Position numbers and translations under genes: made by a program
Notes under the pieces: model-generated
The model's database searches: none
Told to the model about the DNA's origin: nothing
Seen by the model: the letters and a program-made list of their open reading frames with translations, nothing else
From: Escherichia phage 1-6bf
Direction: 5' to 3' (one strand)
Sequence record: OR983334.1
Length of the DNA: 64,000 nt
Shown here: piece by piece, positions 1 through 64,000 of the stretch
Position numbering within the stretch: the first letter of the stretch is position 1
Layout: every line of letters begins with the position of its first letter

Positions 1-23
1 AATAACTCTCCTTGTTATAGCTT

Positions 24-47
24 AGCCACCTCCGGGTGGCTTTTTTC
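24..47 (+). terminator. rho-independent terminator (GC hairpin + T6)
   Basis: AGCCACC-TCCG-GGTGGCT stem-loop followed by TTTTTT, read directly from sequence. Confidence 0.5.
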
Positions 48-59
48 GTTGGAGACAAC

Positions 60-410
60 ATGCAAAACACATTAAGTGATAACTTAGGGTTTATCGTTTT
101 CTCAGCTCTTGTGTTCTTTGGTGGTATGAAGTTTAACGAGTACCAAACAGACAGTAGTAATCTGGATAAAGAGAAACATCAACAAGAGTTAGAGATTGAA
201 AGAAATAGAGCAGCTGATGAAGTTGCTCAGAGAGTTCTTACCGGTTTATCTAACTGGAAGAAGAACACGGAAACCGTTTATAAAGAGATGCATTATGAGA
301 AAACTAAACCAGTTTTTTATAATGTCTGCGCTAGTGATGAGTATGTCAGCTTGTTCAACGAGCGACAACAGCAGGCAATCAATGCCCTTACCAACAAACC
401 TAAAAGCTGA
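60..410 (+). CDS. i-spanin-like (Rz-like) membrane protein
   Basis: GGAG RBS 7 nt before ATG at 60; N-terminal TMD (LGFIVFSALVFFGG) then charged coiled-coil-like region; 3' end overlapped out of frame by a lipoprotein ORF. Confidence 0.45.
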   Translation: MQNTLSDNLGFIVFSALVFFGGMKFNEYQTDSSNLDKEKHQQELEIERNRAADEVAQRVLTGLSNWKKNTETVYKEMHYEKTKPVFYNVCASDEYVSLFNERQQQAINALTNKPKS

Positions 411-554
411 ATGTAGGGTTGACCTACCTCTTTTAGAGAGTACTCAAGGAAAAGCACTAGCCACTACGTTGGAGTGGTATCAGGACCAGTACACAGAATG
501 TGCTGCCAATCACAATGGATTGTTAGAAGCTCTGAAAGAACGTGGAATAAAATA

Positions 555-555
<1 letters not shown>
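295..555 (+). CDS. o-spanin-like outer-membrane lipoprotein (Rz1-like)
   Basis: MRKLNQFFIMSALVMSMSAC signal peptide with lipobox MSAC; ORF overlaps the 3' end of the Rz-like gene in another frame, the classic overlapped spanin architecture. Confidence 0.45.
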
Positions 556-2047
<1,492 letters not shown>

Positions 2048-2051
<4 letters not shown>

Positions 2052-2941
2052 ATGAAGAGGTAAAAGCTTTAAAGAAAGCTCTTGCAATTAAAATCAAACA
2101 TTTAAATTTCGTCAGAGATGAGTTGGAGGAGCTATCCAACTTATCAGGGTATGAATTACAGAATGAACTTGTAGAGTTTCAAATCAATGTTGATGGCGGT
2201 AGATACGTAGAAACAACTAGAGCGATTTTACCTAAAGTTACTGGTAACAAAACTTCTCCAGTAGATTACTCACATGACCACACGGAGCAATTAGAAATGG
2301 AATCTCAAGGCAATCCAGCACTGACCAATATGGTGAGAGATTCCCACTATAAGCCTTTAGTAGTAATTCTTAATGGGCCTCCGGGTTGTGGTAAAGATAC
2401 GATAGCCAATGCTTGGGTCAATGCCCATTCATACCACCACGGATATTCAACCAAATCCTTCAAGGAGCCAATGTACAGAGTAGCTGCTGCTGCACTAGGA
2501 ATACCTCTAGAAAATTTTCTAGCACGCTATGAAGATCGTGAATGGAAAGAAAAACCTAGACCAGAATGGGGAGGGAAGTCTGTAAGAGATTTGATGATTT
2601 CTACAAGTGAAGACTTCTTAAAACCTATGTTTGGCAACAATCATATGGGGAATCTTGCTGTAAAAAGTATCAAACAAGAAGGGCTAGGTCAGGATGATAT
2701 TGTCGTGTTTACTGACGGAGGTTTTGATGCAGAGGTACGAGAACTAGAAAAGAATTTCCATGTCCAAGTTGTCCAAGTTCTTAGAGATGGTTGCTCTTTT
2801 GATGGAGACTCTCGTTCATATATTGAAGGCGAACAGAGAAAAACATATCTACTGTTTAATGACTCAACCATCGAATCAGCAGTCTCAGATCTAGATTGGA
2901 TTATTGCTCAAGCTCAGGATGATATTTATGGAAGAAGTTAA
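2048..2941 (+). CDS. P-loop kinase, dNMP-kinase-like, with about 110-aa N-terminal extension
   Basis: Walker A GPPGCGKDT resembles the GxxxSGKDT loop of phage dNMP kinases; GGAGAG RBS before ATG 2048. Confidence 0.5.
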
Positions 2942-3746
2942 GCTCCCTGAAGTTGCTATAGTGGATGCTGACGTTCTTCGATATGAAGTGGGTGCTCTTA
3001 CTCAGGAGCATCCCTTTCTTGACACAGGACGTGTTCCAGTTGATTACAATTTCATGATTGAACGACTTCAGTACAAGATAGATACAATCATTGCTCGCTC
3101 AGGTTGCAGTAAGGTTGTGTTCTACTTCAGCGAAGGTGGTAACTTCCGTTTTGATGTTGCTAAGCAGCAAGACTACAAGGCAAACAGACCTCCCGGAGAA
3201 AGACCTTTTCACTGGCAAAACGTTGGTGATTACATTAAAGCCAAGTACGAATACATTGAGGTCTTTGGGAGAGAAGCTGATGATGCACTAGCTGAAAGAC
3301 AACGTAGGGATAAGAATACTATCATCTGTACTAGAGACAAGGATTTGTTGATAACTCCCGGATGGCATTATCGCTGGGCTTGTGGAGAAAGACAGAAAGA
3401 AGTTCCTCCTCACTATGTATCCGATTTAGTCTCATGGCAAAACTTCTTCTATCAAATGTTGATTGGAGATGGTACGGATAATATCCCCGGATGTGGGGAA
3501 CGTAAAGAAGTTATGTGGGGCGGTAAGCTTCAGCTTCGACGTCAAGGAATAGGGAAGAAGGCAGCAGCTAAATTGTTGGCTGGTGTTACAGATAAGTGGA
3601 CCATGTATCATATAGTACGAATGGAATACTATAAGAAGTTCGATACTGAAGATGAAGAGAAGATGCTTGAGAATGCTCGGCTGCTCTTTGTTGGTCAGGC
3701 TCCGGAAGACCTGTTCGACTGGACATGGTTAGATAAATCTTGGTAA
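2928..3746 (+). CDS. 5'-3' exonuclease / flap endonuclease (FEN, RNase H-like)
   Basis: motifs IVDADVLRYE, EADDALA, TRDKDLL, IGDGTDNIPGCG, GIGKKAAAKLL match the FEN/T5 D15/T7 gp6 family. Confidence 0.8.
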   Translation: MEEVKLPEVAIVDADVLRYEVGALTQEHPFLDTGRVPVDYNFMIERLQYKIDTIIARSGCSKVVFYFSEGGNFRFDVAKQQDYKANRPPGERPFHWQNVGDYIKAKYEYIEVFGREADDALAERQRRDKNTIICTRDKDLLITPGWHYRWACGERQKEVPPHYVSDLVSWQNFFYQMLIGDGTDNIPGCGERKEVMWGGKLQLRRQGIGKKAAAKLLAGVTDKWTMYHIVRMEYYKKFDTEDEEKMLENARLLFVGQAPEDLFDWTWLDKSW

Positions 3747-3759
3747 TAAGGATATTATA

Positions 3760-3939
3760 ATGGGTAAATTTGATTATCGTTCATATGATGAAAACTCATC
3801 CAATCGTGAATCTCGTAAAGATCAAAAGATTAAACATCAACTGTTTGATCAGCGAACTGGTCGTATTCCTCGTGAGGGAAAAGTGAGTCATCGTGTAAAC
3901 AAACGAGTTTGGGAAGAAGCTGATTATGGCGAAGTCTGA
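3760..3939 (+). CDS. hypothetical small protein
   Basis: 59-codon ORF with AAGGA RBS; overlaps start of downstream HNH gene. Confidence 0.3.
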   Translation: MGKFDYRSYDENSSNRESRKDQKIKHQLFDQRTGRIPREGKVSHRVNKRVWEEADYGEV

Positions 3940-4327
3940 GAAGACTCGCTGTAGTGGAATGTGGACTGAAGCTCGTTACAACTCTTTCATCAAGTCAGGG
4001 ATTCGTTCTCTGACTAGAAAGTGGAAGCCCATGTTCGATGCACTAGCAGACGCCAAGACAGAGCAGAAGATTAATCCGAAGACAGGAAGACTGGCAATGC
4101 ACTTTAAATGTGCCATGTGTGGTTCTGACCACCCTGTAAAGGATATGGCTATTGACCACATAGAGCCTATAGTTCCCTTAGATCATGAAGCAACTTGGGA
4201 TGAAATCATCTCTCGTGCTCTGTGTGAGAAAGAAGGTTTTCAGGTTCTATGTAAAGACCCTTGTCATAAGATTAAAACAAAAGAAGAGAATGATGCAAGA
4301 AAACAATTCAAAAAAGGAAATGAGTGA
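3926..4327 (+). CDS. HNH endonuclease
   Basis: CAMCGS ... DHIEPI ... CKDPCHKIK zinc-binding HNH motif. Confidence 0.6.
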   Translation: MAKSEKTRCSGMWTEARYNSFIKSGIRSLTRKWKPMFDALADAKTEQKINPKTGRLAMHFKCAMCGSDHPVKDMAIDHIEPIVPLDHEATWDEIISRALCEKEGFQVLCKDPCHKIKTKEENDARKQFKKGNE

Positions 4328-4547
4328 TGATCAAAAATCTACGCAACAAGTGCTTCGCTTTCGCTATCGCAATTGGAGAGGCGAGGTTGCTGACCGGTCC
4401 GTTATTCCACTCCGAACCTCCGTTGCTAGCTCCCGTTTTCATAACGGTGGCAAACCTTGTTGGATTATGACAGCGATAGATGTAGAGAAAGATGAGATTC
4501 GAGAGTTCAAACTCTCTGACATTATTCAGTATTACGATTTAATCTAG
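4320..4547 (+). CDS. hypothetical protein
   Basis: ORF with AAAGGAAA RBS; no recognisable motif. Confidence 0.35.
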   Translation: MSDDQKSTQQVLRFRYRNWRGEVADRSVIPLRTSVASSRFHNGGKPCWIMTAIDVEKDEIREFKLSDIIQYYDLI

Positions 4548-4555
4548 GAACTGAC

Positions 4556-4720
4556 ATGATCACACAAGCAGATAAAAATAAACTCTTCGACTTAATCCAC
4601 GACCTATTAGAAGCTCAGAGTTTTATCAACAACGCCGACACTTGGGAGATGGAAGCAGCTGGAAAAGCTTTTGATGAAAGTGAAGAGAAGCTTATTAATT
4701 TTATAAACACAATCTAGGGG
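4556..4720 (+). CDS. hypothetical small protein
   Basis: 54-codon ORF at end of + strand cluster. Confidence 0.3.
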
Positions 4721-4872
4721 GTTATATGAATGAAGAAGTTGTTATTCTTGGTAGTAAATCAGATTGGTTCTACGGAGGCATCTCAGGATGCTTTGAAGAT
4801 GAACATCCAGACTTCTGAAGAGAATTGGGATGTATGACGAATTTGATGGTTTTTAAAACTTAGAAACAAATA

Positions 4873-4906
4873 AAGCCCTCTTGGATTTCTCCTTGAGGGC
4901 TTTTCT
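4873..4906. terminator. bidirectional terminator between convergent gene blocks
   Basis: AAGCCCTC-loop-GAGGGCTT hairpin flanked by T/A runs, placed exactly where + and - strand clusters converge. Confidence 0.5.
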
Positions 4907-4910
4907 TTTA

Positions 4911-7900
4911 TCACTCCTTAGGTCGAACTCTTACACGGAGTCTCGATTGACGCTTACTGCGTTCAAGCTTCTCTGACAATGAGCCACGTTTAATCTTCGG
5001 CTTCCCTTCGTCATTAAACTTCTCCAAGAACTTCAAGTACTCAGTACGGTTCGTTGTCTTGTAAGAAGGAATCTTAATATCAGGGTTCTCTTCAATTACA
5101 CGTCTCATCTTCGCTACATCATCCCTACCAAGCAACTTACTCTTAGCCTGTTCAGCTGTAGAACCAAAGATCTTCTCCAGTGCTCTGGATTTGTTACCAC
5201 CTGCGGAAGAAGCACCAAGTTTAGCAATAGCAGAATAATCATCAGCACTAAACCAAGCTACTGGATTATCACCATACTTCTTCTTGTTTTCAGCAGCAGT
5301 CTGCAATGCACGTACAAAGCGACGGTTGTTACCAGCCTTATCTGCACCATGAACCCTGTCTAAAACTTCAGCCACACTAGCCAACTCATCCAAGCTTTTA
5401 CCACTCAAGAAAGCTTTCTCTACTTTATCAGCAAAGACCTCTTCCTGTTGTTTAATGCTTTCCAAGATATCAGAATTTGCTTGAGATCTTTCATCGTCAG
5501 GCAGAGCAGAACGAATCTTCTCCATCTCCAACTCTTCCTCTTGCAGTTTCTTAATATCAGAGTCAACCTTCTGAGCCTCCTCAATAGCCTTCCTAGTATC
5601 AGCATCCAAGTTATCAAGCTTACCTTCAGTATCTCCAGTAACCTTAACAATCTCTTTCTCGATAGGAGTCATTGATTCGTACTTCTTAGCGAACTTCTCA
5701 ACATCAGCCTCAATACGAGAGCGAGCATTCTGATGTTCAGTTGGAGTCATAGGCTTCTCGAGAAGTGCATAACGGTTATCCATGTAGGAACCAGCAAACG
5801 CTTCAGCATCCTCTCTAGATATGCCCTTATCTTCCATAGTACGCATCAGACGGCGATGAATGTCATCACGTTGACGTTGTACTGCCATAAGGTCATTCTC
5901 TCGCTCTTGGGCCGCTTTAAGCTCTTCACTGCGCTTAACTCTCTTGTCCACATCAAACTTACGGTTCATCTCTTCCGCTTGCTCATACATCTTATTCCAC
6001 TTAGCCTGACGAGCATCTTCCTCTGCATCAGTTAAACGACGCTGACGATCAAGGTAATCTGACTCGGCGTTGTGAATACGTTCAATATAACTACGGAACT
6101 TCTCTGGAGGAACCGGAGAGTTCTTATCGTGGTGAGCAGCCAACTGTTTCAATGTACGAGATTCCTGAGCCTCACGAACAGGTTTAGGTAAACCTTCCAT
6201 CATCTTCTCAATCTCACTCTTCTGAGCTGCAATAGCCTCTAGGGTTTTACGTTCATTCTCAACAGCAGCTTTAGCATCCGAACGAGCCTGAGCCTTTTTC
6301 CTGAGGGTAGCAAGACGTTCTTCACGAGCCTGTAAATGCTTAGCAGCAGCTTCGTATTGAGAGTTCTTGTTGGCTTTGTTGAAGGCATTCACTTCTCTGT
6401 TATAGGTGTTAATAAACCCATCCCAAATATCCTTCATCTGACCAACTTCCAAAGCCTCTTCCCTACCAGCCTTCTCTGAAGATTTAAACTTCCCATCTAC
6501 AAAGTCATTCATCAGCTTACGCATAGCATCTTTCTGAGCAGGACGTAAAGGTTCTGAATCAATCAAAGCATCAATCTCAGACTGAAGCTCTTTCTTCTGG
6601 TCAACCAGTTTAGGAGCATCTTTCTTATCGAAAGCTTTGTTCTCTTCTAGAGCTTGTTGATACAATCTATCAAACTCATCTTCACGCTGCTTCTGATACA
6701 ACCTTTCAGCACGACGTTTCAGACTATCCAAGTTAGTAACGTTCCCACCTAAACCTTTCTCTTCAGCACGTAATGCCTTAGTAGCAATGTCTTCTGGCAG
6801 ACCACGTTCCTTAACCCATTCAGCAAAATTAGTTCGTACAGTGTTGTTCTTAGCAGTAGCAATACCTTGCTGTGAAGCCAGCTGGTTACGAGCCATTTCT
6901 TCATGACGTTCAGTGTTGATAGCATTGTCTTCCTGACGAATACGACGCATCAATTCCTTAGGATCACCTTTATAAGCCAAGAAGTTTTCAGCAGTAGCTT
7001 TAGCCTTAGCAGCCTTGGAGTACAGAGAACGAGCAAAACGTTCTGCACGATCTTTGGTAGCCTGACGAGCAGCACTAGACATAGCAGCTAGACGTTCTAC
7101 ACCACTTGCCGGTTTAACGTCCTGTACAGCTTCCTTAGGAGCTTTAGGAGCACGAGCAGGTAATGGCTCAGCTTTGACTGTTGGTTCCTCTACGGCTGGT
7201 TCTGGAGCCTGTGCGGCCTCTTCTTGAGCACGTTGCTGTTCCATTGCGCGACGCTCCTCTAAAGGGTTACGAGCAGGGAGAGGTTCAGCCTGTGGAGCTT
7301 GTTCGACCGGAGCTTCTTGAGCAGCCAATGCCTCTTCTTCAGCGCGACGCTGTTCAGCCTGACGGATAGCACGTCTTTGCGCAACTAAATCACGAGCTGT
7401 AAGAGGAGTTTCTTGAGGAGCAGAAGAAGGAAGATTTTCTTCCGTCACAGTACTAGAAGAAGGCTCCCGAACCGGTTCGGTTTCTACGTCATTTTGCGTC
7501 TTAAATTTAATGTCATCAACAACTGGTTCTTCTTCCATCTTAGCACGAGCTTCCTCGGCAGTAGATTTAGCACGAGCAACTTCCAAATCACCACGAGCAA
7601 GAGAGCGGATAGCTTCACTGTTAGACTCTTGTTGCTTAACACGTTGAGAGCGAGCACGCTGAGAAGAGAAGCGATTCAGAGCATACTTAGCAGCACCAAG
7701 AGTATTCATTACCAGACTAGGTGAAGAAGCCTCACGGAATCCATCATCAGTCAGGGAAGTCCAACCACGATCTTGGTTGCTCATGAACTTAGCTGTATTG
7801 TTCAGAGTGTAAGCATCTTGGATAGGATTAAAACCTTCAGGCATACCTTTCAGTTTCTTCAACCCACCAATAGCTTTCTTCATCTCTGGAGAAACATTAT

Positions 7901-9332
7901 CAGCCATCTTCTGTAGTTCAGCAGCTTTCTCTACAAAGTTGTTAAAGTCTTCACCTTCACGAGCTTTGAATCTGTTTGCTTCATTGTAGAAAGTCTTGTA
8001 AGCATCAATGAAGTCACGGTCAGCTTGTGTACGATTCTTAATATCAATCGGACTACCAGTAAAATCACCAGAAGCTCGGAGAGAAGTCAATTCACGGTCT
8101 AGGTTATCTAGAACATCCGTAAGAGCTTTAGTGTTATCTTTGGTGTAATCAGCCATTGCATCCTTCATAGCAACAGCCTGCTTCTGGTTGTGCTCGTTAT
8201 CAGCGAAGGCTTTACCACGAGTCTTAGCAGGAGAAGCTAAAGGATTAAGGCCCGGAATGTTGGAATGTTCTTTCTGAACGGAAGCAGCCTTCTCAGCACG
8301 AGCTTGGTCAGTATTAAGAATACGCTGAGCAGCAGGAGAATCTACAGCAACAGCATCTGTAATACGGAATCCATTCTCATCCAGAAGATTCAGAGCAGAA
8401 GCAGCGTTAGCAGTTTCAGCTTTAGAGTAAGCTTCTTTCAATTCGTCAATATTCTTAGCACTACGAATCAGTTCATCATCAGCAGCAATATCAGTCTTCG
8501 CATACTCTGGAGTGTTCTTGAAGACAGCAGAATCCGGACGGCTAATCAAACCATGAACCCCACCAACTGCACCACCGAATGCAGCACCCATAGCACCTTC
8601 TTCGATAGCACCCTCTAATACATTAGCAAAGGTTGTATCATCTCCATGCTTGTTCTGAGCTTCAGCAGCACCTACAAGAGCACCACCTTTAGCACCAGCC
8701 ACTGCGTTAGTAGCAACGTTCTGACCAATACGTCCAAGTGTGGATTCAGCTGTACCAACAGCACCCGGAAGGATTCTCTGAGCCGCATAGTTAGCACCAC
8801 CAACTAAGGCTGCATCTAGAATAGATTTATCTTCCCCCTCTTCAGGGGTTTGGTCTGCATATGCACGACCTGTCTCACGACCTGCGATGATAGCAGCAGC
8901 AGCCAATGGGTTAGCAACAGTCATACCAATATCACCAGCAACGCCAGCATACTGACCAACAGTTTTACCAATCCCATCCTCAATCTTATCCATACGTTCT
9001 TTCAGAAGATTCTGAGAGTTCTCTTGGATACGCTTACCATAACTAGTTTGTGCTCCAGCTAGATTCTCACCAATCTCAACTAAACCACCAATACCTTTAG
9101 CAGCACTAGCTGCAATATTTGCACCACCAGATTGAAGAGCATTTGACACACCTTGAGCAAACTCGCCTATAGCACCACGTTCTTCTTGTTGTGGTTGTGC
9201 TACTGGTTGTTCCTCAGGAATAGAGCCACCTGCTGCCTTATATTGTTCTCTCATTTGAGCTTGTTGCTCCGGAGAGGCATTCAGATACGCAGGAGCTTTG
9301 GAAGCTTCTTCCCACGGTTTAATGTTAGCCAT
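4911..9332 (-). CDS. large virion protein (internal/ejection-type), Gly/Ala-rich N-terminus and long charged coiled-coil region
   Basis: 1474 codons; AAAGGAG RBS before ATG at 9332; last gene of virion module; internal AEPLPAR(N/A)P repeat. Confidence 0.6.
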   Translation of the reverse strand: MANIKPWEEASKAPAYLNASPEQQAQMREQYKAAGGSIPEEQPVAQPQQEERGAIGEFAQGVSNALQSGGANIAASAAKGIGGLVEIGENLAGAQTSYGKRIQENSQNLLKERMDKIEDGIGKTVGQYAGVAGDIGMTVANPLAAAAIIAGRETGRAYADQTPEEGEDKSILDAALVGGANYAAQRILPGAVGTAESTLGRIGQNVATNAVAGAKGGALVGAAEAQNKHGDDTTFANVLEGAIEEGAMGAAFGGAVGGVHGLISRPDSAVFKNTPEYAKTDIAADDELIRSAKNIDELKEAYSKAETANAASALNLLDENGFRITDAVAVDSPAAQRILNTDQARAEKAASVQKEHSNIPGLNPLASPAKTRGKAFADNEHNQKQAVAMKDAMADYTKDNTKALTDVLDNLDRELTSLRASGDFTGSPIDIKNRTQADRDFIDAYKTFYNEANRFKAREGEDFNNFVEKAAELQKMADNVSPEMKKAIGGLKKLKGMPEGFNPIQDAYTLNNTAKFMSNQDRGWTSLTDDGFREASSPSLVMNTLGAAKYALNRFSSQRARSQRVKQQESNSEAIRSLARGDLEVARAKSTAEEARAKMEEEPVVDDIKFKTQNDVETEPVREPSSSTVTEENLPSSAPQETPLTARDLVAQRRAIRQAEQRRAEEEALAAQEAPVEQAPQAEPLPARNPLEERRAMEQQRAQEEAAQAPEPAVEEPTVKAEPLPARAPKAPKEAVQDVKPASGVERLAAMSSAARQATKDRAERFARSLYSKAAKAKATAENFLAYKGDPKELMRRIRQEDNAINTERHEEMARNQLASQQGIATAKNNTVRTNFAEWVKERGLPEDIATKALRAEEKGLGGNVTNLDSLKRRAERLYQKQREDEFDRLYQQALEENKAFDKKDAPKLVDQKKELQSEIDALIDSEPLRPAQKDAMRKLMNDFVDGKFKSSEKAGREEALEVGQMKDIWDGFINTYNREVNAFNKANKNSQYEAAAKHLQAREERLATLRKKAQARSDAKAAVENERKTLEAIAAQKSEIEKMMEGLPKPVREAQESRTLKQLAAHHDKNSPVPPEKFRSYIERIHNAESDYLDRQRRLTDAEEDARQAKWNKMYEQAEEMNRKFDVDKRVKRSEELKAAQERENDLMAVQRQRDDIHRRLMRTMEDKGISREDAEAFAGSYMDNRYALLEKPMTPTEHQNARSRIEADVEKFAKKYESMTPIEKEIVKVTGDTEGKLDNLDADTRKAIEEAQKVDSDIKKLQEEELEMEKIRSALPDDERSQANSDILESIKQQEEVFADKVEKAFLSGKSLDELASVAEVLDRVHGADKAGNNRRFVRALQTAAENKKKYGDNPVAWFSADDYSAIAKLGASSAGGNKSRALEKIFGSTAEQAKSKLLGRDDVAKMRRVIEENPDIKIPSYKTTNRTEYLKFLEKFNDEGKPKIKRGSLSEKLERSKRQSRLRVRVRPKE

Positions 9333-9370
9333 AACGTCTCCTTTTATAAATAAAAATGTCCTACCCCCTA

Positions 9371-9379
9371 TATACATTA
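9371..9379 (-). promoter_or_regulatory. TAATGTATA late-promoter-like motif
   Basis: exact 9-mer on - strand in loop of an intergenic hairpin about 40 nt upstream of the 1474-aa gene; same 9-mer recurs upstream of another late gene. Confidence 0.35.
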
Positions 9380-9399
9380 TAGAAGGCAGGACTTAGGTC

Positions 9400-11055
9400 T
9401 TATTGCGTGAACCAGCTAGTGTCTTCGACAGCTGATAAAGCACCATTAAGCTTAGGATTGGTTGCTGCACCACCAACATACTCTTCCGCTTCATCAGAGA
9501 AAACACCGAGAGGGTCATAGAAACCGCCAGAAGGAATTGCACGGTTAACCAATGCAGTAGCTCTCTTCTTATCCATCTTAGAACCAATATATGCTTCGAT
9601 GGTAGCTTTCTTAGCATCAGCAACACCCTTCATAGCAGAGGTATAACCAACGTTAGCTTGTTTACGAGCATAAGCAAGAGCAGCATCAGTAGGACGCCAT
9701 CCTGACTTAAGAGCGAACTTATTTCCTACACGGATAAAAACTGATGGGTCTTCTGCGAAATGGCCCAAGTCCTCTTCAGTAAGAGATCGGGTAGAACCGA
9801 TTTCAGCCCTTGCGGAGTTCATAATAGCCTGCATGTAAGCAGAACGAGCCGTCTGGTAATCTTTATCCTTAACAGCTTTATCAGCCAAATCTAAGTCTTT
9901 GTTAGACTGGTTAAATAGACCACCCTTCTCAGCCCACTGCTTAGCAATTGTACCTTCAGCTGTGTTCTGAGCGTTACGAATCTCTTTCGTGGGGAAGTTA
10001 AAACTCTGAGCAGCTTGTTCAGCACGTTCAGCCTTAACTTTATCACGATAGCCAATCAACTCTTTCTGACGTTCAAAGTTCATATCAGTTCTCTTTTCAG
10101 CAGCACGACGAGTTTCCTCAGCACGTTCACGCATAGCCTGCTCTTGAATCTGTTGACGTCTATCCCATTCAGCATTCTGCCGTTCTTCACGAGCAGCATA
10201 CAACGCTTCTTTCTGAGCAGGGTCTACAGCTTTCATCTTCAGCAGAGATGGGTCTCCGTTAGCAATAGCAGCTGCGATTGAGTCTTGAGAGAAACCTTGT
10301 TCAATAAGGGCATCACGGTTAGCTTCTAGTTGCTTCTTAGTCTCATCTTGATTAGCCATTCCCTGACCAATCTGGAAAGCTTCGATAGGAGATTTACCTG
10401 ACATGATTGAAAGACCTACACCCATCAAACCTGTGTAGAAACTAGAGTTCTGATAGAATGGTTCTTTCTGTAGTTTATTCCAAGCTTCTGAAGGATCTTT
10501 AGCTTTAGCAACTTGCAAAATATCATTGTTAACACGTTCTTGATCTTTAGCACGAGTAGCAGCAGCCATTCCATCACCAGTGTCTTGTCCTTGAGCAAGA
10601 GTGTTAATCACACCTTGTGCCTGTTCCACCTGAGAAGGAGTAAACTCCATAGAACCAGCTTCTAGTGGTTTAGGGGGAGGTGTTACCGGAAGAGGGTCAC
10701 TAGGCATAAGCCCTGCATCTTGTAAACCTTGATCAGTGGATAGGTTAGGATTAGCCACTACAGGGGCTGGTGCTCCAATGTCAATACCCTGAAGACTGGT
10801 AGGGGTTCCTTGATTCTGCTGTTCCATAAGACGTTGCTGGAATCCAGGATTAATCATAGCATTCTGATCTTCTTCTGCCTGAGAGACAAGACCCGCAAGA
10901 GATGAAGGTACAGCAGGACGTTGGTACATAGAAATGTCTGCTGTCTGAGTCGGTCTAGCCATATAAGGAGAGGCCGAAGCCGCTCCTGGATTAACACCAT
11001 AGAAAGTATTTCTCGGGTCACGACTTCTAACCTGAGCGTAAGTTGTCTGTTGCAT
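9400..11055 (-). CDS. virion internal protein (Q-rich)
   Basis: 551 codons, AGGAG RBS, in run of tightly packed structural genes. Confidence 0.5.
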   Translation of the reverse strand: MQQTTYAQVRSRDPRNTFYGVNPGAASASPYMARPTQTADISMYQRPAVPSSLAGLVSQAEEDQNAMINPGFQQRLMEQQNQGTPTSLQGIDIGAPAPVVANPNLSTDQGLQDAGLMPSDPLPVTPPPKPLEAGSMEFTPSQVEQAQGVINTLAQGQDTGDGMAAATRAKDQERVNNDILQVAKAKDPSEAWNKLQKEPFYQNSSFYTGLMGVGLSIMSGKSPIEAFQIGQGMANQDETKKQLEANRDALIEQGFSQDSIAAAIANGDPSLLKMKAVDPAQKEALYAAREERQNAEWDRRQQIQEQAMRERAEETRRAAEKRTDMNFERQKELIGYRDKVKAERAEQAAQSFNFPTKEIRNAQNTAEGTIAKQWAEKGGLFNQSNKDLDLADKAVKDKDYQTARSAYMQAIMNSARAEIGSTRSLTEEDLGHFAEDPSVFIRVGNKFALKSGWRPTDAALAYARKQANVGYTSAMKGVADAKKATIEAYIGSKMDKKRATALVNRAIPSGGFYDPLGVFSDEAEEYVGGAATNPKLNGALSAVEDTSWFTQ

Positions 11056-11068
11056 ATTTATCTCCTAA

Positions 11069-12037
11069 TTAAGTACTAGCCAACCCACCGATTACACCCC
11101 CAGCTAATGCACCCCAAGGCCCAAAGGAAGAACCTGCTGCTGCACCACTCATAGCTCCACCAAGGAAACCACCTTTGCCACCAGATGTTTTAGTAGTTGT
11201 AGTTTGTCCGAGAGCGCCGTTAAGTACACCTGCTGCACCGAGTTGGTTGTTGATATCCTGCCATCCCCAATTAGCTGCATTCTGAGCATTCTGGTAGGCA
11301 TTATCATATTCATTCTGTTGTTGCTGTTGTTGCTGCAACCCTGCATTCCATTGATTCATCATTTGCTGTTGAGACAAATTAGCACCCTGTTGACCTAGGT
11401 TAGAAAGGTTAGAACCAATATTAGAAAGACCAGAGAGAGCAGCTGCCTGATTCTGTCTATTACCAGAGAGGATGCTTTCAGCTTGGCTGATAGCCGAGTT
11501 ATATGCACTATTGGTAATATCTGTTGCTTGCCCTTGCATCTGATTCAGAGCATCACCTTGGGCAAAAGATTTAGCCATACGAGCACCTGAACCTTGTTGA
11601 CCGGCAAACTGTTGAGCTAATTGAGGAAGAGCATTACGTGCTAGGTTCTGTTGAACTTGTTCATTATTAGCTGTAATGGCTGCTTGCACAGCGTCATCAT
11701 CATACAGTTGACCAGCGAGAGCACCAATCTGTTCTCCAGTAATACCACCTTGTCCAGAGAGACTCTGATAGCCTTTATAGGCATTATCCAGATACCCTAA
11801 CCCTTGACCTGCTGCATCCATGTATTGCTGTGAGAGAGTGCCTAAAGCGCCAGATTGTGCTAAGTTATTAAGTGCCTCTGTCTGATTATTATTAAACCCT
11901 ATATTGTCACGATAAACATAATCCCCTGAACTAGTATTACCAATCTGTTGGTTAAGCTGGTCAATATACTGTTGAATGTATTCAGGGCGAATCATTTGGG
12001 AAGTAGTTTTACTACCCCCACCTCCGAAAAGTCCCAT
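11069..12037 (-). CDS. Gln/Asn/Gly-rich virion protein
   Basis: low-complexity Q/N/G-rich 322-aa ORF, AAGGAG RBS; similar N-terminus (M-x-LFG) to the next gene. Confidence 0.5.
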   Translation of the reverse strand: MGLFGGGGSKTTSQMIRPEYIQQYIDQLNQQIGNTSSGDYVYRDNIGFNNNQTEALNNLAQSGALGTLSQQYMDAAGQGLGYLDNAYKGYQSLSGQGGITGEQIGALAGQLYDDDAVQAAITANNEQVQQNLARNALPQLAQQFAGQQGSGARMAKSFAQGDALNQMQGQATDITNSAYNSAISQAESILSGNRQNQAAALSGLSNIGSNLSNLGQQGANLSQQQMMNQWNAGLQQQQQQQNEYDNAYQNAQNAANWGWQDINNQLGAAGVLNGALGQTTTTKTSGGKGGFLGGAMSGAAAGSSFGPWGALAGGVIGGLAST

Positions 12038-12049
12038 ATCAAATCTCCT

Positions 12050-13102
12050 TTAGTTTGCTCCAAATGCCCCTAAGACACCACCTAAGATATTACTACCTGC
12101 TGTGGATAACCAGTTAGACTGACCTTTCTGTTGAGAAAGATTAGAACCTCCAATCATAGGACCAGCCATTCCAGATTGCCCACCTGAGTTGTTATAGGAA
12201 CTCCAAGCATTCTGAGTCTGTTGGTTAGGAGAGAAAGCACCCATACGACCTGCAATACCTAATCCAGTGATACCAGCACCGAGAATCTGCTGTCCTGTGT
12301 TAATACCCGGAGCGGCATTCTTAATTGTGTACCCAGCCATTGGGCTTACACTGTTTAATACATTAAGCTGGTTGTTAAGCTGATTCCACCCATACTGCCT
12401 AGAGCCAATAGCATTCTGCCAATTAATGTCAGCTTGAGCTTGATCTTGTCGCTGTTGTAAATTACCAGCCAAGAGTTGATTCTGGATAGCTTGTTGGGTT
12501 GCCTGAACACCTTGTGCACCAAGATTAAGGTTCTGTCCAGCTAACCCCAACTGAGCACCAAGTAAGCCTCTCTGGAAGTTTTGGTCTTGTTGAAGGGCAT
12601 TAATTCCCATATTCTTTCCATTGATAGTTCGAGATAGATTTGTATTAGCACCATTCAAAGCAGCACCCTGAGCAGCAGCTCTACGAAGAGAACCTGAGTC
12701 AGAACCATTTCCGAGAGATACGTTGGAAGCTGCTTTGCTAGTAGCTTGAGCTAAAGCTGAATTGTTCAAACCTTTGCTAAAATTATTAACACCATCAGCT
12801 GTAACCCCACCACTGTTGACAATATTCTGATACTGCTGTGCAAGAGAGTTTAATTGGTCCAACCCTTGCTGTGTACGAGGTGTGTACATATCAGCCAATT
12901 GCTTCTGAGTAGTAGAAGCTGCTAAGTTATTCAGAGCACCTTGTTGGTTGCCATTAAACCCAGCCAGTTGTTGGGAGATGAATCCCGGATCGTTGTTCTG
13001 CATATTCTGAGCATTAGCAACAATCTGCTTCAGCAGGGCATCAACCTGAGAGGAAGGGGCCACTGTGATTTTGCTAGAAGCTGATTTTCCAAATAAAGAC
13101 AT
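12050..13102 (-). CDS. Gln/Asn-rich virion protein (paralog-like of preceding gene)
   Basis: 350-aa Q/N-rich ORF with AGGAGG RBS. Confidence 0.5.
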   Translation of the reverse strand: MSLFGKSASSKITVAPSSQVDALLKQIVANAQNMQNNDPGFISQQLAGFNGNQQGALNNLAASTTQKQLADMYTPRTQQGLDQLNSLAQQYQNIVNSGGVTADGVNNFSKGLNNSALAQATSKAASNVSLGNGSDSGSLRRAAAQGAALNGANTNLSRTINGKNMGINALQQDQNFQRGLLGAQLGLAGQNLNLGAQGVQATQQAIQNQLLAGNLQQRQDQAQADINWQNAIGSRQYGWNQLNNQLNVLNSVSPMAGYTIKNAAPGINTGQQILGAGITGLGIAGRMGAFSPNQQTQNAWSSYNNSGGQSGMAGPMIGGSNLSQQKGQSNWLSTAGSNILGGVLGAFGAN

Positions 13103-13121
13103 AAGTCCTCCTTAAAGATTA

Positions 13122-13904
13122 TTACTTTACACCAATGCTAGCCAAACGTCTGAGCACTGCTTGTGTTTGTGGACTGTACTGAGAACCTGCCGCATGTGGT
13201 GCACTTGCCCTCTGAACTGTTTGAGAAGTAGGAGGTTTACCAGCAAGCATAGCAGCTACCCCTAATACTGCATTACCAAAGTTCTGTTGAGGCTTCTGAT
13301 CTTCCCCTTCTTGTGCTTCATCAGAGTAAAACTCTACTGGATTGCCACCTAAAGCACCAGTCTTAGAAGCAGCAATTTCTGCCTGAGTCGGAGCTTGTGC
13401 GGCCTTCTCTCTATCTAATAAGTCAGGACTAAACTGATTGACTGGTTGAACAGCTTGCAAAGCTCCAACAGGGTTAGCAATCTGAGAAGCTGCATCACCA
13501 TAAAAAGGAAGAAAGTGTTTGTTGTTCATTGAATCTAGAGCCTGAGGGGTAAATCCTTTCTTACCAGCGAACATCTGCTTAGCACCACCAGTTCCCTCTG
13601 AGTAACCGACCATTGCCTTCTTAACGTCACCATTAAAAGCTTTCAGGTTGTCTCTGATGTAACGAGCACCCATGTCGATATTCTTTGCTGGATCAAGTCT
13701 ATCTTCTAGTTTGTAACCATAGTCTTTGGCTAACCCTTTACTGATCTGCATCAAACCGACAGGACCAGTTCCGGAAGCCACCTTAGGACGTCCGCTAGAC
13801 TCTCTTTGGATTACAGCATGAATCAAAGCAGCTGGGATTCCATACTTCTTTGAAGCCTGTTGAACCATCGGGTCTAGTTCTTCTATATCCATTCTAATTG
13901 CCAT
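13122..13904 (-). CDS. lytic transglycosylase (SLT domain), virion-associated
   Basis: canonical SLT motif AVIQRESSGRP ... GLMQI. Confidence 0.85.
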   Translation of the reverse strand: MAIRMDIEELDPMVQQASKKYGIPAALIHAVIQRESSGRPKVASGTGPVGLMQISKGLAKDYGYKLEDRLDPAKNIDMGARYIRDNLKAFNGDVKKAMVGYSEGTGGAKQMFAGKKGFTPQALDSMNNKHFLPFYGDAASQIANPVGALQAVQPVNQFSPDLLDREKAAQAPTQAEIAASKTGALGGNPVEFYSDEAQEGEDQKPQQNFGNAVLGVAAMLAGKPPTSQTVQRASAPHAAGSQYSPQTQAVLRRLASIGVK

Positions 13905-13913
13905 AAGCTCTCC

Positions 13914-14948
13914 TTATTGTATGCTTCTAAAAATCTTCCTAGCATCTAGTACTGGAACCTGAAGGGAGATAGCCCCACCACCACCCATATCGTAGTTTCT
14001 ACTCCACTGGAACATATATCGACCATACCCTGTGCCAAAAGAAGACCCGTTCATTATATGAGATCTTGCGTGTTGGAAATACCAACTACCAGCTTGGCCT
14101 CTAATTGAACCAGCCCCATTCGTCAGAGGAATCATAGGATAGGATAGTCCAGTGTCTCCTCCACTCATAGCCATAAAGCGATCAACCATAAAAGGTGTTC
14201 TGTAAGTAGAGAATACACATTGAGAACCATTAGGTGAGTAGATGTTCAATCCACCATTGTGAGTAGGAACACCAGCCCCATCACAGAACACTGCAACTCT
14301 CACATTGTTGATTGTACCTGTTTGGTTGTTGTTTCCATTGTCGTATGTTCTGTTTTGATAAACTCTGATATTACGACTCCCTGCATCGTACAGTAAACCT
14401 TGCCCTCCAGACCAGTTAGCAAACACAGAAGCTCTTGACATATCAAAACCACTGATGGCTGGTATTTGCATAGAACCATTAATGTTTCCTTCCCAAGCCC
14501 AAATACATTGACCAACAACCCCAGCATCTGATATAGAGAAGTAATCAGCTGTGTTTGAAAAGGTTATCCCGTAGTTTCTATTAGCTCTAGGCCATATTTG
14601 ATATACATTGAAAGCCACGTCAAACAATGGGTTACTTCCGGGATTCATATTTATGCTAACCCTAAAAGTTGAGTTATTCACAATACTTATGTTATTTACA
14701 ACATACACATCAGGGACAAGGTTAGGAGGGACTTCCCATTGCCAACACAAAGAGCCGGTTGGGACTACAACAATTTGGCCTGAGCCATCCCATCCAGAAA
14801 TAGGGAAATCTCTACTACCTCCATTAAAGTTGTAATTACCACTGACCCTATTCTTGAATTGAGGGAAAGTGGAATTACTATCAATAAAAATCTCAGCCGG
14901 AGAAGCTGGTCCCGGTCCAACTGGCGTTGTCCATATTCCATATGCCAT
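13914..14948 (-). CDS. virion structural protein (tail-associated, unassigned)
   Basis: 344-aa ORF with GGGAG RBS inside structural block. Confidence 0.45.
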   Translation of the reverse strand: MAYGIWTTPVGPGPASPAEIFIDSNSTFPQFKNRVSGNYNFNGGSRDFPISGWDGSGQIVVVPTGSLCWQWEVPPNLVPDVYVVNNISIVNNSTFRVSINMNPGSNPLFDVAFNVYQIWPRANRNYGITFSNTADYFSISDAGVVGQCIWAWEGNINGSMQIPAISGFDMSRASVFANWSGGQGLLYDAGSRNIRVYQNRTYDNGNNNQTGTINNVRVAVFCDGAGVPTHNGGLNIYSPNGSQCVFSTYRTPFMVDRFMAMSGGDTGLSYPMIPLTNGAGSIRGQAGSWYFQHARSHIMNGSSFGTGYGRYMFQWSRNYDMGGGGAISLQVPVLDARKIFRSIQ

Positions 14949-14949
14949 A

Positions 14950-15918
14950 TTACCAACTCCCTATTCTGATACGGAGTGTACCACTTCCATCATAAAAATC
15001 TATCCTGTTCCCATTCATCCATAGCTGAGAACCACCAGTACCACCCATAACAAAATCACCACCAACAGTCAATCTCCAGTTTGTACCACTCATAGAACCA
15101 GCGGTAATTTTATTAGCAGACAAACTCTGAATCTGTGCGTTTGTGATGTTGACATTATCAATTTGTGCCCACTGTATTCTAGCGTCAGCAATCATAGCAG
15201 TTGTAATGTTGACATTCTTTATGTCAGCAAACTCCATCTTCGCTCTACCGTTTTCAAAAACAAAAGGAGTGTTACCGGAGCTGCCATCACCAACAATAAA
15301 TTTGTTAGCTGTTACTTGGAATTGACTGTTTGTTCCGTTGTTAGTTAGCTTGACCCCAGCATATTTTCCGTTGATTGTAGAGTTAACACCCCACGTAGCT
15401 TCATACTCAGAGAGTTTCATATACTGAGAAAGGCTTCCGTTGATATTTTGAATCTCTGTCTGAACTAAAGCGATCTCTTGACCTTGGTCGTTAACAATCC
15501 CTTCTACCGTTTGAATCTTAGTTGTGTTACCTTCAATACTAGTTTTAAAGCCAGATACAGTGCTTTCTAATTTTACAGGAGGTTGAACAGAATTATCCCA
15601 AATATCTTCAGTGGATAAGTTCCCCATCTGAGTTTGGATATCTGCAATAGCTGTCTCTATCTCTGTAGTAACTCTATTCTCAAGCTCATCAAATTGTAGA
15701 TTCATCGCATGAAGAGCTTTGATACGAACATCAATCTCATCGTGAATCTCATCAATAGCTTGGAACATTTGGTTAGTAGCTGTACTAACTTTCTGTAGCT
15801 CGTCATATACGGCTACGTTATATGTTTCTGTGTCCTGTACATTATTGAGAAACCCAACGTTGTACGGGAGTGTGGTGTTATTACGACCAGTGTTCTTACG
15901 AAAACCACCTGCACCCAT
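14950..15918 (-). CDS. tail fibre-like protein
   Basis: GGAGGA RBS 5 nt before ATG (15918); C-terminal repeats DNVNITNAQIQSL resembling fibre/host-specificity repeats. Confidence 0.5.
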   Translation of the reverse strand: MGAGGFRKNTGRNNTTLPYNVGFLNNVQDTETYNVAVYDELQKVSTATNQMFQAIDEIHDEIDVRIKALHAMNLQFDELENRVTTEIETAIADIQTQMGNLSTEDIWDNSVQPPVKLESTVSGFKTSIEGNTTKIQTVEGIVNDQGQEIALVQTEIQNINGSLSQYMKLSEYEATWGVNSTINGKYAGVKLTNNGTNSQFQVTANKFIVGDGSSGNTPFVFENGRAKMEFADIKNVNITTAMIADARIQWAQIDNVNITNAQIQSLSANKITAGSMSGTNWRLTVGGDFVMGGTGGSQLWMNGNRIDFYDGSGTLRIRIGSW

Positions 15919-15939
15919 AAGTTCCTCCAAAACAATAAA

Positions 15940-15960
15940 AGGGGCACGAAGCCCCTTGTT
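15940..15960 (-). terminator. intra-operon hairpin (attenuator-like)
   Basis: GGGGCTTCGTGCCCC stem-loop followed by TTTTATTGTTTT on - strand between two structural genes. Confidence 0.35.
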
Positions 15961-15961
15961 G

Positions 15962-18900
15962 TTATCTCCGTCCGCCAACAGCAAACTCTATCGTTAACCC
16001 ATTGATAGCAGCATTACTGTTAACATCATTATCTATAACATTATAGAAAAGGTATGGATGGTTCAGTCTCACCGAGACATGTCTGTCAACACCGATTGTA
16101 TAAGTCTTAGATGTGTGTGGGTGTCCATATTCATTTGAGAATTGACTACCTCCAGCTTCAAAGGTATAGGTGCCTGAGCCAGTTGTCTGAGGACGGAATC
16201 TATTAACATGCTTCTGATTCCACTCATTCGTCACATTATCAAAATCTATACCAGTCCTCTCCAACCTCATTTCCAGAGGCTTCTCTATAACAGCATCATT
16301 TAATCTGTCATAGAAATAGTCAAGAGCGCCTACATCCACTTGGTAGAATCCCCTCAAGAATGAACCTACTATCGTAATCCTCTGTCTGAAGTTTGTTGCA
16401 TCCTTTCTCCAAACAAGCTCTTTGATCGATGGGTCATCCCAAGTGATTTCTTGGAAGTCAGCCCAAATTGGACCCCTTTCAAGGACAGGAGGATCAACCA
16501 AACCAATACACTGAGCATATGGGATAGTACGGAAAGACCAAGTATCAAACTCGTAATTCCATACAGCAGCTTTAGTACAAGCATAACTTTCCTTAGGCTC
16601 TCCCGGACCTACATAAAGAATCCAAACCTCCTTTTTATCTTGATGTAAGTGAACTCTGGTAGCTAACGGGTTGACCAGACAGATCTCATTAATCAGCATG
16701 TTCTTGACACGGTTGGAAGCGATTGACTTCTTAGTTGCGCCGTTATGTAAGATCACATCGTTCTGAGTAACAACGAAATGGCTACCTTCTACTTCAACTG
16801 CACACTCAGGAGCAAGGATACCAGAGTCATTAAAGAGTTTCTTGAACATCAGTGGTTGATACGTGTTATTAGTCGGAGAACCAATGTACGTTTCAAACTC
16901 CGTGTAAACGAACAAGTAATCTTTAAGAGGTAGGATATCAATCAAGCTGCCATTGGAGTCTGCTAAATCAATGTAACCAGCATAACCATTTTCCAGAGCC
17001 TCAGTCTGCCCAACTATGTTCGAAGCTAAGTCAGATGTTACTAAACGATCATAGGCAAAGTCATCCCATAGTGTAGGAGCTTTGTTCTCATTAGCAAAAT
17101 TAGACCAACGAAGACGAAGTGGGTAGTTAGTTGTAACGCCAGAAGCATTTGATTCCCTCATATTCAGGGCAAAGAGCCTGTTGTTAAAAGAACGAACTCT
17201 TTCACATTTCCAGTTGAACTTCTTAACTGAAGGATTCCCATCACTATCTACCACTGTTTGTTCTCCCCACCCCGGAAGATCAGTAAAATGTTCAGATTCG
17301 AATTCTTTTACTTGTGGTGTTTCATAGTGAGTTGTAGCAACTGCACAGTTTGATATAACAGCATGATACCAAGGATAGTCGTCAAACGCGTCATAATCCC
17401 TTTGTGTCATTTGGCTGACAGAACATGTTATGTTAATCTCACCTTTGCGAAGAGCTGTAAGTTTAATAGATTTACCAGTTACTGAAGTAGTTGAGACATA
17501 GCCAGTTTTGTCTACAGACCATAAGTACGAGTAGTCACCCTCTGGAGACGCTGTAGCTGTAATAACGATCTCCTCTCCTACATCAAGAGAAGCACTAACT
17601 ACATCTAATGTTACAGAGTCTAAAGGAGTGGCAAAAAGAGAGGCTCTTGCAAAACCTTCCATGTCATCAACGTTTGAATAATCATAGAAGCTATTTCCTT
17701 CAGACATTCCAGTAGTATCAATCCCAGAGGAGGGTGATGCAAAATATAAAACCTCTTCTGATTCAGGAACTACTACATCCTCGACCACTTCTGGAGCATC
17801 TGGTTCAGTAGAAGACTCAGCCATAAGAGAGGTTCTCATCATCCTTCCAGCCAAATCTACACGAACTGTACAGACAGCGGTTCTGTTGCCCTCTTGAGTA
17901 GTAGCAGTAATCTCAGTGAATCCAGCTGTAATTGCAGTGATGGTAGCCTCTGTGCTCGTACCAGACACTGTAGCAATATTCGGGTTAGAGGAAGTCCATG
18001 TTATATTTTTATTAGGAGCATTCGTTGGAGACACTGTAGCTGTGAGAATATATTGAACCCCTCTATTAATGGTAACATCTGTTTGACTCAGAGTAATACT
18101 ATCAATCTGTGGGATTACATTAACAATACATGATGCAGTTTTTGTTCCATTGTCTGCTGTAACAGTTGCTGTCCCTTCTCCATTAGCTACAAGCACTGCT
18201 GTGAGTGTGTTAGCATTAGGTGTTATAGAAATGATAGAGCCATTAGTAGTGGACCAACTTACAGAAGTTTTACCAGTCACCGCAGTTATGGTAGTATTTC
18301 CACCTTTACGGACAGTCAGAGTATCCTGACTCAAGAAAATACCTGAGTCTCCGTCAATAATATTGACAGCAATCTGAGCTGATACAGATTCATCTTTAGT
18401 CTGAACTGTAACTACGAGATTACCTTCTTTATTCAAAGACGTCAAAGAGGCTTTCTTAGAGTCAGTAGGGTCTACAGTGATCTGACCGTAAGAAGAGTTA
18501 CTAACACTCCAAACAAGTTCAGGGTTATTAGCATCTTCTGGAGAGATTGTAACTTCTAGAGATTTAGTTTGGTTGAAGTTCATAGAAATAGTAGACTCTT
18601 TAGGAGTAATCCTAGAGACTACAGGGTATATCTTGATATTAGCAGAAGCTTTTTTAGTGACCGTAGCAACTTTCCTGCTGATATCAGTTAAGCTTTCATC
18701 TGTTAGTTTATATAACTTCTTATTGGTTCCCACAATAAGAAAGCTATTACCTGCACTATAGTAATCGAAAGGCATAGATATGAAAGATAATGGGGTTAGA
18801 TCCTTATCTTCATCTACGTAAGAAAGAGGGGCATTGCCCCCCGTCTTAAAAACTCTCTGCTCAACAAATCGAGCGTTTATAGCGTTAGTGAAAGCGTTAG

Positions 18901-18973
18901 GAGCTAAATCAGTAGGTGCTTGGTCAGCAATAACACCGACAGCACCGAGTGATTTTATTGGATACAACGCCAT
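15962..18973 (-). CDS. tail protein with bacterial Ig-like (Big_2-type) domains
   Basis: 1003 aa; central Thr/Ser-rich Ig-like repeats (TATVTADNGTKTASCIVNV); AAGGAGG RBS. Confidence 0.55.
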   Translation of the reverse strand: MALYPIKSLGAVGVIADQAPTDLAPNAFTNAINARFVEQRVFKTGGNAPLSYVDEDKDLTPLSFISMPFDYYSAGNSFLIVGTNKKLYKLTDESLTDISRKVATVTKKASANIKIYPVVSRITPKESTISMNFNQTKSLEVTISPEDANNPELVWSVSNSSYGQITVDPTDSKKASLTSLNKEGNLVVTVQTKDESVSAQIAVNIIDGDSGIFLSQDTLTVRKGGNTTITAVTGKTSVSWSTTNGSIISITPNANTLTAVLVANGEGTATVTADNGTKTASCIVNVIPQIDSITLSQTDVTINRGVQYILTATVSPTNAPNKNITWTSSNPNIATVSGTSTEATITAITAGFTEITATTQEGNRTAVCTVRVDLAGRMMRTSLMAESSTEPDAPEVVEDVVVPESEEVLYFASPSSGIDTTGMSEGNSFYDYSNVDDMEGFARASLFATPLDSVTLDVVSASLDVGEEIVITATASPEGDYSYLWSVDKTGYVSTTSVTGKSIKLTALRKGEINITCSVSQMTQRDYDAFDDYPWYHAVISNCAVATTHYETPQVKEFESEHFTDLPGWGEQTVVDSDGNPSVKKFNWKCERVRSFNNRLFALNMRESNASGVTTNYPLRLRWSNFANENKAPTLWDDFAYDRLVTSDLASNIVGQTEALENGYAGYIDLADSNGSLIDILPLKDYLFVYTEFETYIGSPTNNTYQPLMFKKLFNDSGILAPECAVEVEGSHFVVTQNDVILHNGATKKSIASNRVKNMLINEICLVNPLATRVHLHQDKKEVWILYVGPGEPKESYACTKAAVWNYEFDTWSFRTIPYAQCIGLVDPPVLERGPIWADFQEITWDDPSIKELVWRKDATNFRQRITIVGSFLRGFYQVDVGALDYFYDRLNDAVIEKPLEMRLERTGIDFDNVTNEWNQKHVNRFRPQTTGSGTYTFEAGGSQFSNEYGHPHTSKTYTIGVDRHVSVRLNHPYLFYNVIDNDVNSNAAINGLTIEFAVGGRR

Positions 18974-18982
18974 AATTCCTCC

Positions 18983-19786
18983 TTAGCTAATACGTCTCCA
19001 AATGTGAGCCGCTCTGAATGGTGGCAAAGTGTTAATAGGTTGACGAGATATGTCATCACGTCCAAAACTAACAGAACCAGATATTGTGTGAGTATGAGTA
19101 TCAGATTCTGTTCTATGAGTAAACCCAGAACCGGGACTATACCAGTTAGGAGAACTATTGTGACCACTAGCATCCCCACGACCAAAGTTGATATTGTGTG
19201 AATGGGTGTTACTGGAAACAGAGAAGCTAGAGCCATCAATAGTTATCAACGGTAAGTTCTCTGTCTGGACTGTATTGAAAATCCTACCACCAGTAGCTCC
19301 AGATGTAAACTCAACCCTAGAGGCATTAGGAACTGTACCATCAGGGTTGACCACACCAGTACCCATGATAACACCAGTAACTTTAGACCAAGAGCCAAAC
19401 CCAAGAGAGATAGAGTCTCCGGGGTTGATATCCTCTTCAGTGATATAGTAAGAACCAATTCGATAAAGCTTATTCTCCATCCAGTTCTTCATGAACGCTT
19501 CCATCTGGCCTTTAGTAACAACATCCTTGTCACCAGTTCCCGGAGTAACGTTCTTAATCATAAGACCGCCAACATCCATTGCATCACCAGTAAACTTGAG
19601 CTTCTCTGACATGATCTTAAAGGTGTCGGAATCTATATCAACTGGCTCAGTTACATTAGGGAATGTGTTCTTTAGTGTTTGTTTAATGAGGCGGATTTGG
19701 GCCGCCCCTTCGTAGATATAATCCCTATCTCTAGGATAGAGCGGGTTCAGGTCGGTAATCACGACCGCATTAGTTTCAATAGCCAA
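18983..19786 (-). CDS. virion structural protein (fibre/adaptor-like)
   Basis: 267-aa ORF, TTG start with GGAGG RBS. Confidence 0.4.
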   Translation of the reverse strand: MAIETNAVVITDLNPLYPRDRDYIYEGAAQIRLIKQTLKNTFPNVTEPVDIDSDTFKIMSEKLKFTGDAMDVGGLMIKNVTPGTGDKDVVTKGQMEAFMKNWMENKLYRIGSYYITEEDINPGDSISLGFGSWSKVTGVIMGTGVVNPDGTVPNASRVEFTSGATGGRIFNTVQTENLPLITIDGSSFSVSSNTHSHNINFGRGDASGHNSSPNWYSPGSGFTHRTESDTHTHTISGSVSFGRDDISRQPINTLPPFRAAHIWRRIS

Positions 19787-19798
19787 AAGGAACCTCCA

Positions 19799-20290
19799 TT
19801 AATATTTACCTTCGGTATAAAGATCAGCTTCCGCAACCCTTCTGTTATGAAGACCCTGACTTCTCTGCTTCTCTCCCTTAACCGTAATTTTATCCCAACG
19901 TAGAAATTCTGAGTATATATCACCCTTAACCTCTCCATTGATAACTTTCCTTAGCTTAGATGTGCTCAGTGCCCCACTACCAACATTGAAGTTGAAAGAG
20001 GTGAGTGCATCGAACTCATGAACTAGCAAAGGAACCTTTATGTTCTTCTGAGTAGCACGAACAGAGTCTTGTGTGTCTCTATCTAGCAGAGCTAGACAAT
20101 CCTCTATAGAATATGTTAATCCTTGCCTAACCGGATAACCATTCATATCGCGCGTAGCCCCTACACAAATCGTCCAGATGCCTGCGGAATCTTTATAAGC
20201 TTTGGTTCTCATACCCTCATGCTTCATGATGAATTCCATTCCAGCTGGGCTTAAGTTTAGTTGTACAGGTGGCAATGCGACGTTATCCAT
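19799..20290 (-). CDS. endolysin, T4-type lysozyme (GH24)
   Basis: KHEGMRTKAYKDSAGIWTICVG matches the lysozyme catalytic E...D...T motif. Confidence 0.9.
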   Translation of the reverse strand: MDNVALPPVQLNLSPAGMEFIMKHEGMRTKAYKDSAGIWTICVGATRDMNGYPVRQGLTYSIEDCLALLDRDTQDSVRATQKNIKVPLLVHEFDALTSFNFNVGSGALSTSKLRKVINGEVKGDIYSEFLRWDKITVKGEKQRSQGLHNRRVAEADLYTEGKY

Positions 20291-20319
20291 TTCTAACCTC
20301 CTTTCATGGTCCCTTTAAA

Positions 20320-20538
20320 TTAAGGTAGTATCTTTCTCAGAGCGTTAGATTCAGCATCAGGGCAAATAACAACCAAATTGTTTTGAATGGTTCGCTGCTT
20401 GCATTGTGAACTGAGTTTCTCTACTGGAGCAGGAGTAGTGACTAAAGGGTGGACTGCATTAACAGGAACTGCTGTTGATACAACAACTCCAGCACCTAAG
20501 CAAACTAAACCGTATGCAGCTTGTTTCATCATTTTCAT
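20320..20538 (-). CDS. small membrane/secreted protein upstream of endolysin (holin candidate)
   Basis: 72 aa, one N-terminal hydrophobic segment (AAYGLVCLGAGVVVSTAV), AGGAG RBS, immediately 5' of lysozyme. Confidence 0.35.
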   Translation of the reverse strand: MKMMKQAAYGLVCLGAGVVVSTAVPVNAVHPLVTTPAPVEKLSSQCKQRTIQNNLVVICPDAESNALRKILP

Positions 20539-20550
20539 CTTAGTGTCTCC

Positions 20551-20559
20551 TATATATTA
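20551..20559 (-). promoter_or_regulatory. TAATATATA variant of late motif abutting RBS
   Basis: TTAATATATAGGAG directly upstream of start of the small membrane protein gene. Confidence 0.3.
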
Positions 20560-20597
20560 ACCTTTCATTCATATTGAATTCATTATCTGTCTCACCT

Positions 20598-20627
20598 AAA
20601 TACTACTAAAACCCTCCGAAGAGGGTT
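20598..20627 (-). terminator. terminator-like hairpin after tail fibre gene
   Basis: AACCCTC-TTCG-GAGGGTT on - strand followed by T-rich tract. Confidence 0.45.
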
Positions 20628-20678
20628 ATTAGATTTAGCTATAAGATGCATCAACTGCACAAGAAAAACAGTGACCAC

Positions 20679-23600
20679 TTATTTTTTCTCTAGCAGTTCC
20701 AGTCGCTTGATAATATCCTGCAAGCAAGACACTATCGGAGAGATGAACTCACCGTAGCGAAGACCAAGCTTACCGTCCTCACCTTCAACGTACCCACCGA
20801 AGTCGGAGATTCCCAACTTGTCTACGAGATCCTTAACTTCCTGTGCGATGAATCCATAGTGCGTACGTTTACCCGGTACTTCCGTAATAACTTGGCGAGT
20901 TTTAGGAACGGTTACTTTCTCCATCAACGGTGTTTTGATTGTTCCAATGACATTACCTAGCTCATCACGCAGATCAACCTCATGGAATACTGGACGCTCT
21001 ACTTCCTTGTCAACGAACTTACGGACGTAATAGACTTCATCTCCATCAACAACACGTTCGTGGACTTCTTCAGTTGAAACAACCTTTTCTACCACCTGAC
21101 GTTCAATCTCCTCTACACCATCTTCAATCTCTTCTACAATATTCCCACCAACAATGTTTTTGTAAGAAACAGGGTTTAGGCCCAGAATAAAGTCTGTAGA
21201 TAGATTGGATCCTTGAACTTCGGTTTTTGTCGTCCCATCAGAAGTCTGGATAGTAGCGTTCGATGACCATATCTGTGACCACCTATTCCCAGACTTACCA
21301 CACGAATAGATGTTATCTACATATGGATACATCGCGGCGTTAACACCTACCTCGGAGTGGAACACAACCTTACCTGCACCTTTAGACTTAATAGTTAACG
21401 ACGCATCCGGTGTAGATCCACCAGAGACTGTAACGGTGGCGTTGCCATTCCTGTTGTCCAGCATGATTTGTGGGTTAGAGGTTTGGCTATAGGGTACATA
21501 TAACGGCCCGTTCCCGTAGTTACCACCGAGGGTTACATCTCCATTGGCTGCGGAGATAATGCTTCTTCGCATCTGCCCGTTATCTTCCCAACCAGATCCA
21601 ATGTAGAGTGGATACTGCTCATTCGCTGGGTTACTAGCAGCAGCGTGCAATGCGTAATATCCACTATTATTGGCAATGAGACTAATATTTTCCTCAAAGC
21701 CAGCATCATTGATACGATGAACCCGAAGTGCACTGTTGAGGTTGTTAACTGTACCCCAGAATTTATATTCTGTTGATGCTGAATCCCCCGGAGCAGAACT
21801 AAGGGTAACATGCTGAGGGTCTGTAAAAGCCACTACGCGGTAGTCGACACCATTAATAGTCATTGTCTGAGGTACTGATGCGTCGGGAATCACAAACGGA
21901 TCACCACTAATGCGGGTTACAGTAGTGCCGGATACACTGCATACACCACTGCCGTGGTAGTAACACAAGCTGTACGAGTGGGTTGCATTTGATCCCCAAG
22001 TAACAGGTGACCCATTGATATTTTTAACAGTAAAACCATCTGCTGTTACGGATGCTACAGTATAAAGTGCATCATAGATAGCAATAGGTTTACCGATCGC
22101 TTCAGATGTAATGCTAGCACCAGACAGGATTTTTACAGCATTGCTGCCTGAGATTGTCTGACATGACCCGGATTTAGAACTTGGATATATCGCCATTTCT
22201 GTAGGGTGAGGCCATTTAGATGCACGAACACCTAACCACCCAGAACTACCATCGGTAAACATTCTAATACCATCAGCACCGTTATATGGCACAGCCCCAC
22301 CAATCTGAATTCCGGTTGACGTCACTCCGTTATCACCGAAAACAGCAGATGTGGTCATCCTCTCAGTAGTTCCTGGCTTAGCCCATTGGGAAACTTTAGT
22401 TGTCCCATCCGACATAATGCGATTTACAATAGCACCATAGAATTTACCAGCACCAGTAAATGTCACTGGTTCTTCAAATACGAAACGGCGACCGTAACAT
22501 TCTACATTACTATTGAGGAGGTATGTCCCGCTTGGAACAATGATCTCACGACTTTTAGGTAGAAGTGTGTTGGCAGAAATAAAGGAACTTGCAGCATCCG
22601 TAGTGCCGTTGTATTTATCACCAAGAAAGTCAAGAATGCTACTGAATTGTGCATTTATGTCATGCTGAGTACGAGCCGCAGCGCCAGCGAAAGGAGCCTT
22701 GACCCCAATTAGTGCATCACCTTGAGCTACGTTAGACGTATTAGAAAGCTGAGCTGTTGGTACACGACTATCCGCATTAGTATTAGCAGCAGCAGCAGCA
22801 TCTTTAGCTTCGTTAATCTTCGTTTCAAGTAATGCAGTTTCAGTAGACAGTTGACCGAGAGCTACTGGTTCGTTGTTAGCTACTGCATCAGGAATCACTG
22901 GAGACTGCGTGAAAGTAACCTTGTTAGTCATTGAGGTTATATCAGAGTTAGCCCCACTTTTAGCAGCAACAAGAGACATACGCGCTGCATCTGCTGTTGT
23001 TGCCCCAGTGCCACCCTGTCCAACCCCTAACGGTATCCAACCTGTTCCAGTGCTGCTGCCCCATGCACCGTTATCCTGGATACGCAAGCGGTTGGAACCG
23101 TTGGCTGTAAGGAAATCGCTATAACTACCACCTTGTATTACGCGGTTGACACCGAGATTCTCTCTGGCACTGACCACCGTTGTTGCCCCCGTACCTCCAT
23201 TAACAATAGGTACAGTGTCCAAAGTAGAAATAGGTCCAAGTCCTAGATTAGTTCTTGCACCAGCAGCATCTCTTGCCCCTGTACCACCTTGATTTACTTT
23301 AAGAGCAATAGGTCCTGTACCTGTTGAGGAATAACACCCCCAAGTGTCGCCATCTTTGTTTACGTATAAAAAAGCGCTACCTGTTCCATTACGTAGCTGA
23401 GTTTCACCGCTAGTTAACTGAGTAAGACGGTCAACTGAGAGATTTATACGAGCATTAGCAGCATCTTTTGCCCCTGTACCACCTTGAGCTACAGATAGGG
23501 CAGTAGTCAACCCACGAATCTGGTTAATATCGTTGTTAACGCCAGAAGCAGCTGCGCCAGTAACTTGACTTACTGTGTAGTCTCCAGCAGCCGGAATAAC

Positions 23601-24275
23601 AGGACCAGTACGACCATTGAAACTAACAACTGCTGGAACAAGCTTAGCAATCTCACTCATTGGAGTTCGATACAAACCACCATTGTCTTTGTCCACAAAG
23701 AACCCATAATCATCAGCTACAGGAGTGCTTATAGCTACATCCCCAATATCAGAGATTGTACCATCTGTTCCATCTTTACCGGGCTGGCCTTCAGGGATAC
23801 CAAAGGAGAAAACACCTGTACTATTATCAAAACTCCCAGTTGCGGGTGCTCCCGGAGGAAGGGTTGTGGCAACAACCGACATATTAGAAACCTTATCTAA
23901 TTGAGTAAGAACATCTTGCACTGCTTGGTTGGCTCGATCTGTTGCTGCATTAGCTTCGCCAATAGCAGTATTAGTGTTGTCAACAGCTTCGACCGTTTGC
24001 TGAATAAGACCAAGAAGCATTTGGTTTTGGTTTTCAAAATCAAATTTGAGTTGTTCAATATCTTCTTTTAATAAACTACCTTCTGCATAGAGTCTTTCTA
24101 CTTCCTTAAGAATTTCATCAATGCTGTTGTAGTTCTTTTGAGAAAGCATCGCCCAATACTTGGAATCAGCTGCGTATTCAGCTGCTGATTTGTAAGCACC
24201 GATAGAGCCTTCTGTAGCACCAAACTGACCTACATTATTAACTGCATTAGGTGCTGAGTTGTTGTAACTGATCAT
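20679..24275 (-). CDS. tail fibre with C-terminal intramolecular chaperone (peptidase S74-like) domain
   Basis: 1198 aa; four QGGTGA(K/R/T)xAAxARxNL fibre repeats; C-terminal HYGFIAQEVKDL motif typical of autoproteolytic chaperone domains. Confidence 0.85.
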   Translation of the reverse strand: MISYNNSAPNAVNNVGQFGATEGSIGAYKSAAEYAADSKYWAMLSQKNYNSIDEILKEVERLYAEGSLLKEDIEQLKFDFENQNQMLLGLIQQTVEAVDNTNTAIGEANAATDRANQAVQDVLTQLDKVSNMSVVATTLPPGAPATGSFDNSTGVFSFGIPEGQPGKDGTDGTISDIGDVAISTPVADDYGFFVDKDNGGLYRTPMSEIAKLVPAVVSFNGRTGPVIPAAGDYTVSQVTGAAASGVNNDINQIRGLTTALSVAQGGTGAKDAANARINLSVDRLTQLTSGETQLRNGTGSAFLYVNKDGDTWGCYSSTGTGPIALKVNQGGTGARDAAGARTNLGLGPISTLDTVPIVNGGTGATTVVSARENLGVNRVIQGGSYSDFLTANGSNRLRIQDNGAWGSSTGTGWIPLGVGQGGTGATTADAARMSLVAAKSGANSDITSMTNKVTFTQSPVIPDAVANNEPVALGQLSTETALLETKINEAKDAAAAANTNADSRVPTAQLSNTSNVAQGDALIGVKAPFAGAAARTQHDINAQFSSILDFLGDKYNGTTDAASSFISANTLLPKSREIIVPSGTYLLNSNVECYGRRFVFEEPVTFTGAGKFYGAIVNRIMSDGTTKVSQWAKPGTTERMTTSAVFGDNGVTSTGIQIGGAVPYNGADGIRMFTDGSSGWLGVRASKWPHPTEMAIYPSSKSGSCQTISGSNAVKILSGASITSEAIGKPIAIYDALYTVASVTADGFTVKNINGSPVTWGSNATHSYSLCYYHGSGVCSVSGTTVTRISGDPFVIPDASVPQTMTINGVDYRVVAFTDPQHVTLSSAPGDSASTEYKFWGTVNNLNSALRVHRINDAGFEENISLIANNSGYYALHAAASNPANEQYPLYIGSGWEDNGQMRRSIISAANGDVTLGGNYGNGPLYVPYSQTSNPQIMLDNRNGNATVTVSGGSTPDASLTIKSKGAGKVVFHSEVGVNAAMYPYVDNIYSCGKSGNRWSQIWSSNATIQTSDGTTKTEVQGSNLSTDFILGLNPVSYKNIVGGNIVEEIEDGVEEIERQVVEKVVSTEEVHERVVDGDEVYYVRKFVDKEVERPVFHEVDLRDELGNVIGTIKTPLMEKVTVPKTRQVITEVPGKRTHYGFIAQEVKDLVDKLGISDFGGYVEGEDGKLGLRYGEFISPIVSCLQDIIKRLELLEKK

Positions 24276-24284
24276 AAAATCTCC

Positions 24285-25034
24285 TTATACTCTAGAGGTA
24301 CGTATTCCATAAATATCTGGCAGGCTACTCTGAAGTCTGGTCATGTTGTTGGGTATCGCAATAGGAGAACCTGAGTACTCCTGTTTCTTATCTTGCTCAA
24401 CCATCTCATCAAGAATAGCCTTACCTAACGCAGACCATTTTTGAACACCGTTATCATCCTGAACAAAAAGACATGCATGCCTAAGGGTAAAGTATAGAAG
24501 AAGTTCTGGAGCAATCGTAAGTATTGCACTAGTATCTTCGTCTGCGTGAAACTCCGGAGGATCTGCATAATAGCTTAGAATTACAGAGTTCTCTGCTGGA
24601 ATAGCAGGACTTCCATCTTCAGGGTAAACAGGGGTATCAGCATCAATCAGTGGATAGAACAAGAAACGACTTCCGAAACGAGCAAAATTAACAGGTTGAT
24701 TATTCCAGTGAGAGGGGTTAATTGTGCCATGCTGTTTACGATAGCTTATCTCTTCTGGGGAAGTTACTTGGAATATTGCTCCATCTTTAGCTCTCATTAT
24801 CCATTGAGCTTGCAAGTAGTCCGGTGGGATGAATGCTATACCATTCTTGATACTCAGATACACTTCCTTTTCCAGAGGAGGGATACGTAAGTTGCGATAA
24901 ATCTCTTTCTCTGCAAAATTAATAAAGTTTGGAATTTGATTAACAAATTCGTCATCGTCCCTATCTGCCCAGAGGGCCACGGCTTTCTTTAGCCACCCAT
25001 AGGTATTGATGGGATATTGGACGTCAGGCATCAT
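24285..25034 (-). CDS. virion protein (head-tail adaptor candidate)
   Basis: 249-aa ORF, GGAGG RBS, between capsid and fibre genes. Confidence 0.4.
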   Translation of the reverse strand: MMPDVQYPINTYGWLKKAVALWADRDDDEFVNQIPNFINFAEKEIYRNLRIPPLEKEVYLSIKNGIAFIPPDYLQAQWIMRAKDGAIFQVTSPEEISYRKQHGTINPSHWNNQPVNFARFGSRFLFYPLIDADTPVYPEDGSPAIPAENSVILSYYADPPEFHADEDTSAILTIAPELLLYFTLRHACLFVQDDNGVQKWSALGKAILDEMVEQDKKQEYSGSPIAIPNNMTRLQSSLPDIYGIRTSRV

Positions 25035-25536
25035 AATAAACCTCCTTCCAGTTTACGCCTTTAGTAATGAGAGATATTGTGCTTTTAGAGACCCCAAACT
25101 TTCTAGCTAAGGCTCTAGCTCCAAACTCTCTATCTCTCGGTTTGTAGTTCTCCAAACAAAAGAGAACTTGCTCTTTAGTGAGTTTGGAATTAGGGTTATC
25201 CTCAAGACTCCTAGGTGTTGAGAGGCCTGTTTCAAAAGCATGTGTACAATTTTCTTGTTGAGTACACCACTCTAGATTCTCAATCCTGTTATCGTCTTTT
25301 ATTCCATTCTTATGGTTGACACAGTCCTTCCCTTCTACCTTAGGAAGAAAGAGTTCAGCTATGACCCTATGCTCTAAATATGATTTCTTTTTAAAAGTCA
25401 CTTTACGATAACCTCTGTCGCCAATACACCCGGCACGTTGTCCTTTCTGCTTATTAAAGATGTTACTCATAGACCAGAAAAGATGCCCTGTATTTGGATC
25501 ATAGGTAAAAGCTTCTCTGAAATCTGGCATTGCCAT
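25024..25536 (-). CDS. HNH homing endonuclease with C-terminal HTH
   Basis: YLEHRVIAELF ... VNHKNGIKDDNRIENLEW ... QQEN (HNH_3-like) plus LARKFGVSKSTISLI HTH; sits between capsid and tail genes and overlaps next gene by 11 nt. Confidence 0.8.
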   Translation of the reverse strand: MAMPDFREAFTYDPNTGHLFWSMSNIFNKQKGQRAGCIGDRGYRKVTFKKKSYLEHRVIAELFLPKVEGKDCVNHKNGIKDDNRIENLEWCTQQENCTHAFETGLSTPRSLEDNPNSKLTKEQVLFCLENYKPRDREFGARALARKFGVSKSTISLITKGVNWKEVYYDA

Positions 25537-25569
25537 AGGTTGTCCTCCTTGTTATATGTAGACAAAGAA

Positions 25570-25578
25570 TATACATTA
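25570..25578 (-). promoter_or_regulatory. TAATGTATA late-promoter-like motif
   Basis: exact 9-mer on - strand about 33 nt upstream of HNH ATG, just downstream of the capsid terminator. Confidence 0.4.
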
Positions 25579-25600
25579 CACACTAGCTTGTATAGGTCTT

Positions 25601-25630
25601 AAAACGAAAAAACCCCGCCCGAAGGCAGGG
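25601..25630 (-). terminator. rho-independent terminator after capsid gene
   Basis: CCCTGCC-TTCG-GGCGGGG hairpin followed by TTTTTTCGTTTT on - strand. Confidence 0.55.
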
Positions 25631-25637
25631 TCTAGTT

Positions 25638-26161
25638 TTAAGCAGGTGTTACACCAGTAAAAGTGCATGTTGCATTGATGGACGGGTCAGCTGTCAAACT
25701 TGCTTGAACAGTAACTTCGCCACTTGCAGCAGCATCTAAGGTTAACGCACCAGCGGCGCTTACTGTACCAGCTTCTATAGGAGTTACAACAAACGTGTAA
25801 TCCGCAGCAGCAGAATTAGTTACAGTAAACATGGTAGTGAAATTAGTGGAGGAACCACCAGTTTTACCCGTAATTGGACCCTTAGCTACAATAGTAGGAG
25901 CAGGAGCAACAATTTCAGAAATGGTTGCTGTACCAGAAACACCTTCTAAAGTTGCAGTAATGGATACATCAGTGGATTGAGACGCACTCGGAGCAGTATA
26001 CAAACCCGACTGAGTGATAGAACCACCGCCTGTCACTGACCAAGTAAAGCCAGTTGTTTCGGTAGAACCATCACTTTTCTCCGCGCTTGCAGTGAACTGC
26101 CGAGTAGCCCCTGTCTCTAGACTTGATAAAGACGCAGGGCTAACAGTCACACTGTCTACTG
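25638..26161 (-). CDS. Ig-like (Big_2-type) capsid decoration domain, expressed as -1 frameshift extension of the major capsid protein
   Basis: Ig-like Thr/Ser-rich ORF is open in the -1 frame across the capsid stop; slippery heptamer G_GGA_AAG lies 4 codons before the capsid stop. Confidence 0.55.
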
Positions 26162-27220
26162 TTACGCCGCCACCTTTCCCGCAGCAGTGAACAGAACGCC
26201 GGAAGCATACGGGTTGCGGTGACGCAGACCAACTTCCATTTCAATCATCCACTTCTCGTAAGAACCGTCTTTAGCCAGTTCAGTACGTTTCGGAGCACGC
26301 AGAACCATCTGAGTCCAGTCAGCGCTACGGAAGAAGTAAACTGCATCGGTAGGCATCCAACGGTTAACGATGATTTTGTAGCTCTGGCCCAGCGGGTCAG
26401 TGATGCTGTTAACTTCGTAGATGAACTGCTTGGTGTTCTCAAAGATACGCTTACGTGAACCCTGAGTATTTTCTTGCAGACCAGCGAAGATCTTAGCATG
26501 AGCTGGGTTAATCATGATGATATCTGCTTCAGAACCAGCGGTATACAGTTGCAGAGTCATATCAAAGATATCAGCTTCGTCAAAACCAATGTTAGTGGTC
26601 GGGTTAGAAGCATTCTGTGCAACTTTAACAGTTACTGCACCAGTATCTGGGTCAGCAGGACCATTCTTGGTCTTGTCAACAACACCACCAGCCAGACCGC
26701 CGTGAGCACACAGGAACTGGAATGCACCAGTCTTACGAGCTGCATGAGTGTCGTTCAGACCAACAGTTGCAGGATCAGTTGCAGAGTTAGTCAGGTACTG
26801 GTCAGCCAGAACGTCGGTACGAGCCTGACCGGATAGAAGGATTTTCTCGAGGTCACGCTTGATCTCTTTACCTTTCTTCTCCAGCTGATACATCAGTTCA
26901 CGACCACGACCGTAGTTAGCGGTGGTGTTAGCAGTATCAGAAACGCGAACAACCTTACGCAGAATCTGAGTAACGTTAGATTTGATAACAGTCGGTTTCA
27001 TTTCGCCGTCTTCAGCACGAGAGCCTTCGACGTGTGCGTTATTACCGTCAACGCTTGCCAGTGCATCGGTCTGCCAGCTAAAGATAGTCTGGTTAATAGA
27101 CTCTTTACCGGTCATGGATACGAACGGGGTATCCTGAGGGGACAGAACAGAAATCCAGTTAGCAAAAGAAAGTTTTTTACCATTCTGGTCATACGATACA
27201 AATAAAGTTGGATTAGCCAT
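26162..27220 (-). CDS. major capsid protein
   Basis: 352 aa, between scaffold-like and decoration genes, strong terminator downstream, GGAG RBS. Confidence 0.7.
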   Translation of the reverse strand: MANPTLFVSYDQNGKKLSFANWISVLSPQDTPFVSMTGKESINQTIFSWQTDALASVDGNNAHVEGSRAEDGEMKPTVIKSNVTQILRKVVRVSDTANTTANYGRGRELMYQLEKKGKEIKRDLEKILLSGQARTDVLADQYLTNSATDPATVGLNDTHAARKTGAFQFLCAHGGLAGGVVDKTKNGPADPDTGAVTVKVAQNASNPTTNIGFDEADIFDMTLQLYTAGSEADIIMINPAHAKIFAGLQENTQGSRKRIFENTKQFIYEVNSITDPLGQSYKIIVNRWMPTDAVYFFRSADWTQMVLRAPKRTELAKDGSYEKWMIEMEVGLRHRNPYASGVLFTAAGKVAA

Positions 27221-27235
27221 GTTATGTTAGCTCCT

Positions 27236-27246
27236 ATACTATTAAT
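27236..27246 (-). promoter_or_regulatory. TTAATAGTATA variant of late motif abutting capsid RBS
   Basis: TTAATAGTATAGGAG immediately upstream of capsid ATG. Confidence 0.3.
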
Positions 27247-27261
27247 AATTTAATTTGTCGA

Positions 27262-28338
27262 TTAATCTACGAGGAATTTGAATGCGTCTTCGTGACTAAC
27301 GCGACCCTCTGCGAATGCCTTGGCAACCTTAGCGTTGTCGGGCTTATTGGAAGTGCGAGACTTTGCAGCATCAGACTTCACAACCTTGCGTGGAGCACCG
27401 GGACGTTTAATCTTAGCCATCACCTGTTGCTTACCTTTATCAAATTGGTATGCTTTGTGGAGAGCTAGGAAAATAGACGGACGGTTTTCCTTCAATACTT
27501 CTTCTTCAGTAGCACCTAAGTCAATTGCGTATTGCATTAAGTTTTGATATAAGTTTTCATCCCAATTTGGAATCTCACGTTTCAGAATATTAACACATTC
27601 AATACTCTTGGCTTGGAAAGCTTCCTGCTCTTTAGCTGCTGCTTCCTGCTTAATACGGACCTGAGCCTGTTCAAGCTGTTGACGGCGAGCTGTGTACTTC
27701 TCTAGGAAACGTTTGTTTTCAACATATGCTTGAGGATCTTCTACTGCAAGCTTGTCCCAATCAAAACCGTTATAATCTTCAATTACTCGGTCTGCTTCTA
27801 AAGACGCTAGTTCTAATACATCCTTCAAACCTACTACACGTTCCTCAAATGCTTCCATATGACGCTGAAGAGTAGTCTCTCGTTCCGTCATATCGGCACC
27901 AGTAAGATAGCCATTAGAAAGTTCTTCAATAGTCATCTCACGTCCGTCAGGAAGGGTGATAACGGTTTCGTAGTCTACATCAAAGACTTCACCTTCACCG
28001 TCAGCAGAATCATCTTCATATTCTGCATCGCTTGAATCTTCTTCCTCTTGCTCTTCTGCTTCAGAGGAGTCTTCTTCATCTTCTTCGACTTCGCCTTCCT
28101 CTTCACGATCTTCCCAACCATCTTCATCTTCGAACTTAAGCTCATCGCTTTCACCGAGAAGGTCGGTATCAAAGTCGAAATCGTCACCGTCTTTTTCCGG
28201 GAACTCATCGTCAATGTCCACTTCTGGTTCTTGTTCAGATTCTAATCGACCGAGTTCTTCTTTGAAAGAACCTTTCAGGTCATCCAGTTGGAGGAAAGAT
28301 TTAAAATCGTTCGGGTCAATATAATTATCTTGTGGCAT
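27262..28338 (-). CDS. scaffolding protein
   Basis: highly acidic N-terminal half (E/D runs) and helical C-terminal half; located between portal and capsid. Confidence 0.65.
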   Translation of the reverse strand: MPQDNYIDPNDFKSFLQLDDLKGSFKEELGRLESEQEPEVDIDDEFPEKDGDDFDFDTDLLGESDELKFEDEDGWEDREEEGEVEEDEEDSSEAEEQEEEDSSDAEYEDDSADGEGEVFDVDYETVITLPDGREMTIEELSNGYLTGADMTERETTLQRHMEAFEERVVGLKDVLELASLEADRVIEDYNGFDWDKLAVEDPQAYVENKRFLEKYTARRQQLEQAQVRIKQEAAAKEQEAFQAKSIECVNILKREIPNWDENLYQNLMQYAIDLGATEEEVLKENRPSIFLALHKAYQFDKGKQQVMAKIKRPGAPRKVVKSDAAKSRTSNKPDNAKVAKAFAEGRVSHEDAFKFLVD

Positions 28339-28574
28339 TATGAAACATCTCCTGCACTATTGATAGCAGCTTTTATGACCTCTTTTAAGCTACCCACCAT
28401 TTTATACTTTTGATAACAATCTTCGCGTTTCTTATTCTCATGAGGTTCTGTTTGAACTATCTCTGTCATGAGTCTTTCTTTCAATGCCTCTAATGCTGCG
28501 TCAAGACTGCCGTTAAGGTTGAGAGCCGCCAAAGCGGCGGCGTGCTCTTTATTAAATTGATGTCTAATGTTCAT
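28338..28574 (-). CDS. hypothetical protein
   Basis: 78-aa ORF with AAGGA RBS between portal and scaffold. Confidence 0.4.
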   Translation of the reverse strand: MNIRHQFNKEHAAALAALNLNGSLDAALEALKERLMTEIVQTEPHENKKREDCYQKYKMVGSLKEVIKAAINSAGDVS

Positions 28575-28583
28575 TCGACGTCC

Positions 28584-30827
28584 TTAGTTTTTACTTCCAA
28601 GACGTTTGCCTGGAATCCGTGAATCTTTGAGAGAAGCTTGTTGCTCTTTCTTAGTTACATTAGCTTCTTTCTTTTGGAGTTCCAAAGTTTTATCCTGAAC
28701 ACGAGCTTGCTGAACAATCTTCTCTTGGTCTACCTGATGAGACATAACCATCTGCAATTCTTTCAGTACAGATTCATACTGACGGACCTGCTGTTGCATA
28801 AGAGCTAACTTGTGCTTAGCTTGTTCCAGAGTAGCATTGTTATCTTCTTTACGGTTTTCCAGAGTCATTGCATCTGCTGCATTTTCTTGCTTGAATTGCA
28901 ACTCTTCCTGACGCAGACTTAATTCATCCGCAGCTTTCTGCTGTTCGAATGTAGTACGTTCACGTTGGTCGAATGCATCAGCAATCATCTTCTGAGAAGA
29001 AGCCTGTACGTTCTCAACCTGTGCTTTAGTCATCTCGAGCTGGAGGATTTCCATCGGAGAAGGTTCTGGAGGCTGATACTGTTCCAGAGGCAGAAGGTAT
29101 TTATGTGTGTCCTTAATGCCCATCAACTCAAAGATCTGTGCAGTCATGTAACGATCTTGCTCCAAACCAAAGAGAGGTGCTAACTGTGCATCTGCTGCAA
29201 TCAGCTGCTTCAAGCTAATCAGTTTCTGTGCACGTTCTGCTTTCTCATTAGGAGAAATGGCTACAACAACTTGAAGGTTGTGACGAGCTGGCAATTGTTT
29301 CGGATTTACCTGAATCATACCACGAGGGGTTTGTACCTCGATAGGAACTTCACCATTTTCTCTGATAAGATTGTAAATACCACGCATCAATTCAACCATA
29401 CCATTGTGAGCAATGTTACGACATACCATACGGAGACGGTTCTGTGCAGCATTCATCATCAAGCCTACGGTTGCATAAGCGTTATCATTCTTAAACACAT
29501 CAGGGTTGATACCCATGCCAAGTTTAGTTACACCTGTACGTGTCTCTTTAAGCTCCTCAGACATACCTAGGAGGCCATCAATACCTTGAGGTAAGTTATG
29601 GTATGGGAACAGGTCAATAGCGTCCTGACGTTCCATTTCAACCACTCCACCGGGACGGTTATCAAGCAGAGAGCGACGATCGTATGCACCAACAAGAGCT
29701 TTGTATCGACCATAGTTAGCATTGTTGACGTTATCAATATAACCACGAACTAACGCGGTACGTAAATCTTGAATATCTTTCGTAATGTCATAGACCGATT
29801 GACCATAGAAGGAACCCGGAATCGGATACGGGCAGAAGGTTACAAACGGAATGTGAGTCACTTCTTCAGTGTGAAGGATATGCTCACCAGCTTGAATAAC
29901 CTGATAGAGTTTAGACTCTTTATTCTTATCTAGAACACCAGTACGAATGTAGTGCTCATAAACCCAAACCATAGAAGCAATGTCTTCGGTATCTGTACCA
30001 ATATCAGCATCAATATCCTGACGCCAGTCAGTACGAGACCAAGCAACTGTAGATTGAGTAGTGTCCATCGTGTCTGTCCAGTCGTTGAATGCTTCAATCT
30101 CATCTTTAGGGAAGCCCATGGCAACCAGATCTTCTTTAGAACGACGTACACGATGGCAGAAGTATTGTGCATCTGCAAAAGAGGTAGCATGTTCGTCAAC
30201 AAAGATTTGCTCTGAAGGAACATATTCAACTTTCACACGTTTGACAGTTTGTTCGTAAGTAACTTTAACATCTACTGTACCATCTTCATTTTCTTCAGTG
30301 AAGATTTCCAGATTCTTGAGTCCACCAGCTTCTAGTCCCTGAACATATGCAGCCAATGCTTCCGGTGGTACACCTTCAGCCTCTTCAGTTTGAGTAGAAG
30401 TTTGCTCATCCCAATAATATTTGATAAAAGAGTTACGAGTAACCAGACATTCTTGTGCAGCAGAAGAGATAATATTGTATCCCGGATTATCACGCAGAAG
30501 AATTTGGTTAACTAATTTAGTTGCTACATCAGCAGCATCAGAATCCTGTTGGTTGTCAGCTACGAAAGTAACTGCTTCATCACCAGAACAGAATACGTTA
30601 ATAATATCTTGCAATGTACCGTTAACAGATTCCCAAACAGTACGATCTACCCAACTAGAGCTGCCAGCAGTTACTGGTGCAGGTAAGTTACCATAGAAAT
30701 ATTCCCAAGCTTCACGAGCATAGCCCTTAACAGCTGTGTCTACGTAGCCTTGAGCATAATTAAAACGACGTTGAAGGTCAACACGTAACTCGTCCAACAC
30801 CTCTTCACTATATTTTTGCTTAGCCAT
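28584..30827 (-). CDS. portal protein
   Basis: 747 aa, immediately downstream of terminase and upstream of scaffold/capsid; GGGAGAG RBS. Confidence 0.7.
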   Translation of the reverse strand: MAKQKYSEEVLDELRVDLQRRFNYAQGYVDTAVKGYAREAWEYFYGNLPAPVTAGSSSWVDRTVWESVNGTLQDIINVFCSGDEAVTFVADNQQDSDAADVATKLVNQILLRDNPGYNIISSAAQECLVTRNSFIKYYWDEQTSTQTEEAEGVPPEALAAYVQGLEAGGLKNLEIFTEENEDGTVDVKVTYEQTVKRVKVEYVPSEQIFVDEHATSFADAQYFCHRVRRSKEDLVAMGFPKDEIEAFNDWTDTMDTTQSTVAWSRTDWRQDIDADIGTDTEDIASMVWVYEHYIRTGVLDKNKESKLYQVIQAGEHILHTEEVTHIPFVTFCPYPIPGSFYGQSVYDITKDIQDLRTALVRGYIDNVNNANYGRYKALVGAYDRRSLLDNRPGGVVEMERQDAIDLFPYHNLPQGIDGLLGMSEELKETRTGVTKLGMGINPDVFKNDNAYATVGLMMNAAQNRLRMVCRNIAHNGMVELMRGIYNLIRENGEVPIEVQTPRGMIQVNPKQLPARHNLQVVVAISPNEKAERAQKLISLKQLIAADAQLAPLFGLEQDRYMTAQIFELMGIKDTHKYLLPLEQYQPPEPSPMEILQLEMTKAQVENVQASSQKMIADAFDQRERTTFEQQKAADELSLRQEELQFKQENAADAMTLENRKEDNNATLEQAKHKLALMQQQVRQYESVLKELQMVMSHQVDQEKIVQQARVQDKTLELQKKEANVTKKEQQASLKDSRIPGKRLGSKN

Positions 30828-30888
30828 CGATTCTCTCCCTCGGTTGATAGCTTAAATAAAAGAAGGGAGGACAAACCTCCCCCTTACT

Positions 30889-32430
30889 TTAGTAACTCTG
30901 ATTCCATCTGCTTACGTTTGCCTCATACAGAGAAGCACTTCCGTAGCTAACATCATGTTTAGAGCGACCACGATGTGTAACAGAGCACGCTGAATAGCGC
31001 ATTGCATCCATTAAGTCATCATATTCTTTAATAATCTTACCAACCTTACGGTGATATCTAGCTTTCTCTTCGAATAGCTTAGCGTTAGCGGCTGTGTTAA
31101 AGATTTTAAAGCGTCCACTCATCATTCTTTCTCGGATATCTGTGATTCCCGGTTCTACAAAGAAGTTCTTTTTACCATCCATTCCAATTTTGTTGTAGAA
31201 GGTCTCACTCTGTACGTTAACTCCTGCATTCTTATAGAATTGAGCAACAGATGAGCCACTACCTTTCTCAATATTGTCCGCATCGTGCGGTAGGATGACA
31301 GGAATCCACTGACCACGACCATTAATAGCTGGAGCATGATACACTGGAGTAAAGCCACCTTCTTTATATGAGTCGTAAACATAGATAGTATCCGTGTTTG
31401 CGTCGTAAGCTGTCCAAACAGCAGCAGTTGGGTGATCAATACCAATATCAATTGCACAGACACGTTTCCACGTATCGGGAATTTCGAATGGCTCACATTT
31501 AATTGTGTCATCCGATACATCATATATCAAACCACTTCCTAACAATGGCATACCTTTCGAACGCATTTCTAATTGCCACGCTGGAATACCTTCAGTCATA
31601 TCTTTTATATCTTGGTCAGTGATATGTCCACCTAGGTCTACATGAGCATCCCACCAAGAAGCATTCTGGAAATATAGAGAACCTGTGTTCTCATCCCCTT
31701 CACCTTTCATAAATTTATCTACCAGTTCCGTTAAACCGTTCTCTGGTGTAGCTGTAATTGTAACTAGACCTTTAGTTGTGAGTGTACGTGTGACGCACTG
31801 TGCGAATATAGCCATAGACTCGTATGGATCTTCTTCGTCTAACCAAATGTAGTCAACTGTCGCACCCATCAATGTGTGTTCACCCTGTTGGGTTGAACGG
31901 AATTCTAATGTACTTAAACCGTCAAACTCTCCTCTTTCATTTTGATGTTTGATTTGTACGATTTGAAGTTTGTTACCATCTCGTTCTATCGTGTCAATGA
32001 CGATAGCATCACGAGGAATGACACCTGTCCCTAATAAGTTTGTATCCTTTCCGATAGGTGTACCAAACAATTCCTTTTGCAATACTTTCCTTGTGGAATC
32101 CCCTGTAATACCAACTGCCCATGCTAAGATAGGTCTTTTAAATTTATATCCTGTCCACCAAGTTGGGTAGCGACCTGTGACATGACAAGCAAACTCGTAT
32201 GCCTCGCTGTAAGATTTACCAACACGGTTCGCTGCACACAAGAATCTAAAGCGATGCTTCAATCCTGCTGCATAAAATTTCTTTTGGAAGTCGTACGCCT
32301 TGAAAGACAAAATCCTATTATACTTCCTCCATTGGTCACGCTCTTTCAACATATTCAATAGTGCTTTCTTTTCGTCTACACTAAGGTTGTTACCAGTTAG
32401 AGCTTCATAAATTTGTTTATCTAATGACAT
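30889..32430 (-). CDS. terminase large subunit
   Basis: Walker A-like AANRVGKS, Walker B-like IWLDEED, C-terminal nuclease-like region; GGAGG RBS. Confidence 0.9.
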   Translation of the reverse strand: MSLDKQIYEALTGNNLSVDEKKALLNMLKERDQWRKYNRILSFKAYDFQKKFYAAGLKHRFRFLCAANRVGKSYSEAYEFACHVTGRYPTWWTGYKFKRPILAWAVGITGDSTRKVLQKELFGTPIGKDTNLLGTGVIPRDAIVIDTIERDGNKLQIVQIKHQNERGEFDGLSTLEFRSTQQGEHTLMGATVDYIWLDEEDPYESMAIFAQCVTRTLTTKGLVTITATPENGLTELVDKFMKGEGDENTGSLYFQNASWWDAHVDLGGHITDQDIKDMTEGIPAWQLEMRSKGMPLLGSGLIYDVSDDTIKCEPFEIPDTWKRVCAIDIGIDHPTAAVWTAYDANTDTIYVYDSYKEGGFTPVYHAPAINGRGQWIPVILPHDADNIEKGSGSSVAQFYKNAGVNVQSETFYNKIGMDGKKNFFVEPGITDIRERMMSGRFKIFNTAANAKLFEEKARYHRKVGKIIKEYDDLMDAMRYSACSVTHRGRSKHDVSYGSASLYEANVSRWNQSY

Positions 32431-32591
32431 ACTTCCTCCAGTTTAAAAATAGAAAAGGGAAAGTCCCTTCGTCAAAGAACCTCCCCTCTCCACTACAAGG
32501 GTACACTGCAAAAGAACATCGTGGCAATAAAACTATAACAATCCTCAGATTATTAATCAGATGATCTTCGACAGCTCCCTGTTTCCTTTAC

Positions 32592-33065
32592 TTAACTCTC
32601 GTCCGCTTCCTCCCCCTTTTCAGCGTCCTCAGAGTTGTCTTCTTCTGGAGGCATAACGTCGATACCAAGTGCTCCAGTCAAGAAGTCCTTGATTTGTGCA
32701 TTCAATGATTCTTCGTTGATTACATTCTCTTCCTCAATCTTAACTTCAACAGAGGCCGCCTTAGGATATACCAGATCTGCAACTTTTGATGCAGCCTTGA
32801 ATCTAAGATCGGGTGGAATATTAGGATCTTCGTAAATTTGAATTAACACTTCATCAGGAGACAAATGACTTGCAGCAACACGGTCCAACATTAATTGTGT
32901 CAGTTTACCTCTACTACCTCTGGGTCGTCCGAATTTATTTCCCTTTTGAAACTTCCCATTGCTTGGGTTCATACCACGGCTTTCGAGTTCTTCCGTTACT
33001 CCGGGTAATCTTCCTGTAATCTCAGCTACCTGTGCAGGCGTGAGTTCTCCGTTTTCTCCAAACAT
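32592..33065 (-). CDS. terminase small subunit candidate
   Basis: 157 aa directly upstream of TerL; HTH-like LTPAQVAEITG; acidic C-terminus. Confidence 0.45.
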   Translation of the reverse strand: MFGENGELTPAQVAEITGRLPGVTEELESRGMNPSNGKFQKGNKFGRPRGSRGKLTQLMLDRVAASHLSPDEVLIQIYEDPNIPPDLRFKAASKVADLVYPKAASVEVKIEEENVINEESLNAQIKDFLTGALGIDVMPPEEDNSEDAEKGEEADES

Positions 33066-33076
33066 TTTATACTCCT

Positions 33077-33085
33077 TCTACATTA
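33077..33085 (-). promoter_or_regulatory. TAATGTAGA variant of late motif
   Basis: GATAATGTAGAAGGAG upstream of TerS-candidate ATG, after a hairpin + T-run. Confidence 0.3.
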
Positions 33086-33121
33086 TCAACAACACAAAAA
33101 GCCTCCCAATGGAGGCAAATA

Positions 33122-33754
33122 TTACTTACAATCACCAACGGACAGGTTAAACATCTTACCTAGAGCAATCGTCTCACCTTCCCACGGAAGTTCTACACCC
33201 TTCTCTTCCTCTAAAAGAATAGAGCCGTCGACCAAAAATTTTTCGTAGTCTCGCAGTGCGTCGTCTACTAGCTCACTCTTGTGAATCCACGTAATTGTTT
33301 CTGTACCATCCTCTTCGATTCGAACATCACGATGCCATTCATCTTTGGAGGTAATGTAATCATGGAGCATTTCATATTCAGCTTCTTCAATCATCTCAAT
33401 CATTGCACGAGCGTAGTCAGGGAGATGATCATGTTTAGTAGATTCGTATTCAACTACTTCCAGAGTGGACGGTGCTGATTTAGTTTTAGAATTAGGGCGA
33501 GTAGTATGAATCAAGTCTAACATGTTTTTGTTCTCCGTAATATTTGGTTTAAGAATGCTTCCACTATATAAATCTTGTACAGCCAGTCCTGAAACATTTC
33601 CCATAGTTTCTAAATGTTGTAAGCTACAACCAGAACGACACAGCTGTGAATTATACTCGTTAAGGTCCATCGCTTTAGTGTGGAAAGGAGAACCAGAAGG
33701 GAAGCTACCTCCATAAACACCTTCCATATTAACTGCGATTATTTTATTATTCAT
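33122..33754 (-). CDS. hypothetical protein
   Basis: ORF with AGGGAGAG RBS before ATG at 33754. Confidence 0.45.
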   Translation of the reverse strand: MNNKIIAVNMEGVYGGSFPSGSPFHTKAMDLNEYNSQLCRSGCSLQHLETMGNVSGLAVQDLYSGSILKPNITENKNMLDLIHTTRPNSKTKSAPSTLEVVEYESTKHDHLPDYARAMIEMIEEAEYEMLHDYITSKDEWHRDVRIEEDGTETITWIHKSELVDDALRDYEKFLVDGSILLEEEKGVELPWEGETIALGKMFNLSVGDCK

Positions 33755-34013
33755 CTGTCTCTCCCTTGCTGTAATCTTTAAATGTTTCATATTTGTACGA
33801 TGCAAATGCTCTGAAGAATAGCCAACCTAAACTGCTAACATCCATCGTAACATCAAAATCTGTTTCATCATCCAAGTCAACCAGACGACCAATACAAGTG
33901 AGTTCCATAATCTCACCATCTCCATACTTATCAGAGGATTCTTTGATGAAGGCACATTTCTCCGTTCTGAACCGTGGAATCAACTCTGATAAAAAGTCTA
34001 ATACTAAATTCAT
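33747..34013 (-). CDS. hypothetical protein
   Basis: 88-aa ORF, GAGGAG RBS. Confidence 0.4.
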   Translation of the reverse strand: MNLVLDFLSELIPRFRTEKCAFIKESSDKYGDGEIMELTCIGRLVDLDDETDFDVTMDVSSLGWLFFRAFASYKYETFKDYSKGETDE

Positions 34014-34156
34014 AATTCTTCTCCTCTGAATAAGAGTATAAAGGGCACATCATAAGACCTACCCGTAAAGGCACCCTCACATTGACACCCGTGAGCATAC
34101 CTGTATTCATTTTCGTAGTCTTCTTCAGAGAAGCTACCATATTCATCTTCAGTCAT
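34010..34156 (-). CDS. small acidic protein
   Basis: 48 codons (MTEDEYGSFSEEDYENEY...), AGAGGG RBS, ATGA overlap with next gene. Confidence 0.3.
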   Translation of the reverse strand: MTEDEYGSFSEEDYENEYRYAHGCQCEGAFTGRSYDVPFILLFRGEEL

Positions 34157-34178
34157 AAATCCCTCTGATAAAGTTAAG

Positions 34179-34235
34179 ACATAAAGGGGACTTCATGTTA
34201 AGGCACCCCCATAAAGGCCATGTCACGTTAAGGCT
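34179..34235. repeat. two tandem copies of a 27-bp direct repeat ATAAAGG-N10-GTTAAGGC
   Basis: ACATAAAGGGGACTTCATGTTAAGGCA and CCATAAAGGCCATGTCACGTTAAGGCT, read directly. Confidence 0.4.
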
Positions 34236-34434
34236 TATCCACCCACGTACTGAATCTCAACTTACCACATTCCTTACACTTCCATGTTGATAGATACAAA
34301 CCATGTATTCTTTCATCCCCGTAAGCTTTACGAAGAAGATAGTAATTGTGCTTACACTTCATCCGTCTAAATACTTTAATTAGATTCATTAAGTCCTCTC
34401 TTAAGCTTAAATCCACAACATAAAGTTGGGGCAT
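34228..34434 (-). CDS. small zinc-ribbon protein, first gene of - strand block
   Basis: 68 aa with CxH ... CxxC pattern (MKCKHNYY ... WKCKECGK). Confidence 0.4.
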   Translation of the reverse strand: MPQLYVVDLSLREDLMNLIKVFRRMKCKHNYYLLRKAYGDERIHGLYLSTWKCKECGKLRFSTWVDKP

Positions 34435-34559
34435 ATTCTTATATATAAGAGTTTAAAATTCTGATTTGGCCGAGTGGGGCTAGCCGCTTCCCGCGCGTTT
34501 CCTAAAAAGGGGGAGTCCTCATTTAAAAAAGGGTTATTGGCAATGCCTTTACCTTCCCT

Positions 34560-35050
34560 TTCAACGTTCCACCTTTCCCCGTGCCTACTCCCCGTAGTTA
34601 TTCCCCCGTGTATACTACCCAATACATTACCTACCCGTTTATTTAGTTCCCCTTTAAAGGGTGAGAGAAAGGCTAGCACTGTATAAACTAGTACAGGCAC
34701 AACCATAACAGGTCTGATAATACCGTATTGTTACCGTTCCAATGGCAGCGTTAGCGTCGCATTCCCCCCACAGTTTGAGTGTAAATAGTTTCAATAGTAA
34801 TGATTATGAGTGCAATAATGATGTATGTATTAATTAAGTGGAAAGATAGTAATTAACAGTTATTATATTCTTTTATTACTTTCTTTTTTCAGCGTACATG
34901 AGCGTAGCGAATGGTCTTTGATGTTTGAGTTATACAATTATTTAAGTGGTATATTATTACCGCACTATCTTGCATGTTTCCCCGTGGTCTGTCCTGCGGT
35001 TGTTGTATCCCCGTTTGTCCTGGTCTGTTGGTCTGTTACCCGTAGTGTTA
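34560..35050. repeat. repeat-rich non-coding region (candidate genome terminus/packaging or origin region)
   Basis: tandem TCCCCGT-containing units at about 34576-34640 and again at about 34975-35045, GGTCTGT repeats, AT-rich stretches; no credible ORF. Confidence 0.4.
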
Positions 35051-35154
35051 TAAAGTAACAATAAGAAGTAAGCTGATTCTCTGAGTATGGAAAGTTTAGT
35101 AAATTAAATTCCTTTAGTTTTCAGTAGGATGCAAGAAAGTTAGAAAATAGATGG

Positions 35155-35182
35155 TTGACAGTCTTTTCCTTTAATATATAGT
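35155..35182 (+). promoter_or_regulatory. sigma70 consensus early promoter P1
   Basis: TTGACA-16 nt-TATAGT with A-rich upstream tract, 39 nt upstream of first early ATG. Confidence 0.6.
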
Positions 35183-35220
35183 TGTCGATAGTTGGTTGAA
35201 TTTATCTAAGGAGTAACGAA

Positions 35221-35718
35221 ATGGCTAAAGCAATGCAGGTAGTTAATCTGGCAAGTTATGCACTAGTTGCAGCGATTGGTGTTAGTGCACTGGTCACATC
35301 TCTTTCTGATAAGGCTATCGCTAGTCCTACTCCTACTCCTGCAACTGATGCGGCTAGTGTCTTCTCTAGTTCCATCAATAAGGGTTGGATGATTTGTAAC
35401 GGTGCTGATAGTGATGGCACTTCCATCGTGTTAAAGATGAAATTTAGCAACGTTACTAATGATGGTGTTCTCTTTCAATCTAAAACGCTAGATAATCAGC
35501 CTAACAGTGATTTGGTGCTTAAGCGTACCGATAACGATATGGATATGGTGACATTTGGCACTGTACAACGTTATGAAGACGTTAAAGCCGTTACTAATCT
35601 TGTGAGTTATGGTCCGGTTAATGAGTCGATGATCGCCACAACTGTTTACAATAACGCTGACAACGCTGTTTATACTGTTCACGTTAATTTAGCCAACTGC
35701 ATTAAGGCTAGTAAGTGA
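35221..35718 (+). CDS. early secreted/membrane-anchored protein
   Basis: AAGGAG RBS; N-terminal hydrophobic segment VVNLASYALVAAIGVSALV. Confidence 0.55.
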   Translation: MAKAMQVVNLASYALVAAIGVSALVTSLSDKAIASPTPTPATDAASVFSSSINKGWMICNGADSDGTSIVLKMKFSNVTNDGVLFQSKTLDNQPNSDLVLKRTDNDMDMVTFGTVQRYEDVKAVTNLVSYGPVNESMIATTVYNNADNAVYTVHVNLANCIKASK

Positions 35719-35754
35719 ATAAATTAATTTGCCAATCTTTTGGGAGTATAAATA

Positions 35755-36006
35755 ATGGCTATTAAAGAAGTTGAATTATCTAACGACTTTTCTTGTTTTG
35801 TTGGCGATACTGCTATCATGTTTAATACGCTTGATGGTCAGCTTATCGTGCCTATTATCACTTTTTGCAAAATGGATTTTCAGTCAGCTAAAAAATGGTT
35901 GAAATTTGCTGGCCTTGAAATTACCCGTGCTGATTTTCGTGACATCTATATCAAAGGTGATTTGTCACTGGCTAACCTGTTAAGTGAAAGATTGATACAT
36001 GACTAA
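35755..36006 (+). CDS. early hypothetical protein
   Basis: 83-aa ORF with GGGAG RBS. Confidence 0.5.
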   Translation: MAIKEVELSNDFSCFVGDTAIMFNTLDGQLIVPIITFCKMDFQSAKKWLKFAGLEITRADFRDIYIKGDLSLANLLSERLIHD

Positions 36007-36253
36007 AGAGCATAGCTTTACTATTCCGACTCACAATTATGGTGAGATTGATTTCTCATATACTGATGACTCTGACAAGTGTCTAATCTTGTTTATTGTC
36101 GGCGATAATATTAAGACGGTGAGCTTTCCCGCTGTTGCTTTGATCATGGATACCCTCCTAGCTGGTCAGTATTTGGCGCAACGTCGGATTCTCTTATCGC
36201 TGGAAGAAATCGAACTGCTCAGAGTAGCACTATTTAAGGGTAAAGGCAACTAA
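35999..36253 (+). CDS. early hypothetical protein
   Basis: 84-aa ORF overlapping stop of upstream gene. Confidence 0.45.
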   Translation: MTKEHSFTIPTHNYGEIDFSYTDDSDKCLILFIVGDNIKTVSFPAVALIMDTLLAGQYLAQRRILLSLEEIELLRVALFKGKGN

Positions 36254-36452
36254 TGATTCATGATTATTTTTGGCGTTGCTTGTTCGTTGTTACAGTGGCG
36301 TTATTCGTCGCTGACATGCTTTATTCTTACGTTCTTTAAGGTCTGTTGTGCTGTTTTTGTTTTTTGTTTGTCGTGGGCTTCATTTCTTTAAACTATTTAC
36401 TGATTGTTGCCGCTCTCGATTTGCTTAATCTCAATATTAAAGGTTAATTGCT

Positions 36453-36818
36453 ATGTGGTTTATTAAATTCGTCGTTAAAACGATTGTAGGCTTCTTCCTT
36501 GTCGTTCTCCTGTTAGGTGTCCTGCTGTCAGCTATGGGTAGCGTTAAGGCTGCAACGTTCTCCCCTGCTACGGTTGACGGTTTACAGTGCACCTATATTG
36601 TAGAAAACTATGACACTGGTAAAAAGTCACCTAAAGTTATTATTTTACATGTAAATGATTTCGATCATGTACAATCATATGATAAAACTATTCAACTGGT
36701 AAATGAAACCACTGGTAAGCAAATTACGGTCGATCACTTGATGCGCTCATCGTTGACGCTCTTTGATGAGTCTATGAATGAAATGGCATCCGGTAACGGT
36801 CAATGTGTAAATCCATAG
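36453..36818 (+). CDS. early membrane/secreted protein
   Basis: N-terminal TMD/signal (FVVKTIVGFFLVVLLLGVLLSAMG); AAAGG RBS. Confidence 0.5.
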   Translation: MWFIKFVVKTIVGFFLVVLLLGVLLSAMGSVKAATFSPATVDGLQCTYIVENYDTGKKSPKVIILHVNDFDHVQSYDKTIQLVNETTGKQITVDHLMRSSLTLFDESMNEMASGNGQCVNP

Positions 36819-36893
36819 GCTTAATCTTTCTTCTGTATTGTGCCGTAGTCATGCCTATGGTCATAATCTATCTGATTCTCTAATCCTTCCTGT

Positions 36894-36921
36894 AAGCCTC
36901 CTAGTGAGGCTTTTCTCTTTT
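36894..36921 (+). terminator. rho-independent terminator
   Basis: AAGCCTC-CTAGT-GAGGCTT hairpin + TTCTCTTTT. Confidence 0.5.
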
Positions 36922-37201
36922 ATGAGGTGAGTGTATGCCTTACTCCCTTTTAGCTCGTTGTGATGCGTTTTAGGCCGCTAAATATCGCTTTACAAGCCGT
37001 TTTCTATGATGTATCGCGTGCGCCTGCTCTTTTACCTTCCTATAGTGAAAAAGTTTAAAATAATTTGCTTTACCCTATTGCAATCTCATCTGATTAGCGT
37101 ATACTTCATTTCATCGGGTACGATGTAAAACATACAAGGCAAGAAATTGCCCCGCTCTTTAAAAATCAGGTTAGAAAGTGAAAATATTCTCAAAAAGAGT
37201 A

Positions 37202-37230
37202 TTGACACCGAAAACAGCCTGATATATAGT
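37202..37230 (+). promoter_or_regulatory. sigma70 consensus early promoter P2
   Basis: TTGACA-17 nt-TATAGT, A-rich UP-like tract upstream. Confidence 0.65.
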
Positions 37231-37649
37231 GAGCATAGTCAGCGATGACTTAAAAAATCCCGCTCTTTAAAAACTTATCATCTTGCCCTTTCGCATAGAT
37301 TCACGCGAGATAAGGGAAAGGAATTAAAAGAAGATGATAAAAAGAGTTGCAAACGTGGTTAAAGTAGTCCATACTAACCACAAGTTAGCAGATACACCGC
37401 TAACAAGTTCCCAAATCAACGTATCGCGGGAAAAGTGGCACATAGTGCAGCGAGTAGTTCGGGTGTAGGCGGCCCGTTAATGAATAAGTAAGCCTTAAAT
37501 GTGACAGTGATTAGCAGACACTCTAAAAGGCTAACGCTCTTTAACAATATGAATCATAAGTTAAGCATCACCGCTTAATCTTCAATCAAATAAAGCTGAT
37601 TGATATATCCTCCCAATAGCGGGAACGACGAAAAAAGATTAAAAAGCGG

Positions 37650-37678
37650 TTGACAGCGAAAACAACATGATTCATAAT
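37650..37678 (+). promoter_or_regulatory. sigma70 consensus early promoter P3
   Basis: TTGACA-17 nt-CATAAT, A-rich UP-like tract upstream. Confidence 0.65.
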
Positions 37679-38598
37679 GAGCATCACTTAAGCAAATCAC
37701 CGCTTAAGGAAAGCGTAACAACGGCTAACAGTTGCATAGTGTGAGAAAGCACACTGATAGATTTACCGCTCTTTAATAATTTAAACATTCTCCTATATCG
37801 GTTGAATATGCTGGATGATAATAACCATCGGAAAGCATACCAGATAAAACGGCGTAAAACTCCCTAAATTATCAGGGTAAACAGTTTTACATTCCCTTAC
37901 TGGAAACGTCACCACTGGTAAACGGATTCATTGAGTGCACGCAAAGGCTTAAGCTAATCGCCCACGGTTAAGGGTAGCGGCGGTCATCGCTAACAAGGCG
38001 CTACAGTGAAAGAAGTTAATCAGGGTAGGCAATCCCGACGAATTAACGCCCAATTGAGGGCGGCGGGGAGTGGTTAAAAGTGGCAAATTGCTATTTAACA
38101 ATAAGGTTTAGTGTGAACGTTTACGATGTGAACGGCTTGAGATTCATCTTATGATGAAAGTACATAGTCGGGTAATGTAGTAAACTCGCTGAAAGATATA
38201 AAACGTCGGAATATTAGGCGGTTAGTGACTCTTTCGCAATAGTATCCCGTAGTGGGCGATGACTAGCGATAGAGAGCTGATATAAAAGGATAGGCGAGAG
38301 CGAAAGCAAAGTGGACGATATTGCCGACGGTTACAATAATGTAACTAATTAGAGTCGGACACACAGCCTTATTGTGATGATTGATCATCGCTATCAGGTC
38401 GGCTTCGTTTATAGCGACTAATTAAAGATACCAGATGAAACATCACGGATAAGGGGGCGGCAAGGTTAACTCCTGATAAGACCGCCCCGCTTACCTATAA
38501 CTACTTAACAACGAGTGGTTATAGTTAAGTTAATAGTGACTTAAACAAGCTCATAGAGAGCGGGGCAATAGCGCCCTTACAATTGAAAGGTGAATATC

Positions 38599-39498
38599 AT
38601 GGCTAAAATCTTTACTCTGGTTAACGAATCCGGTTTTAATGCTCTGGCTAACAACATTCGCAGTAATAACGCGGCGATCAAACAAGATGTTTCTAACTTC
38701 CTGTTAGGGCACTTACAGCACTTCCGCAGTAATGGTAAGAAGCTGGACGTATTGCAGGCGGCGGTTGACTTCTTGTTAACTGAACGTTTCCGTGATATGG
38801 ATGTTATTGCCACTGCAATTACTTTCTTAACTCCTATCAAGTTTAACACTGATGCGGCAAACGGTCGTAAAAAGTGGATTAATCTGGAAGGTGAAGCGAA
38901 AGCGAAAGAAGATGCGAAAGAAGCGCAAATTAAGGCCAAAATGGAACAAAATCGAGCTCGCTGGTCAAATGCTTTCGAAAATTTTGCCCTCGGTCGTGAA
39001 ATTGAAGTCGATAACCCTAACTTTTACAAGGGTTGCAATGACAACGTAGCGGCACACCTGCAAATACCTGCGAAAAACAAGGAAGATTTTAATCAGGATA
39101 TTTACGCTTTAGTTGAACGCTTGAATGCAATCCGTATCGAAGCCAAATTGCTGGCTGATGAGCGCAACGGCGCTACTAGCGATAATACTATCGCCTTAAG
39201 TGAAGAAGTCGGCAAGGTTAAAAAGTCTTTCGACTCACTCATCAAGAAAGTAACGGCCTCAACGGTAGCGATCTCCGATGACTATCTGATGAACGCATCA
39301 AGCAAGGAATTAGAATCCCTCGATTCATACGCTGATGAAATGGAAAAGACTATCGCAGCTATGCAGGAGAAGTTAGAAGGACTGCGCAGTCGTATCTCTT
39401 CAACGGTTGCTACCCGTACCGAACAAGCGGCGAAAGCAGAAGAGGAAGAAGTATTGCGTAAAGCGGCTGAAATTATGGCGGCACGCCAAGCGGCATAA
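38599..39498 (+). CDS. early protein, alpha-helical/coiled-coil
   Basis: 299 codons, AAAGG RBS, followed by terminator. Confidence 0.6.
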   Translation: MAKIFTLVNESGFNALANNIRSNNAAIKQDVSNFLLGHLQHFRSNGKKLDVLQAAVDFLLTERFRDMDVIATAITFLTPIKFNTDAANGRKKWINLEGEAKAKEDAKEAQIKAKMEQNRARWSNAFENFALGREIEVDNPNFYKGCNDNVAAHLQIPAKNKEDFNQDIYALVERLNAIRIEAKLLADERNGATSDNTIALSEEVGKVKKSFDSLIKKVTASTVAISDDYLMNASSKELESLDSYADEMEKTIAAMQEKLEGLRSRISSTVATRTEQAAKAEEEEVLRKAAEIMAARQAA

Positions 39499-39521
39499 GT
39501 AAGACAATTCAAATAAGCATA

Positions 39522-39557
39522 AGGCGCTATCTTAACGGGTAGCGCCTTTTCTTTTAT
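39522..39557 (+). terminator. rho-independent terminator
   Basis: AGGCGCTA-loop-TAGCGCCT hairpin + TTTCTTTTAT. Confidence 0.5.
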
Positions 39558-39609
39558 CAGTGCATTGATTCAGTGCATTAATCAAAGAATCTAATCAAAG
39601 GTGACGATC

Positions 39610-39828
39610 ATGTTAATTACACATACCACGATCTATAGGAATCTTGTCAACGGTCAACATTACCGCCTATCTAAAAAGTATGGCGTTGAATGTAAATGTG
39701 TTATTACCGGTGAATGGTATCCGTCTCCAATGAAGATTGAGACGTTGGAACGTGAAGCGATCAGCTATATTATCACGCAAGAAACAACGTTAGGCCGTAT
39801 CTTAAGAAAGTTGGGATTAAGAAAATGA
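39610..39828 (+). CDS. hypothetical protein
   Basis: AAAGGTGA RBS before ATG 39610. Confidence 0.45.
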   Translation: MLITHTTIYRNLVNGQHYRLSKKYGVECKCVITGEWYPSPMKIETLEREAISYIITQETTLGRILRKLGLRK

Positions 39829-40049
39829 TATTCAGTAGCAATTTTGGTAAGTGTCCTATTTGTGAGAAACATCGCAGCACGGGAAACCATCGCAAATGTA
39901 GTAAGATATTACAGCGCCAACGTGATGACAATCATTGGGATACTGTACACGCTAATCAGCGTAAAGAAGAAGTTAGAAAAATGGCTGTTAAAGCGTCCTT
40001 TGCTCAATCCACCCGTATTGAACACATCCAAAGGTATCAAGCATTATGA
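39825..40049 (+). CDS. hypothetical Cys/His-containing small protein
   Basis: 74-aa ORF, CPICEKH ... HRKC pattern. Confidence 0.45.
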   Translation: MIFSSNFGKCPICEKHRSTGNHRKCSKILQRQRDDNHWDTVHANQRKEEVRKMAVKASFAQSTRIEHIQRYQAL

Positions 40050-40255
40050 TCACTAATATTTCAGAGTTTAAGAAAGCTCCCTCCCGACTGTTAGGTCGTC
40101 GTGTTGTATATCTTTACAGCAACAAAGGTAAATGCACAACCGGACGAATTACAACGGTGAGTAGTGCCAATAAGAAACTACTAAAGTTGTGTGTAACTAT
40201 GGATGACGGTACAATCCTTCTACGTAGTTGGAAATCGTTTAGTTTACTTGATTAA
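40046..40255 (+). CDS. hypothetical protein
   Basis: 69-aa ORF with ATGA overlap. Confidence 0.45.
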   Translation: MITNISEFKKAPSRLLGRRVVYLYSNKGKCTTGRITTVSSANKKLLKLCVTMDDGTILLRSWKSFSLLD

Positions 40256-40324
40256 GTTATTTGTTCAAGCCTATCGCCTTGATGGGCTTGCCCGATATAA
40301 CTTATCACTGAAAGGAATAAGATT

Positions 40325-40768
40325 GTGGCTAAATCTAAAATCAGCATGAAGGGCGGTCGTTGTTTTTCTATTTCTGAATTGGAGAAAGAGAAGCCAAAGG
40401 CAACCAATCACGTTAGTAAGCGTAGTTTAAAACGTCGTGCTGCAAAGGCTGAAGCTGAATCCCATGTTCCTTCTAGTGTGGCAAAACGTGTAGGCCATCG
40501 TGTCCATCGTGCTGATGCGTTGTTGTTAGCTGATCATAAACGTTCTTTGTTACAGAGCGGGGGCGCTAAAACAGAAGAAGAGAAGAAGTTAGAAATCTTC
40601 TGTAATGGTCGCACCCGTGGTAAGCAGAAGTTTAAAGGTAGCACGAAAGACCCGCAAGCATTCCCTAAGACAAGTCAGTGTGCGCCTGATGTTTTCTACG
40701 CAGATAGTAAACATAAATGGGGCGTTGAGAAATACATTGACCCCATCAAAGAGGCGAGGGTAAAATGA
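40325..40768 (+). CDS. basic protein, possible nucleic-acid binding
   Basis: 147 aa, Lys/Arg-rich, GTG start with AAAGGA RBS. Confidence 0.45.
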   Translation: MAKSKISMKGGRCFSISELEKEKPKATNHVSKRSLKRRAAKAEAESHVPSSVAKRVGHRVHRADALLLADHKRSLLQSGGAKTEEEKKLEIFCNGRTRGKQKFKGSTKDPQAFPKTSQCAPDVFYADSKHKWGVEKYIDPIKEARVK

Positions 40769-40941
40769 TTTATTCAGAGATTCTAAATAAAGTCAGAGAG
40801 ATGCGGCAAGGTGATGCAGTAGTTGATGTTCTGGTCCATCTGGTAGCATCCTTGCAAGAAGAAAACGAATTGGTTAAACAAGAAAACAAGGCATTAAGGA
40901 AGGCAATAAGTAACCTCTCCAATAGCCTCTCTTTTTAGTAC
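40765..40941 (+). CDS. small coiled-coil protein
   Basis: 58 codons, ATGA overlap with upstream gene. Confidence 0.3.
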
Positions 40942-40994
40942 TATGACGCTCTTTCTGTAGCGTCGTGCCCTCTCCCCATTTGAAGCTTCCGCAT

Positions 40995-41018
40995 AGCCGC
41001 CTTTGAGCGGCTTTTTGC
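40995..41018 (+). terminator. rho-independent terminator (first of tandem pair)
   Basis: AGCCGC-CTTTGA-GCGGCT + TTTTT. Confidence 0.5.
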
Positions 41019-41079
41019 GTTGCTGTAAGTGCATTTGCGAGTGTATTTATAGCAACGGTCATGTGTTGCTTTCAGGTTT

Positions 41080-41106
41080 GCCCCGGCTACGGCTGGGGCT
41101 TTTTTA
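41080..41106 (+). terminator. rho-independent terminator (second of tandem pair)
   Basis: GCCCCGGC-TACG-GCTGGGGC + TTTTTTAT. Confidence 0.6.
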
Positions 41107-41154
41107 TGCCCGTAAAACAGGAGGTAGCAAGTTCTGATAACAACGGCCCAGCTA

Positions 41155-41544
41155 ATGTTGACATTGACTATTTATTATGAGGCAGGGAATCAGCCAACCG
41201 CATGTAAGGCTTTAGTTGCGGATACCGTGATAAATAGAATGGCCCAACGAAAACTGACCGCTGAACAGGTGATAAGACAAAAGAACCAGTTTGAGTGGAT
41301 TCCGGTACTATTAAAACAGGAGAAACCTTATAAACGTTATGTAAAGCTGATTCGTGATAAAAATCCGATGACTAAACAAGCCATTGGAGAAAGCGAGCGG
41401 TTAGCTAAACGTGCCCTTAAGAAGAATTATGTTCCTCTGTATAGTGGGACTTACTTTCAGAGTAAGAGCGAAGGGGTGCCAAAATGGTATGCCAATCCTA
41501 TGTATTGTGGTGATTTAGTGTTCGATAATAGCTCTAGGGAATAA
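41155..41544 (+). CDS. SleB/CwlJ-like cell-wall hydrolase domain protein
   Basis: TIYYEAGNQPTACKALVADTVINRMA and C-terminal YFQSK ... CGDLVFDN resemble the Hydrolase_2 fold; no close RBS. Confidence 0.4.
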   Translation: MLTLTIYYEAGNQPTACKALVADTVINRMAQRKLTAEQVIRQKNQFEWIPVLLKQEKPYKRYVKLIRDKNPMTKQAIGESERLAKRALKKNYVPLYSGTYFQSKSEGVPKWYANPMYCGDLVFDNSSRE

Positions 41545-41743
41545 TCACTAGTGCCAGATTTGACAAACTAAATTCCTTTATAAACCAACCACTTAGTAAA
41601 TTTATTGAAAAAGATGGCAGTATTCTGGAACTATGGGTAATGCTCTGTATATAGACCCTTTGAAAATTTCTTAGAAAATAAGTTTACTAAATATAACTTA
41701 CTTAAATAATATTACTTTTAATCTCTGATAAAGGGTAAATAAT

Positions 41744-42040
41744 ATGACTTTAGAAGTATATAAATTCCTTTTTGTAAGCTGTTTAACTATCAGCGTTCTA
41801 GGATTTATTATTCTCAGAAACAAAGCAGCAAGCTGGGAGAGAATGTATAAATCCCTAGTTCGAGTGGATGAGATGTATAATGAGAAAGTTAAAGTAACAC
41901 TTAACGATCTTATTATGCAAGTAGAGGACAGAAACAAGCGTCTTCAGAACCTCAACAATGAAGTATTACGCCTTGCTCGTGCTAATGAAGACTTGCGAGT
42001 AGCTATTGCTAAGCAGCAGGAGATTAACAATGAAGCATGA
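41744..42040 (+). CDS. membrane protein with coiled-coil
   Basis: N-terminal TMD (FLFVSCLTISVLGFIIL) then heptad-like region. Confidence 0.5.
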   Translation: MTLEVYKFLFVSCLTISVLGFIILRNKAASWERMYKSLVRVDEMYNEKVKVTLNDLIMQVEDRNKRLQNLNNEVLRLARANEDLRVAIAKQQEINNEA

Positions 42041-42287
42041 TATTAATACAGCCCCTGTAGTCAAGCAGCTGAAAGATCTGAAGGTGGGAAGTGTTTTTGA
42101 AACTGTGCCACCTAAAAATAAATTATATCTTACAGTAAAGCTAGATTCCTCAACCGTTTATTCAGCTAGTTGGAAGTCTGATGAAAGGGTAGTAGTAGAT
42201 CTCACTTCGGATAGAATAACAATGTTGAGAAAAGATACTGTTGTTCAGGTAGTTGATAATGCTCGACTTACCAATAAGGTGGATTAA
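42030..42287 (+). CDS. small early protein, paralog family 1 (member A)
   Basis: shares MK ... L..G.VF ... Y ... TG pattern with 7 other ORFs; AGGAG RBS. Confidence 0.5.
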   Translation: MKHDINTAPVVKQLKDLKVGSVFETVPPKNKLYLTVKLDSSTVYSASWKSDERVVVDLTSDRITMLRKDTVVQVVDNARLTNKVD

Positions 42288-42289
42288 AG

Positions 42290-42526
42290 ATGAAAGTTAA
42301 TATTAAATCCGATCGTACAATGCTTCGCTTAAATAACATGAAGCCGGGGGTTCTGTTTGAGTCTAAAGGGTTCTTTTACATTAGAACTGACAGTCTATAC
42401 GCAGAAAATTATGTGAACTGTGTTGATGTGGTAACTGGAAAGCTCATTCCTATTAAACGAGATGAAGTCTGCCAAGTACGCAGTGATCTCCACATAACCA
42501 ATATAGAGGCTAAAGATGAAGATTAA
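42290..42526 (+). CDS. small early protein, paralog family 1 (member B)
   Basis: same family pattern (MKPGVLFESKGFFYIRTD). Confidence 0.5.
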   Translation: MKVNIKSDRTMLRLNNMKPGVLFESKGFFYIRTDSLYAENYVNCVDVVTGKLIPIKRDEVCQVRSDLHITNIEAKDED

Positions 42527-42773
42527 TCTTGAAGTAAAGGAACCGTCTTTGTGTGTTGGTGATCTCAAACTTGGAGATGTATTCCAAATCAGGGAAACAC
42601 GAACAGATTTCTACATGGTTGTTCAGCTATTTACCCCACAGATTGAAGAGACCAAGCCTTCTGATGGTGGTTGTGTCGTCCTCAGTCTGACAAATAAGCA
42701 AGTCCTTAAGCTTAGATCGAAAAGCAAGGTTGTTCTTCTTCATGATGTTATTATTACCAACAAGGGTAAGTAG
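42516..42773 (+). CDS. small early protein, paralog family 1 (member C)
   Basis: same family pattern (LKLGDVFQIRETRTDFYMVV). Confidence 0.5.
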   Translation: MKINLEVKEPSLCVGDLKLGDVFQIRETRTDFYMVVQLFTPQIEETKPSDGGCVVLSLTNKQVLKLRSKSKVVLLHDVIITNKGK

Positions 42774-42992
42774 ATGGAAATTAAAGTAGTTGAGACTCCT
42801 AAATATGCAAATGTGGAAGATCTTAAAGGGGGAGATGTTTTCTCTTATGATCAAAAATTCTGGCTGATGCTAGATGATGATCTCTCTAATGGACTACGCA
42901 GGGCTGCCAATCTAAGCACTGGTTATGTTGGTAATTTCAATCCATCAACCACTGTTATGCCTCGCCCTGATTTGTATTTGACTCAAAAGTAA
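42774..42992 (+). CDS. small early protein, paralog family 1 (member D)
   Basis: same family pattern (LKGGDVFSYDQKFWLML). Confidence 0.5.
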   Translation: MEIKVVETPKYANVEDLKGGDVFSYDQKFWLMLDDDLSNGLRRAANLSTGYVGNFNPSTTVMPRPDLYLTQK

Positions 42993-43003
42993 CACCGACT
43001 TAT

Positions 43004-43120
43004 AGCCCTTGTGTTTATCAGAGGGCTATGTGAGGGTGTTCCTCATTAACTTATTAATTCAGGCATATGCCACACCGCTAGGGAGAGCTTGCTCGAACAT
43101 CCGGTGCTAGACTAAAACCT
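43004..43120 (+). repeat. conserved intergenic element, copy 1 (hairpin + GCTAGGGAGAG ... CTCGAACATCCG)
   Basis: TATAGCCCTT-loop-AGGGCTATGTGAG hairpin then GCTAGGGAGAG-N-CTCGAACATCCG; second copy at 48962-49095. Confidence 0.4.
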
Positions 43121-43350
43121 GTTAATTTTCGAAAGACTTTCTGATATGTAGGGGTACGTATTAGTTTGGGATTCAGGAGACTTCCTAGGGGTAGGGAGTC
43201 TTCACCAGTTGGAATAAGAGATAGCTCTAGAACCTGAACTCTTAGGCAGAGAAGGTCGGCAATGAGTACGCGGTCAGGATTAGTCTACTGACTAGGGCTA
43301 TTCCTTATATCAACTGGCAATAATGCCTCCACTAACAAAGAGAGATAGGT

Positions 43351-43491
43351 ATGAAAGTATCAACCAAACGTATGAACCGCCCTGAACGTATGGATGCAGT
43401 AGCTAACGGTGCTCTGAAACTGGAAGGCTTTTGGATTCATGCAATGTCAGCCATTCGTAACAAGCAAGGTGGTTGGACGTATAACAGTTAA
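43351..43491 (+). CDS. small hypothetical protein
   Basis: 46-codon ORF followed immediately by a strong terminator. Confidence 0.3.
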   Translation: MKVSTKRMNRPERMDAVANGALKLEGFWIHAMSAIRNKQGGWTYNS

Positions 43492-43500
43492 TAAATAAAA

Positions 43501-43529
43501 GGCTGCCTTCGGGCGGCCTTTGTTGTTTT
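43501..43529 (+). terminator. rho-independent terminator
   Basis: GGCTGCC-TTCG-GGCGGCC + TTTGTTGTTTT. Confidence 0.6.
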
Positions 43530-43572
43530 AATTAAGGGACAACTCTTACTTAAACTAACAAGAGGTGCTTAT

Positions 43573-43917
43573 ATGAGACGCATGGTTAAAGATTGGGTCA
43601 CTAAATCAGGTCTTCGTGCTGTGATTATGCACATGAACGACTCCCATTTTTGTGGATATGTAGAGCTACCAGACAGCTTAAAACATAAAAACTTCACCGG
43701 ATATAACGGAAAGGAAAAGGTTTGTTATGTAAGTGTTCATGGTGGTGTCACATGGCAAGACACCCTTGAAGAGATGGGTGGTTTAAATACAATCGGATTT
43801 GATTGTGCCCATGCAGGTGATAAGACACGGTTCAACCCTAACGGGGTTCCAAGAACAGAAGCTTTCTGCATCAACGAATGCGAACAAATGGCTGAACAAC
43901 TGAGAGATCTTGAATAA
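43573..43917 (+). CDS. hypothetical protein
   Basis: 114 aa, AGAGG RBS. Confidence 0.5.
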   Translation: MRRMVKDWVTKSGLRAVIMHMNDSHFCGYVELPDSLKHKNFTGYNGKEKVCYVSVHGGVTWQDTLEEMGGLNTIGFDCAHAGDKTRFNPNGVPRTEAFCINECEQMAEQLRDLE

Positions 43918-43918
43918 A

Positions 43919-44095
43919 ATGTCTAAGCAAACAATAAAACATACGCAAGCTGGTTACTCTTATGTCAACTCCCCTTGCTGCGGTGCTCGTATTAATCTGG
44001 TTAAGGAAGAGGTTCGTATCGTTCAGCGTGGCGCTACTGTTGTTCGTTCATGCTGTGTCTGTGGTAATGATATTTTTATCAAAGGTAAAGTATGA
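43919..44095 (+). CDS. small zinc-ribbon protein
   Basis: CC-GARINL ... CCVCG four-Cys pattern. Confidence 0.4.
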   Translation: MSKQTIKHTQAGYSYVNSPCCGARINLVKEEVRIVQRGATVVRSCCVCGNDIFIKGKV

Positions 44096-44343
44096 AAAAC
44101 TTTCAAGCTGCACCAATCACTAAAGTGATCGAAGTTGACGGTGTGATGATGACTGTTCCTCTGAACACTCGTTACATTGCAATTGACAAGATGGGTTATG
44201 TATGGGCTTGGAAGATTAAGCCTAGCTATAACGCATTGTTTGATGAGTTTGTTTGCACTGGTACGTACAGTCCTACATTCTTGGGTTTGTTTAGTGAGTT
44301 TGATGGTCAGTATAAAATCATCACTCTCCCTGCTTGTGCTTGA
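44092..44343 (+). CDS. hypothetical protein
   Basis: 83-aa ORF with ATGA overlap. Confidence 0.45.
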   Translation: MKNFQAAPITKVIEVDGVMMTVPLNTRYIAIDKMGYVWAWKIKPSYNALFDEFVCTGTYSPTFLGLFSEFDGQYKIITLPACA

Positions 44344-44350
44344 GGTTAAT

Positions 44351-44512
44351 ATGTTCAAGTGGCTAAAGCGTGTCTTTCATTGTCATGATTGGAAGATTAT
44401 TAATACTCGCCCTCTGGTCTATACAGATTCAGATGGGAATAACGACAAGGGCACACGTTACGTTATTCAGTGTAAGGTGTGTGGTGATGTTAGTCATCGT
44501 GATGTAATCTAA
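44351..44512 (+). CDS. small His/Cys protein, paralog family 2 (member 1)
   Basis: MFKWLKRVFHCHDW ... CKVCG; two similar ORFs follow in tandem. Confidence 0.4.
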   Translation: MFKWLKRVFHCHDWKIINTRPLVYTDSDGNNDKGTRYVIQCKVCGDVSHRDVI

Positions 44513-44521
44513 GGAATCATT

Positions 44522-44686
44522 ATGATCAAATGGTTCAAACGCTTCTTTCATTTCCATGAGTGGGAAGATCTTCATACTTATGAACTGACGATCACAAATA
44601 AACTTACTGACAGAGAGCGACAAGGGTTGCGTATCTACTCTCGCTGTAAAGTGTGTGGTCTGCACAAGAAAACAGATCTGATCTAA
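44522..44686 (+). CDS. small His/Cys protein, paralog family 2 (member 2)
   Basis: MIKWFKRFFHFHEW ... CKVCG. Confidence 0.4.
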   Translation: MIKWFKRFFHFHEWEDLHTYELTITNKLTDRERQGLRIYSRCKVCGLHKKTDLI

Positions 44687-44694
44687 GGGGTGTT

Positions 44695-44904
44695 ATGTTC
44701 TTTCGTAAGAAAAAGCCCGAAGATTCTGGATGTAAACACGAGTGGGTGATCACTGAGAACCTACATATCACCCACGCTAAAGACACTCCGGTCGAGAGAA
44801 AAGAATCTCGTGTATCTCGTATCTGTAAACACTGTTTGAAAATAGAACAGCATAAAGTTCCCGGTCATATTGGTCACGATGTAGCCATTCGTATCTTTAG
44901 TTAA
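44695..44904 (+). CDS. small His/Cys protein, paralog family 2 (member 3)
   Basis: CKHEW ... ICKHC, same spacing of H/C residues. Confidence 0.4.
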   Translation: MFFRKKKPEDSGCKHEWVITENLHITHAKDTPVERKESRVSRICKHCLKIEQHKVPGHIGHDVAIRIFS

Positions 44905-44927
44905 ACAAATCTAGCACCCTTAGCTCA

Positions 44928-45368
44928 ATGGAGGTGGTATTGAAAATAGAGTTGGAATACCCCTTCATCAATGACTGGAGGTTGGGGTATTTAAGGACAA
45001 GTAAGGATGGGAGGAGGCGTGTTGACCTATTCAATTCTAACACAGATAGGACTACGATCTCTTATGCAAGGTATTTAATGTCTTGCCATGTAGGGAGGTA
45101 TCTTACTGCGGAGGAAGAGGTAGATCATGTTGATCAAAATCCAACCAATGATGAGATATCTAACCTTCAGATTCTAAGCACAAATGATCACCTAAAGAAG
45201 ACCTTAGAGAACAGACCTAAGGGTGTGGTCATTACTTTGATTTGTAGTAATTGTGGCACATCTTTTGAGAGAAGGGGTAACAAGGTCCACAAAGAAAACC
45301 AAAACCATTTTTGTAGTAGGTCTTGCAACGGTAAGTATTACTGGAGCAAGGGTTTCAATAATAAATAA
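44928..45368 (+). CDS. HNH homing endonuclease
   Basis: SYARYLM ... HVGRYLTAEEEVDHVDQNPTNDEISNLQIL plus C-terminal zinc finger; abuts tRNA-like element. Confidence 0.7.
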   Translation: MEVVLKIELEYPFINDWRLGYLRTSKDGRRRVDLFNSNTDRTTISYARYLMSCHVGRYLTAEEEVDHVDQNPTNDEISNLQILSTNDHLKKTLENRPKGVVITLICSNCGTSFERRGNKVHKENQNHFCSRSCNGKYYWSKGFNNK

Positions 45369-45379
45369 GAGCTTCTAGC

Positions 45380-45458
45380 GAGGATGTATCTTCCCCGCCT
45401 TCTAAGCGGTCGTTAAAGAAGTAATTGGAGTATGCAGGTTCGAACCCTGTCATCCTCG
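45380..45458 (+). tRNA. tRNA-like element (possible tRNA-Arg UCU; cloverleaf not fully resolved by hand)
   Basis: perfect 7-bp acceptor stem (GAGGATG/CATCCTC), T-arm GCAGG-TTCGAAC-CCTGT, hairpin with loop CTTCTAA; D-arm non-canonical in my fold; no encoded CCA. Confidence 0.35.
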
Positions 45459-45481
45459 CTAGAGGCTCTTGGAGGTGTGTT

Positions 45482-45763
45482 ATGTCATGGGGTGGTGTAA
45501 TATCCTTAATCTGTATCTTCCTTGTCTGCATAGCCCTTACAGGCTGCGTACAGAGCCGTCCTGATGGATGGTGTGCAGTAGCAGTGGAAGGTGTTTGTGT
45601 TTCTCGCTGGCACAAAGGTGAGAAGGTTCCTTCTGGTGAAATTGATATGCGTTACAGTGGTATCTCATGCCTGAACGGTGCAGCAGTAGATGAGGAAACT
45701 AAAACCTTGTCAGATGCACAGTGGTGTGGTGGTTCTGTAACAACAACCGGTAAGGAGTGGTAA
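45482..45763 (+). CDS. lipoprotein (superinfection-exclusion candidate)
   Basis: GGAGG RBS; signal peptide MSWGGVISLICIFLVCIALTGC with lipobox LTGC; Cys-rich mature part. Confidence 0.55.
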   Translation: MSWGGVISLICIFLVCIALTGCVQSRPDGWCAVAVEGVCVSRWHKGEKVPSGEIDMRYSGISCLNGAAVDEETKTLSDAQWCGGSVTTTGKEW

Positions 45764-45764
45764 T

Positions 45765-46013
45765 ATGACAGCTCATTATTGGAATACAAAGAAGCTTCTT
45801 GAAGAGATGGCTGGAGGTAGTAGGGTACAGCTAATCTCCATGCTTCGAATGGATGCTCGCTCCTTACGCTTCCAAGTAAAGATTGGTAACTTCAGTGATG
45901 GCCTTTATTACACGCTGAAGGAAAGGATCAAGAAGACTCACTTCATCATGTACGGAATCAAACCGAGAACGTACGTTAACTACATGTATTGGAATACATG
46001 CTACGATAATTGA
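45765..46013 (+). CDS. hypothetical protein
   Basis: AAGGAG RBS. Confidence 0.5.
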   Translation: MTAHYWNTKKLLEEMAGGSRVQLISMLRMDARSLRFQVKIGNFSDGLYYTLKERIKKTHFIMYGIKPRTYVNYMYWNTCYDN

Positions 46014-46020
46014 GGTTATT

Positions 46021-46242
46021 ATGAAACTAGACTCTAAGCAGTCACTTAAAACCGCTGAACTGTCCACGCTGCCAAACGGAAGTATCTTTGGTCATGATAA
46101 ACACTTCTGGATTAAAACAGACATCATAGACGATGGGTATATTACCTGTGTCAACCTTTGGAATGGTTCAGTGGATGGTTATCGCCCTAGCGCAAAGGTA
46201 GTCCCTCAGCCCGATGCAAAGGCTATAGGTTTAGTTTACTAA
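46021..46242 (+). CDS. small early protein, paralog family 1 (member E)
   Basis: LPNGSIFGHDKHFWIKTD family pattern. Confidence 0.5.
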   Translation: MKLDSKQSLKTAELSTLPNGSIFGHDKHFWIKTDIIDDGYITCVNLWNGSVDGYRPSAKVVPQPDAKAIGLVY

Positions 46243-46251
46243 GGAGCCTGT

Positions 46252-46425
46252 ATGAGTTGTTTTGGTGGCGGTGAAGTAGATGACGATGATGACATGGAAT
46301 CAAACGGCACATGTCCTGATTGTGGGTGTGAGACATGGGATGGGGTTTCTGTCTACCCTGCCTGTAGTTATTCACCAGTAATTTGTAAAACATGCGGTGA
46401 TCAGCCGTGTGACCAGTCTTGCTAA
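46252..46425 (+). CDS. small Cys-rich protein
   Basis: 57 codons, AAGGAG RBS, 9 Cys (CPDCGC ... CKTCGDQPCDQSC). Confidence 0.4.
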   Translation: MSCFGGGEVDDDDDMESNGTCPDCGCETWDGVSVYPACSYSPVICKTCGDQPCDQSC

Positions 46426-47040
46426 GAGAATATTATGACTGAAGAATTTTTAAAGTGGTTTGGTGATACCTTCAAAGAGTATCTATTCTCTCCAGAAGAC
46501 TTTGAAGAACTGAAAACCTACACTTGGTTGGCTTGGAGAGATAGCCGACGAGAGATGAATAAGTAATATCGTGAAGGATTCTTACGAGAGTCCTTTGAGA
46601 TAGGACTTCAGATCTCCTATCAAACTAACATTCATGTAACTAGCCCATAAGGGCGTTACCCTTTAATAACCCAGCCCACTAAGGGGGCGGGAGTTTAGTG
46701 CTGGATTAGCATAACGCTTATTCCTACAAAGGCAACCGATTGTTAGATCTTACATGCAATACTAATTAATAGGATAAGGGAGGATTCGTCCCCTCCCCCT
46801 ATTTATAAATTATCAGGAGAGTACTCTAGCTGATTAGCTGTAGAAGGGAGGCCGATATCTACGGCGTGGCCCAGAGCTAGTGTACTCTCCTGATGAGGCA
46901 CCTCCTCATCGTGGTAAGCTGTGGAATAATCTTTACAGCAGTTACTTGAAGTAGCCTGTACGGCCCTCAGCAAAGAGTCCGGACGATATCTGAGTGACTT
47001 TAAAAACAGATGGAGCCAGGTGGAATCCCTGGCAATTAGT

Positions 47041-47186
47041 TACAGGTATAGCTTATGAGGCTCACTAATGCAGAGCCTACGGTAAAGCAGTCGCCCGTGG
47101 TCAAATGACCGTATGCCCATTGGATGCATTCCTTTGGTGATGGCTAGGGAGTCCGAGCGTAGGTTCGAATCCTACACCTGTAACCA
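47041..47186 (+). tRNA. tRNA-like element with encoded CCA (146 nt between acceptor halves; intron, long insert or tRNA-like RNA)
   Basis: T-arm GTAGG-TTCGAAT-CCTAC, acceptor 3' ACCTGTA + A + CCA; only perfect 5' partner TACAGGT lies at 47041. Confidence 0.35.
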
Positions 47187-47214
47187 AATCGAATAATATC
47201 TAATTGGAGGATGT

Positions 47215-47526
47215 ATGAAAGCACGAAGAACTATATGGACTCCGATGCAGATTGAAAATCTTCGGAGACTAATCAAAGAGTACTCGGTTAAAGAAGTTGC
47301 TCAGATTATGAATGTAACGGAGAATGCAGTTAATACAGCTTGCACTAAATTCGGAATATCAAGAGCTTCAATCCGAGTTAAATGGTCTGAAGAAGAAGAC
47401 CAGTTCCTTATCCGTAATGCTGGGTTCATGTCTATTCAGAGAATGGCTGACATGCTCGGTAGAAGCTATGCTGCTGTACAGAACAGGGCATGTATGCACC
47501 TTAATATTAGCCTCAAACTTAAATAG
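47215..47526 (+). CDS. tandem helix-turn-helix DNA-binding protein
   Basis: GGAGG RBS; two similar units (W.P..IENLRRLI ... SVKEVAQIM and W.EEEDQFLI ... SIQRMADML). Confidence 0.5.
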   Translation: MKARRTIWTPMQIENLRRLIKEYSVKEVAQIMNVTENAVNTACTKFGISRASIRVKWSEEEDQFLIRNAGFMSIQRMADMLGRSYAAVQNRACMHLNISLKLK

Positions 47527-47534
47527 GAATCAAT

Positions 47535-47783
47535 ATGAAGATTACTCACAAGAAAGAAGAAGTGACCACGGTTGATATCAACTCCCTTCCCAGCGGAGCA
47601 GTATTTAAATTCCCTGAGAGTGCTACTCTCTATGTTAAAGGGTCTGTGTCTGAAAGTCCTAATGTAACCGTTAACTCTGATCGAGCAATTACCCTTCGTT
47701 TATCCGATGGTAACGTAACAGCACCTTCTATCTGGTGCCGAGTTGTTCCTGTGTCAGCAGAACTTTTGGTGGATAACACATAA
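47535..47783 (+). CDS. small early protein, paralog family 1 (member F)
   Basis: LPSGAVFKFPESATLYV family pattern. Confidence 0.5.
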   Translation: MKITHKKEEVTTVDINSLPSGAVFKFPESATLYVKGSVSESPNVTVNSDRAITLRLSDGNVTAPSIWCRVVPVSAELLVDNT

Positions 47784-48028
47784 TGAAGATCCTTCCCAAG
47801 ATTAAAGATAAAACTGTTTCACTGGATACAATTATTCCCGGAAACCCTTTCGTAATCCAACAAGGTTTAGCATCGCCTCAGTATTATATGCGAGTTACCA
47901 ATGTATCCAATAAGATCTCTGTCGAAGAAGGTTGGATTACTACAGTTAATCTTATGACTGGTGTTCTGGGTGTTATGAAAAGTGATACTCAGGTTGAAAT
48001 GATTCGTATGTCAGTGGTTCAGGAGTAA
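47783..48028 (+). CDS. small early protein, paralog family 1 (member G)
   Basis: IPGNPFVIQQG ... YYMRV family pattern. Confidence 0.5.
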   Translation: MKILPKIKDKTVSLDTIIPGNPFVIQQGLASPQYYMRVTNVSNKISVEEGWITTVNLMTGVLGVMKSDTQVEMIRMSVVQE

Positions 48029-48030
48029 TT

Positions 48031-48279
48031 ATGAGCACTATTCATATTAAAGTTAAGAGCAAAGAGGAAACAGTCCTCCGTGTTAAAGATCTAAACATGT
48101 CAGATGTGTTCACTCTCCAAGAGTGCCATCTTCAAAAGATTTACATGCTGACAGCTAAGAGCATAGGTTGTCAACCTGCTGGAGCTGTTAACTTAGGAAC
48201 TGGAGAAGTTCGTCCTGTGTCTGGAGATATGGTTGTTGGTGAGAAGTTTATTAAGGCTGAGATTATTTTAACTTCATAG
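48031..48279 (+). CDS. small early protein, paralog family 1 (member H)
   Basis: LNMSDVFTLQECHLQKIYML family pattern. Confidence 0.5.
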   Translation: MSTIHIKVKSKEETVLRVKDLNMSDVFTLQECHLQKIYMLTAKSIGCQPAGAVNLGTGEVRPVSGDMVVGEKFIKAEIILTS

Positions 48280-48286
48280 GTGATCT

Positions 48287-48499
48287 ATGACTCAAGAAGA
48301 GAAAGATATACTCATCCAGAATGCATACCTACTGTTCTCCTCTGAGGAAGTATTGTTCAACCAACTTTCTAAGTTGTGGAAAGTGTCTGAGGAAGAAGCT
48401 AAAGAGAAGTTTTATTCTGACATAACAGAAGATTACAAATCTTTTCTTGGTGAGGTGCTGAGAGATCGGCATGTGTATCTAAGTAACTACGCCTGTTAA
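48287..48499 (+). CDS. hypothetical protein
   Basis: 70-aa ORF. Confidence 0.45.
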   Translation: MTQEEKDILIQNAYLLFSSEEVLFNQLSKLWKVSEEEAKEKFYSDITEDYKSFLGEVLRDRHVYLSNYAC

Positions 48500-48733
48500 T
48501 AGGAAAACAAATGAGACGTAAAGCATATTCTTATGACGATATGATTAACCAGAAAGGCTTCGGTCAACGACAGCCTGATGGTTCAATTATCTGGTTCGTA
48601 AATGGACAGAAAAAGGTAGCTAAATAAGCCTTCTTCTCTCCTCCTTTTAGTACTATGACGCCTCTCTGTGGGCGGCCCAATTTGCGTAGGGAATTCCCTC
48701 TACGCAGCCATGACTTTTTAAGGAATTTCCCCT

Positions 48734-48967
48734 ATGTCTAAAGTAAGCGCAATTGATGCAATCCGTCAACCATTCCAGTTCCAATCTAAATCAACCCAAA
48801 CCTTCAGTGAGCCTAAGCAAATTCGCTTGGGCGGCACAGAGAAGACTGTGTTTGATCTGGCTAAAAACAAGAGCGTTACTGTAGTTGAAGGTGGCACTCT
48901 GGTTAACGTTTCACACCGCATCCGCACTGGCAAGACTGCCAAAGACCGTGCTAAGAAAGGCGAGTAA
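48734..48967 (+). CDS. hypothetical protein
   Basis: AAGGA RBS; 77 aa. Confidence 0.5.
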   Translation: MSKVSAIDAIRQPFQFQSKSTQTFSEPKQIRLGGTEKTVFDLAKNKSVTVVEGGTLVNVSHRIRTGKTAKDRAKKGE

Positions 48968-49095
48968 CACCTATAGCCTTCTTCGGAGGGCTATGTGAGT
49001 TATTCTGACTCAACTAACCTAATCTTAATATATTTCCCGTATGGGGCCGATGCTAGGGAGAGGAACATTCCTCGAACATCCGTCGGATAGATATT
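48962..49095 (+). repeat. conserved intergenic element, copy 2
   Basis: TATAGCCTT-loop-GAGGGCTATGTGAG hairpin then GCTAGGGAGAG-N-CTCGAACATCCG, matching 43004-43120. Confidence 0.4.
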
Positions 49096-49149
49096 TTAAG
49101 AGCAGGTTATCCACAGATATTGGGTAATATCTTTTTGTATTTAAAGCTT

Positions 49150-49176
49150 GACTCTTTTCGGAGAGTCCTTTTTTAA
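49150..49176 (+). terminator. rho-independent terminator
   Basis: GACTCT-TTTCGG-AGAGTC + CTTTTTTAAA. Confidence 0.5.
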
Positions 49177-49195
49177 ATTCAACGAGAGGAAATAT

Positions 49196-49348
49196 GTCTA
49201 AATTAGATTTAAAACTGCTAGCAGCAGCGGTAGTGATTTGTGCACTAGCACTGGTAACGCAGAGAACATCTGGATTTATTCAGTGTTTCTTTTCTGGGCA
49301 ATCCACTTATCAGTGGGTTATTGACGAGTGTAAACAACAGGAGTAAGT
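49196..49348 (+). CDS. small membrane protein
   Basis: 50 codons, GAGAGG RBS, one TMD (LLAAAVVICALALV). Confidence 0.35.
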
Positions 49349-49711
49349 ATGAATACACGTCCCATCAAGGGCAACGTTAATATTGAAACTCTGAACAAGG
49401 TTGCATCAAACCTCGGTGGAATGTCCAACGATGAGCTTGAGCAAGAACTTGCTTGGATTGCAAATGGTATCAAAGTTGCTAAAGGTAAGATTGCTCGTGA
49501 GCAAAGTAATATGAAAGCTCACAAGTATATCATCCGTCGTGCAAATATGTTACCGGAGCGGGTTGTACATCTTGCCCGTAAGAACTACGAAGGTGCTAAA
49601 GAAGCCCTGCTTGAAGCAGAGTTCCAGAAGCATCAATTTATGAACAACTATCGAAACTTCCGAGATATTCTCTATATCCGTAAATCGATTGAGTTGATTA
49701 AAAACCAATAG
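49349..49711 (+). CDS. hypothetical protein
   Basis: 120 aa, first gene of a tightly packed operon. Confidence 0.5.
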   Translation: MNTRPIKGNVNIETLNKVASNLGGMSNDELEQELAWIANGIKVAKGKIAREQSNMKAHKYIIRRANMLPERVVHLARKNYEGAKEALLEAEFQKHQFMNNYRNFRDILYIRKSIELIKNQ

Positions 49712-49722
49712 AGGTTGGTATA

Positions 49723-50922
49723 ATGTTTCCAGTAACATTAGAAGATACTGAAGGTAATGTTTTAACGGTCAACCCTCCTTGTTATGGGTTCCTTCAGCTA
49801 CGCAATTATAACGGGGGCGTTGAGGAAGAGGATGAAGAATATGATGAGTATTACGAACCTAACATGTATGAGGCAACTCATGGATGGAATATGCACGTTC
49901 GAGTGTGGCATGAAGAAGCTAACGTTCGTAGTGCTGATGGGGAAGAATTCCGATTAAGCAGAGAGATGGATATGTGTAAAATCAAGCATATCTGGAACTC
50001 TGGAACTCATATGAAAATGTTAGGTTTTAGACGTTGGCGCGATGAAAAGCATGTAGCTGAAGCTTTAAGTTGGTGTTCGTATGAAGATGAAGACACGCCC
50101 CCTAAGAATAACATTGAACGTTGGAACGACAAAAACCCTGAACATCGAACCACACCTCGTGCTGTACTGGAAGCTATGGAAGCATTTGTGGACAAAGATC
50201 GTCCCTCCTGTTTACGCTGGCACGATAAAGGTTTTATGGGGGTAGCAACTGAGAACATCCCTGCTGATCGTTGTCTGTTCTATTTGATGTTAGATCGAAC
50301 CTTCTATTGTGAAGATGAAGAGAGTCAAGTTGAAACCTTCCTTCATAAATGGTTGGTTGAAGGCTGGACAATCCTTCAGGCTTATGTTTACTCACGAATG
50401 GTTAGTACCTACACTAACCTCTTGGGGGAAACGAAAGCAACTCTGGTTGGTAATGATTGGGATGCTTGTATCTTCCCAGCGTCGCTGTTTACAGTCGGCA
50501 TGGCTGATAAATATGCTGAAGCATTTCAAGTGCCATGGCGTCAACAGTCGTACAGAGATGGCTGTGGTCACTTCCGTGATGAAGATTTTAAGTGGATTCA
50601 TTATGAGAATGATGAAACAGCAGAATTACGAGTTAATAACTCAATGTTCTTGCCAGTGATGCACCCCGATCTAGTAGAGAGTGAATCAGAAATCCTGAAA
50701 TGTGATAACCTTTTGGTTAACTTTGCTCGTCGTGTCTCTAAAGATGAAAGAACAGCAAATAAATTAGTATATGGCATTCGTGCTGAGACTAAAGACCTGT
50801 TCAACATCTATAACATTGTTCAGCGATTTAGTAGTGGAACTCTGGACCAAAGTTCGGAGTATTCAGTGATTCCATCCTCTGAGTGGGATGGTGTTATGAG
50901 CGGATTATTTTTAGGAAAATAA
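49723..50922 (+). CDS. hypothetical protein (operon with amidoligase genes)
   Basis: 399-aa ORF, no motif recognised. Confidence 0.5.
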   Translation: MFPVTLEDTEGNVLTVNPPCYGFLQLRNYNGGVEEEDEEYDEYYEPNMYEATHGWNMHVRVWHEEANVRSADGEEFRLSREMDMCKIKHIWNSGTHMKMLGFRRWRDEKHVAEALSWCSYEDEDTPPKNNIERWNDKNPEHRTTPRAVLEAMEAFVDKDRPSCLRWHDKGFMGVATENIPADRCLFYLMLDRTFYCEDEESQVETFLHKWLVEGWTILQAYVYSRMVSTYTNLLGETKATLVGNDWDACIFPASLFTVGMADKYAEAFQVPWRQQSYRDGCGHFRDEDFKWIHYENDETAELRVNNSMFLPVMHPDLVESESEILKCDNLLVNFARRVSKDERTANKLVYGIRAETKDLFNIYNIVQRFSSGTLDQSSEYSVIPSSEWDGVMSGLFLGK

Positions 50923-50932
50923 AAGGTTAGTT

Positions 50933-51904
50933 ATGTCAATCTCCACAACGATCGTACCTCTTAACCTTCAACAGGATTTAGGGGAACAGAAGTTCTTAGG
51001 TCGTGGGTGTTTCGGTATCCACAACTACATGCAAGGCCAGTGTGTAAATGACATTAATGGTGAAGTTATCACGGAAGAAGGGCGCTATCGTCGCTTCAAC
51101 CGTGATATCAACTTGCAACTGGAGATGTTGAATTACTGGACTCACTCTTTTCATGGTCATGTTACATCTGATATTGAAAAGAATTTGGTTGAAACAGCAG
51201 ACATTATGAACTCCATGTCTTGCTATCGTGACGTATTTACGATCACTTCAGCGAATAGTGTTGCTGTCAACCTTCGTGAGCATCCAGCAGATCAGATCTT
51301 CACAGGACTTATGCTCTTTCGTAGTATTCTGGAAGGGCAATATCGTGGAATGGATTTCCTAGCAGAAGGAATTGAAGACAGGGAAGAGTGGCTGAAGCGT
51401 AAACGCATCGGCATCGCTCTAGTGTTAGCTGGGTTGGGTCGTGACTTCTTCGGTGGATGGTCTCAACGAGGAAGAGCTAATGGGAGTAGCGAAAGCACCT
51501 CTATTGTTATTAACAACAATATGTCAGCAGCAGCATTCCTTCCTTTGGTTGTAGACTCTGATGAATACACGAAGCAAGTATGGGTTCAAAACCCCTTCGG
51601 TGTTGGCGACAACGAGAATGGTTATGTTCGTAACCATAACCAAGATGCCTTACGAAGATTTGCTCGTGCTAAAGATCAAGACCCGGACGAGTATGAAACA
51701 ATGTCAGAGTGGTTAAGACTCTGGTCCAACTGTTATGGTCACAAACGTGAATCAATAGACGACAAGTTGGGAAACATTACAGTACAAAACTTTACATCCC
51801 GACTGATTCAAAGAACTGGAGCAGATTCCGGTCTTACTCTTGAAGAAGTTGGTAACACAATCTCATCTCTCTTTTCTGAACTAGTGGAGTATTACAATGA
51901 CTAA
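50933..51904 (+). CDS. hypothetical protein (operon with amidoligase genes)
   Basis: 323-aa ORF. Confidence 0.5.
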   Translation: MSISTTIVPLNLQQDLGEQKFLGRGCFGIHNYMQGQCVNDINGEVITEEGRYRRFNRDINLQLEMLNYWTHSFHGHVTSDIEKNLVETADIMNSMSCYRDVFTITSANSVAVNLREHPADQIFTGLMLFRSILEGQYRGMDFLAEGIEDREEWLKRKRIGIALVLAGLGRDFFGGWSQRGRANGSSESTSIVINNNMSAAAFLPLVVDSDEYTKQVWVQNPFGVGDNENGYVRNHNQDALRRFARAKDQDPDEYETMSEWLRLWSNCYGHKRESIDDKLGNITVQNFTSRLIQRTGADSGLTLEEVGNTISSLFSELVEYYND

Positions 51905-52703
51905 GCGCAAATTCCTCATCGGCTCTGACCCTGAAATGTTCGTTCGTACTAGCAATGGTATCATCACTTCTGTAGCCGGTTTATTAGGCTGCTCTAAGGA
52001 CGATAAAATCGCTCTGGCTAAGGATGTTCGTCTCCAAGAGGACAATGTACTGGCTGAGTTTGATATTGACCCACAGAGCGGTTTTGAAGCGTTTAACGAT
52101 AACATGCAACGTGGTATTGATCTCACCAATAATGTCCTGAACAAACTGGACATGGAAACAGCTCCTGGTGTTAGCTCTCACATCTTCACTGAAGAAGAGA
52201 TGAAGACCTTTAATGAATCAGCGTTCATCTTCGGGTGCACTCCTGATTTCAACGCCTTCACTGGTCAGAAAAACCCATCCCCGACTTCTCAGAATAAGGG
52301 ACTTCGTACTGCCGGTGGTCACGTACATCTTGGCGTAGTTGGTGCTTTGGATATCACTCTGCAAACTCAGATGATGCTTGGTGTGCTGTGTGACTACTTC
52401 CTATCCCTCCCAGCAGTAATTATGGACAAAGATACTCGCCGTAAAGAACTCTACGGTAAAGCATCTGCAATCCGTTATAAAGACTATGGTATTGAATACC
52501 GTTCTCTGTCTAACTTCTGGATTAGTGATCGTGAAAACCGTAAGTTTGTTTACGATCAGGTTGACAAGGTTGTTCAGCAATGTGATATGTCCACTCTGAT
52601 GGCATTGCACTCTCGCCTTCCGATTGAGAAGCTTCATGAAATCATTAACGGGAACAATGTTAAAGAAGCTGACCAGCAGATCAAACTCCTTCAGGTAGCA
52701 TAA
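51897..52703 (+). CDS. possible divergent amidoligase-like protein
   Basis: FLIGSDPEMFV and GGHVHLG motifs loosely resemble carboxylate-amine ligase signatures; ATGA overlap. Confidence 0.3.
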   Translation: MTKRKFLIGSDPEMFVRTSNGIITSVAGLLGCSKDDKIALAKDVRLQEDNVLAEFDIDPQSGFEAFNDNMQRGIDLTNNVLNKLDMETAPGVSSHIFTEEEMKTFNESAFIFGCTPDFNAFTGQKNPSPTSQNKGLRTAGGHVHLGVVGALDITLQTQMMLGVLCDYFLSLPAVIMDKDTRRKELYGKASAIRYKDYGIEYRSLSNFWISDRENRKFVYDQVDKVVQQCDMSTLMALHSRLPIEKLHEIINGNNVKEADQQIKLLQVA

Positions 52704-52712
52704 GAGGTTATC

Positions 52713-53330
52713 GTGAGCTTAGTAGCTGATTTTTCTCATTACTATAATGGTACATGGATTGCTAAACGAGCAGGTAATATCAACCTTCCATGTTTTGTGA
52801 TTGGTGTTGAGCAGAGCGGTAACTTCCGCAGTGATGACTTCTCTCACGAAGCAGAGCAGGCTCTGTACTTTGTTGTAGAGCAGTGGTACAAGAACGAGCA
52901 AGGGCATCTTCGAAACACTACGATGAATATCCCAGTGTTCGACCCAACCCTGATTCTTGAATCACCTGACGTTGGTTATCTGTTCCATAACGGTAACACT
53001 GTAAGCTGGACTCATATTAACCCTGTTCGCCAGAGAGCAAAGGGCTTAATGGGTAATAAGATTCGAAATGCTCCGGGTGTTGGTCGTGCTATCTCCGGAG
53101 AGATGGTTTACAGTCTGTTCAATCCTGAATTCGAAGGATTGGTTACTCGTTATATTTACATCAACCCTACAGATGGTAAGGTGCATTATAAAGGTGCACT
53201 GGTAGGACAAGTAGATCTGGAAGCACCTCGTGACTCTTACGGTCAGCAACCGATGCGACTTCTGGAACATTTTCATCACATTTCTGAAAACCTTAGCAAT
53301 TACAATATTACGTTGGTGGATTCGTTATGA
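52713..53330 (+). CDS. hypothetical protein
   Basis: 205 aa, GTG start with GAGG RBS. Confidence 0.45.
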   Translation: MSLVADFSHYYNGTWIAKRAGNINLPCFVIGVEQSGNFRSDDFSHEAEQALYFVVEQWYKNEQGHLRNTTMNIPVFDPTLILESPDVGYLFHNGNTVSWTHINPVRQRAKGLMGNKIRNAPGVGRAISGEMVYSLFNPEFEGLVTRYIYINPTDGKVHYKGALVGQVDLEAPRDSYGQQPMRLLEHFHHISENLSNYNITLVDSL

Positions 53331-54430
53331 CAACTGTAGCGCAAACTTTTGGATATCGAGAAGGTCGTTTAACTGAGGCGCATAGTTCAATTGCACTTCA
53401 GTGCGGTGTCGGTATTGAACTTGAACTCGAAGGTTCCGATCATATCGAAGCAGATATGTGGGATTGTACAGAGGATGGTTCCCTGCGTAATGGTTGTGAA
53501 ATGGTATGTTCACGACCTTACAACGGACAGGAGTTGTTAGACGCTATCAACAACCTGAGTGAAGCAGTAGCTGAATCGCACGCCGAGGGGACTTGGCGTT
53601 GCTCTACTCACGTTCATATGGATATGAGGGATGCTGATAGTAATATCCTCAAGAAAACCATTCTCGCTTGGACCTTCTACGAAAAGATGTTGTTCAAGTG
53701 CTCAGGCTACCATCGTTACCGTAGCAATTTCTGCCCTGCGTTTGCAGTGGTACAAGCACAGGTAATGAATGCCTCTGACGCATTTAACTACGATGGTGAA
53801 GAGTTCTTCAACCGTCTGGTTCGTTCATGGGATAAGTATACATCCCTGAACCTTCTGCCACTTGCCCAATACGGTTCGATTGAGTTCCGTATCAGCGAGC
53901 CTAAGTGGAAACGTGGTCAACTTCTCAATCTGGTTAACCGCTTCTTGATGCTGAAGAAGCTGGCTTTAGATAACGCAGATATGAGCAACGATCAGTTTGT
54001 TGAGCATTTAAATACTGTACGATTTGCCCCAATGCTTCCTTACCTTCCTCTGGATTACAATCTGGATGAATCGGATTTGCATTCAGGTTATTGTATGGCC
54101 CGTGATGTTTTGTATTGTCGTTCTCATGAAGTAGAACAGTCTGGTCGTATTCGTTTACGTCGAACCAACTCCAACGGAGATGTTCTTGTTGACTTGCGTC
54201 TTATGTCAGACTTCTATGGATTCCTTGGTTATGTCCGAGGGAACGCTAACAACTTGTATCAAGAGATTTTGGTTATGCTTCGTACAGCAGACCTATCTCA
54301 AGTAAGACACGCTCCAGAACAACGTATCCGTGCTATTTTTGACTTACTACGTGAGTCAGGTCACAGTGATAGCAATATCACAGGGTACATTCCAGACCAT
54401 CTGGAAAATCAGTTAGAACAAGCGCTGTAA
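53327..54430 (+). CDS. amidoligase-like (glutamine-synthetase-like carboxylate-amine ligase)
   Basis: GVGIELELEG and CSTHVHMD motifs resemble the phage/bacterial amidoligase family; ATGA overlap. Confidence 0.45.
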   Translation: MTTVAQTFGYREGRLTEAHSSIALQCGVGIELELEGSDHIEADMWDCTEDGSLRNGCEMVCSRPYNGQELLDAINNLSEAVAESHAEGTWRCSTHVHMDMRDADSNILKKTILAWTFYEKMLFKCSGYHRYRSNFCPAFAVVQAQVMNASDAFNYDGEEFFNRLVRSWDKYTSLNLLPLAQYGSIEFRISEPKWKRGQLLNLVNRFLMLKKLALDNADMSNDQFVEHLNTVRFAPMLPYLPLDYNLDESDLHSGYCMARDVLYCRSHEVEQSGRIRLRRTNSNGDVLVDLRLMSDFYGFLGYVRGNANNLYQEILVMLRTADLSQVRHAPEQRIRAIFDLLRESGHSDSNITGYIPDHLENQLEQAL

Positions 54431-54509
54431 TCAATGGGTGCCTCTGACAAAGGGGCACAATTTAAAGGTTAATTAGATGAAAGGGTTTACCCTTCAGGTG
54501 GATTAGAAA

Positions 54510-56540
54510 ATTTGTGGCATCGTATTAGCTGGCGGTAATCTGTCAAGCACTGATTTAGACGTATTCAACCAACTCTTTTATGCTGGAGTATTCCGAGGAC
54601 AACATTCCTCCGGTATCTTTGGTCAGCGTAAAAGCACTAAGGAAGTCTTCACTTATAAAGAAGCTCTTCCTTCTTTCGCATTCATCCTACAAGATGAGTA
54701 CAAGAAGCACACCACTGGTGAAACAGCTTACACTGTAGCACCTTCATGGATTGTTGGTCACAGTCGTCATGCAACGAAAGGTGCAGTTAACGCCAAGAAC
54801 GCCCATCCTTTCCAACATGGTAACATCACTCTGGTTCATAATGGAACCTTGATGGACCAAGATCTGTTACCTGACAGCAAAAGCTTCGAGGTAGACAGCG
54901 AGAACATCTGCCACTCTATTAACACTATCGGTGCAGCAGAGACTATTCAAAAGCTGGATGGTGCTTTCACCTTAATCTGGCATGATGCTTCTGATAACCG
55001 CCTTCATATCATTCGTAACGAAGAGCGTCCTTTCCACCTCGCACGTTGTAACAGAGATTGGTTTGGTGCTTCTGAAGAAGATATGTTGATGTGGATTCTG
55101 AAGCGTTCTAAGTCTCATAAGAACCGTATTGACGAGCATTTTGAATGTAAAGTTGGTACAGAGTATATCTTTGATATGTCAAACAACGGCATGACTCTGG
55201 TTGAAGAGGTCGCCCACGAGCTTCCGGTTTTTACGGTAGCCAATCGTTGGGGCAGTTATTACTCGAACAACTACAGCCAAAGCAACTATCAAAGTTCCTC
55301 AAAAAGCAGTACAAGCAATCCCTACGACACGAAGCCGGGAGTGACAGCGGCAGATGTTCGTCGAAGAAACGCAGTGGTAAGTCAAAACAAAATCGCAAGT
55401 GATCGAAACATTGATATTCGCCGCGATATGACTGTGGAAATCACTCCGCATGAGTTTGTTCCTTATGCAACTGCTGGTGCTGTTCCTTCTCGTGGTAAGA
55501 TGATTGGTTATATCTACGATGAGAAATCTCAAGAGTATATCGAAGGTGATGTCCATAACGTAGATATTAAGGCTTATCAGGATGCCCTGAAAGACCCTAA
55601 AATTGTTTACCGTGGGACAGTATCCTGTATCTCCGAAGTTAATGCTATGGTTCGCTTAGTGATCACAGCAGGTCGTTTTGTTGACCCATCTCTGGAGAAA
55701 AAGGAGCCTGAGTCTACTACTGCTGACTTTGATGATGATATCCCTTTTGACATGAATGATAGTTTCGTCAACAAGAATGGCGTTACTATCACTCGTAAAT
55801 TCTGGGAAGCACATTCTCATGGTGATTGTGGTGGTTGTGACAAACACATTGATTGGAAGGATGCACCTAAAGCAGTCTTCGCATATCAGTGCTACTGGCA
55901 TCCTGAATGTCTGGAAGGTTTGACTAAACCTAAAGAGGAAGAAGAGGAGGAGACTCCTATTGGTGTTTGTGAAATCTGTGGTGAAGTTAAAACAGAGAAT
56001 GAGTTCGATGATGAACTTAGTCGTCTTCGCGGTGAAGATATCTGTAAAGCCTGCGCTGTAGAGGTAAAGAAGAAAGTATCTAATGCTACGATCAAAGATG
56101 GTTATGTATGGATTAAAGCAACAGATACAACAAACGCCCGTCGTCCTGAGTTTGCTTTACGTGTAACTGAAGATATGATTGGTCGTATGACTGTATTACC
56201 TTCCTCAGCGAAACAGACAGGCATCACTCTGGAGGATGTTGTTGATGCTTATGTTGAGAAACGTAGCAACAGTATTTTTGCAATCTCAACTAAGCCAAAA
56301 AAGGAGGAACCTGCTGAGAAAGCAGGTGTGTTTCCTGAATCACGAACAACTCTCCGCAAAACTGTTGTCAGCTTCGACGGAAACCGAAGCACTGACTTCA
56401 CCAAAGCCATGTGGTCAACCCTTGGATACTGCTCAGAGTGTTTTAAGCAGATTCCGTGGCGCGATGCTGAAAGTTGTACGCTTGGTTCTATGAATCAAGT
56501 TTATTGTAATTCTCCTAAATGTTCATTGAATAGAGGTTAA
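54510..56540 (+). CDS. class-II glutamine amidotransferase (Ntn) domain protein with C-terminal Cys-rich zinc-ribbon region; non-canonical start
   Basis: CGIVLAGG, GHSRHATKG, NAHPF, HNG motifs in order; catalytic Cys preceded only by AAA-ATT after in-frame TAG; AGGTGGA SD 7 nt upstream of ATT. Confidence 0.7.
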   Translation: MCGIVLAGGNLSSTDLDVFNQLFYAGVFRGQHSSGIFGQRKSTKEVFTYKEALPSFAFILQDEYKKHTTGETAYTVAPSWIVGHSRHATKGAVNAKNAHPFQHGNITLVHNGTLMDQDLLPDSKSFEVDSENICHSINTIGAAETIQKLDGAFTLIWHDASDNRLHIIRNEERPFHLARCNRDWFGASEEDMLMWILKRSKSHKNRIDEHFECKVGTEYIFDMSNNGMTLVEEVAHELPVFTVANRWGSYYSNNYSQSNYQSSSKSSTSNPYDTKPGVTAADVRRRNAVVSQNKIASDRNIDIRRDMTVEITPHEFVPYATAGAVPSRGKMIGYIYDEKSQEYIEGDVHNVDIKAYQDALKDPKIVYRGTVSCISEVNAMVRLVITAGRFVDPSLEKKEPESTTADFDDDIPFDMNDSFVNKNGVTITRKFWEAHSHGDCGGCDKHIDWKDAPKAVFAYQCYWHPECLEGLTKPKEEEEEETPIGVCEICGEVKTENEFDDELSRLRGEDICKACAVEVKKKVSNATIKDGYVWIKATDTTNARRPEFALRVTEDMIGRMTVLPSSAKQTGITLEDVVDAYVEKRSNSIFAISTKPKKEEPAEKAGVFPESRTTLRKTVVSFDGNRSTDFTKAMWSTLGYCSECFKQIPWRDAESCTLGSMNQVYCNSPKCSLNRG

Positions 56541-56542
56541 GT

Positions 56543-56776
56543 ATGGAAATTCGTAAGATGATGCTGGATAACGTTGTAACTACTCGACGTATCCCGATGA
56601 CGAGCACAGGATGTGATAACCTTCGTGCAATCCAAAAGTGGATGCAAGCTGGTATTGGTCAAGTACTTGAAACACAGGTTGAGGTTCCTTTCCCAACGGT
56701 GATCAACAACGTGCTTGCTGATTATGTAAAAATCAAAGGCATTAAGGTAGAACCTCATGTCAAATCTGGTTCCTAA
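56543..56776 (+). CDS. small protein within modification operon
   Basis: 77-aa ORF. Confidence 0.4.
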   Translation: MEIRKMMLDNVVTTRRIPMTSTGCDNLRAIQKWMQAGIGQVLETQVEVPFPTVINNVLADYVKIKGIKVEPHVKSGS

Positions 56777-56981
56777 GAAACCAAAGATCACTCTCCTACA
56801 GTATTATATGGGAGTTCATATCGAATTAGTAACGGAGCAGCGAAAGCTGTATCCGTTCGCTTTCGGTCTGATTGATGCACCATCCGATGAAGTAGAGAAC
56901 GATGCGTTCAACGACTACTTCGAAATTGAAGCTCAGATTCAAAAAACTCGTAACGAAATTCTTAAACTTAAAGGTATCTAA
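56757..56981 (+). CDS. small protein within modification operon
   Basis: 74-aa ORF overlapping neighbours. Confidence 0.4.
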   Translation: MSNLVPKKPKITLLQYYMGVHIELVTEQRKLYPFAFGLIDAPSDEVENDAFNDYFEIEAQIQKTRNEILKLKGI

Positions 56982-56983
56982 CA

Positions 56984-58180
56984 ATGACTACTCGTATCCG
57001 TGTTCTTCCTTATGGCCCTTCCGATTCAGTTCGTGAACTTACTTCTGCAATTAATACTAAGATTCAGGAACTCCGCTTAAATGCTAACGTAATGTCTTTG
57101 GTATCAGAAGGCTCTCGTTATCGTTCTCGAGCTGGTGATATTGTTGTAAACTATGGCAACCGCCGTTATGATGCTTCTTTCTTTGGTGGTGCAACCGTAT
57201 TGAACCCTGTTGAAGCTCTGAACCGAGCGGCTAACAAGATTGCAGCGTTCAACGCATTGCGTTTGGCTGAAGTTAAGACTGTTGAATACACTATCGATCA
57301 CGAATTAGCTCTGAACTGGAACCGAACCGAAATTGTTTATGAACGTGCAACCTTAACTGGTCACTCTGGTGAAGGTATCACCGTTCGTCTTCCGGGAGAA
57401 GGTGTTGCAAGTGCTCCTCTGTATACGAAAGGTATTCAAGGCCCACGTCGTGAATGGCGTGTTCATGTGTTTGAAGGTGTTATCACTTACGTTCAGAAGA
57501 AGATTCGTCGTAATGGATATCGTGAACTGGAAAGCTACCGTGAAGATATTCGTAACCATCACACTGGTTGGGTTTATTCTAACGCATTCACTGAAGCTCC
57601 TCCTGATCAAGTTCTGATTCAAGCTCACAAAGCTGTATCTGCTCTGGGCTTAAACTTCGGTGCTGTTGATCTGATTAGTAAAGGGAATAACGCTTGGGTT
57701 CTGGAAGTAAATACAGCTCCGGGACTGACTGGTACAACTCTGGAGACTTACACTCACAATATCGTTGAGTTTGTTAAGAGCTTCTCTGGTGTTGAACCTG
57801 ACTATCGTGTTGCTTACCAACTGCCTGTTGAAGAAGTGGAAGAAGAATTTGCTGAATCAGCAGATGATGAGAACTTTGCATTAACAGCTGAGCCAGTTGC
57901 TGAAGAATCTTCGGAACCTGTTCCTGAAACGATGCAAGTTGAAGAGCAAGGGTTAGAGATCACCCCGATCACCCGTCGTAATCTGCGTCGTGGTTATTAC
58001 ATCGCTAACATCAAGCATCCTGAAAACGGTTCAACTGTAGCAAGTAACGTAATTGTTTTCTTCTGCGGTCGTAACTTCTACCGCTCTGGCTGGAATGCTC
58101 CAATTAGTGATCGTCAGCTTGGTCGTGTGTTGCAGATTAATAGCATTACCCTGAATGATGGCACTGTTGTAAACTACTAA
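56984..58180 (+). CDS. ATP-grasp ligase (RimK-like)
   Basis: GHSGEGI ... EWRVHVFEG ... GAVDLI ... VLEVNTAPGLTG ATP-grasp signatures; acidic C-terminal segment. Confidence 0.75.
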   Translation: MTTRIRVLPYGPSDSVRELTSAINTKIQELRLNANVMSLVSEGSRYRSRAGDIVVNYGNRRYDASFFGGATVLNPVEALNRAANKIAAFNALRLAEVKTVEYTIDHELALNWNRTEIVYERATLTGHSGEGITVRLPGEGVASAPLYTKGIQGPRREWRVHVFEGVITYVQKKIRRNGYRELESYREDIRNHHTGWVYSNAFTEAPPDQVLIQAHKAVSALGLNFGAVDLISKGNNAWVLEVNTAPGLTGTTLETYTHNIVEFVKSFSGVEPDYRVAYQLPVEEVEEEFAESADDENFALTAEPVAEESSEPVPETMQVEEQGLEITPITRRNLRRGYYIANIKHPENGSTVASNVIVFFCGRNFYRSGWNAPISDRQLGRVLQINSITLNDGTVVNY

Positions 58181-58186
58181 GGATAT

Positions 58187-58435
58187 ATGGATATGTTTTC
58201 ATTGGAAGATCTAGTACAAAATGGAATGATGGAACAAAAAGAGCCTCTGACTGTAGGCTCTCGTAAAGAGTTGCGTAAGTTGTGTGAAGAATGGGGTATT
58301 ACTAATCAGCGAATGATTGGTAATCAGTTCTCTGCAATTGTAACTTTCCTGAAACGTGGTGATAAGTATTCTATGGAATGTGTAGAACGTATCATCACTG
58401 AAGCACAACAAGACAAGGGAGTGACCTATCTGTGA
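58187..58435 (+). CDS. hypothetical protein
   Basis: 82-aa ORF. Confidence 0.45.
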   Translation: MDMFSLEDLVQNGMMEQKEPLTVGSRKELRKLCEEWGITNQRMIGNQFSAIVTFLKRGDKYSMECVERIITEAQQDKGVTYL

Positions 58436-58617
58436 ATAAGTATAAAGTTCTGTTTAAAGATACCAATACCGCTGGTGAAATGCGAGCTATGGACCTCGAT
58501 GCTGATATGTTTAACTTCACTGATGGCAAAGTGGCCTTCTTTCAAGGAAGTGAAGCTATTGCAGTGTTTGAAAGTGCAGCGATCTGTGGCGTAATCAAAA
58601 TCTTTATTACAGAGTAA
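58432..58617 (+). CDS. hypothetical protein
   Basis: 61-aa ORF with ATGA overlap. Confidence 0.4.
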   Translation: MNKYKVLFKDTNTAGEMRAMDLDADMFNFTDGKVAFFQGSEAIAVFESAAICGVIKIFITE

Positions 58618-58686
58618 TCTGCTTTAGCCTCTTCGAAAGAGGAGGCTAGTTCGGATAAACTAAACAAACCAACAAAGGTATAGATA

Positions 58687-59106
58687 ATGTCAGAAGTAAT
58701 TTACGTAGCAACTTATGGTTCTCTTCGTCGTGGTCAAGCTAACTATTTAGTTAATGACCGAGCTGGTGCTAAGTCAATTGGTGAAGGTTGGACTGAAGAC
58801 AACTTCGATCTGTTCCGTTATGGTGGTTCCTACTTCCCAAGCATCTCTCTCACACACAGCAATAATAATAAGCCTGTTCGTGTAGAAGTGTTTGCTACTG
58901 ACAAAGCAGGTCTGGAAGGTCCGTATGACCGTCTGGAAGGTTACAACAAACATAGCCCTGAAGACAGCTTCTATCAGCGTACTCAGATTGCTGTTAAGAT
59001 GGACTCAGGTGAAACTGTTATCGCTTGGATTTATCACATCGACAAAGAACAAGACGTTCTGGTTGAATCTGGCGACTGGTCAGAGTATCTGAAAAGTGAA
59101 TCTTGA
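58687..59106 (+). CDS. gamma-glutamyl cyclotransferase-like (GGCT/AIG2 fold)
   Basis: N-terminal YVATYGSLRRGQAN and C-terminal IAWIYHID resemble the GGCT family YGSL-type motif. Confidence 0.5.
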   Translation: MSEVIYVATYGSLRRGQANYLVNDRAGAKSIGEGWTEDNFDLFRYGGSYFPSISLTHSNNNKPVRVEVFATDKAGLEGPYDRLEGYNKHSPEDSFYQRTQIAVKMDSGETVIAWIYHIDKEQDVLVESGDWSEYLKSES

Positions 59107-59299
59107 GAAAAGGCAGGCTCTTCGGAGACTTGAAGCCAAGTATTTAATGCTACGGTGCAAAATCAACCGACATGAACGTTTCGTTGAAGCTGCACAAACC
59201 AAAAACTTTGAATCATCAGTGGAGATGTTCAAGACACAACTTTCTTTTTATAGGAAAGAACAGGAACAAGTGTGGGATGAAATTCGTTCGTTCTACTAA
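59096..59299 (+). CDS. hypothetical protein
   Basis: 67-aa ORF. Confidence 0.4.
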   Translation: MNLEKRQALRRLEAKYLMLRCKINRHERFVEAAQTKNFESSVEMFKTQLSFYRKEQEQVWDEIRSFY

Positions 59300-59325
59300 G
59301 CTCAAGGATTCCAAGGAGGAAGAGC

Positions 59326-61116
59326 ATGTCAAAGATCATTTTGGGAGACACAGGTTGTAAGGAATGTATCTCTCATGGTCGTGATAAAACCCACAACCAC
59401 ATGATTCTCTTCCGTAACGAAGAGACAGGTGAGGAGTGGGGAAGTTGTAACCGTTGTGGGAATTACGAAGTGTTCGAAAAGGGCACTACACCTACTCCAA
59501 ACGAGAGAAAAGAGTTATCCCCTGAAGAGTTGAGAGAAGTCTTAGATGATTGCTTAGAGCTTCCTCAGGGAGAGCTTACTCGACGTTTAATCCCCAAAGC
59601 TGTATCAGAGCGTTTTGAGTGTCGCATCGGTCTAAGCCAGACTGATGGGCAGACTCCAGACAGCTACTTCTTTCCTCGTGAACGTGATGGAAACATTGTT
59701 GGTTACGAGGTTAAGCTGCTAGATAGTAAGAAGTTTTATTATGTCGGCAGTGTGAAAGAAGCAGATTTATTTGGTATGGCACAAGCTCAACGTGGAGATG
59801 TGTACAACAAGAAGCTCTTCATTTTTGAAGACCCGCTATCTTGTATGTCTGGTTTCCATGTCCTCACAGCTTTTACAAATGCAACAAACATTAAACCAGC
59901 ATGTGTTTCTTTACCGTTCGGTGCAGGTTCAATCTCTTCTGTGTTGTCTCGTAACCGAGACTTCGTAAATGGTTTTGAGGAGGTTGTGCTCTGCATGGAC
60001 AACGATGATGCAGGTGAGATAGCTTTAACAAAAGGTCGTTCTTTATTCCCTCATGTTAAGTTTGCTCGTATTCCTAAAGGAACTTTCCCATACAACGGTG
60101 TGGAGAAAGAGATTAAGGATGCGAATGACATGCTTCTGTCTGGTCGTGGTCAAGAGTTATTCAACATTCTCAAGTACTCAGCAAAGCGGGAATCTCCTGC
60201 TGGAGCTGTAACAATCTTTGATTGCCTTGATGATGCTCTGAAGAAAGCGGAGTGGGGTATCCCATATCCGTGGAAGACTCTGAATGAGATGACCTTCGGT
60301 ATTCGATGGGGAGAGGTGGTAGCAATTGGTGGTGGAGTAGGGAGTGGTAAAACACTCATTGCTCACGAGCTGGTTGCCCATCTGTGCTTAGAGCATGGTT
60401 TTAATGGAGGTGGCTTCTTCTTGGAAGAGAAGGTAGGCATGTCTGTTAAGAACATTGCTGGTAAGTCAGCATCAATTCCTTTCCACCGACCTGATGTTGA
60501 ATATGATGAGGAGGATTTGCGTAATGAAGCACTTCGTTATGCAGACAAATTCTTCTTGTATGACAACTTCGGACAGAACGAATGGGAAGACATTAAACAG
60601 TGTATCCGTTTCTGGGTAGTTGAAAACCAGTGTAAGTTCATCATCCTTGATAACATTACCGCTCTGGTGTCTCATTTAACACCTTCAGAGATTAACACTG
60701 AAATCAGTAAGATTGCTTCCGAGCTTGCTGGTATGTGTAAAGAATTAGACTTTACCGCTTTCGTGCTATCTCACCTTAATGCTCCGGCAGGTGGTGCTCC
60801 TCATGAAGAAGGTGGACAGGTACGTGAAGTACAGTTCACTGGCTCTCGTTCTCTTATGCGTTGGTGTCAGTGTATCATTGGCTTTGAGCGTGACAAGCAA
60901 GCTGATGGCTTAGCTAAGAACATCTCAGTCATTCGATTGCTGAAAGAGCGTAACTATGGTCAGACTGGTGTCTGTTATACTAAGTATATCAGTGAAACCG
61001 GTAGGCTTGTAGAAAGGGAAGACTTTGAAGTCGATGAAGATAATCCATTCGTTTTAACTAATGGAGAGGATGCAGCTTCTCTCGTCAACCAAGCAGATGG
61101 AGCTTCACCGTGGTAA
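59326..61116 (+). CDS. DNA primase-helicase (T7 gp4-like)
   Basis: N-terminal zinc ribbon (CKEC ... CNRCG), TOPRIM-like CMDNDDAGE, DnaB-type Walker [10 protein letters not shown] and Walker [10 protein letters not shown]. Confidence 0.85.
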
Positions 61117-61667
61117 AGAAAAAGAAGAAAGTGTTTGCATTCGATATCGAGAGTAATGCACTGTACGATGACATAACTAAAGTATGGTGTATTTATATCT
61201 TCGATGTTGAAACTGGTGAAAGGTGGGGCTATCGGCCTCACCAAATCGAAGACGGGATTCGTAAACTGACAGAAGCAGATGTGCTCGTGGGTCATAATAT
61301 TATTGACTTCGACTTACCTGCTCTGAAGAAGATGTATCCCTCTTTGATTAAATATAATTTTAACGTCTTTGACACTTTATGTCTTAGTCGATATCTTAAA
61401 CCTGACCGTATTGGTGACAGTCCTGAGTATCCGAAAGGCGACCCTAGACGTGGCCCAAGGGGTCATGGCTTGAAGCAGTGGGGTGAGTTCTTAGGAGAAC
61501 TTAAGGGCGATTATGGTGAGCAAGAGGAAGCATGGGATGCTTTCACTGAAGATATGTTTACTTATTGTGAACAGGACGTTAACTTAACTGTTAAGGTTTA
61601 TCTTTTCTTGTGTGAAATCACAGGATTTGACCCTTACGACCCACCTTCATTATATTGGAAAATGTAA
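61110..61667 (+). CDS. stand-alone 3'-5' exonuclease (DnaQ / family-A polymerase exo domain-like)
   Basis: Exo I FDIESNAL, Exo [15 protein letters not shown], Exo III YCEQDV closely follow the T7 DNA polymerase exo domain; ORF ends with TAA with no polymerase domain attached. Confidence 0.75.
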
Positions 61668-61668
61668 A

Positions 61669-63018
61669 ATGATTGTTATCCCGATTAACCGAATTGAAGA
61701 TAAGGTTGCTCAACAACCTGATATCACTGTTGGTCGTCACTTCATTGAACAGCTGATTAACAACAACTTGATTCCAGACTGTATTTGTCCTATCATCACT
61801 GGTGGGGCTATTCGTGATGCTGTGCTTAATAACACAGCTCCGCATGACATTGATATCTTTATTGTCAGAGGACAGGCCCCAAGAACTCGAAATACTTTCA
61901 TCCGTCATGAGCAGTGGCAAGATCTCGGACGAGAAGTTGAAAGTAACGTTAAAGAGTGGCTTGAGTCTCAAGATATTGAATATGCATCACTTCTTGCTGA
62001 AGCTACAAACGAATCCTATGCTGGGGGTTCTCAATTAACATTCACTGATATTATTGAGTTTCAGTGGAATGGGGTTCGTATCCAATTCATGTTTAATTAT
62101 CCTACTTCTATCGAAGAGGTATTGGATAACTTTCCTATGATGTGCCGTGGTGCGATGACTCTTGACAACTTATTCATGACTTCTCACGGATACTTGGCTA
62201 TGACTGCCCCTTGTCCAGTGGTTGTTTCTAGTCGTGAAATCAGGTATGTTCACAAGAAGTGGCCTAATTCACAAGTGTTGAGATTTTCCTCTCCAGCAGT
62301 TGCACATCAATACATGGCCCAAACTCGATATCTTCCCACACCTCAGCCAGTTAGTCACCTAGTCAATGGATTAGGTCAGGTTTCTCTTATTGAAGATACA
62401 ACAAGTGCTCTATATTGTGTTAACCGAGACATGAGTCTATTCTTTGGAATCCCTTATGAAGAGATTCAGATTATGTCTAGTCTTCACGGTTCCGGTCAGA
62501 TTCATGCGTATTGGTCTGAAGGGTTGACAAATTTAACGACTAATACAGGAGGAGATCTACTTGGTCGAGAAGAAGAGCCTAGTCGTCATAACGCAATCGA
62601 AGGGGTGTTTGTAGCCCCTACAAGACGCCGAGCAAACGAAGCACGAAATATAAGCTCTACTCGTAGAACATCTTTTGAAGAAGCTCTTGGTATTACAAGT
62701 GATTCTATGGAGAGATGGATGGCTAGTCCTTCTCGTGGTCGACCAAACGGCTTCAATGTTAGTGCACGTCAGTTCTCTGGTCAGGGTTTCGCTGTTGGTG
62801 ATATCAACGCTCCTTCTCGTGTTATCTGGACTGATGAAGGCGTGGCTCAAGATGTGGTAGGTAGTCTCTCCGATCTTGATATTCCTTCTCATGACGAACT
62901 CGCTGAGACTGTCAGCCGCAGTCTCGCTGATCGGTTTGTTGCCAACAATCCTGAAGTATTAGAGCCTCAGGTTGGTGGAGAACTGGACCACTTAATAAAT
63001 TCACAAAACATTCGCTAA
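61669..63018 (+). CDS. Pol-beta-superfamily nucleotidyltransferase (CCA-adding / poly(A) polymerase-like head motif)
   Basis: GGAIRD ... HDIDIF matches the GG-x-VRD ... D-x-D signature of tRNA nucleotidyltransferases. Confidence 0.45.
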   Translation: MIVIPINRIEDKVAQQPDITVGRHFIEQLINNNLIPDCICPIITGGAIRDAVLNNTAPHDIDIFIVRGQAPRTRNTFIRHEQWQDLGREVESNVKEWLESQDIEYASLLAEATNESYAGGSQLTFTDIIEFQWNGVRIQFMFNYPTSIEEVLDNFPMMCRGAMTLDNLFMTSHGYLAMTAPCPVVVSSREIRYVHKKWPNSQVLRFSSPAVAHQYMAQTRYLPTPQPVSHLVNGLGQVSLIEDTTSALYCVNRDMSLFFGIPYEEIQIMSSLHGSGQIHAYWSEGLTNLTTNTGGDLLGREEEPSRHNAIEGVFVAPTRRRANEARNISSTRRTSFEEALGITSDSMERWMASPSRGRPNGFNVSARQFSGQGFAVGDINAPSRVIWTDEGVAQDVVGSLSDLDIPSHDELAETVSRSLADRFVANNPEVLEPQVGGELDHLINSQNIR

Positions 63019-63030
63019 TAAGGAAAAAGA

Positions 63031-63564
63031 ATGAGTTTACTAGGAAGTATTGAACTGCACGATGTAATTGACAATGGTTATCTGGATGCGGAGCATAAGT
63101 ATGTTAACGCTGCTAGTGTGGATATCCGTATTGGTGATACTATCCTTGTTGAAGAACAGGCTGATGGCATCGTTGATATTGATGCGAAAGAAAATCTTCA
63201 GTGGAAGGAAGTAAAGATTCCTGAAGAGGGTTTGGTTATCACTCCGGGTCAGTTCTTCTTGGCTCACTCTATGGAGGAGTTTAATCTTCCAGATAACATC
63301 TCAAGTCTGTTTGTTCTGCGTTCATCTATGGCTCGTTGTGGTTTGAACCACCTCCATGCTGGTTGGGCTGATGCAGGATTTAATAGTAGTAAGCTGACAT
63401 TTGAATTCCACAACGTAACCAAGCACCATAGCTTACGAGTTCGTGCTGGTATGCGTGTTGGTCAAATGGTTATGTTCGAGCACTCTCATGCAGGGGAACA
63501 CTCCTATGCAGTGAAGGGTCGTTATAATAACTCTGAAGGTGTAGTTTCATCTAAAGGTGTGTAA
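63031..63564 (+). CDS. dCTP deaminase family protein
   Basis: VDIRIGD, ITPGQFFLAHS, LRSSMARCGL, AGWADAGFN, LRVRAGMRVGQMVMFE align with the dCTP deaminase/dUTPase fold motifs. Confidence 0.8.
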   Translation: MSLLGSIELHDVIDNGYLDAEHKYVNAASVDIRIGDTILVEEQADGIVDIDAKENLQWKEVKIPEEGLVITPGQFFLAHSMEEFNLPDNISSLFVLRSSMARCGLNHLHAGWADAGFNSSKLTFEFHNVTKHHSLRVRAGMRVGQMVMFEHSHAGEHSYAVKGRYNNSEGVVSSKGV

Positions 63565-63762
63565 ATGAAAAAGTGGATTGTTCGTGTACATGATAACACG
63601 ACTGGAGAGTTAGTAGCTGTAGATTTTGTTAAGACTCGAGAGCACGCACGTAGGGTCAAAAATCAATACAAGTCTACTTTTAGACTTAACAAGGTTACAT
63701 TAGGAAGAGCTATCGTGAGTAGTGAAGGTGCTTTTATGGCAAATAGTAAGGTTTATTACTAA
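63565..63762 (+). CDS. hypothetical protein
   Basis: 65-aa ORF. Confidence 0.4.
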   Translation: MKKWIVRVHDNTTGELVAVDFVKTREHARRVKNQYKSTFRLNKVTLGRAIVSSEGAFMANSKVYY

Positions 63763-63971
63763 TGAGACCGATCACCATGAGACAGTTTTGGTTAGCGAAG
63801 ATTAAGTGGGCATCAGGCGGGATGACTATGACTGCACTGCCCACCCGTCAACAAGCTCGAGAGTTTAAAAAGTCTATGTTCAATGTAGACTTAACTAAGA
63901 ATATTAGCATTCACAAGGCCAGAGAATATTCCTCTGGTCGTGTTTATATCAGCGGAAAGGTACATTACTAA
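63762..63971 (+). CDS. hypothetical protein
   Basis: 69-aa ORF with ATGA-type overlap. Confidence 0.4.
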   Translation: MRPITMRQFWLAKIKWASGGMTMTALPTRQQAREFKKSMFNVDLTKNISIHKAREYSSGRVYISGKVHY

Positions 63972-64000
63972 TGAAAAAGATGTGGGCTGTTCGTGTTGTT

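What the first reader, a model, noticed from the sequence alone, without database searches (positions are those of the whole stretch)
44928..47186. tRNA-like elements with non-canonical bodies next to an HNH homing endonuclease and a highly structured 450-bp non-coding stretch
At 45380-45458 there is a perfect 7-bp acceptor helix and a canonical T-arm (GCAGG-TTCGAAC-CCTGT), with an internal hairpin whose loop CTTCTAA would give anticodon UCU (Arg); I could not fold a normal D-arm by hand. At about 47111-47186 there is a perfect T-arm and acceptor 3' strand ending ACCTGTA-A-CCA, but the only perfect 5' partner (TACAGGT) is at 47041, implying a 146-nt molecule: an intron or insert-containing tRNA, a tRNA-like RNA, or a mis-folded ordinary tRNA. 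The 46600-47040 region is ORF-free and contains long inverted repeats (TCAGGAGAGTACTCTAG ... CTAGTGTACTCTCCTGA). An HNH homing endonuclease gene abuts the first element, a common arrangement where such enzymes target tRNA gene clusters.
Basis: partly seen in the sequence, partly recalled or inferred. Interest (0 to 1): 0.55.

Follow-up and report, generated by a model that had tools for sequence, protein, structure and literature searches.

The report
Rewired phage arginine tRNA beside HNH
A homing-endonuclease cassette has replaced this coliphage's ordinary arginine tRNA gene with a conserved, phage-wide tRNA-Arg whose D-arm is wired in a different order, a shape not described for tRNAs used in bacteria; a separate 146-nt tRNA-framed RNA lies 1.6 kb downstream.

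Summary
The window is a Kuravirus (phiEco32-like) coliphage. Relatives carry one canonical tRNA-Arg(UCU) here. In the window only its first 19 nt survive (44914-44932), followed by an HNH endonuclease gene and the odd element at 45380-45458.

That element is not a decayed tRNA. It belongs to a family found in more than 70 viral contigs and 258 phage isolates, including phi92, Felix O1 and rV5-like phages. Members have identical spacing. Acceptor, anticodon and T stems covary, as does a fourth helix that closes around the anticodon arm (19 of 21 pairs compensated; 0 of 500 shuffles as good). A D-loop-like UAAUUGGAGUAU follows that helix. Anticodons are UCU, once ACG, both arginine. The element sits in tRNA arrays that almost always lack a canonical tRNA-Arg(UCU). 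My best reading is a functional tRNA-Arg with a permuted core. Charging and decoding are untested.

The 146-nt element (47041-47186) is also real, with three compensatory pairs, and sits inside tRNA arrays of Klebsiella N4-like phages. By architecture it resembles T4 RNA C, whose function is unknown.

The 450-bp stretch is a mosaic: a terminator-like hairpin, an RNA hairpin and a conserved leader.

The parts
44914..44932 (+). 19-nt 5' remnant (acceptor 5' strand, D-stem 5' strand, D-loop start) of the resident canonical tRNA-Arg(UCU) gene. It is a dead fragment.
   Evidence: Identical to nt 1-19 of the intact tRNA-Arg(TCT) at the same locus in phage EK5 (L001 1515-1590). No matching 3' half (T-loop plus AGGGTGC) exists anywhere in the window. 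The same remnant precedes the HNH gene in Bas91.
44928..45368 (+). Free-standing HNH (HNH_3-type) endonuclease gene. The real start may be the TTG at 44941, behind the GGAGG supplied by the tRNA remnant.
   Evidence: Pfam HNH_3 24.7 bits, cut-off 24.8. 88% nucleotide identity to the annotated HNH endonuclease of Bas93, and 78% over the 5' 300 nt to the 'homing endonuclease' of Bas91. Absent from most close relatives at the same site.
45366..45379 (+). 5' strand of a 14-bp leader/trailer helix that continues the acceptor stem. It starts at the HNH stop codon.
   Evidence: Pairs with 45458-45471. The precursor 45360-45478 folds at -47.6 kcal/mol, z = -4.9. Equivalent 12-15-bp helices with unrelated sequences occur in the other family members that lack an encoded CCA.
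45380..45458 (+). Non-canonical tRNA-Arg(UCU). Layout: acceptor 45380-86 / 45451-57; UAU 45387-89; helix H2 45390-93 / 45418-21; anticodon stem 45394-98 / 45406-10; loop CUUCUAA 45399-405 (anticodon 45401-03); bulge CGUUAAA 45411-17; D-loop-like connector UAAUUGGAGUAU 45422-33; T arm 45434-50; discriminator G 45458.
   Evidence: Rfam tRNA 29.7 bits. Family covariance model R1 gives 98.6 bits, against <=35 bits for canonical tRNAs. Covariation on 57 distinct sequences: 94.6% of cells paired, 19 of 21 pairs with double changes, 0 of 500 shuffles as good.
45458..45471 (+). 3' strand of the leader/trailer helix (GCTAGAGGCTCTTG). No CCA is encoded. It ends next to the GGAGG Shine-Dalgarno sequence of the downstream lipoprotein-like ORF.
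46778..46806 (+). Terminator-like GC-rich hairpin plus a U-rich tail. It ends the conserved part of the intergenic region (46567-46805).
   Evidence: Terminator scan. The block 46567-46805 is 98-99% identical in EK5, Bas93 and Bas94, which lack everything from 46806 to about 47195. The hairpin is also conserved in the N4-like phage UE-S5b.
46812..46894 (+). Candidate RNase III or processing site (inferred).
   Evidence: Inverted repeat I1. Present without the downstream modules in many Kuraviruses and in Gamaleyaviruses. Substitutions in HC-25922, XT32 and UE-S5b keep pairing through G.U pairs on the + strand only. There is also one double change and one paired deletion (read from the alignment).
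46976..47038 (+). 63-nt leader block containing the hairpin GCCAGG..CCTGGC. It immediately precedes the 146-nt element.
   Evidence: 97% identical to the sequence that precedes other tRNA-like genes in the N4-like phages UE-S5b (L006 1842-1904) and KP8 (L007 1957-2017).
47041..47186 (+). 146-nt tRNA-framed RNA: a 7-bp acceptor stem (TACAGGT/ACCTGTA), about five internal hairpins, a canonical T arm, discriminator A and an encoded CCA.
   Evidence: Six variants at 93-100% identity show three compensatory pairs (acceptor; hairpin AGGCTC/GAGCCT; hairpin GGA/TCC). It lies between tRNA-Tyr and tRNA-Ser in the tRNA array of Klebsiella phage GADU21.

Best explanation
1. Cassette replacement. In this Kuravirus the resident canonical tRNA-Arg(UCU) gene was overwritten from its D-loop onward. 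The incoming mobile cassette consists of a free-standing HNH homing endonuclease gene plus its own replacement tRNA-Arg(UCU) gene. Relatives carry the same arrangement with a different, canonical replacement tRNA. I infer that the endonuclease cuts HNH-less tRNA-Arg alleles in co-infections, and that repair copies the cassette together with its linked, uncut tRNA allele.

2. The replacement tRNA. It is a member of a widespread, phage-specific class of arginine tRNA with a rewired core.
- Acceptor stem, T arm and anticodon arm are standard.
- The 3-4-bp D-stem-like helix closes around the anticodon arm instead of around a D-loop.
- The D-loop-like sequence (A-A-U-U-G-G-A) follows that helix, just before the T arm.
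- This is a non-circular permutation of the tRNA body that could still build an L-shape.
- I infer that host RNase III, RNase P, 3' exonucleases and the CCA-adding enzyme cut it out of the early transcript through its 21-bp acceptor-plus-leader/trailer helix. I also infer that ArgRS charges it and that it reads the AGA/AGG codons the phage over-uses.

3. The 146-nt element. This is a separate, horizontally mobile payload RNA held in a tRNA frame (acceptor stem, T arm, CCA). The frame would give it tRNA-type processing and stability, as in T4 RNA C. What the payload does is unknown.

Shown: the anatomy, conservation, covariation, genomic context and replacement history.
Inferred: processing, aminoacylation, decoding, homing activity and the 3D fold.
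For: Replacement history:
- EK5 has an intact tRNA-Arg(TCT) exactly where the window keeps only nt 1-19.
- Bas91, YF01 and O18-011 have remnant + HNH + a different canonical tRNA-Arg(TCT).
- Bas93 has remnant + HNH + the odd tRNA. Bas94 and HC-25922 have the odd tRNA alone.
- Most relatives lack the cassette.
- Kuravirus-like phages normally carry a single tRNA-Arg(TCT), and AGA is 20% of their Arg codons against 3.6% in E. coli (PMC9965538). In the window AGA is 19.6% and AGG 7.3%.

Family:
- 57 distinct 82-nt sequences have identical spacing.
- 94.6% of cells are paired, 19 of 21 pairs show double changes, and 0 of 500 shuffles match. Slid controls pair at 33-46%.
- H2 pairs 12-41 and 13-40 are never broken, with 4 and 3 pair types.
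- The covariance model gives 81-104 bits for family members and <=35 bits for canonical tRNAs.
- The connector keeps GGAGUA even when the search did not specify it.
- It matches the D-loops of canonical tRNA-Arg(UCU): AAUGGACA in EK5, AAUGGAUA in T4, AGUUGGAUA in L051.

Arginine function:
- Every member found with the anticodon left free has UCU.
- A short-bulge subtype has UCU or ACG, the latter also Arg.
- The element lies in tRNA arrays of up to 24 genes. A true canonical Arg(tct) is co-present in only 2 of 72 loci.
- Felix O1 carries the element between two HNH genes. Its genome paper noted the unexpected absence of a tRNA for over-used AGA (PMC3185647).
- It occurs in only 5 contigs, all from MAGs, across 185,579 species genomes, but in 258 phage isolates.

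Processing helix: the no-CCA members have 12-15-bp leader/trailer helices of unrelated sequence.

Element 2.

T4 parallel: segB, then tRNA-Arg, then rnaD, then rnaC. The roles of RNA C and RNA D are unknown (PMC3014915, PMC9697503).
Against: - There is no expression, processing, charging or decoding data of any kind.
- The window copy lacks an encoded CCA. Its discriminator is paired in the precursor, which is unfavourable for RNase P until the helix is cut.
- Its first anticodon-stem pair is a C.U mismatch.
- Single-sequence MFE folding does not reproduce H2 for the window copy. It pairs the anticodon loop with GAAG instead.
- Part of the apparent invariance (bulge CRTTAA and connector) was imposed by the search patterns. 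This was only partly relieved and 100/101.
- HNH_3 is 0.1 bit below Pfam's cut-off, and no cleavage site is known.
- The 3D equivalence of the permuted core is argued from tRNA geometry, not modelled.
- Two loci (L030, L051) carry both the canonical and the rewired tRNA-Arg(UCU), so the two are not strictly exclusive.
- Evidence for element 2 rests on six sequences that are 96% identical.
Confidence: 0.62

Rival explanations
1. Element 1 is a conserved tRNA mimic that is not used in translation. It could be a decoy or sponge for a host tRNA-targeting defence nuclease, for ArgRS, or for a tRNA-modifying enzyme. It could also be a processing or stability signal embedded in the early transcript.
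For: The core is non-canonical, and ARAGORN and most annotation pipelines miss it. The window subtype has no CCA and a long closed helix. Phage tRNAs are known to counter anticodon nucleases (PMC10264068, PMC11464382, PMC11555353). Two loci keep a canonical Arg(tct) as well.
Against: The anticodon loop is exactly that of genuine tRNA-Arg(UCU): C32, U33, UCU, A37. A second arginine anticodon (ACG) occurs on the same scaffold. The element replaces, rather than accompanies, canonical tRNA-Arg(UCU) in 70 of 72 loci and in Kuraviruses that otherwise always keep that gene (PMC9965538). Most members encode N73-CCA. A decoy and a decoder are not mutually exclusive.
Confidence: 0.22
2. Element 1 is a degenerate pseudogene, a tRNA fragment scrambled by the HNH insertion, and the extended inverted repeat is a DNA-level feature such as an endonuclease site or the ends of a mobile element.
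For: It sits next to a mobile endonuclease and a real tRNA fragment. It only just reaches the Rfam threshold. Its flanks form an inverted repeat.
Against: The same 82-nt architecture recurs in hundreds of unrelated phages without HNH neighbours. Compensatory changes occur in all four helices. The leader/trailer helices tolerate G.U pairs and share no sequence. The window copy scores as a typical family member at 98.6 bits. Bas94 has the element without any HNH gene.
Confidence: 0.03
3. Element 2 (47041-47186) is an ordinary tRNA interrupted by an intron or insert, or a small or permuted tmRNA-like molecule.
For: At relaxed thresholds ARAGORN calls it tRNA-Arg(cct) with a 62-nt intron, or a permuted tmRNA. 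The homologous non-coding region of the N4-like phages UE-S5b and KP8 does contain a tmRNA-like tag frame, ANDDVVLMAA**.
Against: There are no calls at default thresholds and no Rfam intron, tmRNA or tRNA hit at E<=10. No D arm or anticodon arm can be assembled. The compensatory change supports the hairpin AGGCTC/GAGCCT, which conflicts with a D stem. There is no G3.U70 pair. The only frame ends in ..PVVK rather than a hydrophobic ..AA tag. The UE-S5b tag segment is not homologous to any part of the window.
Confidence: 0.08
4. The HNH gene lies inside a self-splicing group I intron, so the 5' remnant and a downstream exon are joined into a normal tRNA-Arg.
For: Phage HNH and GIY-YIG genes often ride in group I introns, and the insertion point is inside a tRNA gene.
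Against: There is no group I intron match at E<=10. No 3' exon able to pair with GCACCCT exists anywhere in the window. The downstream tRNA has its own complete, different acceptor stem.
Confidence: 0.02

Closest known systems
Canonical phage and bacterial tRNA-Arg(UCU): the Kuravirus EK5 tRNA-Arg and T4 tRNA-Arg
   Same: 7-bp acceptor stem. 5-bp T stem with a UUCGAAY loop. 5-bp anticodon stem with loop CUUCUAA. A G/A discriminator. An AAU(U)GGA D-loop-type motif. The same genomic slot in Kuraviruses and in phage tRNA arrays.
   Different: There is no D hairpin. The D-stem-like helix encloses the anticodon arm, a 3-7-nt bulge follows the anticodon stem, and the D-loop-like motif is moved to the variable-loop position. 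tRNA finders mostly miss it.
D-armless mitochondrial tRNAs, for example metazoan mt-tRNA-Ser(AGY) and Ascaris mt-tRNA-Ser(UCU) (PMC7609411)
   Same: Both lack a D hairpin. Both have a short connector between the acceptor and anticodon arms. Both read AGR-type codons.
   Different: The phage RNA keeps a full canonical T arm, a D-stem-like helix stacked on the anticodon stem, and a GG-containing D-loop-like strand. It is 79 nt, not shortened. It would have to work with unmodified bacterial EF-Tu and ribosomes. [quoted passage not shown]
Permuted RNAs: circularly permuted tRNA genes of Cyanidioschyzon, permuted tmRNA genes, and non-circular permutations in ribozymes (PMC10085705)
   Same: Conserved structural blocks appear in a different 5'-to-3' order.
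   Different: Permuted tRNA genes are processed back into a canonical tRNA. Here the 5' and 3' ends are normal and the internal order differs, which is a non-circular permutation. I found no report of that for tRNA in the searched literature.
T4 tRNA region: segB homing endonuclease, tRNA-Arg, RNA D (species 2) and RNA C (species 1)
   Same: A free-standing homing endonuclease sits next to a tRNA-Arg gene and small stable RNAs. RNA C, like the 146-nt element, has a T arm and a 7-position acceptor-like closing stem around a body of about 100 nt. SegB drives preferred inheritance of the tRNA region (cited in PMC3014915).
   Different: SegB is GIY-YIG, not HNH. It lies between intact tRNA genes rather than in a truncated one. 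The 146-nt element shares only the 11-nt T-loop motif with rnaC. No RNA D homologue is present in the window.
Engineered 'tRNA scaffold' RNAs and the tRNA-like domain of tmRNA
   Same: A foreign RNA body is held between an acceptor stem and a T arm ending in CCA, so that tRNA-processing enzymes mature and stabilise it.
   Different: This is a natural element of unknown payload function. It has no alanine identity pair (G3.U70) and no tag reading frame.

Membership tests
tRNA (Rfam RF00005; canonical elongator tRNA) | 7-bp acceptor stem closed by the 5' and 3' ends, plus a discriminator base | tested here: met
   45380-86 pairs with 45451-57. Across 57 sequences 99% of cells are paired and all 7 pairs show compensatory changes.
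tRNA (Rfam RF00005; canonical elongator tRNA) | T arm: 5-bp stem and 7-nt loop U-U-C-R-A-N-Y, abutting the acceptor 3' strand | tested here: met
   GCAGG-TTCGAAC-CCTGT at 45434-50. 99.3% of cells are paired and 4 of 5 pairs are compensated.
tRNA (Rfam RF00005; canonical elongator tRNA) | Anticodon arm: 5-bp stem and 7-nt loop with U33 and a purine at 37 | tested here: met
   Loop CUUCUAA. Family stem is 94.7% paired with 5 of 5 pairs compensated. In the window copy the first pair is C.U.
tRNA (Rfam RF00005; canonical elongator tRNA) | D arm: helix 10-13/22-25 closing a D-loop, located between the acceptor stem and the anticodon arm | tested here: not met
   Only UAU plus a 4-nt strand lies between the acceptor and anticodon stems. 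That strand pairs with nt 39-42, after the anticodon arm. An alternative small hairpin (38-41/46-49) is not conserved.
tRNA (Rfam RF00005; canonical elongator tRNA) | Detected by standard tools above threshold | tested here: inconclusive
   Rfam gives 29.7 bits against 29. ARAGORN finds nothing. GenBank records say 'none', 'tRNA-OTHER', 'tRNA-Undet' or mislabel it.
tRNA (Rfam RF00005; canonical elongator tRNA) | 3' CCA end, encoded or added | tested here: inconclusive
   The window copy has G-CTA and a paired trailer. 41 of the 57 aligned family sequences encode CCA after the discriminator. Post-transcriptional addition cannot be tested here.
tRNA (Rfam RF00005; canonical elongator tRNA) | Aminoacylation and use on the ribosome | not testable with these tools
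   Indirect only: replacement of canonical tRNA-Arg(UCU) in arrays and high AGA use (PMC9965538; PMC3185647).
Arginine identity for E. coli ArgRS (established determinants C35, U/G36, A20, A/G73; from my own knowledge) | C35 and U36 or G36 in the anticodon | tested here: met
   UCU in every standard member. ACG in L076 2689-2766.
Arginine identity for E. coli ArgRS (established determinants C35, U/G36, A20, A/G73; from my own knowledge) | A20 in the D-loop, and a purine discriminator | tested here: inconclusive
   The discriminator is G or A in 55 of 57 aligned sequences. An invariant A follows the GG of the relocated D-loop-like strand (G48 G49 A50), also in scans that did not specify it. Whether it occupies the A20 position in 3D is unknown.
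Free-standing HNH homing endonuclease | HNH catalytic motif | tested here: inconclusive
   HNH_3 scores 24.7 bits against a cut-off of 24.8, E = 1.8e-5. HNH genes next to the same tRNA type in L034 and L052 score 42-45 bits.
Free-standing HNH homing endonuclease | Presence/absence polymorphism at one site among close relatives, with a disrupted or altered target allele linked to the gene | tested here: met
   an intact tRNA without HNH (EK5), against a 19- or 27-nt remnant + HNH + a replacement tRNA (window, Bas93, Bas91, YF01).
Free-standing HNH homing endonuclease | Site-specific cleavage of the HEG-less allele and gene conversion | not testable with these tools
T4 RNA C (species 1)-type stable RNA | Encoded in or next to a phage tRNA cluster, with tRNA-like termini (closing stem plus T arm) | tested here: met
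   Between tRNA-Tyr and tRNA-Ser in GADU21. The frame was confirmed by my own scan. T4 rnaC has the T arm CCGGG-TTCGAAT-CCCGG.
T4 RNA C (species 1)-type stable RNA | Sequence homology to T4 rnaC | tested here: not met
   Only an 11-nt T-loop match. The resemblance is architectural only.
tmRNA (one-piece or permuted) | G3.U70 alanine identity, a tag reading frame ending in hydrophobic ..AA, and detection by ARAGORN or Rfam | tested here: not met
   The pair at positions 3-70 is C-G. There is no such frame. There are no hits at default thresholds. A relaxed ARAGORN call is not credible.
Group I intron in a tRNA gene | Intron core detectable, and both exons present | tested here: not met
   No Rfam hit at E<=10. 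No 3' exon in the window.

The most novel reading that the evidence does not exclude
The rewired RNA is a working elongator tRNA-Arg. On this reading it is a natural, non-circularly permuted tRNA that E. coli ArgRS, EF-Tu and the ribosome accept although it has no D hairpin. It would be maintained in hundreds of virulent phages, including Felix O1, phi92, rV5-like, Kuravirus and jumbo phages. Its altered core or gene sequence may escape something that recognises ordinary tRNA-Arg, such as host tRNA-targeting nucleases or tRNA-gene-specific homing endonucleases. It would be the first non-cloverleaf tRNA shown to function in bacterial translation and the first non-circular permutation of a tRNA.
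Probability: 0.5. Interest if true: 0.9.

Novelty: new variant of a known kind. Interest (0 to 1): 0.8.

Why it matters
- tRNA shape is among the most conserved in biology. Outside mitochondria, non-cloverleaf decoders are essentially unknown, and a 2024 paper states that all known bacterial tRNAs are canonical (PMC11551756).
- A conserved, covarying, arginine-specific tRNA with a re-ordered core would change that picture. It is present in classic phages and invisible to standard annotation.
- It would explain 'missing' tRNA-Arg(AGA) genes, which the Felix O1 genome paper noted explicitly (PMC3185647).
- It gives tRNA biologists a natural test of which connectivities ArgRS, EF-Tu, RNase P and the ribosome tolerate.
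- It gives phage biologists a candidate for evasion of tRNA-directed immunity or of homing endonucleases.
- It shows that tRNA annotation of phage genomes is systematically incomplete.
- The locus records serial endonuclease-driven replacement of a tRNA gene.
- The 146-nt element extends the 50-year-old puzzle of T4 RNA C to other phage families.

Tried and rejected
- ARAGORN at default settings found no tRNA or tmRNA in the window. At relaxed settings it produced contradictory calls for the 146-nt element: an intron-containing tRNA-Arg(cct), or a permuted tmRNA with an implausible tag. I judged these meaningless.
- Rfam at E<=10 over 44800-47300 gave only the marginal tRNA hit and two chance sRNA matches. 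There was no group I intron, tmRNA, RNase P or YrlA.
- Single-sequence MFE folds did not recover helix H2 for the window copy and gave different cores for different members, so I relied on covariation.
- An alternative small hairpin after the anticodon arm (CCGA/UUGG in phi92) was rejected because it is not conserved.
- One collection scan used a wrong spacing (9 N instead of 8). All 105 hits lacked any tRNA frame. This wasted a scan but serves as a negative control for chance matches.
- A sigma-70 scan gave no convincing promoter for either RNA in the window. The phi92 copy has a perfect TTGACA-17-TATAGT, read directly.
- Sequence homology of the 146-nt element to T4 rnaC or rnaD and to the 115-nt element of Bas91: none.
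- A scan for more relatives of the 146-nt element found only one viral contig, so its structure remains weakly supported.
- The closest isolate, 1-6af, is not colinear with or identical to the window outside the region studied. The statement that the phage has no other tRNA therefore holds for the 64-kb window and for 1-6af's unmatched 12 kb, not strictly for the unseen part of this genome.
- Literature searches for a D-armless or permuted phage tRNA found nothing. The library lacks most subscription journals.

Full report
**What the window is.** The region matches Kuravirus (phiEco32-like) coliphages. Escherichia phage 1-6af is 99.9% identical over 44900-47250. Most other relatives align only from about 45471 onward and in pieces. 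The + strand carries a run of small early-type ORFs.

**Checking the observation.**
- ARAGORN finds no tRNA or tmRNA in the 64-kb window.
- Rfam's only hit above gathering score is tRNA at 45380-45458: 29.7 bits against 29, aligned with the D-arm deleted and a 20-nt insertion before the T arm.
- A relaxed Rfam search of 44800-47300 adds nothing credible. There is no group I intron, tmRNA, RNase P or Y-RNA-like match.
- My own scan of both strands for a 5-bp T stem, a UUCRANY loop, a 7-nt acceptor strand and a perfectly complementary 5' strand 40-260 nt upstream finds exactly two elements: 45380-45458 and 47041-47186.
- The inverted repeat is at 46812-46831 / 46875-46894.

**The HNH gene sits in the wreck of the phage's normal tRNA-Arg gene.**
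- Phage EK5 has an intact, canonical tRNA-Arg(TCT), GCACCCTTAGCTCAATGGACAGAGC..., immediately after the ORF that ends at window 44904.
- The window keeps only the first 19 nt (44914-44932). The sequence then diverges into the HNH ORF, whose Shine-Dalgarno sequence and possible ATG are supplied by the remnant's AATGGAGG.
- Homology with EK5 resumes at the GGAGGT in front of the next ORF, near 45472.
- No sequence that could serve as the remnant's 3' half exists in the window.
- Kuravirus-like phages are reported to carry a single tRNA-Arg(TCT). AGA is about 20% of their Arg codons, against 3.6% in E. coli (PMC9965538). In the window's 34 long ORFs AGA is 19.6% and AGG 7.3%.

**The same site has been overwritten repeatedly.**
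- Bas91, YF01 and O18-011 have a 19- or 27-nt remnant, a related HNH gene (78% nucleotide identity over the 5' 300 nt), and a different but canonical tRNA-Arg(TCT) overlapping the HNH stop. A 115-nt tRNA-like RNA follows in Bas91 and YF01.
- Bas93 has remnant + HNH + the odd tRNA, as in the window.
- Bas94 has the odd tRNA alone.
- HC-25922 has the odd tRNA followed by the 3' stump of the Bas91-type tRNA.

Every variant retains exactly one complete UCU-anticodon tRNA-type gene. The HNH ORF scores 24.7 bits on Pfam HNH_3, cut-off 24.8. The pattern is presence/absence at one site, a truncated target, and a linked alternative allele. That is the pattern of a free-standing homing endonuclease. T4 offers a documented parallel: segB lies next to tRNA-Arg, followed by RNA D and RNA C (PMC3014915). 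Cleavage and homing themselves are inferred.

**Element 1 belongs to a large family.**
- The core GTAATTGGAGTATGCAGGTTC occurs in 19 viral contigs.
- A degenerate pattern finds 60 viral contigs, 8 kb to 499 kb long, but only 5 contigs in 185,579 species genomes, all of them MAGs.
- BLAST with the phi92 copy finds 258 isolate records: phi92-like, Felix O1-like, rV5-like, 121Q-like jumbo, Klebsiella, Serratia and Streptomyces phages. Most are unannotated there or labelled 'tRNA-OTHER'.
- The 57 distinct sequences are all 82 nt with identical spacing.

**Structure of element 1.** I tested the following layout: acceptor 1-7/72-78; U8 A9 U10; helix H2 11-14/39-42; anticodon stem 15-19/27-31; 7-nt loop; 7-nt bulge C-R-U-U-A-A-N; 12-nt connector U-A-A-Y-U-G-G-A-G-U-A-U; T arm 55-71.
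- 94.6% of cells are paired.
- 19 of 21 pairs have changes on both sides.
- The covariation score is 0.77 against 0.19 in shuffles, with 0 of 500 shuffles as good.
- Slid controls pair at 33-46%.
- H2 pairs 12-41 (UA, AU, GC, CG) and 13-40 (CG, GC, UA) are never broken.
- A covariance model built from this alignment scores family members at 81-104 bits (window copy 98.6) and canonical tRNAs at <=35 bits.

Caveat: the bulge and connector were partly fixed by the search patterns. A scan that left the connector free still returned UAA[U/C/G][U/C/-]GGAGUAU and UAGACGGAGUAG. A scan that left the bulge and anticodon free returned CGUCAAC and CAUCAAC bulges. A mis-spaced pattern of equal information content returned 105 hits, none with a tRNA frame.

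**How I read the structure.** The RNA is not simply D-armless.
- H2 stacks directly on the anticodon stem, because nt 14 and 15 are contiguous. It therefore occupies the place of the D stem.
- The strand that follows H2, A44 A45 U46 U47 G48 G49 A50, matches the D-loops of canonical tRNA-Arg(UCU): AAUGGACA in EK5, AAUGGAUA in T4, AGUUGGAUA in L051.
- U8 and A9 are invariant.
- The blocks of a normal tRNA core therefore seem to be present but in a different order. The canonical order is D5' - D-loop - D3' - anticodon arm. Here it is D5' - anticodon arm - bulge - D3' - D-loop-like strand.
- From known tRNA geometry (my own knowledge), nucleotide 21 lies near 48/49 and nucleotides 44/45 lie near 10. 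The new connections are therefore short, and an L-shape is plausible.

This is inference. No 3D modelling was possible. A 2023 paper reports that non-circular permutations were unknown in natural RNAs before its ribozyme examples (PMC10085705).

**Why I think it is a working tRNA-Arg.**
1. The anticodon loop is that of genuine tRNA-Arg(UCU). UCU is invariant although the stem beneath it varies freely.
2. A short-bulge subtype carries UCU (L077, L308) or ACG (L076), the latter also arginine and sharing C35.
3. The element normally lies inside tRNA arrays of up to 24 genes. A true canonical Arg(tct) accompanies it in only 2 of 72 loci. Two further ARAGORN 'Arg(tct)' calls are the element itself, mis-framed.
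4. In Kuraviruses it occupies the slot of the otherwise universal tRNA-Arg(TCT).
5. Felix O1 carries it (97.1 bits) between two HNH genes. The Felix O1 genome paper remarked that a tRNA for the over-used AGA codon would have been expected but was not found (PMC3185647).
6. 41 of the 57 aligned sequences encode CCA after the discriminator, which is G or A in 55 of them.

None of this shows charging or decoding. A decoy role remains possible and is not exclusive.

**The window's subtype.**
- About ten members, including the window copy, lack CCA. In these the acceptor stem continues into a 12-15-bp leader/trailer helix.
- The sequence of that helix differs completely between phages and tolerates G.U pairs.
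- In the window it is 45366-79 / 45458-71. It begins at the HNH stop codon and ends next to the Shine-Dalgarno sequence of the next ORF. The precursor folds at -47.6 kcal/mol, z = -4.9.
- These members are often next to nuclease genes: HNH_3 genes in the window, L034 and L052, and a shared 264-272-aa ORF in L016 and L056.
- I infer that the 21-bp continuous helix is an RNase III-type excision signal for a tRNA embedded in an mRNA. RNase P, exonucleases and CCA addition would follow, as is known for T4 tRNAs that lack an encoded CCA (my own knowledge).

**Element 2.**
- The 146-nt RNA has five further relatives at 93-97% identity (12 phage records, plus one IMG/VR contig found). They are in Kuraviruses and, notably, in the N4-like Klebsiella phages GADU21 and HS106.
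- In GADU21 it fills the gap between tRNA-Tyr and tRNA-Ser in a tRNA array.
- The few substitutions include three compensatory pairs, one each in the acceptor stem and two internal hairpins.
- The consensus fold is an acceptor stem closing a multiloop of about five hairpins plus the T arm.
- It has no anticodon arm, D arm or G3.U70 pair, no tmRNA-like tag, and no similarity to T4 rnaC beyond the T-loop.
- The nearest analogue is architectural. T4 RNA C is a 139-nt stable RNA with a T arm and closing stem, encoded beside tRNA-Arg, whose function is still unknown (PMC3014915; PMC9697503).
- The tRNA frame most likely provides processing and stability. The payload function is unknown.

**The '450-bp structured stretch' is a mosaic.**
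- 46567-46805 is shared at 98-99% identity with EK5, Bas93 and Bas94. It ends in a terminator-like hairpin at 46778-46806.
- Those phages lack 46806 to about 47195.
- The 83-nt hairpin (46812-46894) occurs on its own in many Kuraviruses and in N4-like Gamaleyaviruses. Its substitutions preserve pairing through G.U pairs on the + strand only, so it acts as RNA.
- 46976-47038 is 97% identical to the leader that precedes other tRNA-like genes in the N4-like phages UE-S5b and KP8.
- ShigP1-type phages have the hairpin joined almost directly to the 146-nt element.

These modules therefore move independently between unrelated phage families.

**Verdict.** The finding is real and more interesting than proposed. 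The known parts are a free-standing HNH endonuclease in a tRNA locus and a T4-RNA-C-like stable RNA. The new part is the rewired tRNA-Arg. It is strongly supported as a conserved structured RNA of tRNA type (about 0.95 in my judgement). It is moderately supported as a functional arginine decoder (about 0.6-0.65) and as a permuted L-shaped core (about 0.6). I found no description of it in the searchable literature, which does not cover most subscription journals.

Noticed in passing
L006 (Escherichia phage UE-S5b) about 1636-1671, and L007 (Klebsiella phage KP8), same block: The roughly 1.7-kb non-coding region of these N4-like phages contains a tmRNA-like tag frame, GCAAACGATGATGTTGTTCTGATGGCAGCCTAATAA = ANDDVVLMAA**. 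For comparison, the E. coli tag is ANDENYALAA (from my own knowledge). Its start is homologous to window 46564-46605, and it shares the hairpin and leader modules. Rfam tmRNA_permuted scores 32.7 bits, below the gathering score of 47. ARAGORN calls a permuted tmRNA only at relaxed thresholds. The tag segment has no homologue in the window.
   Followed up: partly
L009 (Bas91) 1734-1849; L010 (YF01) about 1712-1828; L035 (HC-25922) about 1633-1749: A tRNA-framed RNA of about 115 nt lies downstream of the cassette's tRNA-Arg. Its ends are GGGCUA.../...UAGUCC-A-CCA, giving a G3.U70 pair plus A73. That is the alanine (tmRNA-like) acceptor identity, but there is no tag frame.
   Followed up: partly
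L033 (Escherichia phage A73, rV5-like) about 1690-1790: A clear homologue of T4 RNA D (species 2), sharing TAAGTCGTCGGACTGATG and CACAGCAGAAACGGCGCACC, lies two genes downstream of the rewired tRNA-Arg. T4's small stable RNAs therefore have relatives outside the T4 group. None is present in the window.
   Followed up: partly
L076 2689-2766; L077 2103-2182; L308 1765-1842: A second subtype of the rewired scaffold has a 2-3-nt bulge and a 13-14-nt connector (UAAUUGGAAUGAU or UAAUUGGAGUCAAU). L076 carries anticodon ACG, and the same contig also has the UCU form at 4029-4110.
   Followed up: partly
L077 1458-1532: One copy of the rewired tRNA is broken inside the T arm (GGGAG-TGTGATTGACAT...). It could be an insertion or a decayed duplicate. 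An intact variant lies 600 nt downstream.
   Followed up: no
L039 2847-3857, next to the rewired tRNA at 2635-2716: The adjacent 336-aa ORF matches Pfam DUF2828 (100.7 bits) and has a vWA-like DVSGSMG motif. From my own knowledge it resembles Ro60/TROVE-type proteins, whose partner Y RNAs contain tRNA-like modules. This tRNA copy has a 14-bp leader/trailer helix.
   Followed up: partly
L016 3791-4585 and L056 7664-8482 (minus strand): Homologous 264-272-aa ORFs sharing the motif ..NYFPDFYLP..LDPKN.., with no Pfam match, abut two other no-CCA, extended-helix copies of the rewired tRNA. They may be an unrecognised endonuclease family associated with this tRNA gene.
   Followed up: partly
L003 (phi92) about 2461-2498: The phi92 copy has its own perfect sigma-70 promoter, TTGACA-17 nt-TATAGT, ending about 10 nt before the mature 5' end. 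The next tRNA has another. These copies are therefore independent transcription units (read).
   Followed up: no
window 46600-46625 and L006 about 1320-1345: The hairpin ATAGGA-CTTCAGATC-TCCTAT is conserved between the Kuravirus and the N4-like phage UE-S5b. It has two compensatory stem changes (ATAAGG/CCTTAT) and an invariant 9-nt loop. Its function is unknown.
   Followed up: no
window 47215-47526: The gene just downstream of the 146-nt RNA encodes a 103-aa protein with a sigma-70 region-4-like helix-turn-helix (Pfam Sigma70_r4_2, 31.8 bits). Relatives annotate it as a 'D5-like transcriptional regulator'. In phages without the inserted modules it has its own promoter-like TTGAAT-17-TTATAT (read). 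In the window that sequence is replaced by the RNA modules.
   Followed up: no
window 63777-64000 against OR983333 (1-6af): Outside the studied region the window is only 94% identical to 1-6af and is not colinear with it at the predicted position. The source genome is therefore a mosaic relative, not 1-6af itself.
   Followed up: no

Follow-up and report, generated by a model that had tools for sequence, protein, structure and literature searches.

A Kuravirus lipoprotein homologous to Rtp45 is a candidate LptDE-binding superinfection-exclusion protein

Introduction

The stretch of DNA analyzed here, called the window, is 64,000 nucleotides from Escherichia phage 1-6bf (OR983334.1). It is the genome of a phiEco32-like podovirus of the genus Kuravirus, Gordonclarkvirinae. 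One of its small open reading frames, located on the plus strand at 45482-45763, encodes a cysteine-rich lipoprotein precursor of 93 amino acids. Around this gene, identity is 99.9% to Escherichia phage 1-6af and ~94% to phiEco32, ES17, Paul, and others. The phiEco32 ortholog, gp106, has been labeled 'putative phage lipoprotein' since 2008, and the SU10 ortholog is labeled 'putative lipoprotein'. The locus raises the question of what such a protein does for the phage and on which host target it acts. A sequence-only reading had proposed a superinfection-exclusion role in which the protein masks the receptor of its own phage, with Llp of phage T5 as the paradigm.

A second precedent is Rtp45, a protein of the T1-like coliphage Rtp (UniProt Q333D9). 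A cryo-EM structure of Rtp45 with Shigella LptDE, the translocon that exports LPS, was published in PNAS in 2025 (PMC12685063). Rtp45 is a ~6-kDa lipoprotein on the periplasmic face of LptDE, where it lies between LptE and LptM, and Cys20 is marked as its lipid anchor. Rtp45 residues 30-35 form a beta-sheet with LptD residues 318-323, Cys30 and Cys38 form a disulfide, and a long hairpin reaches up the LptD lumen. Extracellular loop 4 (EL4) of LptD is shifted by up to 20 Å, and this displacement is taken to prevent binding of the phage receptor-binding protein (RBP). The exclusion role of Rtp45 is an argument from structure. It is described as steric, whereas the action of T5 Llp on FhuA is described as allosteric. 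Rtp45 binds closed LptD and would stop the EL4 movement required for the open, LPS-inserting state. The superinfection-exclusion (SE) protein of phage Oekolampad shares 35% overall identity with Rtp45, and the authors assume that the two act in like manner (PMC12685063).

Dependence on LptD has been demonstrated for phages Bas01, Bas02, Bas14, Bas18, Bas19, Bas20, and Bas25, which lose infection upon small deletions in lptD loops. The Oekolampad RBP is a DUF6453 protein and has been solved inserted in LptDE in the open state. A 2026 preprint describes four unrelated RBP families at the siphovirus locus, each tied to one receptor (FhuA, BtuB, LptD, or YncD). In that scheme, the DUF6453-type family is specific to LptD.

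The lipoprotein gene and its product

The lipoprotein gene begins with an ATG at 45482 and ends with a TAA at 45761-45763, giving 93 codons on the plus strand. A Shine-Dalgarno sequence, GGAGG, is located at 45471-45475 (plus strand), 6 nt 5' of the ATG, and is kept in phiEco32 and EK5 in the alignment. Both the reading frame and the GGAGG ribosome-binding site are where the sequence-only reading had placed them.

The precursor starts with MSWGGVISLICIFLVCIALTG, directly followed by Cys22. The predicted signal peptide (residues 1-21) and the predicted lipid-modified Cys22 are encoded at 45482-45547 on the plus strand. The lipobox, LTGC, comprises residues 19-22 (45536-45547), and the codon for Cys22 is at 45545-45547. 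The h-region is strongly hydrophobic, with a mean Kyte-Doolittle value of 2.75 over the last 15 residues. The lipobox cysteine is invariant in 21 members of the protein family described below and aligns with Cys20 of Rtp45. The signal peptide with an LTGC lipobox, which had been read from the letters alone, agrees with all of these features. The n-region contains no Lys or Arg; Rtp45 has one such residue and T5 Llp has two. An n-region of this kind is unusual among E. coli lipoproteins. Across the family, the hydrophobic h-region and the lipobox cysteine are constant, and other members carry canonical MKK... signals. Residue +2 of the window protein is Val. In E. coli, the residue at this position directs lipoprotein sorting (the '+2 rule').

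The mature protein, at 72 amino acids including the lipid-bearing cysteine, fits the Cys-rich domain of about 70 residues that was proposed earlier. It contains four more cysteines, at positions 31, 39, 63, and 82. All five are invariant among the close homologs. A single amino acid separates the window and phiEco32 proteins, while their genes show at least 6 synonymous differences. Compared with EK5, dN/dS is 0.28, and nearly all of the differences are within the segment bounded by Cys63 and Cys82. By these measures, the lipoprotein gene is under purifying selection. A full-length match to an established protein family, many homologs, invariant cysteines, and purifying selection confirm that the open reading frame is real, far beyond what chance would give.

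Homology to Rtp45

The lipoprotein belongs to Pfam PF24052, 'Phage_lipoprotein'. The match is full-length (E=1.7e-36; 124.5 bits against a cut-off of 27), with residues 3-93 aligned on positions 1-80 of the 80-position model. For Rtp45, the score on this model is 128 bits. The window protein also matches phrog_4281, whose function is unknown, and NCBIfam has no family for the window lipoprotein, Rtp45, or the DUF6453 protein of the window. In a phmmer search of the PDB, the sole significant match is 9RPS_D, the Rtp45 chain (E=7.9e-16). A profile of the PF24052 family finds the same chain with E=1.3e-23. By blastp, the window protein matches Rtp45 with E=4.6e-18 and bas14_0026 with E=5e-16.

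Residues 26-61 (RPDGWCAVAVEGVCVSRWHKGEKVPSGEIDMRYSGI; 45557-45664, plus strand) form a conserved core, in which 22 of the 36 residues (61%) are identical to Rtp45 residues 25-60. Cys22, Cys31 (45572-45574), and Cys39 (45596-45598) of the window protein align with Cys20, Cys30, and Cys38 of Rtp45. The C-x7-C pair, which is the Cys30-Cys38 disulfide in Rtp45, is invariant across PF24052 together with the lipid cysteine. By homology, the core would be the strand and hairpin that contact LptD. The second cysteine pair is restricted to a few clusters, including all clusters of the Kuravirus type. It bounds a Kuravirus-specific loop (Cys63-Cys82; 45668-45727, plus strand) that is absent in Rtp45 and that varies in length and sequence among Kuravirus lineages in the alignments.

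Larger searches return the same family. The ten close clusters from a word-indexed search of 5.8 billion proteins all belong to PF24052. When 1.8 billion representatives were searched exhaustively by HMM, ~15 genuine clusters emerged, all of them lipoproteins of 73-109 amino acids that have in common the motif RPDGWCA..G.C..W..G.KVPSGEIDMRY.G. Three long matches of the HMM search (P0017, P0020, and P0027) are repetitive proteins and were rejected as artefacts outside the family. An AF2 model of the lipoprotein built from 11 sequences had a pLDDT of 48 and was unusable. According to the structural report, AF3 predictions of the complex are wrong even for Rtp45 (PMC12685063).

Position in the early block

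The lipoprotein gene sits among many small open reading frames that are transcribed in the opposite direction to the structural and late genes. In phiEco32, the block that contains it is stated by a second-hand source to be of the early class. In SU10, CDS 69-125 are assigned as early genes by homology. Position and orientation within this block suggest that the window gene is early. A sigma-70 promoter scan of 41500-47500 returned 13 matches against 14.5 expected by chance. The phiEco32 gp36 promoter motif, TAATGTATA, occurs in the window at chance frequency, and there is no copy just 5' of the lipoprotein gene. The latent period of SU10 is 45 min according to a paper on co-infection by SU10 and SU57, which contains nothing on exclusion. 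A latent period of this length would make exclusion useful.

An RBP-like gene beside the tail needle

In Rtp, Dhillonvirus TheodorHerzl (Bas14), and Tunavirus ISF002, the lipoprotein gene opens a unit of two genes that is convergent to the gene for the gpJ-like tail tip. The second gene encodes a ~310-aa protein of Pfam DUF6453 (407-422 bits). Bas14, Bas18, and Bas01, which are LptD-dependent by experiment, likewise have a family lipoprotein that adjoins the DUF6453 RBP downstream of gpJ.

The window also encodes a DUF6453 protein. The gene is in the late region at 13914-14948 on the minus strand, and its 344-aa product is the ortholog of SU10 gp19 and a homolog of the LptD-binding RBPs found in small siphoviruses (Rtp44 and Oekolampad RBP). 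SU10 gp19 orthologs are labeled either 'membrane protein' or 'tail fiber'. The product scores 88 bits on PF20051 (DUF6453) against a cut-off of 25, and a tblastn search of the window with Bas14_0025 finds the same interval (13914-14948; E=9e-10). Using phmmer, the Oekolampad RBP chains 9RPT, 9RPW, and 9RQI are matched, with E=4.5e-10 for 9RPT_C. Identity of the Kuravirus DUF6453 protein to known LptD binders is 23-27%. An AF2 model built from 32 homologs has a pLDDT of 85 and a pTM of 0.88. When this model was searched against the whole PDB with Foldseek, 9RPT_C was the sole significant match (E=6.5e-12, probability 1.00; TM 0.80, target-normalized), and the runner-up had E=0.16.

Immediately upstream, at 14950-15984 on the minus strand, is the gene for the tail needle. 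This is the ortholog of SU10 gp18, which is the needle of that phage and was resolved only to 15 Å in the SU10 cryo-EM study. The C-terminal domain of the window protein is of the gpJ 'tail tip' type, with a match to Pfam PF09327, 'Phage_Tail_Tip', at E=1.4e-25. By blastp, the needle matches the last ~250 amino acids of J proteins, with 8e-8 for J of T1 and 6e-7 for Rtp43. LptD-type specificity of this J-like domain is not supported; the domain is taken to be generic because the FhuA-type J of T1 is matched as well as the LptD-type J.

Judged by homology, all three components of the siphovirus LptD module (J tip, RBP, and SE lipoprotein) have a counterpart in the Kuravirus genome, with the SE gene 31 kb away in the early block. 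The siphovirus-style adjacency is absent: the lipoprotein gene (plus strand) and the DUF6453 gene (minus strand) are 31 kb apart on opposite strands. Shotgun proteomics of concentrated SU10 identified 34 proteins. SU10 gp16-18 and gp20-24 are all present among them and gp19 is absent. The SU10 cryo-EM study does not mention gp19. These reports argue against gp19 as an abundant virion protein.

Distribution of the two genes

By tblastn, the PF24052 family is found in ~385 phage records. Close homologs of the window lipoprotein (>=60% identity) are in ~97 phage records, and more distant ones are in ~290 further records. Close homologs of the DUF6453 protein (>=60% identity) are in ~91 records, to which a more divergent ECBP2 type is added. 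The records with close homologs of either protein are of the Gordonclarkvirinae type. Klebsiella Webervirus phages have both genes, unlinked and ~10 kb apart. The whole genome of T1, which depends on FhuA, has no PF24052 or DUF6453 homolog, and its locus is organized differently, with Cor. Salmonella phage 7-11, a distant phiEco32-like phage, has neither a lipoprotein nor a DUF6453 homolog. A functional pair would be expected to occur in this way, with both genes present or both absent. Family membership of the lipoprotein, conservation of its core and disulfide pair, and co-occurrence with the DUF6453 gene are established. At the level of alleles, co-variation of the two genes is not strict. 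In CHD5UKE1, the lipoprotein region has 94.7% DNA identity to the window, and the DUF6453 protein is merely 69% identical.

Proposed function

The window lipoprotein is probably an LptDE binder of the Rtp45 type that excludes LptD-dependent phages. Its export, its binding to LptDE, and the resulting exclusion are inferred from homology to Rtp45 and from sequence features. The gene would be transcribed from the early block, and the precursor would be exported, lipid-modified at Cys22, and cut by signal peptidase II. With Val rather than Asp at position +2, the protein would be expected to be sorted by the Lol system to the outer membrane, where it would reside in the inner leaflet. There, the core, stapled by a Cys31-Cys39 disulfide, would bind the periplasmic side of LptDE as Rtp45 does. 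The beta-hairpin would extend up into the LptD lumen and displace extracellular loop 4, which would block RBPs directed at LptD. Phages that need LptD, such as competing Rtp-like or Dhillonvirus-like siphoviruses, would be shut out of the infected cell and its debris. The phage's own progeny may be excluded too, if the DUF6453 protein does function as an RBP for LptD.

The earlier idea of a superinfection-exclusion candidate that acts on a receptor is supported, though by homology to Rtp45 and not by likeness to Llp or by the general features on which it had been based. Masking of the receptor at the surface is not supported, since the protein is predicted to bind LptDE on its periplasmic face.

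Use of LptD by the Kuraviruses themselves is a separate matter, possible though somewhat doubtful. Kuraviruses need O-antigen, and ES17-resistant mutants lose it. Current models treat the short tail fibers as the terminal step, by analogy with T4. In the literature searched, no paper links Kuraviruses to LptD or tests LptD dependence. A tentative suggestion, which falls short of even chances, is that a siphovirus receptor-recognition module was transplanted into a podovirus and split into a gpJ-type tip fused to the needle, a DUF6453 RBP, and an early lipoprotein. The DUF6453 RBP (13914-14948) would then dock on the needle (14950-15984) and insert into LptD. With the exclusion lipoprotein gene relocated to the early region, the receptor would be closed shortly after infection. 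If true, this arrangement would replace the assumption, drawn from T-even phages, that short tail fibers binding the LPS core perform the terminal step.

Alternative readings

General features alone, namely a small early lipoprotein in a lytic phage, would fit a FhuA blocker of the Llp or Cor type, and some GenBank records label PF24052 members 'Cor superinfection exclusion protein'. This is extremely unlikely, given that the mature domains are unrelated. An hhalign comparison of Llp with the family aligns 27 columns, which are signal peptide only; T5 Llp has no Pfam match, and no Llp chain appears in the PDB profile search at E<=10. T1 Cor scores 17.3 bits against the PF24052 cut-off of 27, again over the signal peptide only, with nothing further from hhalign or blastp. 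T1 uses FhuA and has no PF24052 or DUF6453 gene. Because the signal peptides alone align, membership in the Llp or Cor families is excluded, and T5 Llp holds as an analog of the window protein and fails as a homolog. An outer-membrane spanin subunit (Rz1-like) of the lysis cassette would also be a small outer-membrane lipoprotein. In phiEco32, the two spanins map to 35272-35768, a long way from gp106, and the window has its own spanin locus, with the o-spanin ortholog at 295-555, separate from the lipoprotein gene. The existence of this separate pair excludes a spanin role. The neighboring open reading frames lack i-spanin features, the protein is not proline-rich, and its gene is in the early block; this reading was rejected and has next to no chance of being correct. 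The absence of Lys and Arg from the n-region would fit a product that is not exported and remains a small cytoplasmic or membrane-anchored protein with a lipoprotein-like N-terminus. Against this very unlikely reading stand the invariant lipobox cysteine and h-region, the MKK... signals of other family members, and four conserved cysteines that suit an oxidizing compartment. The family member Rtp45 is a lipoprotein on the periplasmic side of LptDE, with Cys20 marked as its lipid anchor (PMC12685063).

Two other readings concern what an exported protein would do. The protein may bind LptDE and yet have been selected for envelope manipulation, in which closed LptD halts new insertion of LPS and O-antigen. 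The outer membrane could be altered before lysis, for example, or less O-antigen could be displayed on infected cells and debris. Binding of Rtp45 to closed LptD, which would block EL4 movement for LPS insertion (PMC12685063), is in line with such a role. So are the dependence of Kuravirus infection on O-antigen, the 45-min latent period of SU10, and the absence of the putative cognate RBP from SU10 virion proteomics. Yet there is no evidence that LPS transport is inhibited in vivo by proteins of the Rtp45 type, and the DUF6453 gene is retained in the window genome. The tight coupling of the siphovirus lipoprotein gene to the RBP gene points to receptor-level exclusion, and envelope manipulation as the selected role is quite unlikely. 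It is also unlikely that this family member was retargeted, with the Cys63-Cys82 loop providing specificity for another outer-membrane or periplasmic partner or for a function unrelated to LptD. The hypervariable, disulfide-bounded loop is specific to the Kuravirus clade, the DUF6453 protein shares only 23-27% identity with known LptD binders, and the two alleles do not strictly co-vary (CHD5UKE1). However, conservation in the window protein is highest in the part that corresponds to the LptD-contacting strand (residues 30-35) and hairpin of Rtp45 (PMC12685063). Core identity, at 61%, exceeds the 35% between two siphovirus SE proteins that are assumed in that report to share a target, and variation is limited to the added loop. 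An Rtp45-type binder of LptDE that excludes LptD-dependent phages is the reading favored here.

Implications

The gene itself was already annotated as a lipoprotein; what is new is a named predicted target, LptDE, and an RBP-like gene beside the needle. For about a hundred Kuravirus genomes, a specific and testable function, with LptDE as predicted target, can now be proposed for an entry listed only as 'putative lipoprotein' or 'hypothetical protein'. Kuraviruses, ES17 and SU10 among them, are employed in therapy-oriented research, and Kuravirus-infected cells may resist LptD-dependent siphoviruses, a possibility relevant to cocktail design. The DUF6453 gene beside the needle is a concrete candidate for the terminal receptor step of Kuraviruses. 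If confirmed, a module for LptD recognition and exclusion would move between siphoviruses and podoviruses. An essential, highly constrained protein would then be the receptor of O-antigen-dependent podoviruses, which would be attractive for phage steering.

Comparison with known systems

Rtp45 is in the same Pfam family as the window lipoprotein and shares with it the lipobox cysteine, the RPDGWC...G.C disulfide pair, and the VP(S/A)GE(I/V)D.RY.GI hairpin. Its place on the periplasmic face of LptDE and its role in superinfection exclusion are the target and role predicted for the window protein. The two differ in their phages, Rtp being a T1-like siphovirus and the window phage a podovirus of the genus Kuravirus. 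The Rtp45 gene is immediately upstream of its DUF6453 partner and next to gpJ, whereas the window gene belongs to the early block and is separated from its DUF6453 counterpart by 31 kb. The window protein also has an extra loop of ~19 residues between Cys63 and Cys82 and a signal peptide without a basic residue.

The SE protein of Dhillonvirus Oekolampad, bas18_0026, and its TheodorHerzl counterpart, bas14_0026, are members of the same family from phages that are LptD-dependent by experiment. Unlike the window protein, they are shorter and lack the second cysteine pair, and their genes are the first of a lipoprotein and RBP cassette that is convergent with gpJ.

T5 Llp follows an analogous logic, as a small early lipoprotein that acts on the periplasmic face of a receptor and alters its extracellular loops. 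Llp differs in its target, FhuA, in an allosteric instead of a steric mechanism, and in a gene that adjoins the RBP gene oad. Cor of T1, N15, and phi80 is likewise a small lipoprotein whose gene is close to the tail-tip locus and whose annotation is that of a superinfection-exclusion factor, but it is outside PF24052, and the FhuA-type loci have no DUF6453 gene.

Lipoprotein variation and lipoprotein content of the window

The predicted superinfection exclusion lipoprotein (45482-45763, + strand) is a member of the PF24052 family. Residues 1-57 are nearly invariant among Kuravirus lineages, unlike the segment between Cys63 and Cys82 (45668-45727, + strand). Alignments show that this loop differs in both length and sequence among the lineages, and the Kuravirus lipoproteins occur in forms of 93, 99, and 108 aa. 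When all ORFs in the window were screened with a crude regular expression, only three were selected: this ORF, a 43-aa ORF with a TTG start (35771-35902), and an ORF at 295-555 (+ strand). The last is the o-spanin lipoprotein (MRKLNQFFIMSALVMSMSAC...), which matches the o-spanin family that Kongari et al. describe for NJ01/phiEco32.

The early block upstream of the lipoprotein gene

Directly 5' of the lipoprotein gene is a degenerate tRNA-Arg(UCU)-like element (45380-45458, flanks 45365-45468, + strand). The element scores 29.7 bits against a cut-off of 29 with the Rfam tRNA model, and ARAGORN calls no tRNA there. In this element 4 nt stand in place of the D-arm, 20 nt are inserted in the variable region, and the acceptor stem continues outward into an inverted repeat of ~20 bp. 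The same spot in the related phages phiEco32 and EK5 is occupied by a normal tRNA-Arg. Inserted just 5' of the remodelled element is an HNH homing-endonuclease ORF (44928-45368, + strand; phrog_14913, E=1e-54), which is absent from the corresponding position in phiEco32 and EK5. The remodelling of the tRNA and the insertion of this ORF may be linked events.

Further upstream are three tandem small ORFs (about 44351-44512, 44522-44686, and 44653-44904, + strand). All three translations carry the motif H-x-(H/W)-W N-terminally and CK(V/H)C(G/L) C-terminally, and they resemble paralogous early proteins of a zinc-ribbon-like type. Inside the early block at 43498-43521 (+ strand), 2 kb 5' of the lipoprotein gene, is a strong hairpin that resembles a terminator: AAAGGCTGCC-TTCG-GGCGGCCTTT with a run of T after it. 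Expression of the lipoprotein gene may depend on read-through of this hairpin or on a separate promoter.

Comparison with T1 and Klebsiella phages

DUF6453 proteins, a family that includes LptD-binding siphovirus receptor-binding proteins and the window's protein at 13914-14948 (- strand), start with MA(Y/Q)GI(W/Y), and this start hardly varies across 32 Kuravirus-type homologues. ST32 of phage T1 (28607-28912 of the T1 sequence), a protein of the FhuA-type locus that is otherwise unrelated to DUF6453 proteins, starts with MAYGISTW. The two starts may represent a shared motif by which these proteins dock on the J-type tip domain.

In Klebsiella Webervirus phages (PWKp17, 2134-2361; PP738771, 20312-21184 and 30774-30992), the PF24052 lipoprotein gene is flanked by an endonuclease gene and a Dam methylase gene and is also distant from the DUF6453 gene. 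Kuraviruses are therefore not alone in having the superinfection exclusion gene uncoupled from the receptor-binding protein gene.

Follow-up and report, generated by a model that had tools for sequence, protein, structure and literature searches.

Organization of the locus

The window, a 64,000-nucleotide stretch of Escherichia phage 1-6bf (OR983334.1), belongs to a Kuravirus, that is, a phiEco32/SU10-like E. coli podophage. Positions 49349-59106 hold an operon encoding two carboxylate-amine ligases, a glutamine amidotransferase, an ATP-grasp ligase and a gamma-glutamyl cyclotransferase (Table 1), and the ORFs and motifs lie where a preliminary description of this DNA had placed them. The many ATGA overlaps of that description were overstated: one junction is an ATGA (E/F), one a GTGA (K/L) and three are longer overlaps, and the remaining junctions are gaps of 2-11 nt plus two larger gaps of 69 and 79 nt. 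A hairpin just 5' of the operon probably marks the upstream limit of the transcription unit.

The region shares 95-98% DNA identity with published relatives (phiEco32, SU10, ES17 and Bas91), which are alike in gene order and content. On this sequence evidence, the operon is the already-described phiEco32-type amide-bond-ligase cassette, common to many other tailed phages; nothing substantive separates the two, although an extra 69-aa ORF between L and M (Bas91, EP335, SU10) is missing from the window. Pfam names PF14395 "Phage phiEco32-like COOH.NH2 ligase-type 2", and a seven-gene "peptide-bond / peptidoglycan-modification cassette" is the label used in papers that cite Iyer et al. (Mol Biosyst, 2009) and Hardies et al. 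(J Virol, 2013). We found no experimental test of the cassette or its biochemical target in the literature. New here are the module layout of G, the apparent SH3-like start of E, the presence of Peptidase_C26 in some lineages and the conserved putative ATT start of G.

Table 1 Features of the cassette region in the window
Feature	Position	Strand	Length	Assignment	Evidence or remark
Terminator-like hairpin and T-run	49150..49177	+			GACTCTTTTCGGAGAGTC then CTTTTTTAAA; consensus scan only
A	49349..49711	+	120 aa	Function not assigned	PHROG 11370; without Pfam match
B	49723..50922	+	399 aa	Lineage-specific; acidic N-terminal region	PHROG 13063 only
C	50933..51904	+	323 aa		Conserved motifs CFG.HN and NS..VNLR.HPAD..FTG.M..R (alignment)
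D	51897..52703	+	268 aa	COOH-NH2 ligase type 2, glutamine-synthetase-fold	PF14395 COOH-NH2_lig E 2e-8, above cut-off
E	52713..53330	+	205 aa	Partner gene	GTG start; stop overlaps F start (ATGA)
F	53327..54430	+	367 aa	Amidoligase_2, glutamine-synthetase / gamma-glutamylcysteine-ligase-2-like	PF12224 E 5e-8
F-G intergenic region	54431..54509	+			8-bp GC-rich hairpin 54438-54458; AGGTGG Shine-Dalgarno 54495-54500
G	54510..56540	+	676 aa	Class-II (Ntn, Cys1) glutamine amidotransferase	Putative ATT start codon
H	56543..56776	+	77 aa	DUF7195	PF23825 E 5e-17
I	56757..56981	+	74 aa	Gordonclarkvirinae-specific	Close relatives only; no Pfam match
J	56984..58180	+	398 aa	ATP-grasp ligase, RimK/MptN alpha-L-glutamate-ligase branch	NCBIfam; PHROG 2599
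K	58187..58435	+	82 aa	Lineage-specific
L	58432..58617	+	61 aa	Lineage-specific	GTGA overlap with K
M	58687..59106	+	139 aa	GGACT/AIG2-family gamma-glutamyl(amine) cyclotransferase	PF06094 GGACT E 4e-17
N	59096..59299	+	67 aa	Lineage-specific	Final ORF before primase/helicase (59326-61116)

Cassette enzymes and their partners

Profile searches upheld all enzyme-family calls of the preliminary description. Its two carboxylate-amine ligases are D, which carries FLIGSDPE and GGHVHLG, and F, which carries GVGIELELE and STHVHMD. In D, residues D11, E13, H142, H144, E200 and R202 are invariant over 10 lineages; the invariant residues of F are E31, E35, E58, H95, H97, E119, R130, E186 and R188. Phage records with D number 306, against no plasmids, and those with F number 301, with a closely similar host-genus breakdown. 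E, a universal partner of about 200 aa that looks non-enzymatic, lies directly 5' of F in every lineage that has an E homologue. A weak model (overall pLDDT 61.5; poor outside residues 1-80) suggests an SH3-like small beta-barrel in the first ~80 residues of E, whose C-terminus is not conserved.

G was confirmed as a class-II amidotransferase with Zn-ribbon extensions; Cys1 and all the glutamine-binding motifs are present. The 676-aa length given earlier holds only if translation begins at ATT 54510, whereas the mechanical ORF from TTG 54849 yields 563 aa. This ATT follows TAG-AAA, lies 8 nt downstream of an AGGTGG Shine-Dalgarno sequence and precedes the obligatory Cys1; conservation suggests that it is the start codon. 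The F-G intergenic sequence is identical across phiEco32, Bas91 and EP335, and its RNA fold (z -1.9) is alone not significant. The AlphaFold prediction for G (pLDDT 87) comprises the amidotransferase domain (1-240), a probable OB-fold barrel (~300-398) and Zn-ribbon modules at 418-472, 484-526 and 616-676, with a small beta domain (532-593) before the third. G has no synthase domain; the probable OB-fold and Zn ribbons stand in its place, and are partly kept in LUZ24-like and PA11-like orthologues.

For J, the ATP-grasp call was borne out weakly by Pfam (1e-3) and further by NCBIfam (MptN 2.6e-8, RimK family 6.6e-7) and PHROG 2599 (8e-185). The best full-domain similarity is to alpha-L-glutamate ligases, with the MptN match spanning residues 69-251, whereas PDB matches (Ddl, alpha-L-glutamate ligase) are confined to the EVN(T/S)xPG motif. 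Because J scores far below every NCBIfam cut-off, about tenfold under the family cut-offs, glutamate is a candidate substrate only. Unlike the RimK/MptN/LysX family, which gives its best profile matches, J continues from the ATP-grasp domain (~1-290) into an acidic linker and an 82-aa C-terminal domain that matches a separate PHROG (20552), and an S6-like or LysW-like partner is absent here.

The cyclotransferase call for M is secured by its Pfam match and by YGSLRRG and RLEGY in the translation, and M orthologues occur in nine of the ten cassette lineages examined. A second gamma-glutamyl-hydrolase-type family, Peptidase_C26 (E 1e-16), has been recruited to the cassette in Zobellviridae and crAss-like phages. 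In K4 it is the only such enzyme, with no GGACT match in the 50.0 of 50.4 kb searched, but CW02 carries both, so the two families are not simple mutual substitutes.

Among the other genes, A is by sequence confined to Gordonclarkvirinae, with a homologue absent from other cassette lineages, and B had no match in Pfam, NCBIfam or PADLOC and no significant hhalign similarity to the C family. C is related (hhalign E 7.7e-4) to a family of ~300-aa proteins located 5' of the ligase genes, which SE131 and LAh_9 each carry as a pair of paralogues and SJSY21 as a single copy. C had no Pfam match, and the profiles of C, D, E, F and H had no PDB sequence match. The idea that small ORFs serve as carriers found no support: only H reaches beyond Gordonclarkvirinae, and H has an unconserved C-terminus and a sequence pattern that, by eye, resembles ribbon-helix-helix proteins. 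H follows the amidotransferase gene in six lineages, with orthologues in SE131, LAh_9, SJSY21, PJNS034 and Ab22; like E, it is a conserved partner lacking a catalytic signature.

Synteny and expression

By sequence comparison, the gene order of the cassette is syntenic across very distant phages: D-E-F-G-(H)-J-M is kept in SE131, Ab22, LAh_9, SJSY21, PJNS034, RIO-1, K4, 172P1 and CW02, and the crAss-like cr108_1 has a variant of it. In SU10, where the genes are classed as early, mass spectrometry of lysate detected the ATP-grasp, amidotransferase and cyclotransferase proteins (counterparts of J, G and M) and two hypothetical proteins; a 13.9-kDa product (CDS 91, the A counterpart) was seen in SU10 lysate by the same method.

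A proposed amide-bond pathway

The confirmed families imply ATP-dependent amide ligation, glutamine-derived ammonia transfer and gamma-glutamyl cyclotransfer, the general reading first offered for this operon. We consider it slightly better than an even chance (probability about 0.55) that the cassette encodes a cytoplasmic pathway, expressed early, whose several enzymes make and trim amide bonds around glutamate/glutamine, with all substrates inferred from established family chemistry. D, F and J would activate carboxylates as acyl-phosphates and so make as many as three amide bonds, one or more of which would add glutamate. G may supply glutamine-derived ammonia to one of the ligases (most likely F, together with E as its coupled subunit), so that a carboxylate becomes a carboxamide by MurT/GatD or asparagine-synthetase logic; alternatively, it may cleave a gamma-glutamyl amide in the manner of EgtC. 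MurT/GatD and AsnB-type systems likewise pair an ATP-dependent carboxylate activator with a glutaminase, as proposed for F (or D) with G, but use a Mur-ligase or PP-loop fold where F has a glutamine-synthetase fold, and GatD is class I whereas G is class II. M would take gamma-glutamyl off an amine as 5-oxoproline, a step that Peptidase_C26 may perform or share in some lineages, and glutamate would then be partly a transient handle.

As acceptor we prefer a peptide-type carboxylate belonging to a large molecule, which could be a protein or a peptidoglycan stem-peptide precursor; phage DNA is less likely. Holding this substrate would fall to G, through its probable OB-fold and Zn-ribbon modules, and to E, through its apparent SH3-like start.

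Candidate substrates

The published hypothesis, which several papers repeat and credit to Iyer et al. (2009) and Hardies et al. (2013), is peptidoglycan modification for superinfection exclusion. Rebuilding or amidation of the stem peptide via cytoplasmic precursors, yielding an altered wall that excludes superinfecting phages, or wall recycling, is a tentative possibility. The enzymes mirror stem-peptide chemistry (gamma-glutamyl linkage, D-Ala-D-Ala ligase-like ATP-grasp, MurT/GatD-type amidation), and the cassette-bearing phages examined that have a named host all grow on Gram-negative bacteria, which share one stem-peptide type. However, a Mur-ligase domain, a UDP-sugar-binding domain and a secreted component are all missing from the cassette, full-domain J is nearer alpha-L-glutamate ligases than Ddl, and the probable OB-fold and Zn ribbons of G are unexpected for a nucleotide-sugar substrate. 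Stereochemistry also differs: the substrates of GGACT enzymes are L-gamma-glutamyl amines, but the bacterial wall contains gamma-D-glutamate.

The target might instead be a protein of host or phage, glutamylated or amidated by the ligases as part of host takeover, with E and the C-terminal modules of G as substrate adaptors, a reading that we also hold only tentatively. RimK, to whose family branch J belongs, modifies ribosomal protein S6, and the glutamine-synthetase-fold ligases include PafA, which ligates Pup. Early expression fits this reading. So does the presence of typical macromolecule-binding modules in both proteins: Zn ribbons and a probable OB-fold in G, and an apparent SH3-like start in E. 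Against it, a candidate target or tag was not found: the small ORFs and E have unconserved C-termini, just one small ORF is kept beyond the subfamily, and no Pup-like or LysW-like acidic tail is present.

Such modules would be needless if what the cassette made or consumed were a small gamma-glutamyl metabolite, for instance a glutathione-like thiol, polyamine conjugate or amidated cofactor, and the redox and phosphoribosyltransferase genes nearby vary in their presence; we regard this alternative as rather doubtful. Glutamate could here be a transient protecting group, as in butirosin (BtrJ/BtrG) or ergothioneine (EgtA/EgtC) biosynthesis. In butirosin biosynthesis, which involves a carrier protein, the ATP-grasp enzyme BtrJ adds gamma-glutamyl and the GGCT-family BtrG later removes it as 5-oxoproline. 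Family chemistry suggests the same logic for J and M, but no acyl-carrier protein was found and the small ORFs lack a phosphopantetheine-type match. The gamma-glutamyl cycle and ergothioneine pathways use a GshA or EgtA ligase, GshB ATP-grasp, the Ntn amidohydrolase EgtC and GGCT/ChaC; the cassette has two glutamine-synthetase-fold ligases rather than one, G carries large probable OB-fold and Zn-ribbon extensions that set it apart from EgtC-type enzymes, and none of the cassette proteins reaches an NCBIfam equivalog cut-off in this comparison.

The preliminary description had also raised DNA hypermodification, and a glutamyl or amide adduct placed on phage DNA or a nucleotide precursor to evade restriction now seems improbable. 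In its favour, the multi-gene cassette adjoins replication genes, within the replication module, at every locus found, even in a crAss-like phage whose primase and helicase are of unrelated types; G has a probable OB-fold and Zn ribbons, which would fit; and the BASEL study describes Gordonclarkvirinae as remarkably resistant to restriction-modification by no known mechanism. Its authors, however, implicate dCTP deaminase and nucleotidyltransferase rather than the cassette. Phage thymidine-hypermodification clusters (5-HMUDK kinase, aGPT-Pplase, PLP and radical-SAM enzymes; Lee et al. 2021) likewise lie near replication genes, and some, known from viral metagenomes, carry amidoligase and amidotransferase genes as unexplained passengers. 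In Pfam and NCBIfam searches, by contrast, the cassette proteins matched only amide-ligase, amidotransferase and cyclotransferase families and DUF7195, and thus no kinase, glycosylase-like, hydroxymethylase, PLP, radical-SAM or other base-modifying family. The dCTP deaminase cited earlier lies 3.9 kb downstream (63031-63564; Pfam DCD 4e-34), but calling the P-loop kinase nearby was an overstatement: going by the SU10 map, the position of that phage's dNMP kinase corresponds to a 299-aa ORF at 2042-2941, ~47 kb off in the window, with no Pfam match.

This lack of base-modifying matches disfavours the DNA reading, as do the cutting of tf virion DNA and the avoidance of restriction sites. Phage tf, of the LUZ24 group, has genes for an amidoligase and an amidotransferase and is counted among cassette bearers in the literature, yet its virion DNA was cut by RsaI, HpaI, EcoRV, SmaI and HaeIII and was cloned. 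The window strongly avoids restriction sites (CCWGG 9 versus 74 expected; PstI 0, KpnI 0, BamHI 1). Despite the reported resistance of Gordonclarkvirinae, it holds 29 EcoRV and 10 EcoRI sites.

Re-identification of a phiEco32-type amidoligase cassette

Fourteen co-oriented ORFs (A–N) occupy positions 49349–59299 of the plus strand. By megablast, 49349–59106 matched 98 phage records, 65 of them at a coverage of at least 80%, with Escherichia phages 1-6af (98.4%) and FH3 (97.4%) as the best relatives and SU10, ES17, Bas91 and their relatives at around 95%; with close relatives in so many records, the region is no new sequence type. These source phages are members of Kuravirus in the Gordonclarkvirinae, podophages of the prolate C3 morphotype. 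The same genes are present in phiEco32 itself, where phi32_77 to phi32_89 are syntenic gene for gene and likewise lie upstream of primase/helicase. In the window, genes for a class-II amidotransferase, an ATP-grasp ligase and an AIG2/GGACT protein share one co-oriented cluster with the two ligase genes D and F. The feature is thus the phiEco32-type amidoligase cassette, already described, and its recovery here is a re-identification rather than a discovery; even the Pfam family of the ligase D is named 'Phage phiEco32-like COOH.NH2 ligase-type 2'.

Several papers, citing Iyer et al. 2009 and Hardies et al. 2013 for the description of the module, present it as seven genes that serve peptide-bond synthesis and 'peptidoglycan modification', hypothesize that it changes the cell wall and blocks superinfection, and name phiEco32, 7-11, PA11, tf, MR299-2, LUZ24, PaP3, RIO-1 and CW02 as carriers. 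In the literature since the first description in 2009, we came across no experiment on cassette function. The ATP-grasp ligase, amidotransferase and cyclotransferase, as well as proteins of 13.9 and 23.3 kDa, have been detected by mass spectrometry in an SU10 lysate, and the SU10 study grouped the genes of these proteins with sigma-70-driven early genes. The 13.9-kDa protein is A, and the mass of the 23.3-kDa protein fits E.

The enzyme families named in the preliminary description were each confirmed by Pfam, PHROG and NCBIfam; its observation was correct and its enzyme-level interpretation sound. Its 'many ATGA overlaps' were overstated: overlapping junctions do occur (one ATGA, one GTGA and three longer), but elsewhere the genes are set apart by short gaps or, in two cases, by 69 and 79 nt.

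Cassette ORFs with assigned domains, and the conserved partner E
ORF	Position	Assignment	Match
D	51897-52703	PF14395 COOH-NH2 ligase type 2	E 2e-8; 34 bits (cut-off 25)
E	52713-53330	conserved partner, 205 aa	
F	53327-54430	PF12224 Amidoligase_2	E 5e-8; 33.5 bits (cut-off 22)
G	54510-56540	class-II amidotransferase domains	E 2e-14
H	56543-56776	DUF7195	E 5e-17
J	56984-58180	ATP-grasp ligase	MptN 2.6e-8 (residues 69-251); RimK family 6.6e-7; D-Ala-D-Ala ligase 6e-5
M	58687-59106	PF06094 GGACT	E 4e-17; 63.5 bits (gathering 22.8)

Ligases and cyclotransferase

Across ten aligned lineages, D and F have the acidic, His and Arg residues that ligases of the glutamine-synthetase fold should have, and these are invariant; profile searches of both families against PDB sequences returned nothing significant. 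The EVNTAPG motif of J supports its placement in the ATP-grasp superfamily. Its scores lie far below all cut-offs (29 bits against 143 for TIGR00768, 33 against 350 for MptN and 16.9 against 21 for Pfam RimK), and J therefore falls short of the cut-off for RimK-family alpha-L-glutamate ligases. Elsewhere, ligases carry extra N-terminal sequence: around 165–180 residues in the amidoligases of SE131 (locus L002, 11509–12000) and LAh_9 (L004, 11452–12000) and around 130 in the COOH-NH2 ligase of RIO-1 (L005, 6041–6460), none of these extensions having a significant Pfam match.

The translation of M contains YGSLRRG and RLEGY, as expected of GGACT/AIG2-like gamma-glutamylamine cyclotransferases, in which the motif Glu is catalytic. 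The cassette of the PA11-like phage K4, by contrast, encodes a Peptidase_C26 protein, a class-I amidotransferase of the gamma-glutamyl-hydrolase type (E 1e-16), and a search of 50.0 of the 50.4 kb of the K4 genome gave no GGACT gene. C26 homologues occur in 59 phage records, including phiM6, CVT22, CW02 and cr108_1, and in cr108_1 the gene adjoins D. Replacement of GGACT by C26 holds for K4, but CW02 carries both enzymes, so that a second enzyme type has been recruited without strictly replacing the first. This recruitment supports cleavage of a gamma-glutamyl-type amide as a step of the pathway.

An amidotransferase with an ATT start codon

The automatic call for the amidotransferase G starts at TTG 54849 and leaves out the catalytic cysteine. 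Upstream, the frame stays open back to a TAG at 54504, and an ATT at 54510, with AGGTGG 8 nt upstream, directly precedes TGT-GGC-ATC-GTA (Cys-Gly-Ile-Val). Initiation there places the cysteine right after the initiator Met (ATT-TGT, 54510–54515), as is characteristic of class-II (Ntn) enzymes, and G also has the glutamine-binding and oxyanion residues (Arg, Asn-Gly, Asp) and the Ntn fold of that class. The ATT context (54504–54515 in the window, 7184 in locus L012 and 7176–7181 in L011) is the same in phiEco32, in Bas91 and in EP335, which belongs to another genus, and seven of the eight orthologues checked from other lineages start with ATG-TGY, the annotated K4 start being the exception. The ATT start frequently escapes gene callers: the full 676 residues are annotated in phiEco32, SU10 and Bas91, but the EP335 RefSeq record begins G at an internal ATG, and the truncated 563-residue form makes up the largest protein cluster, with 211 members. 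The AUU start of infC is a known translational throttle, and by analogy the ATT of G may act in the same way. The 79-nt gap between F and G also contains an 8-bp GC-rich hairpin without a T-run (54438–54458; GGUGCCUC...GGGGCAC), which may be an RNA-processing or attenuation site; the RNA-fold z-score of the region is only -1.9.

In a confident AlphaFold model of G built from an 88-sequence alignment (mean pLDDT 86.6), the amidotransferase domain is followed by a barrel of five strands in which a helix separates the third from the fourth, the topology of an OB-fold, and by three Zn-ribbon modules, whose Cys pairs are conserved, and a small beta domain. The barrel is probably an OB-fold; match scores for the model were weak, and the tool does not give the part of the model that was aligned. 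No synthase fold that could serve as a fused ammonia acceptor matched in the C-terminal 430 residues, and a single-sequence search with the N-terminal domain gave no match at E values up to 0.01. LUZ24-like and PA11-like orthologues keep parts of the C-terminal architecture.

Conserved partners and small ORFs

The partner E, around 200 residues long and without database matches, always lies directly upstream of F and can be recognized as far away as Zobellviridae; its invariant residues are D5, Y9, R105 and G164, and it has a conserved YKG motif. A domain-fusion search over 1.84 billion representatives returned 60 clusters, all of them stand-alone proteins or with disordered tails, and an apparent fusion of 2,694 residues was a spurious match to a repeat protein. 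D is preceded everywhere by one or two proteins of around 300 residues, and the SE131 and LAh_9 copies are mutual paralogues. C is related to this SE131/LAh_9 family (hhalign E 7.7e-4; common motif NS..VNLR.HPAD..FTG) and had no detectable relation to the LUZ24 and Zobellviridae proteins at the same position; hhalign did not support B and C as paralogues. Profile searches of E, C and H against PDB sequences yielded nothing significant.

The suggestion that the small ORFs are carriers or tags found no support. The C termini of H and E vary, and I, K, L and N, like A and B, are restricted to Gordonclarkvirinae; by eye, the sequence pattern of H is ribbon-helix-helix-like. None of the small proteins resembled Pup/PafA or LysW/LysX systems in having a conserved C-terminal Glu/Gln or acidic tail, and none of nine cassette proteins compared with PADLOC had a match. 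Just upstream of the cassette, four ORFs of 73–82 residues (46021–46242, 47535–47783, 47783–48028 and 48031–48279) are mutual paralogues at 21–24% identity, with a common N-terminal K...T...L..G..F pattern and a VNL.TG.V motif.

Proposed pathway and candidate acceptors

From family chemistry, the three ligases would form amide bonds through acyl-phosphates, at least one of them adding glutamate. G would bind glutamine or a gamma-glutamyl amide and either feed a separate ligase with ammonia, the likeliest being F together with its coupled partner E, or hydrolyse its substrate as an EgtC-like enzyme; M would free 5-oxoproline from a gamma-glutamyl amine. The modules predicted on G and E suggest that the acceptor is a large substrate.

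A peptidoglycan precursor, as in the published label, is a tentative candidate: the enzyme types fit, but the cassette has no Mur-ligase or nucleotide-sugar features and wall glutamate is D-glutamate. Peptidoglycan amidation of the MurT/GatD type pairs a Mur-ligase partner with a class-I GatD, whereas here no Mur ligase matched and G is class II. Modification of a protein, which would account for the RimK-branch ligase J, the adaptor-like modules on G and E and early expression, is similarly tentative, as no target or tag was identified. Macromolecule-binding modules would be needless if the product were a small metabolite, making this option rather unlikely despite the match of the enzyme set to the gamma-glutamyl cycle.

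We consider it distinctly improbable that the cassette post-replicatively places a glutamate-derived amide adduct on phage DNA or a nucleotide precursor, with the probable OB-fold and Zn-ribbon modules of G binding nucleic acid. Such a role would suit the position beside replication genes and the probable OB-fold, and amidoligase- and amidotransferase-type genes co-occur with thymidine-hypermodification clusters; those clusters, however, have adjacent 5-hmU DNA kinase and aGPT-Pplase homologues, whereas no cassette ORF matched a kinase, a glycosylase-like or any other base-modifying family. The BASEL study reports strong restriction resistance of Gordonclarkvirinae without a known mechanism, despite the 29 EcoRV sites in the window, but five type II enzymes cut virion DNA of tf, a listed cassette bearer with amidoligase and amidotransferase genes. 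A further point against DNA modification is that some sites are markedly avoided in the window: relative to expectations from mononucleotide composition only, CCWGG occurs 9 times against 74 and GATC 152 times against 239, PstI and KpnI sites are absent, and BamHI and SacI have one each and NcoI two. EcoRV (29), HindIII (37) and HpaI (30) sites exceed expectation. Of the neighbours adduced for base hypermodification, the dCTP deaminase is indeed nearby (63031–63564); the P-loop kinase is not, its candidate lying around 47 kb away. Positional comparison with the map of SU10 makes ORF 2042–2941, which has no Pfam match, the counterpart of the dNMP kinase of that phage. Were DNA the acceptor, the cassette would supply the missing explanation for Gordonclarkvirinae restriction resistance and a new class of DNA hypermodification enzymes in around 0.6% of the phage records searched.

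Several carriers are therapy candidates or grow on E. coli K-12 (BASEL Bas86–94), making deletion, metabolomics, muropeptide analysis and nucleoside mass spectrometry feasible. Any outcome would reveal a new phage–host interaction, be it wall modification, host-protein glutamylation, or a phage-made metabolite or DNA modification. The discovery value of the cassette is low and its value as an experimental target moderate, the functional question now being tractable.

Distribution and genomic setting

Of 50,697 phage records searched by tblastn, 301 contain F and 306 contain D; plasmids gave no match for D. Around 300 of these records bear a cassette of six to nine genes, in phages of E. coli, Pseudomonas, Vibrio and Aeromonas and in marine and gut crAss-like phages. 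According to profile searches over the loci, D, E, F, G, J and M make up the core, with H added in six lineages. Every multi-gene cassette adjoins primase/helicase and polymerase genes, including that of cr108_1, although its primase/helicase genes are of different types; in a Porphyromonas phage, a lone amidoligase lies in a structural-gene context.

Annotated ribose-phosphate pyrophosphokinase and nicotinamide/nicotinate phosphoribosyltransferase genes flank the cassettes of SE131 (L002, 2102–4665) and LAh_9 (L004, 17130–20268). The pair, which we take to resemble phage NAD-reconstitution counter-defence modules, has no counterpart beside the cassette of the window. The gene that separates the polymerase exonuclease subunit from the dCTP deaminase, 61612–63018, encodes a 468-residue protein with a weak match to the head domain of poly(A) polymerases and CCA-adding enzymes (Pfam 8e-4, below cut-off), its automatically called GTG start lying 56 nt inside the preceding gene; the BASEL authors propose that this gene and the deaminase may underlie a DNA modification. 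Among the middle genes, 474–995 encodes a protein with a Macro domain (Pfam 2e-10) and 1659–2051 a member of the SLOG family (YAcAr, 1e-6). Such domains work on ADP-ribose or on molecules derived from nucleotides, and the two proteins could be counter-defence factors.
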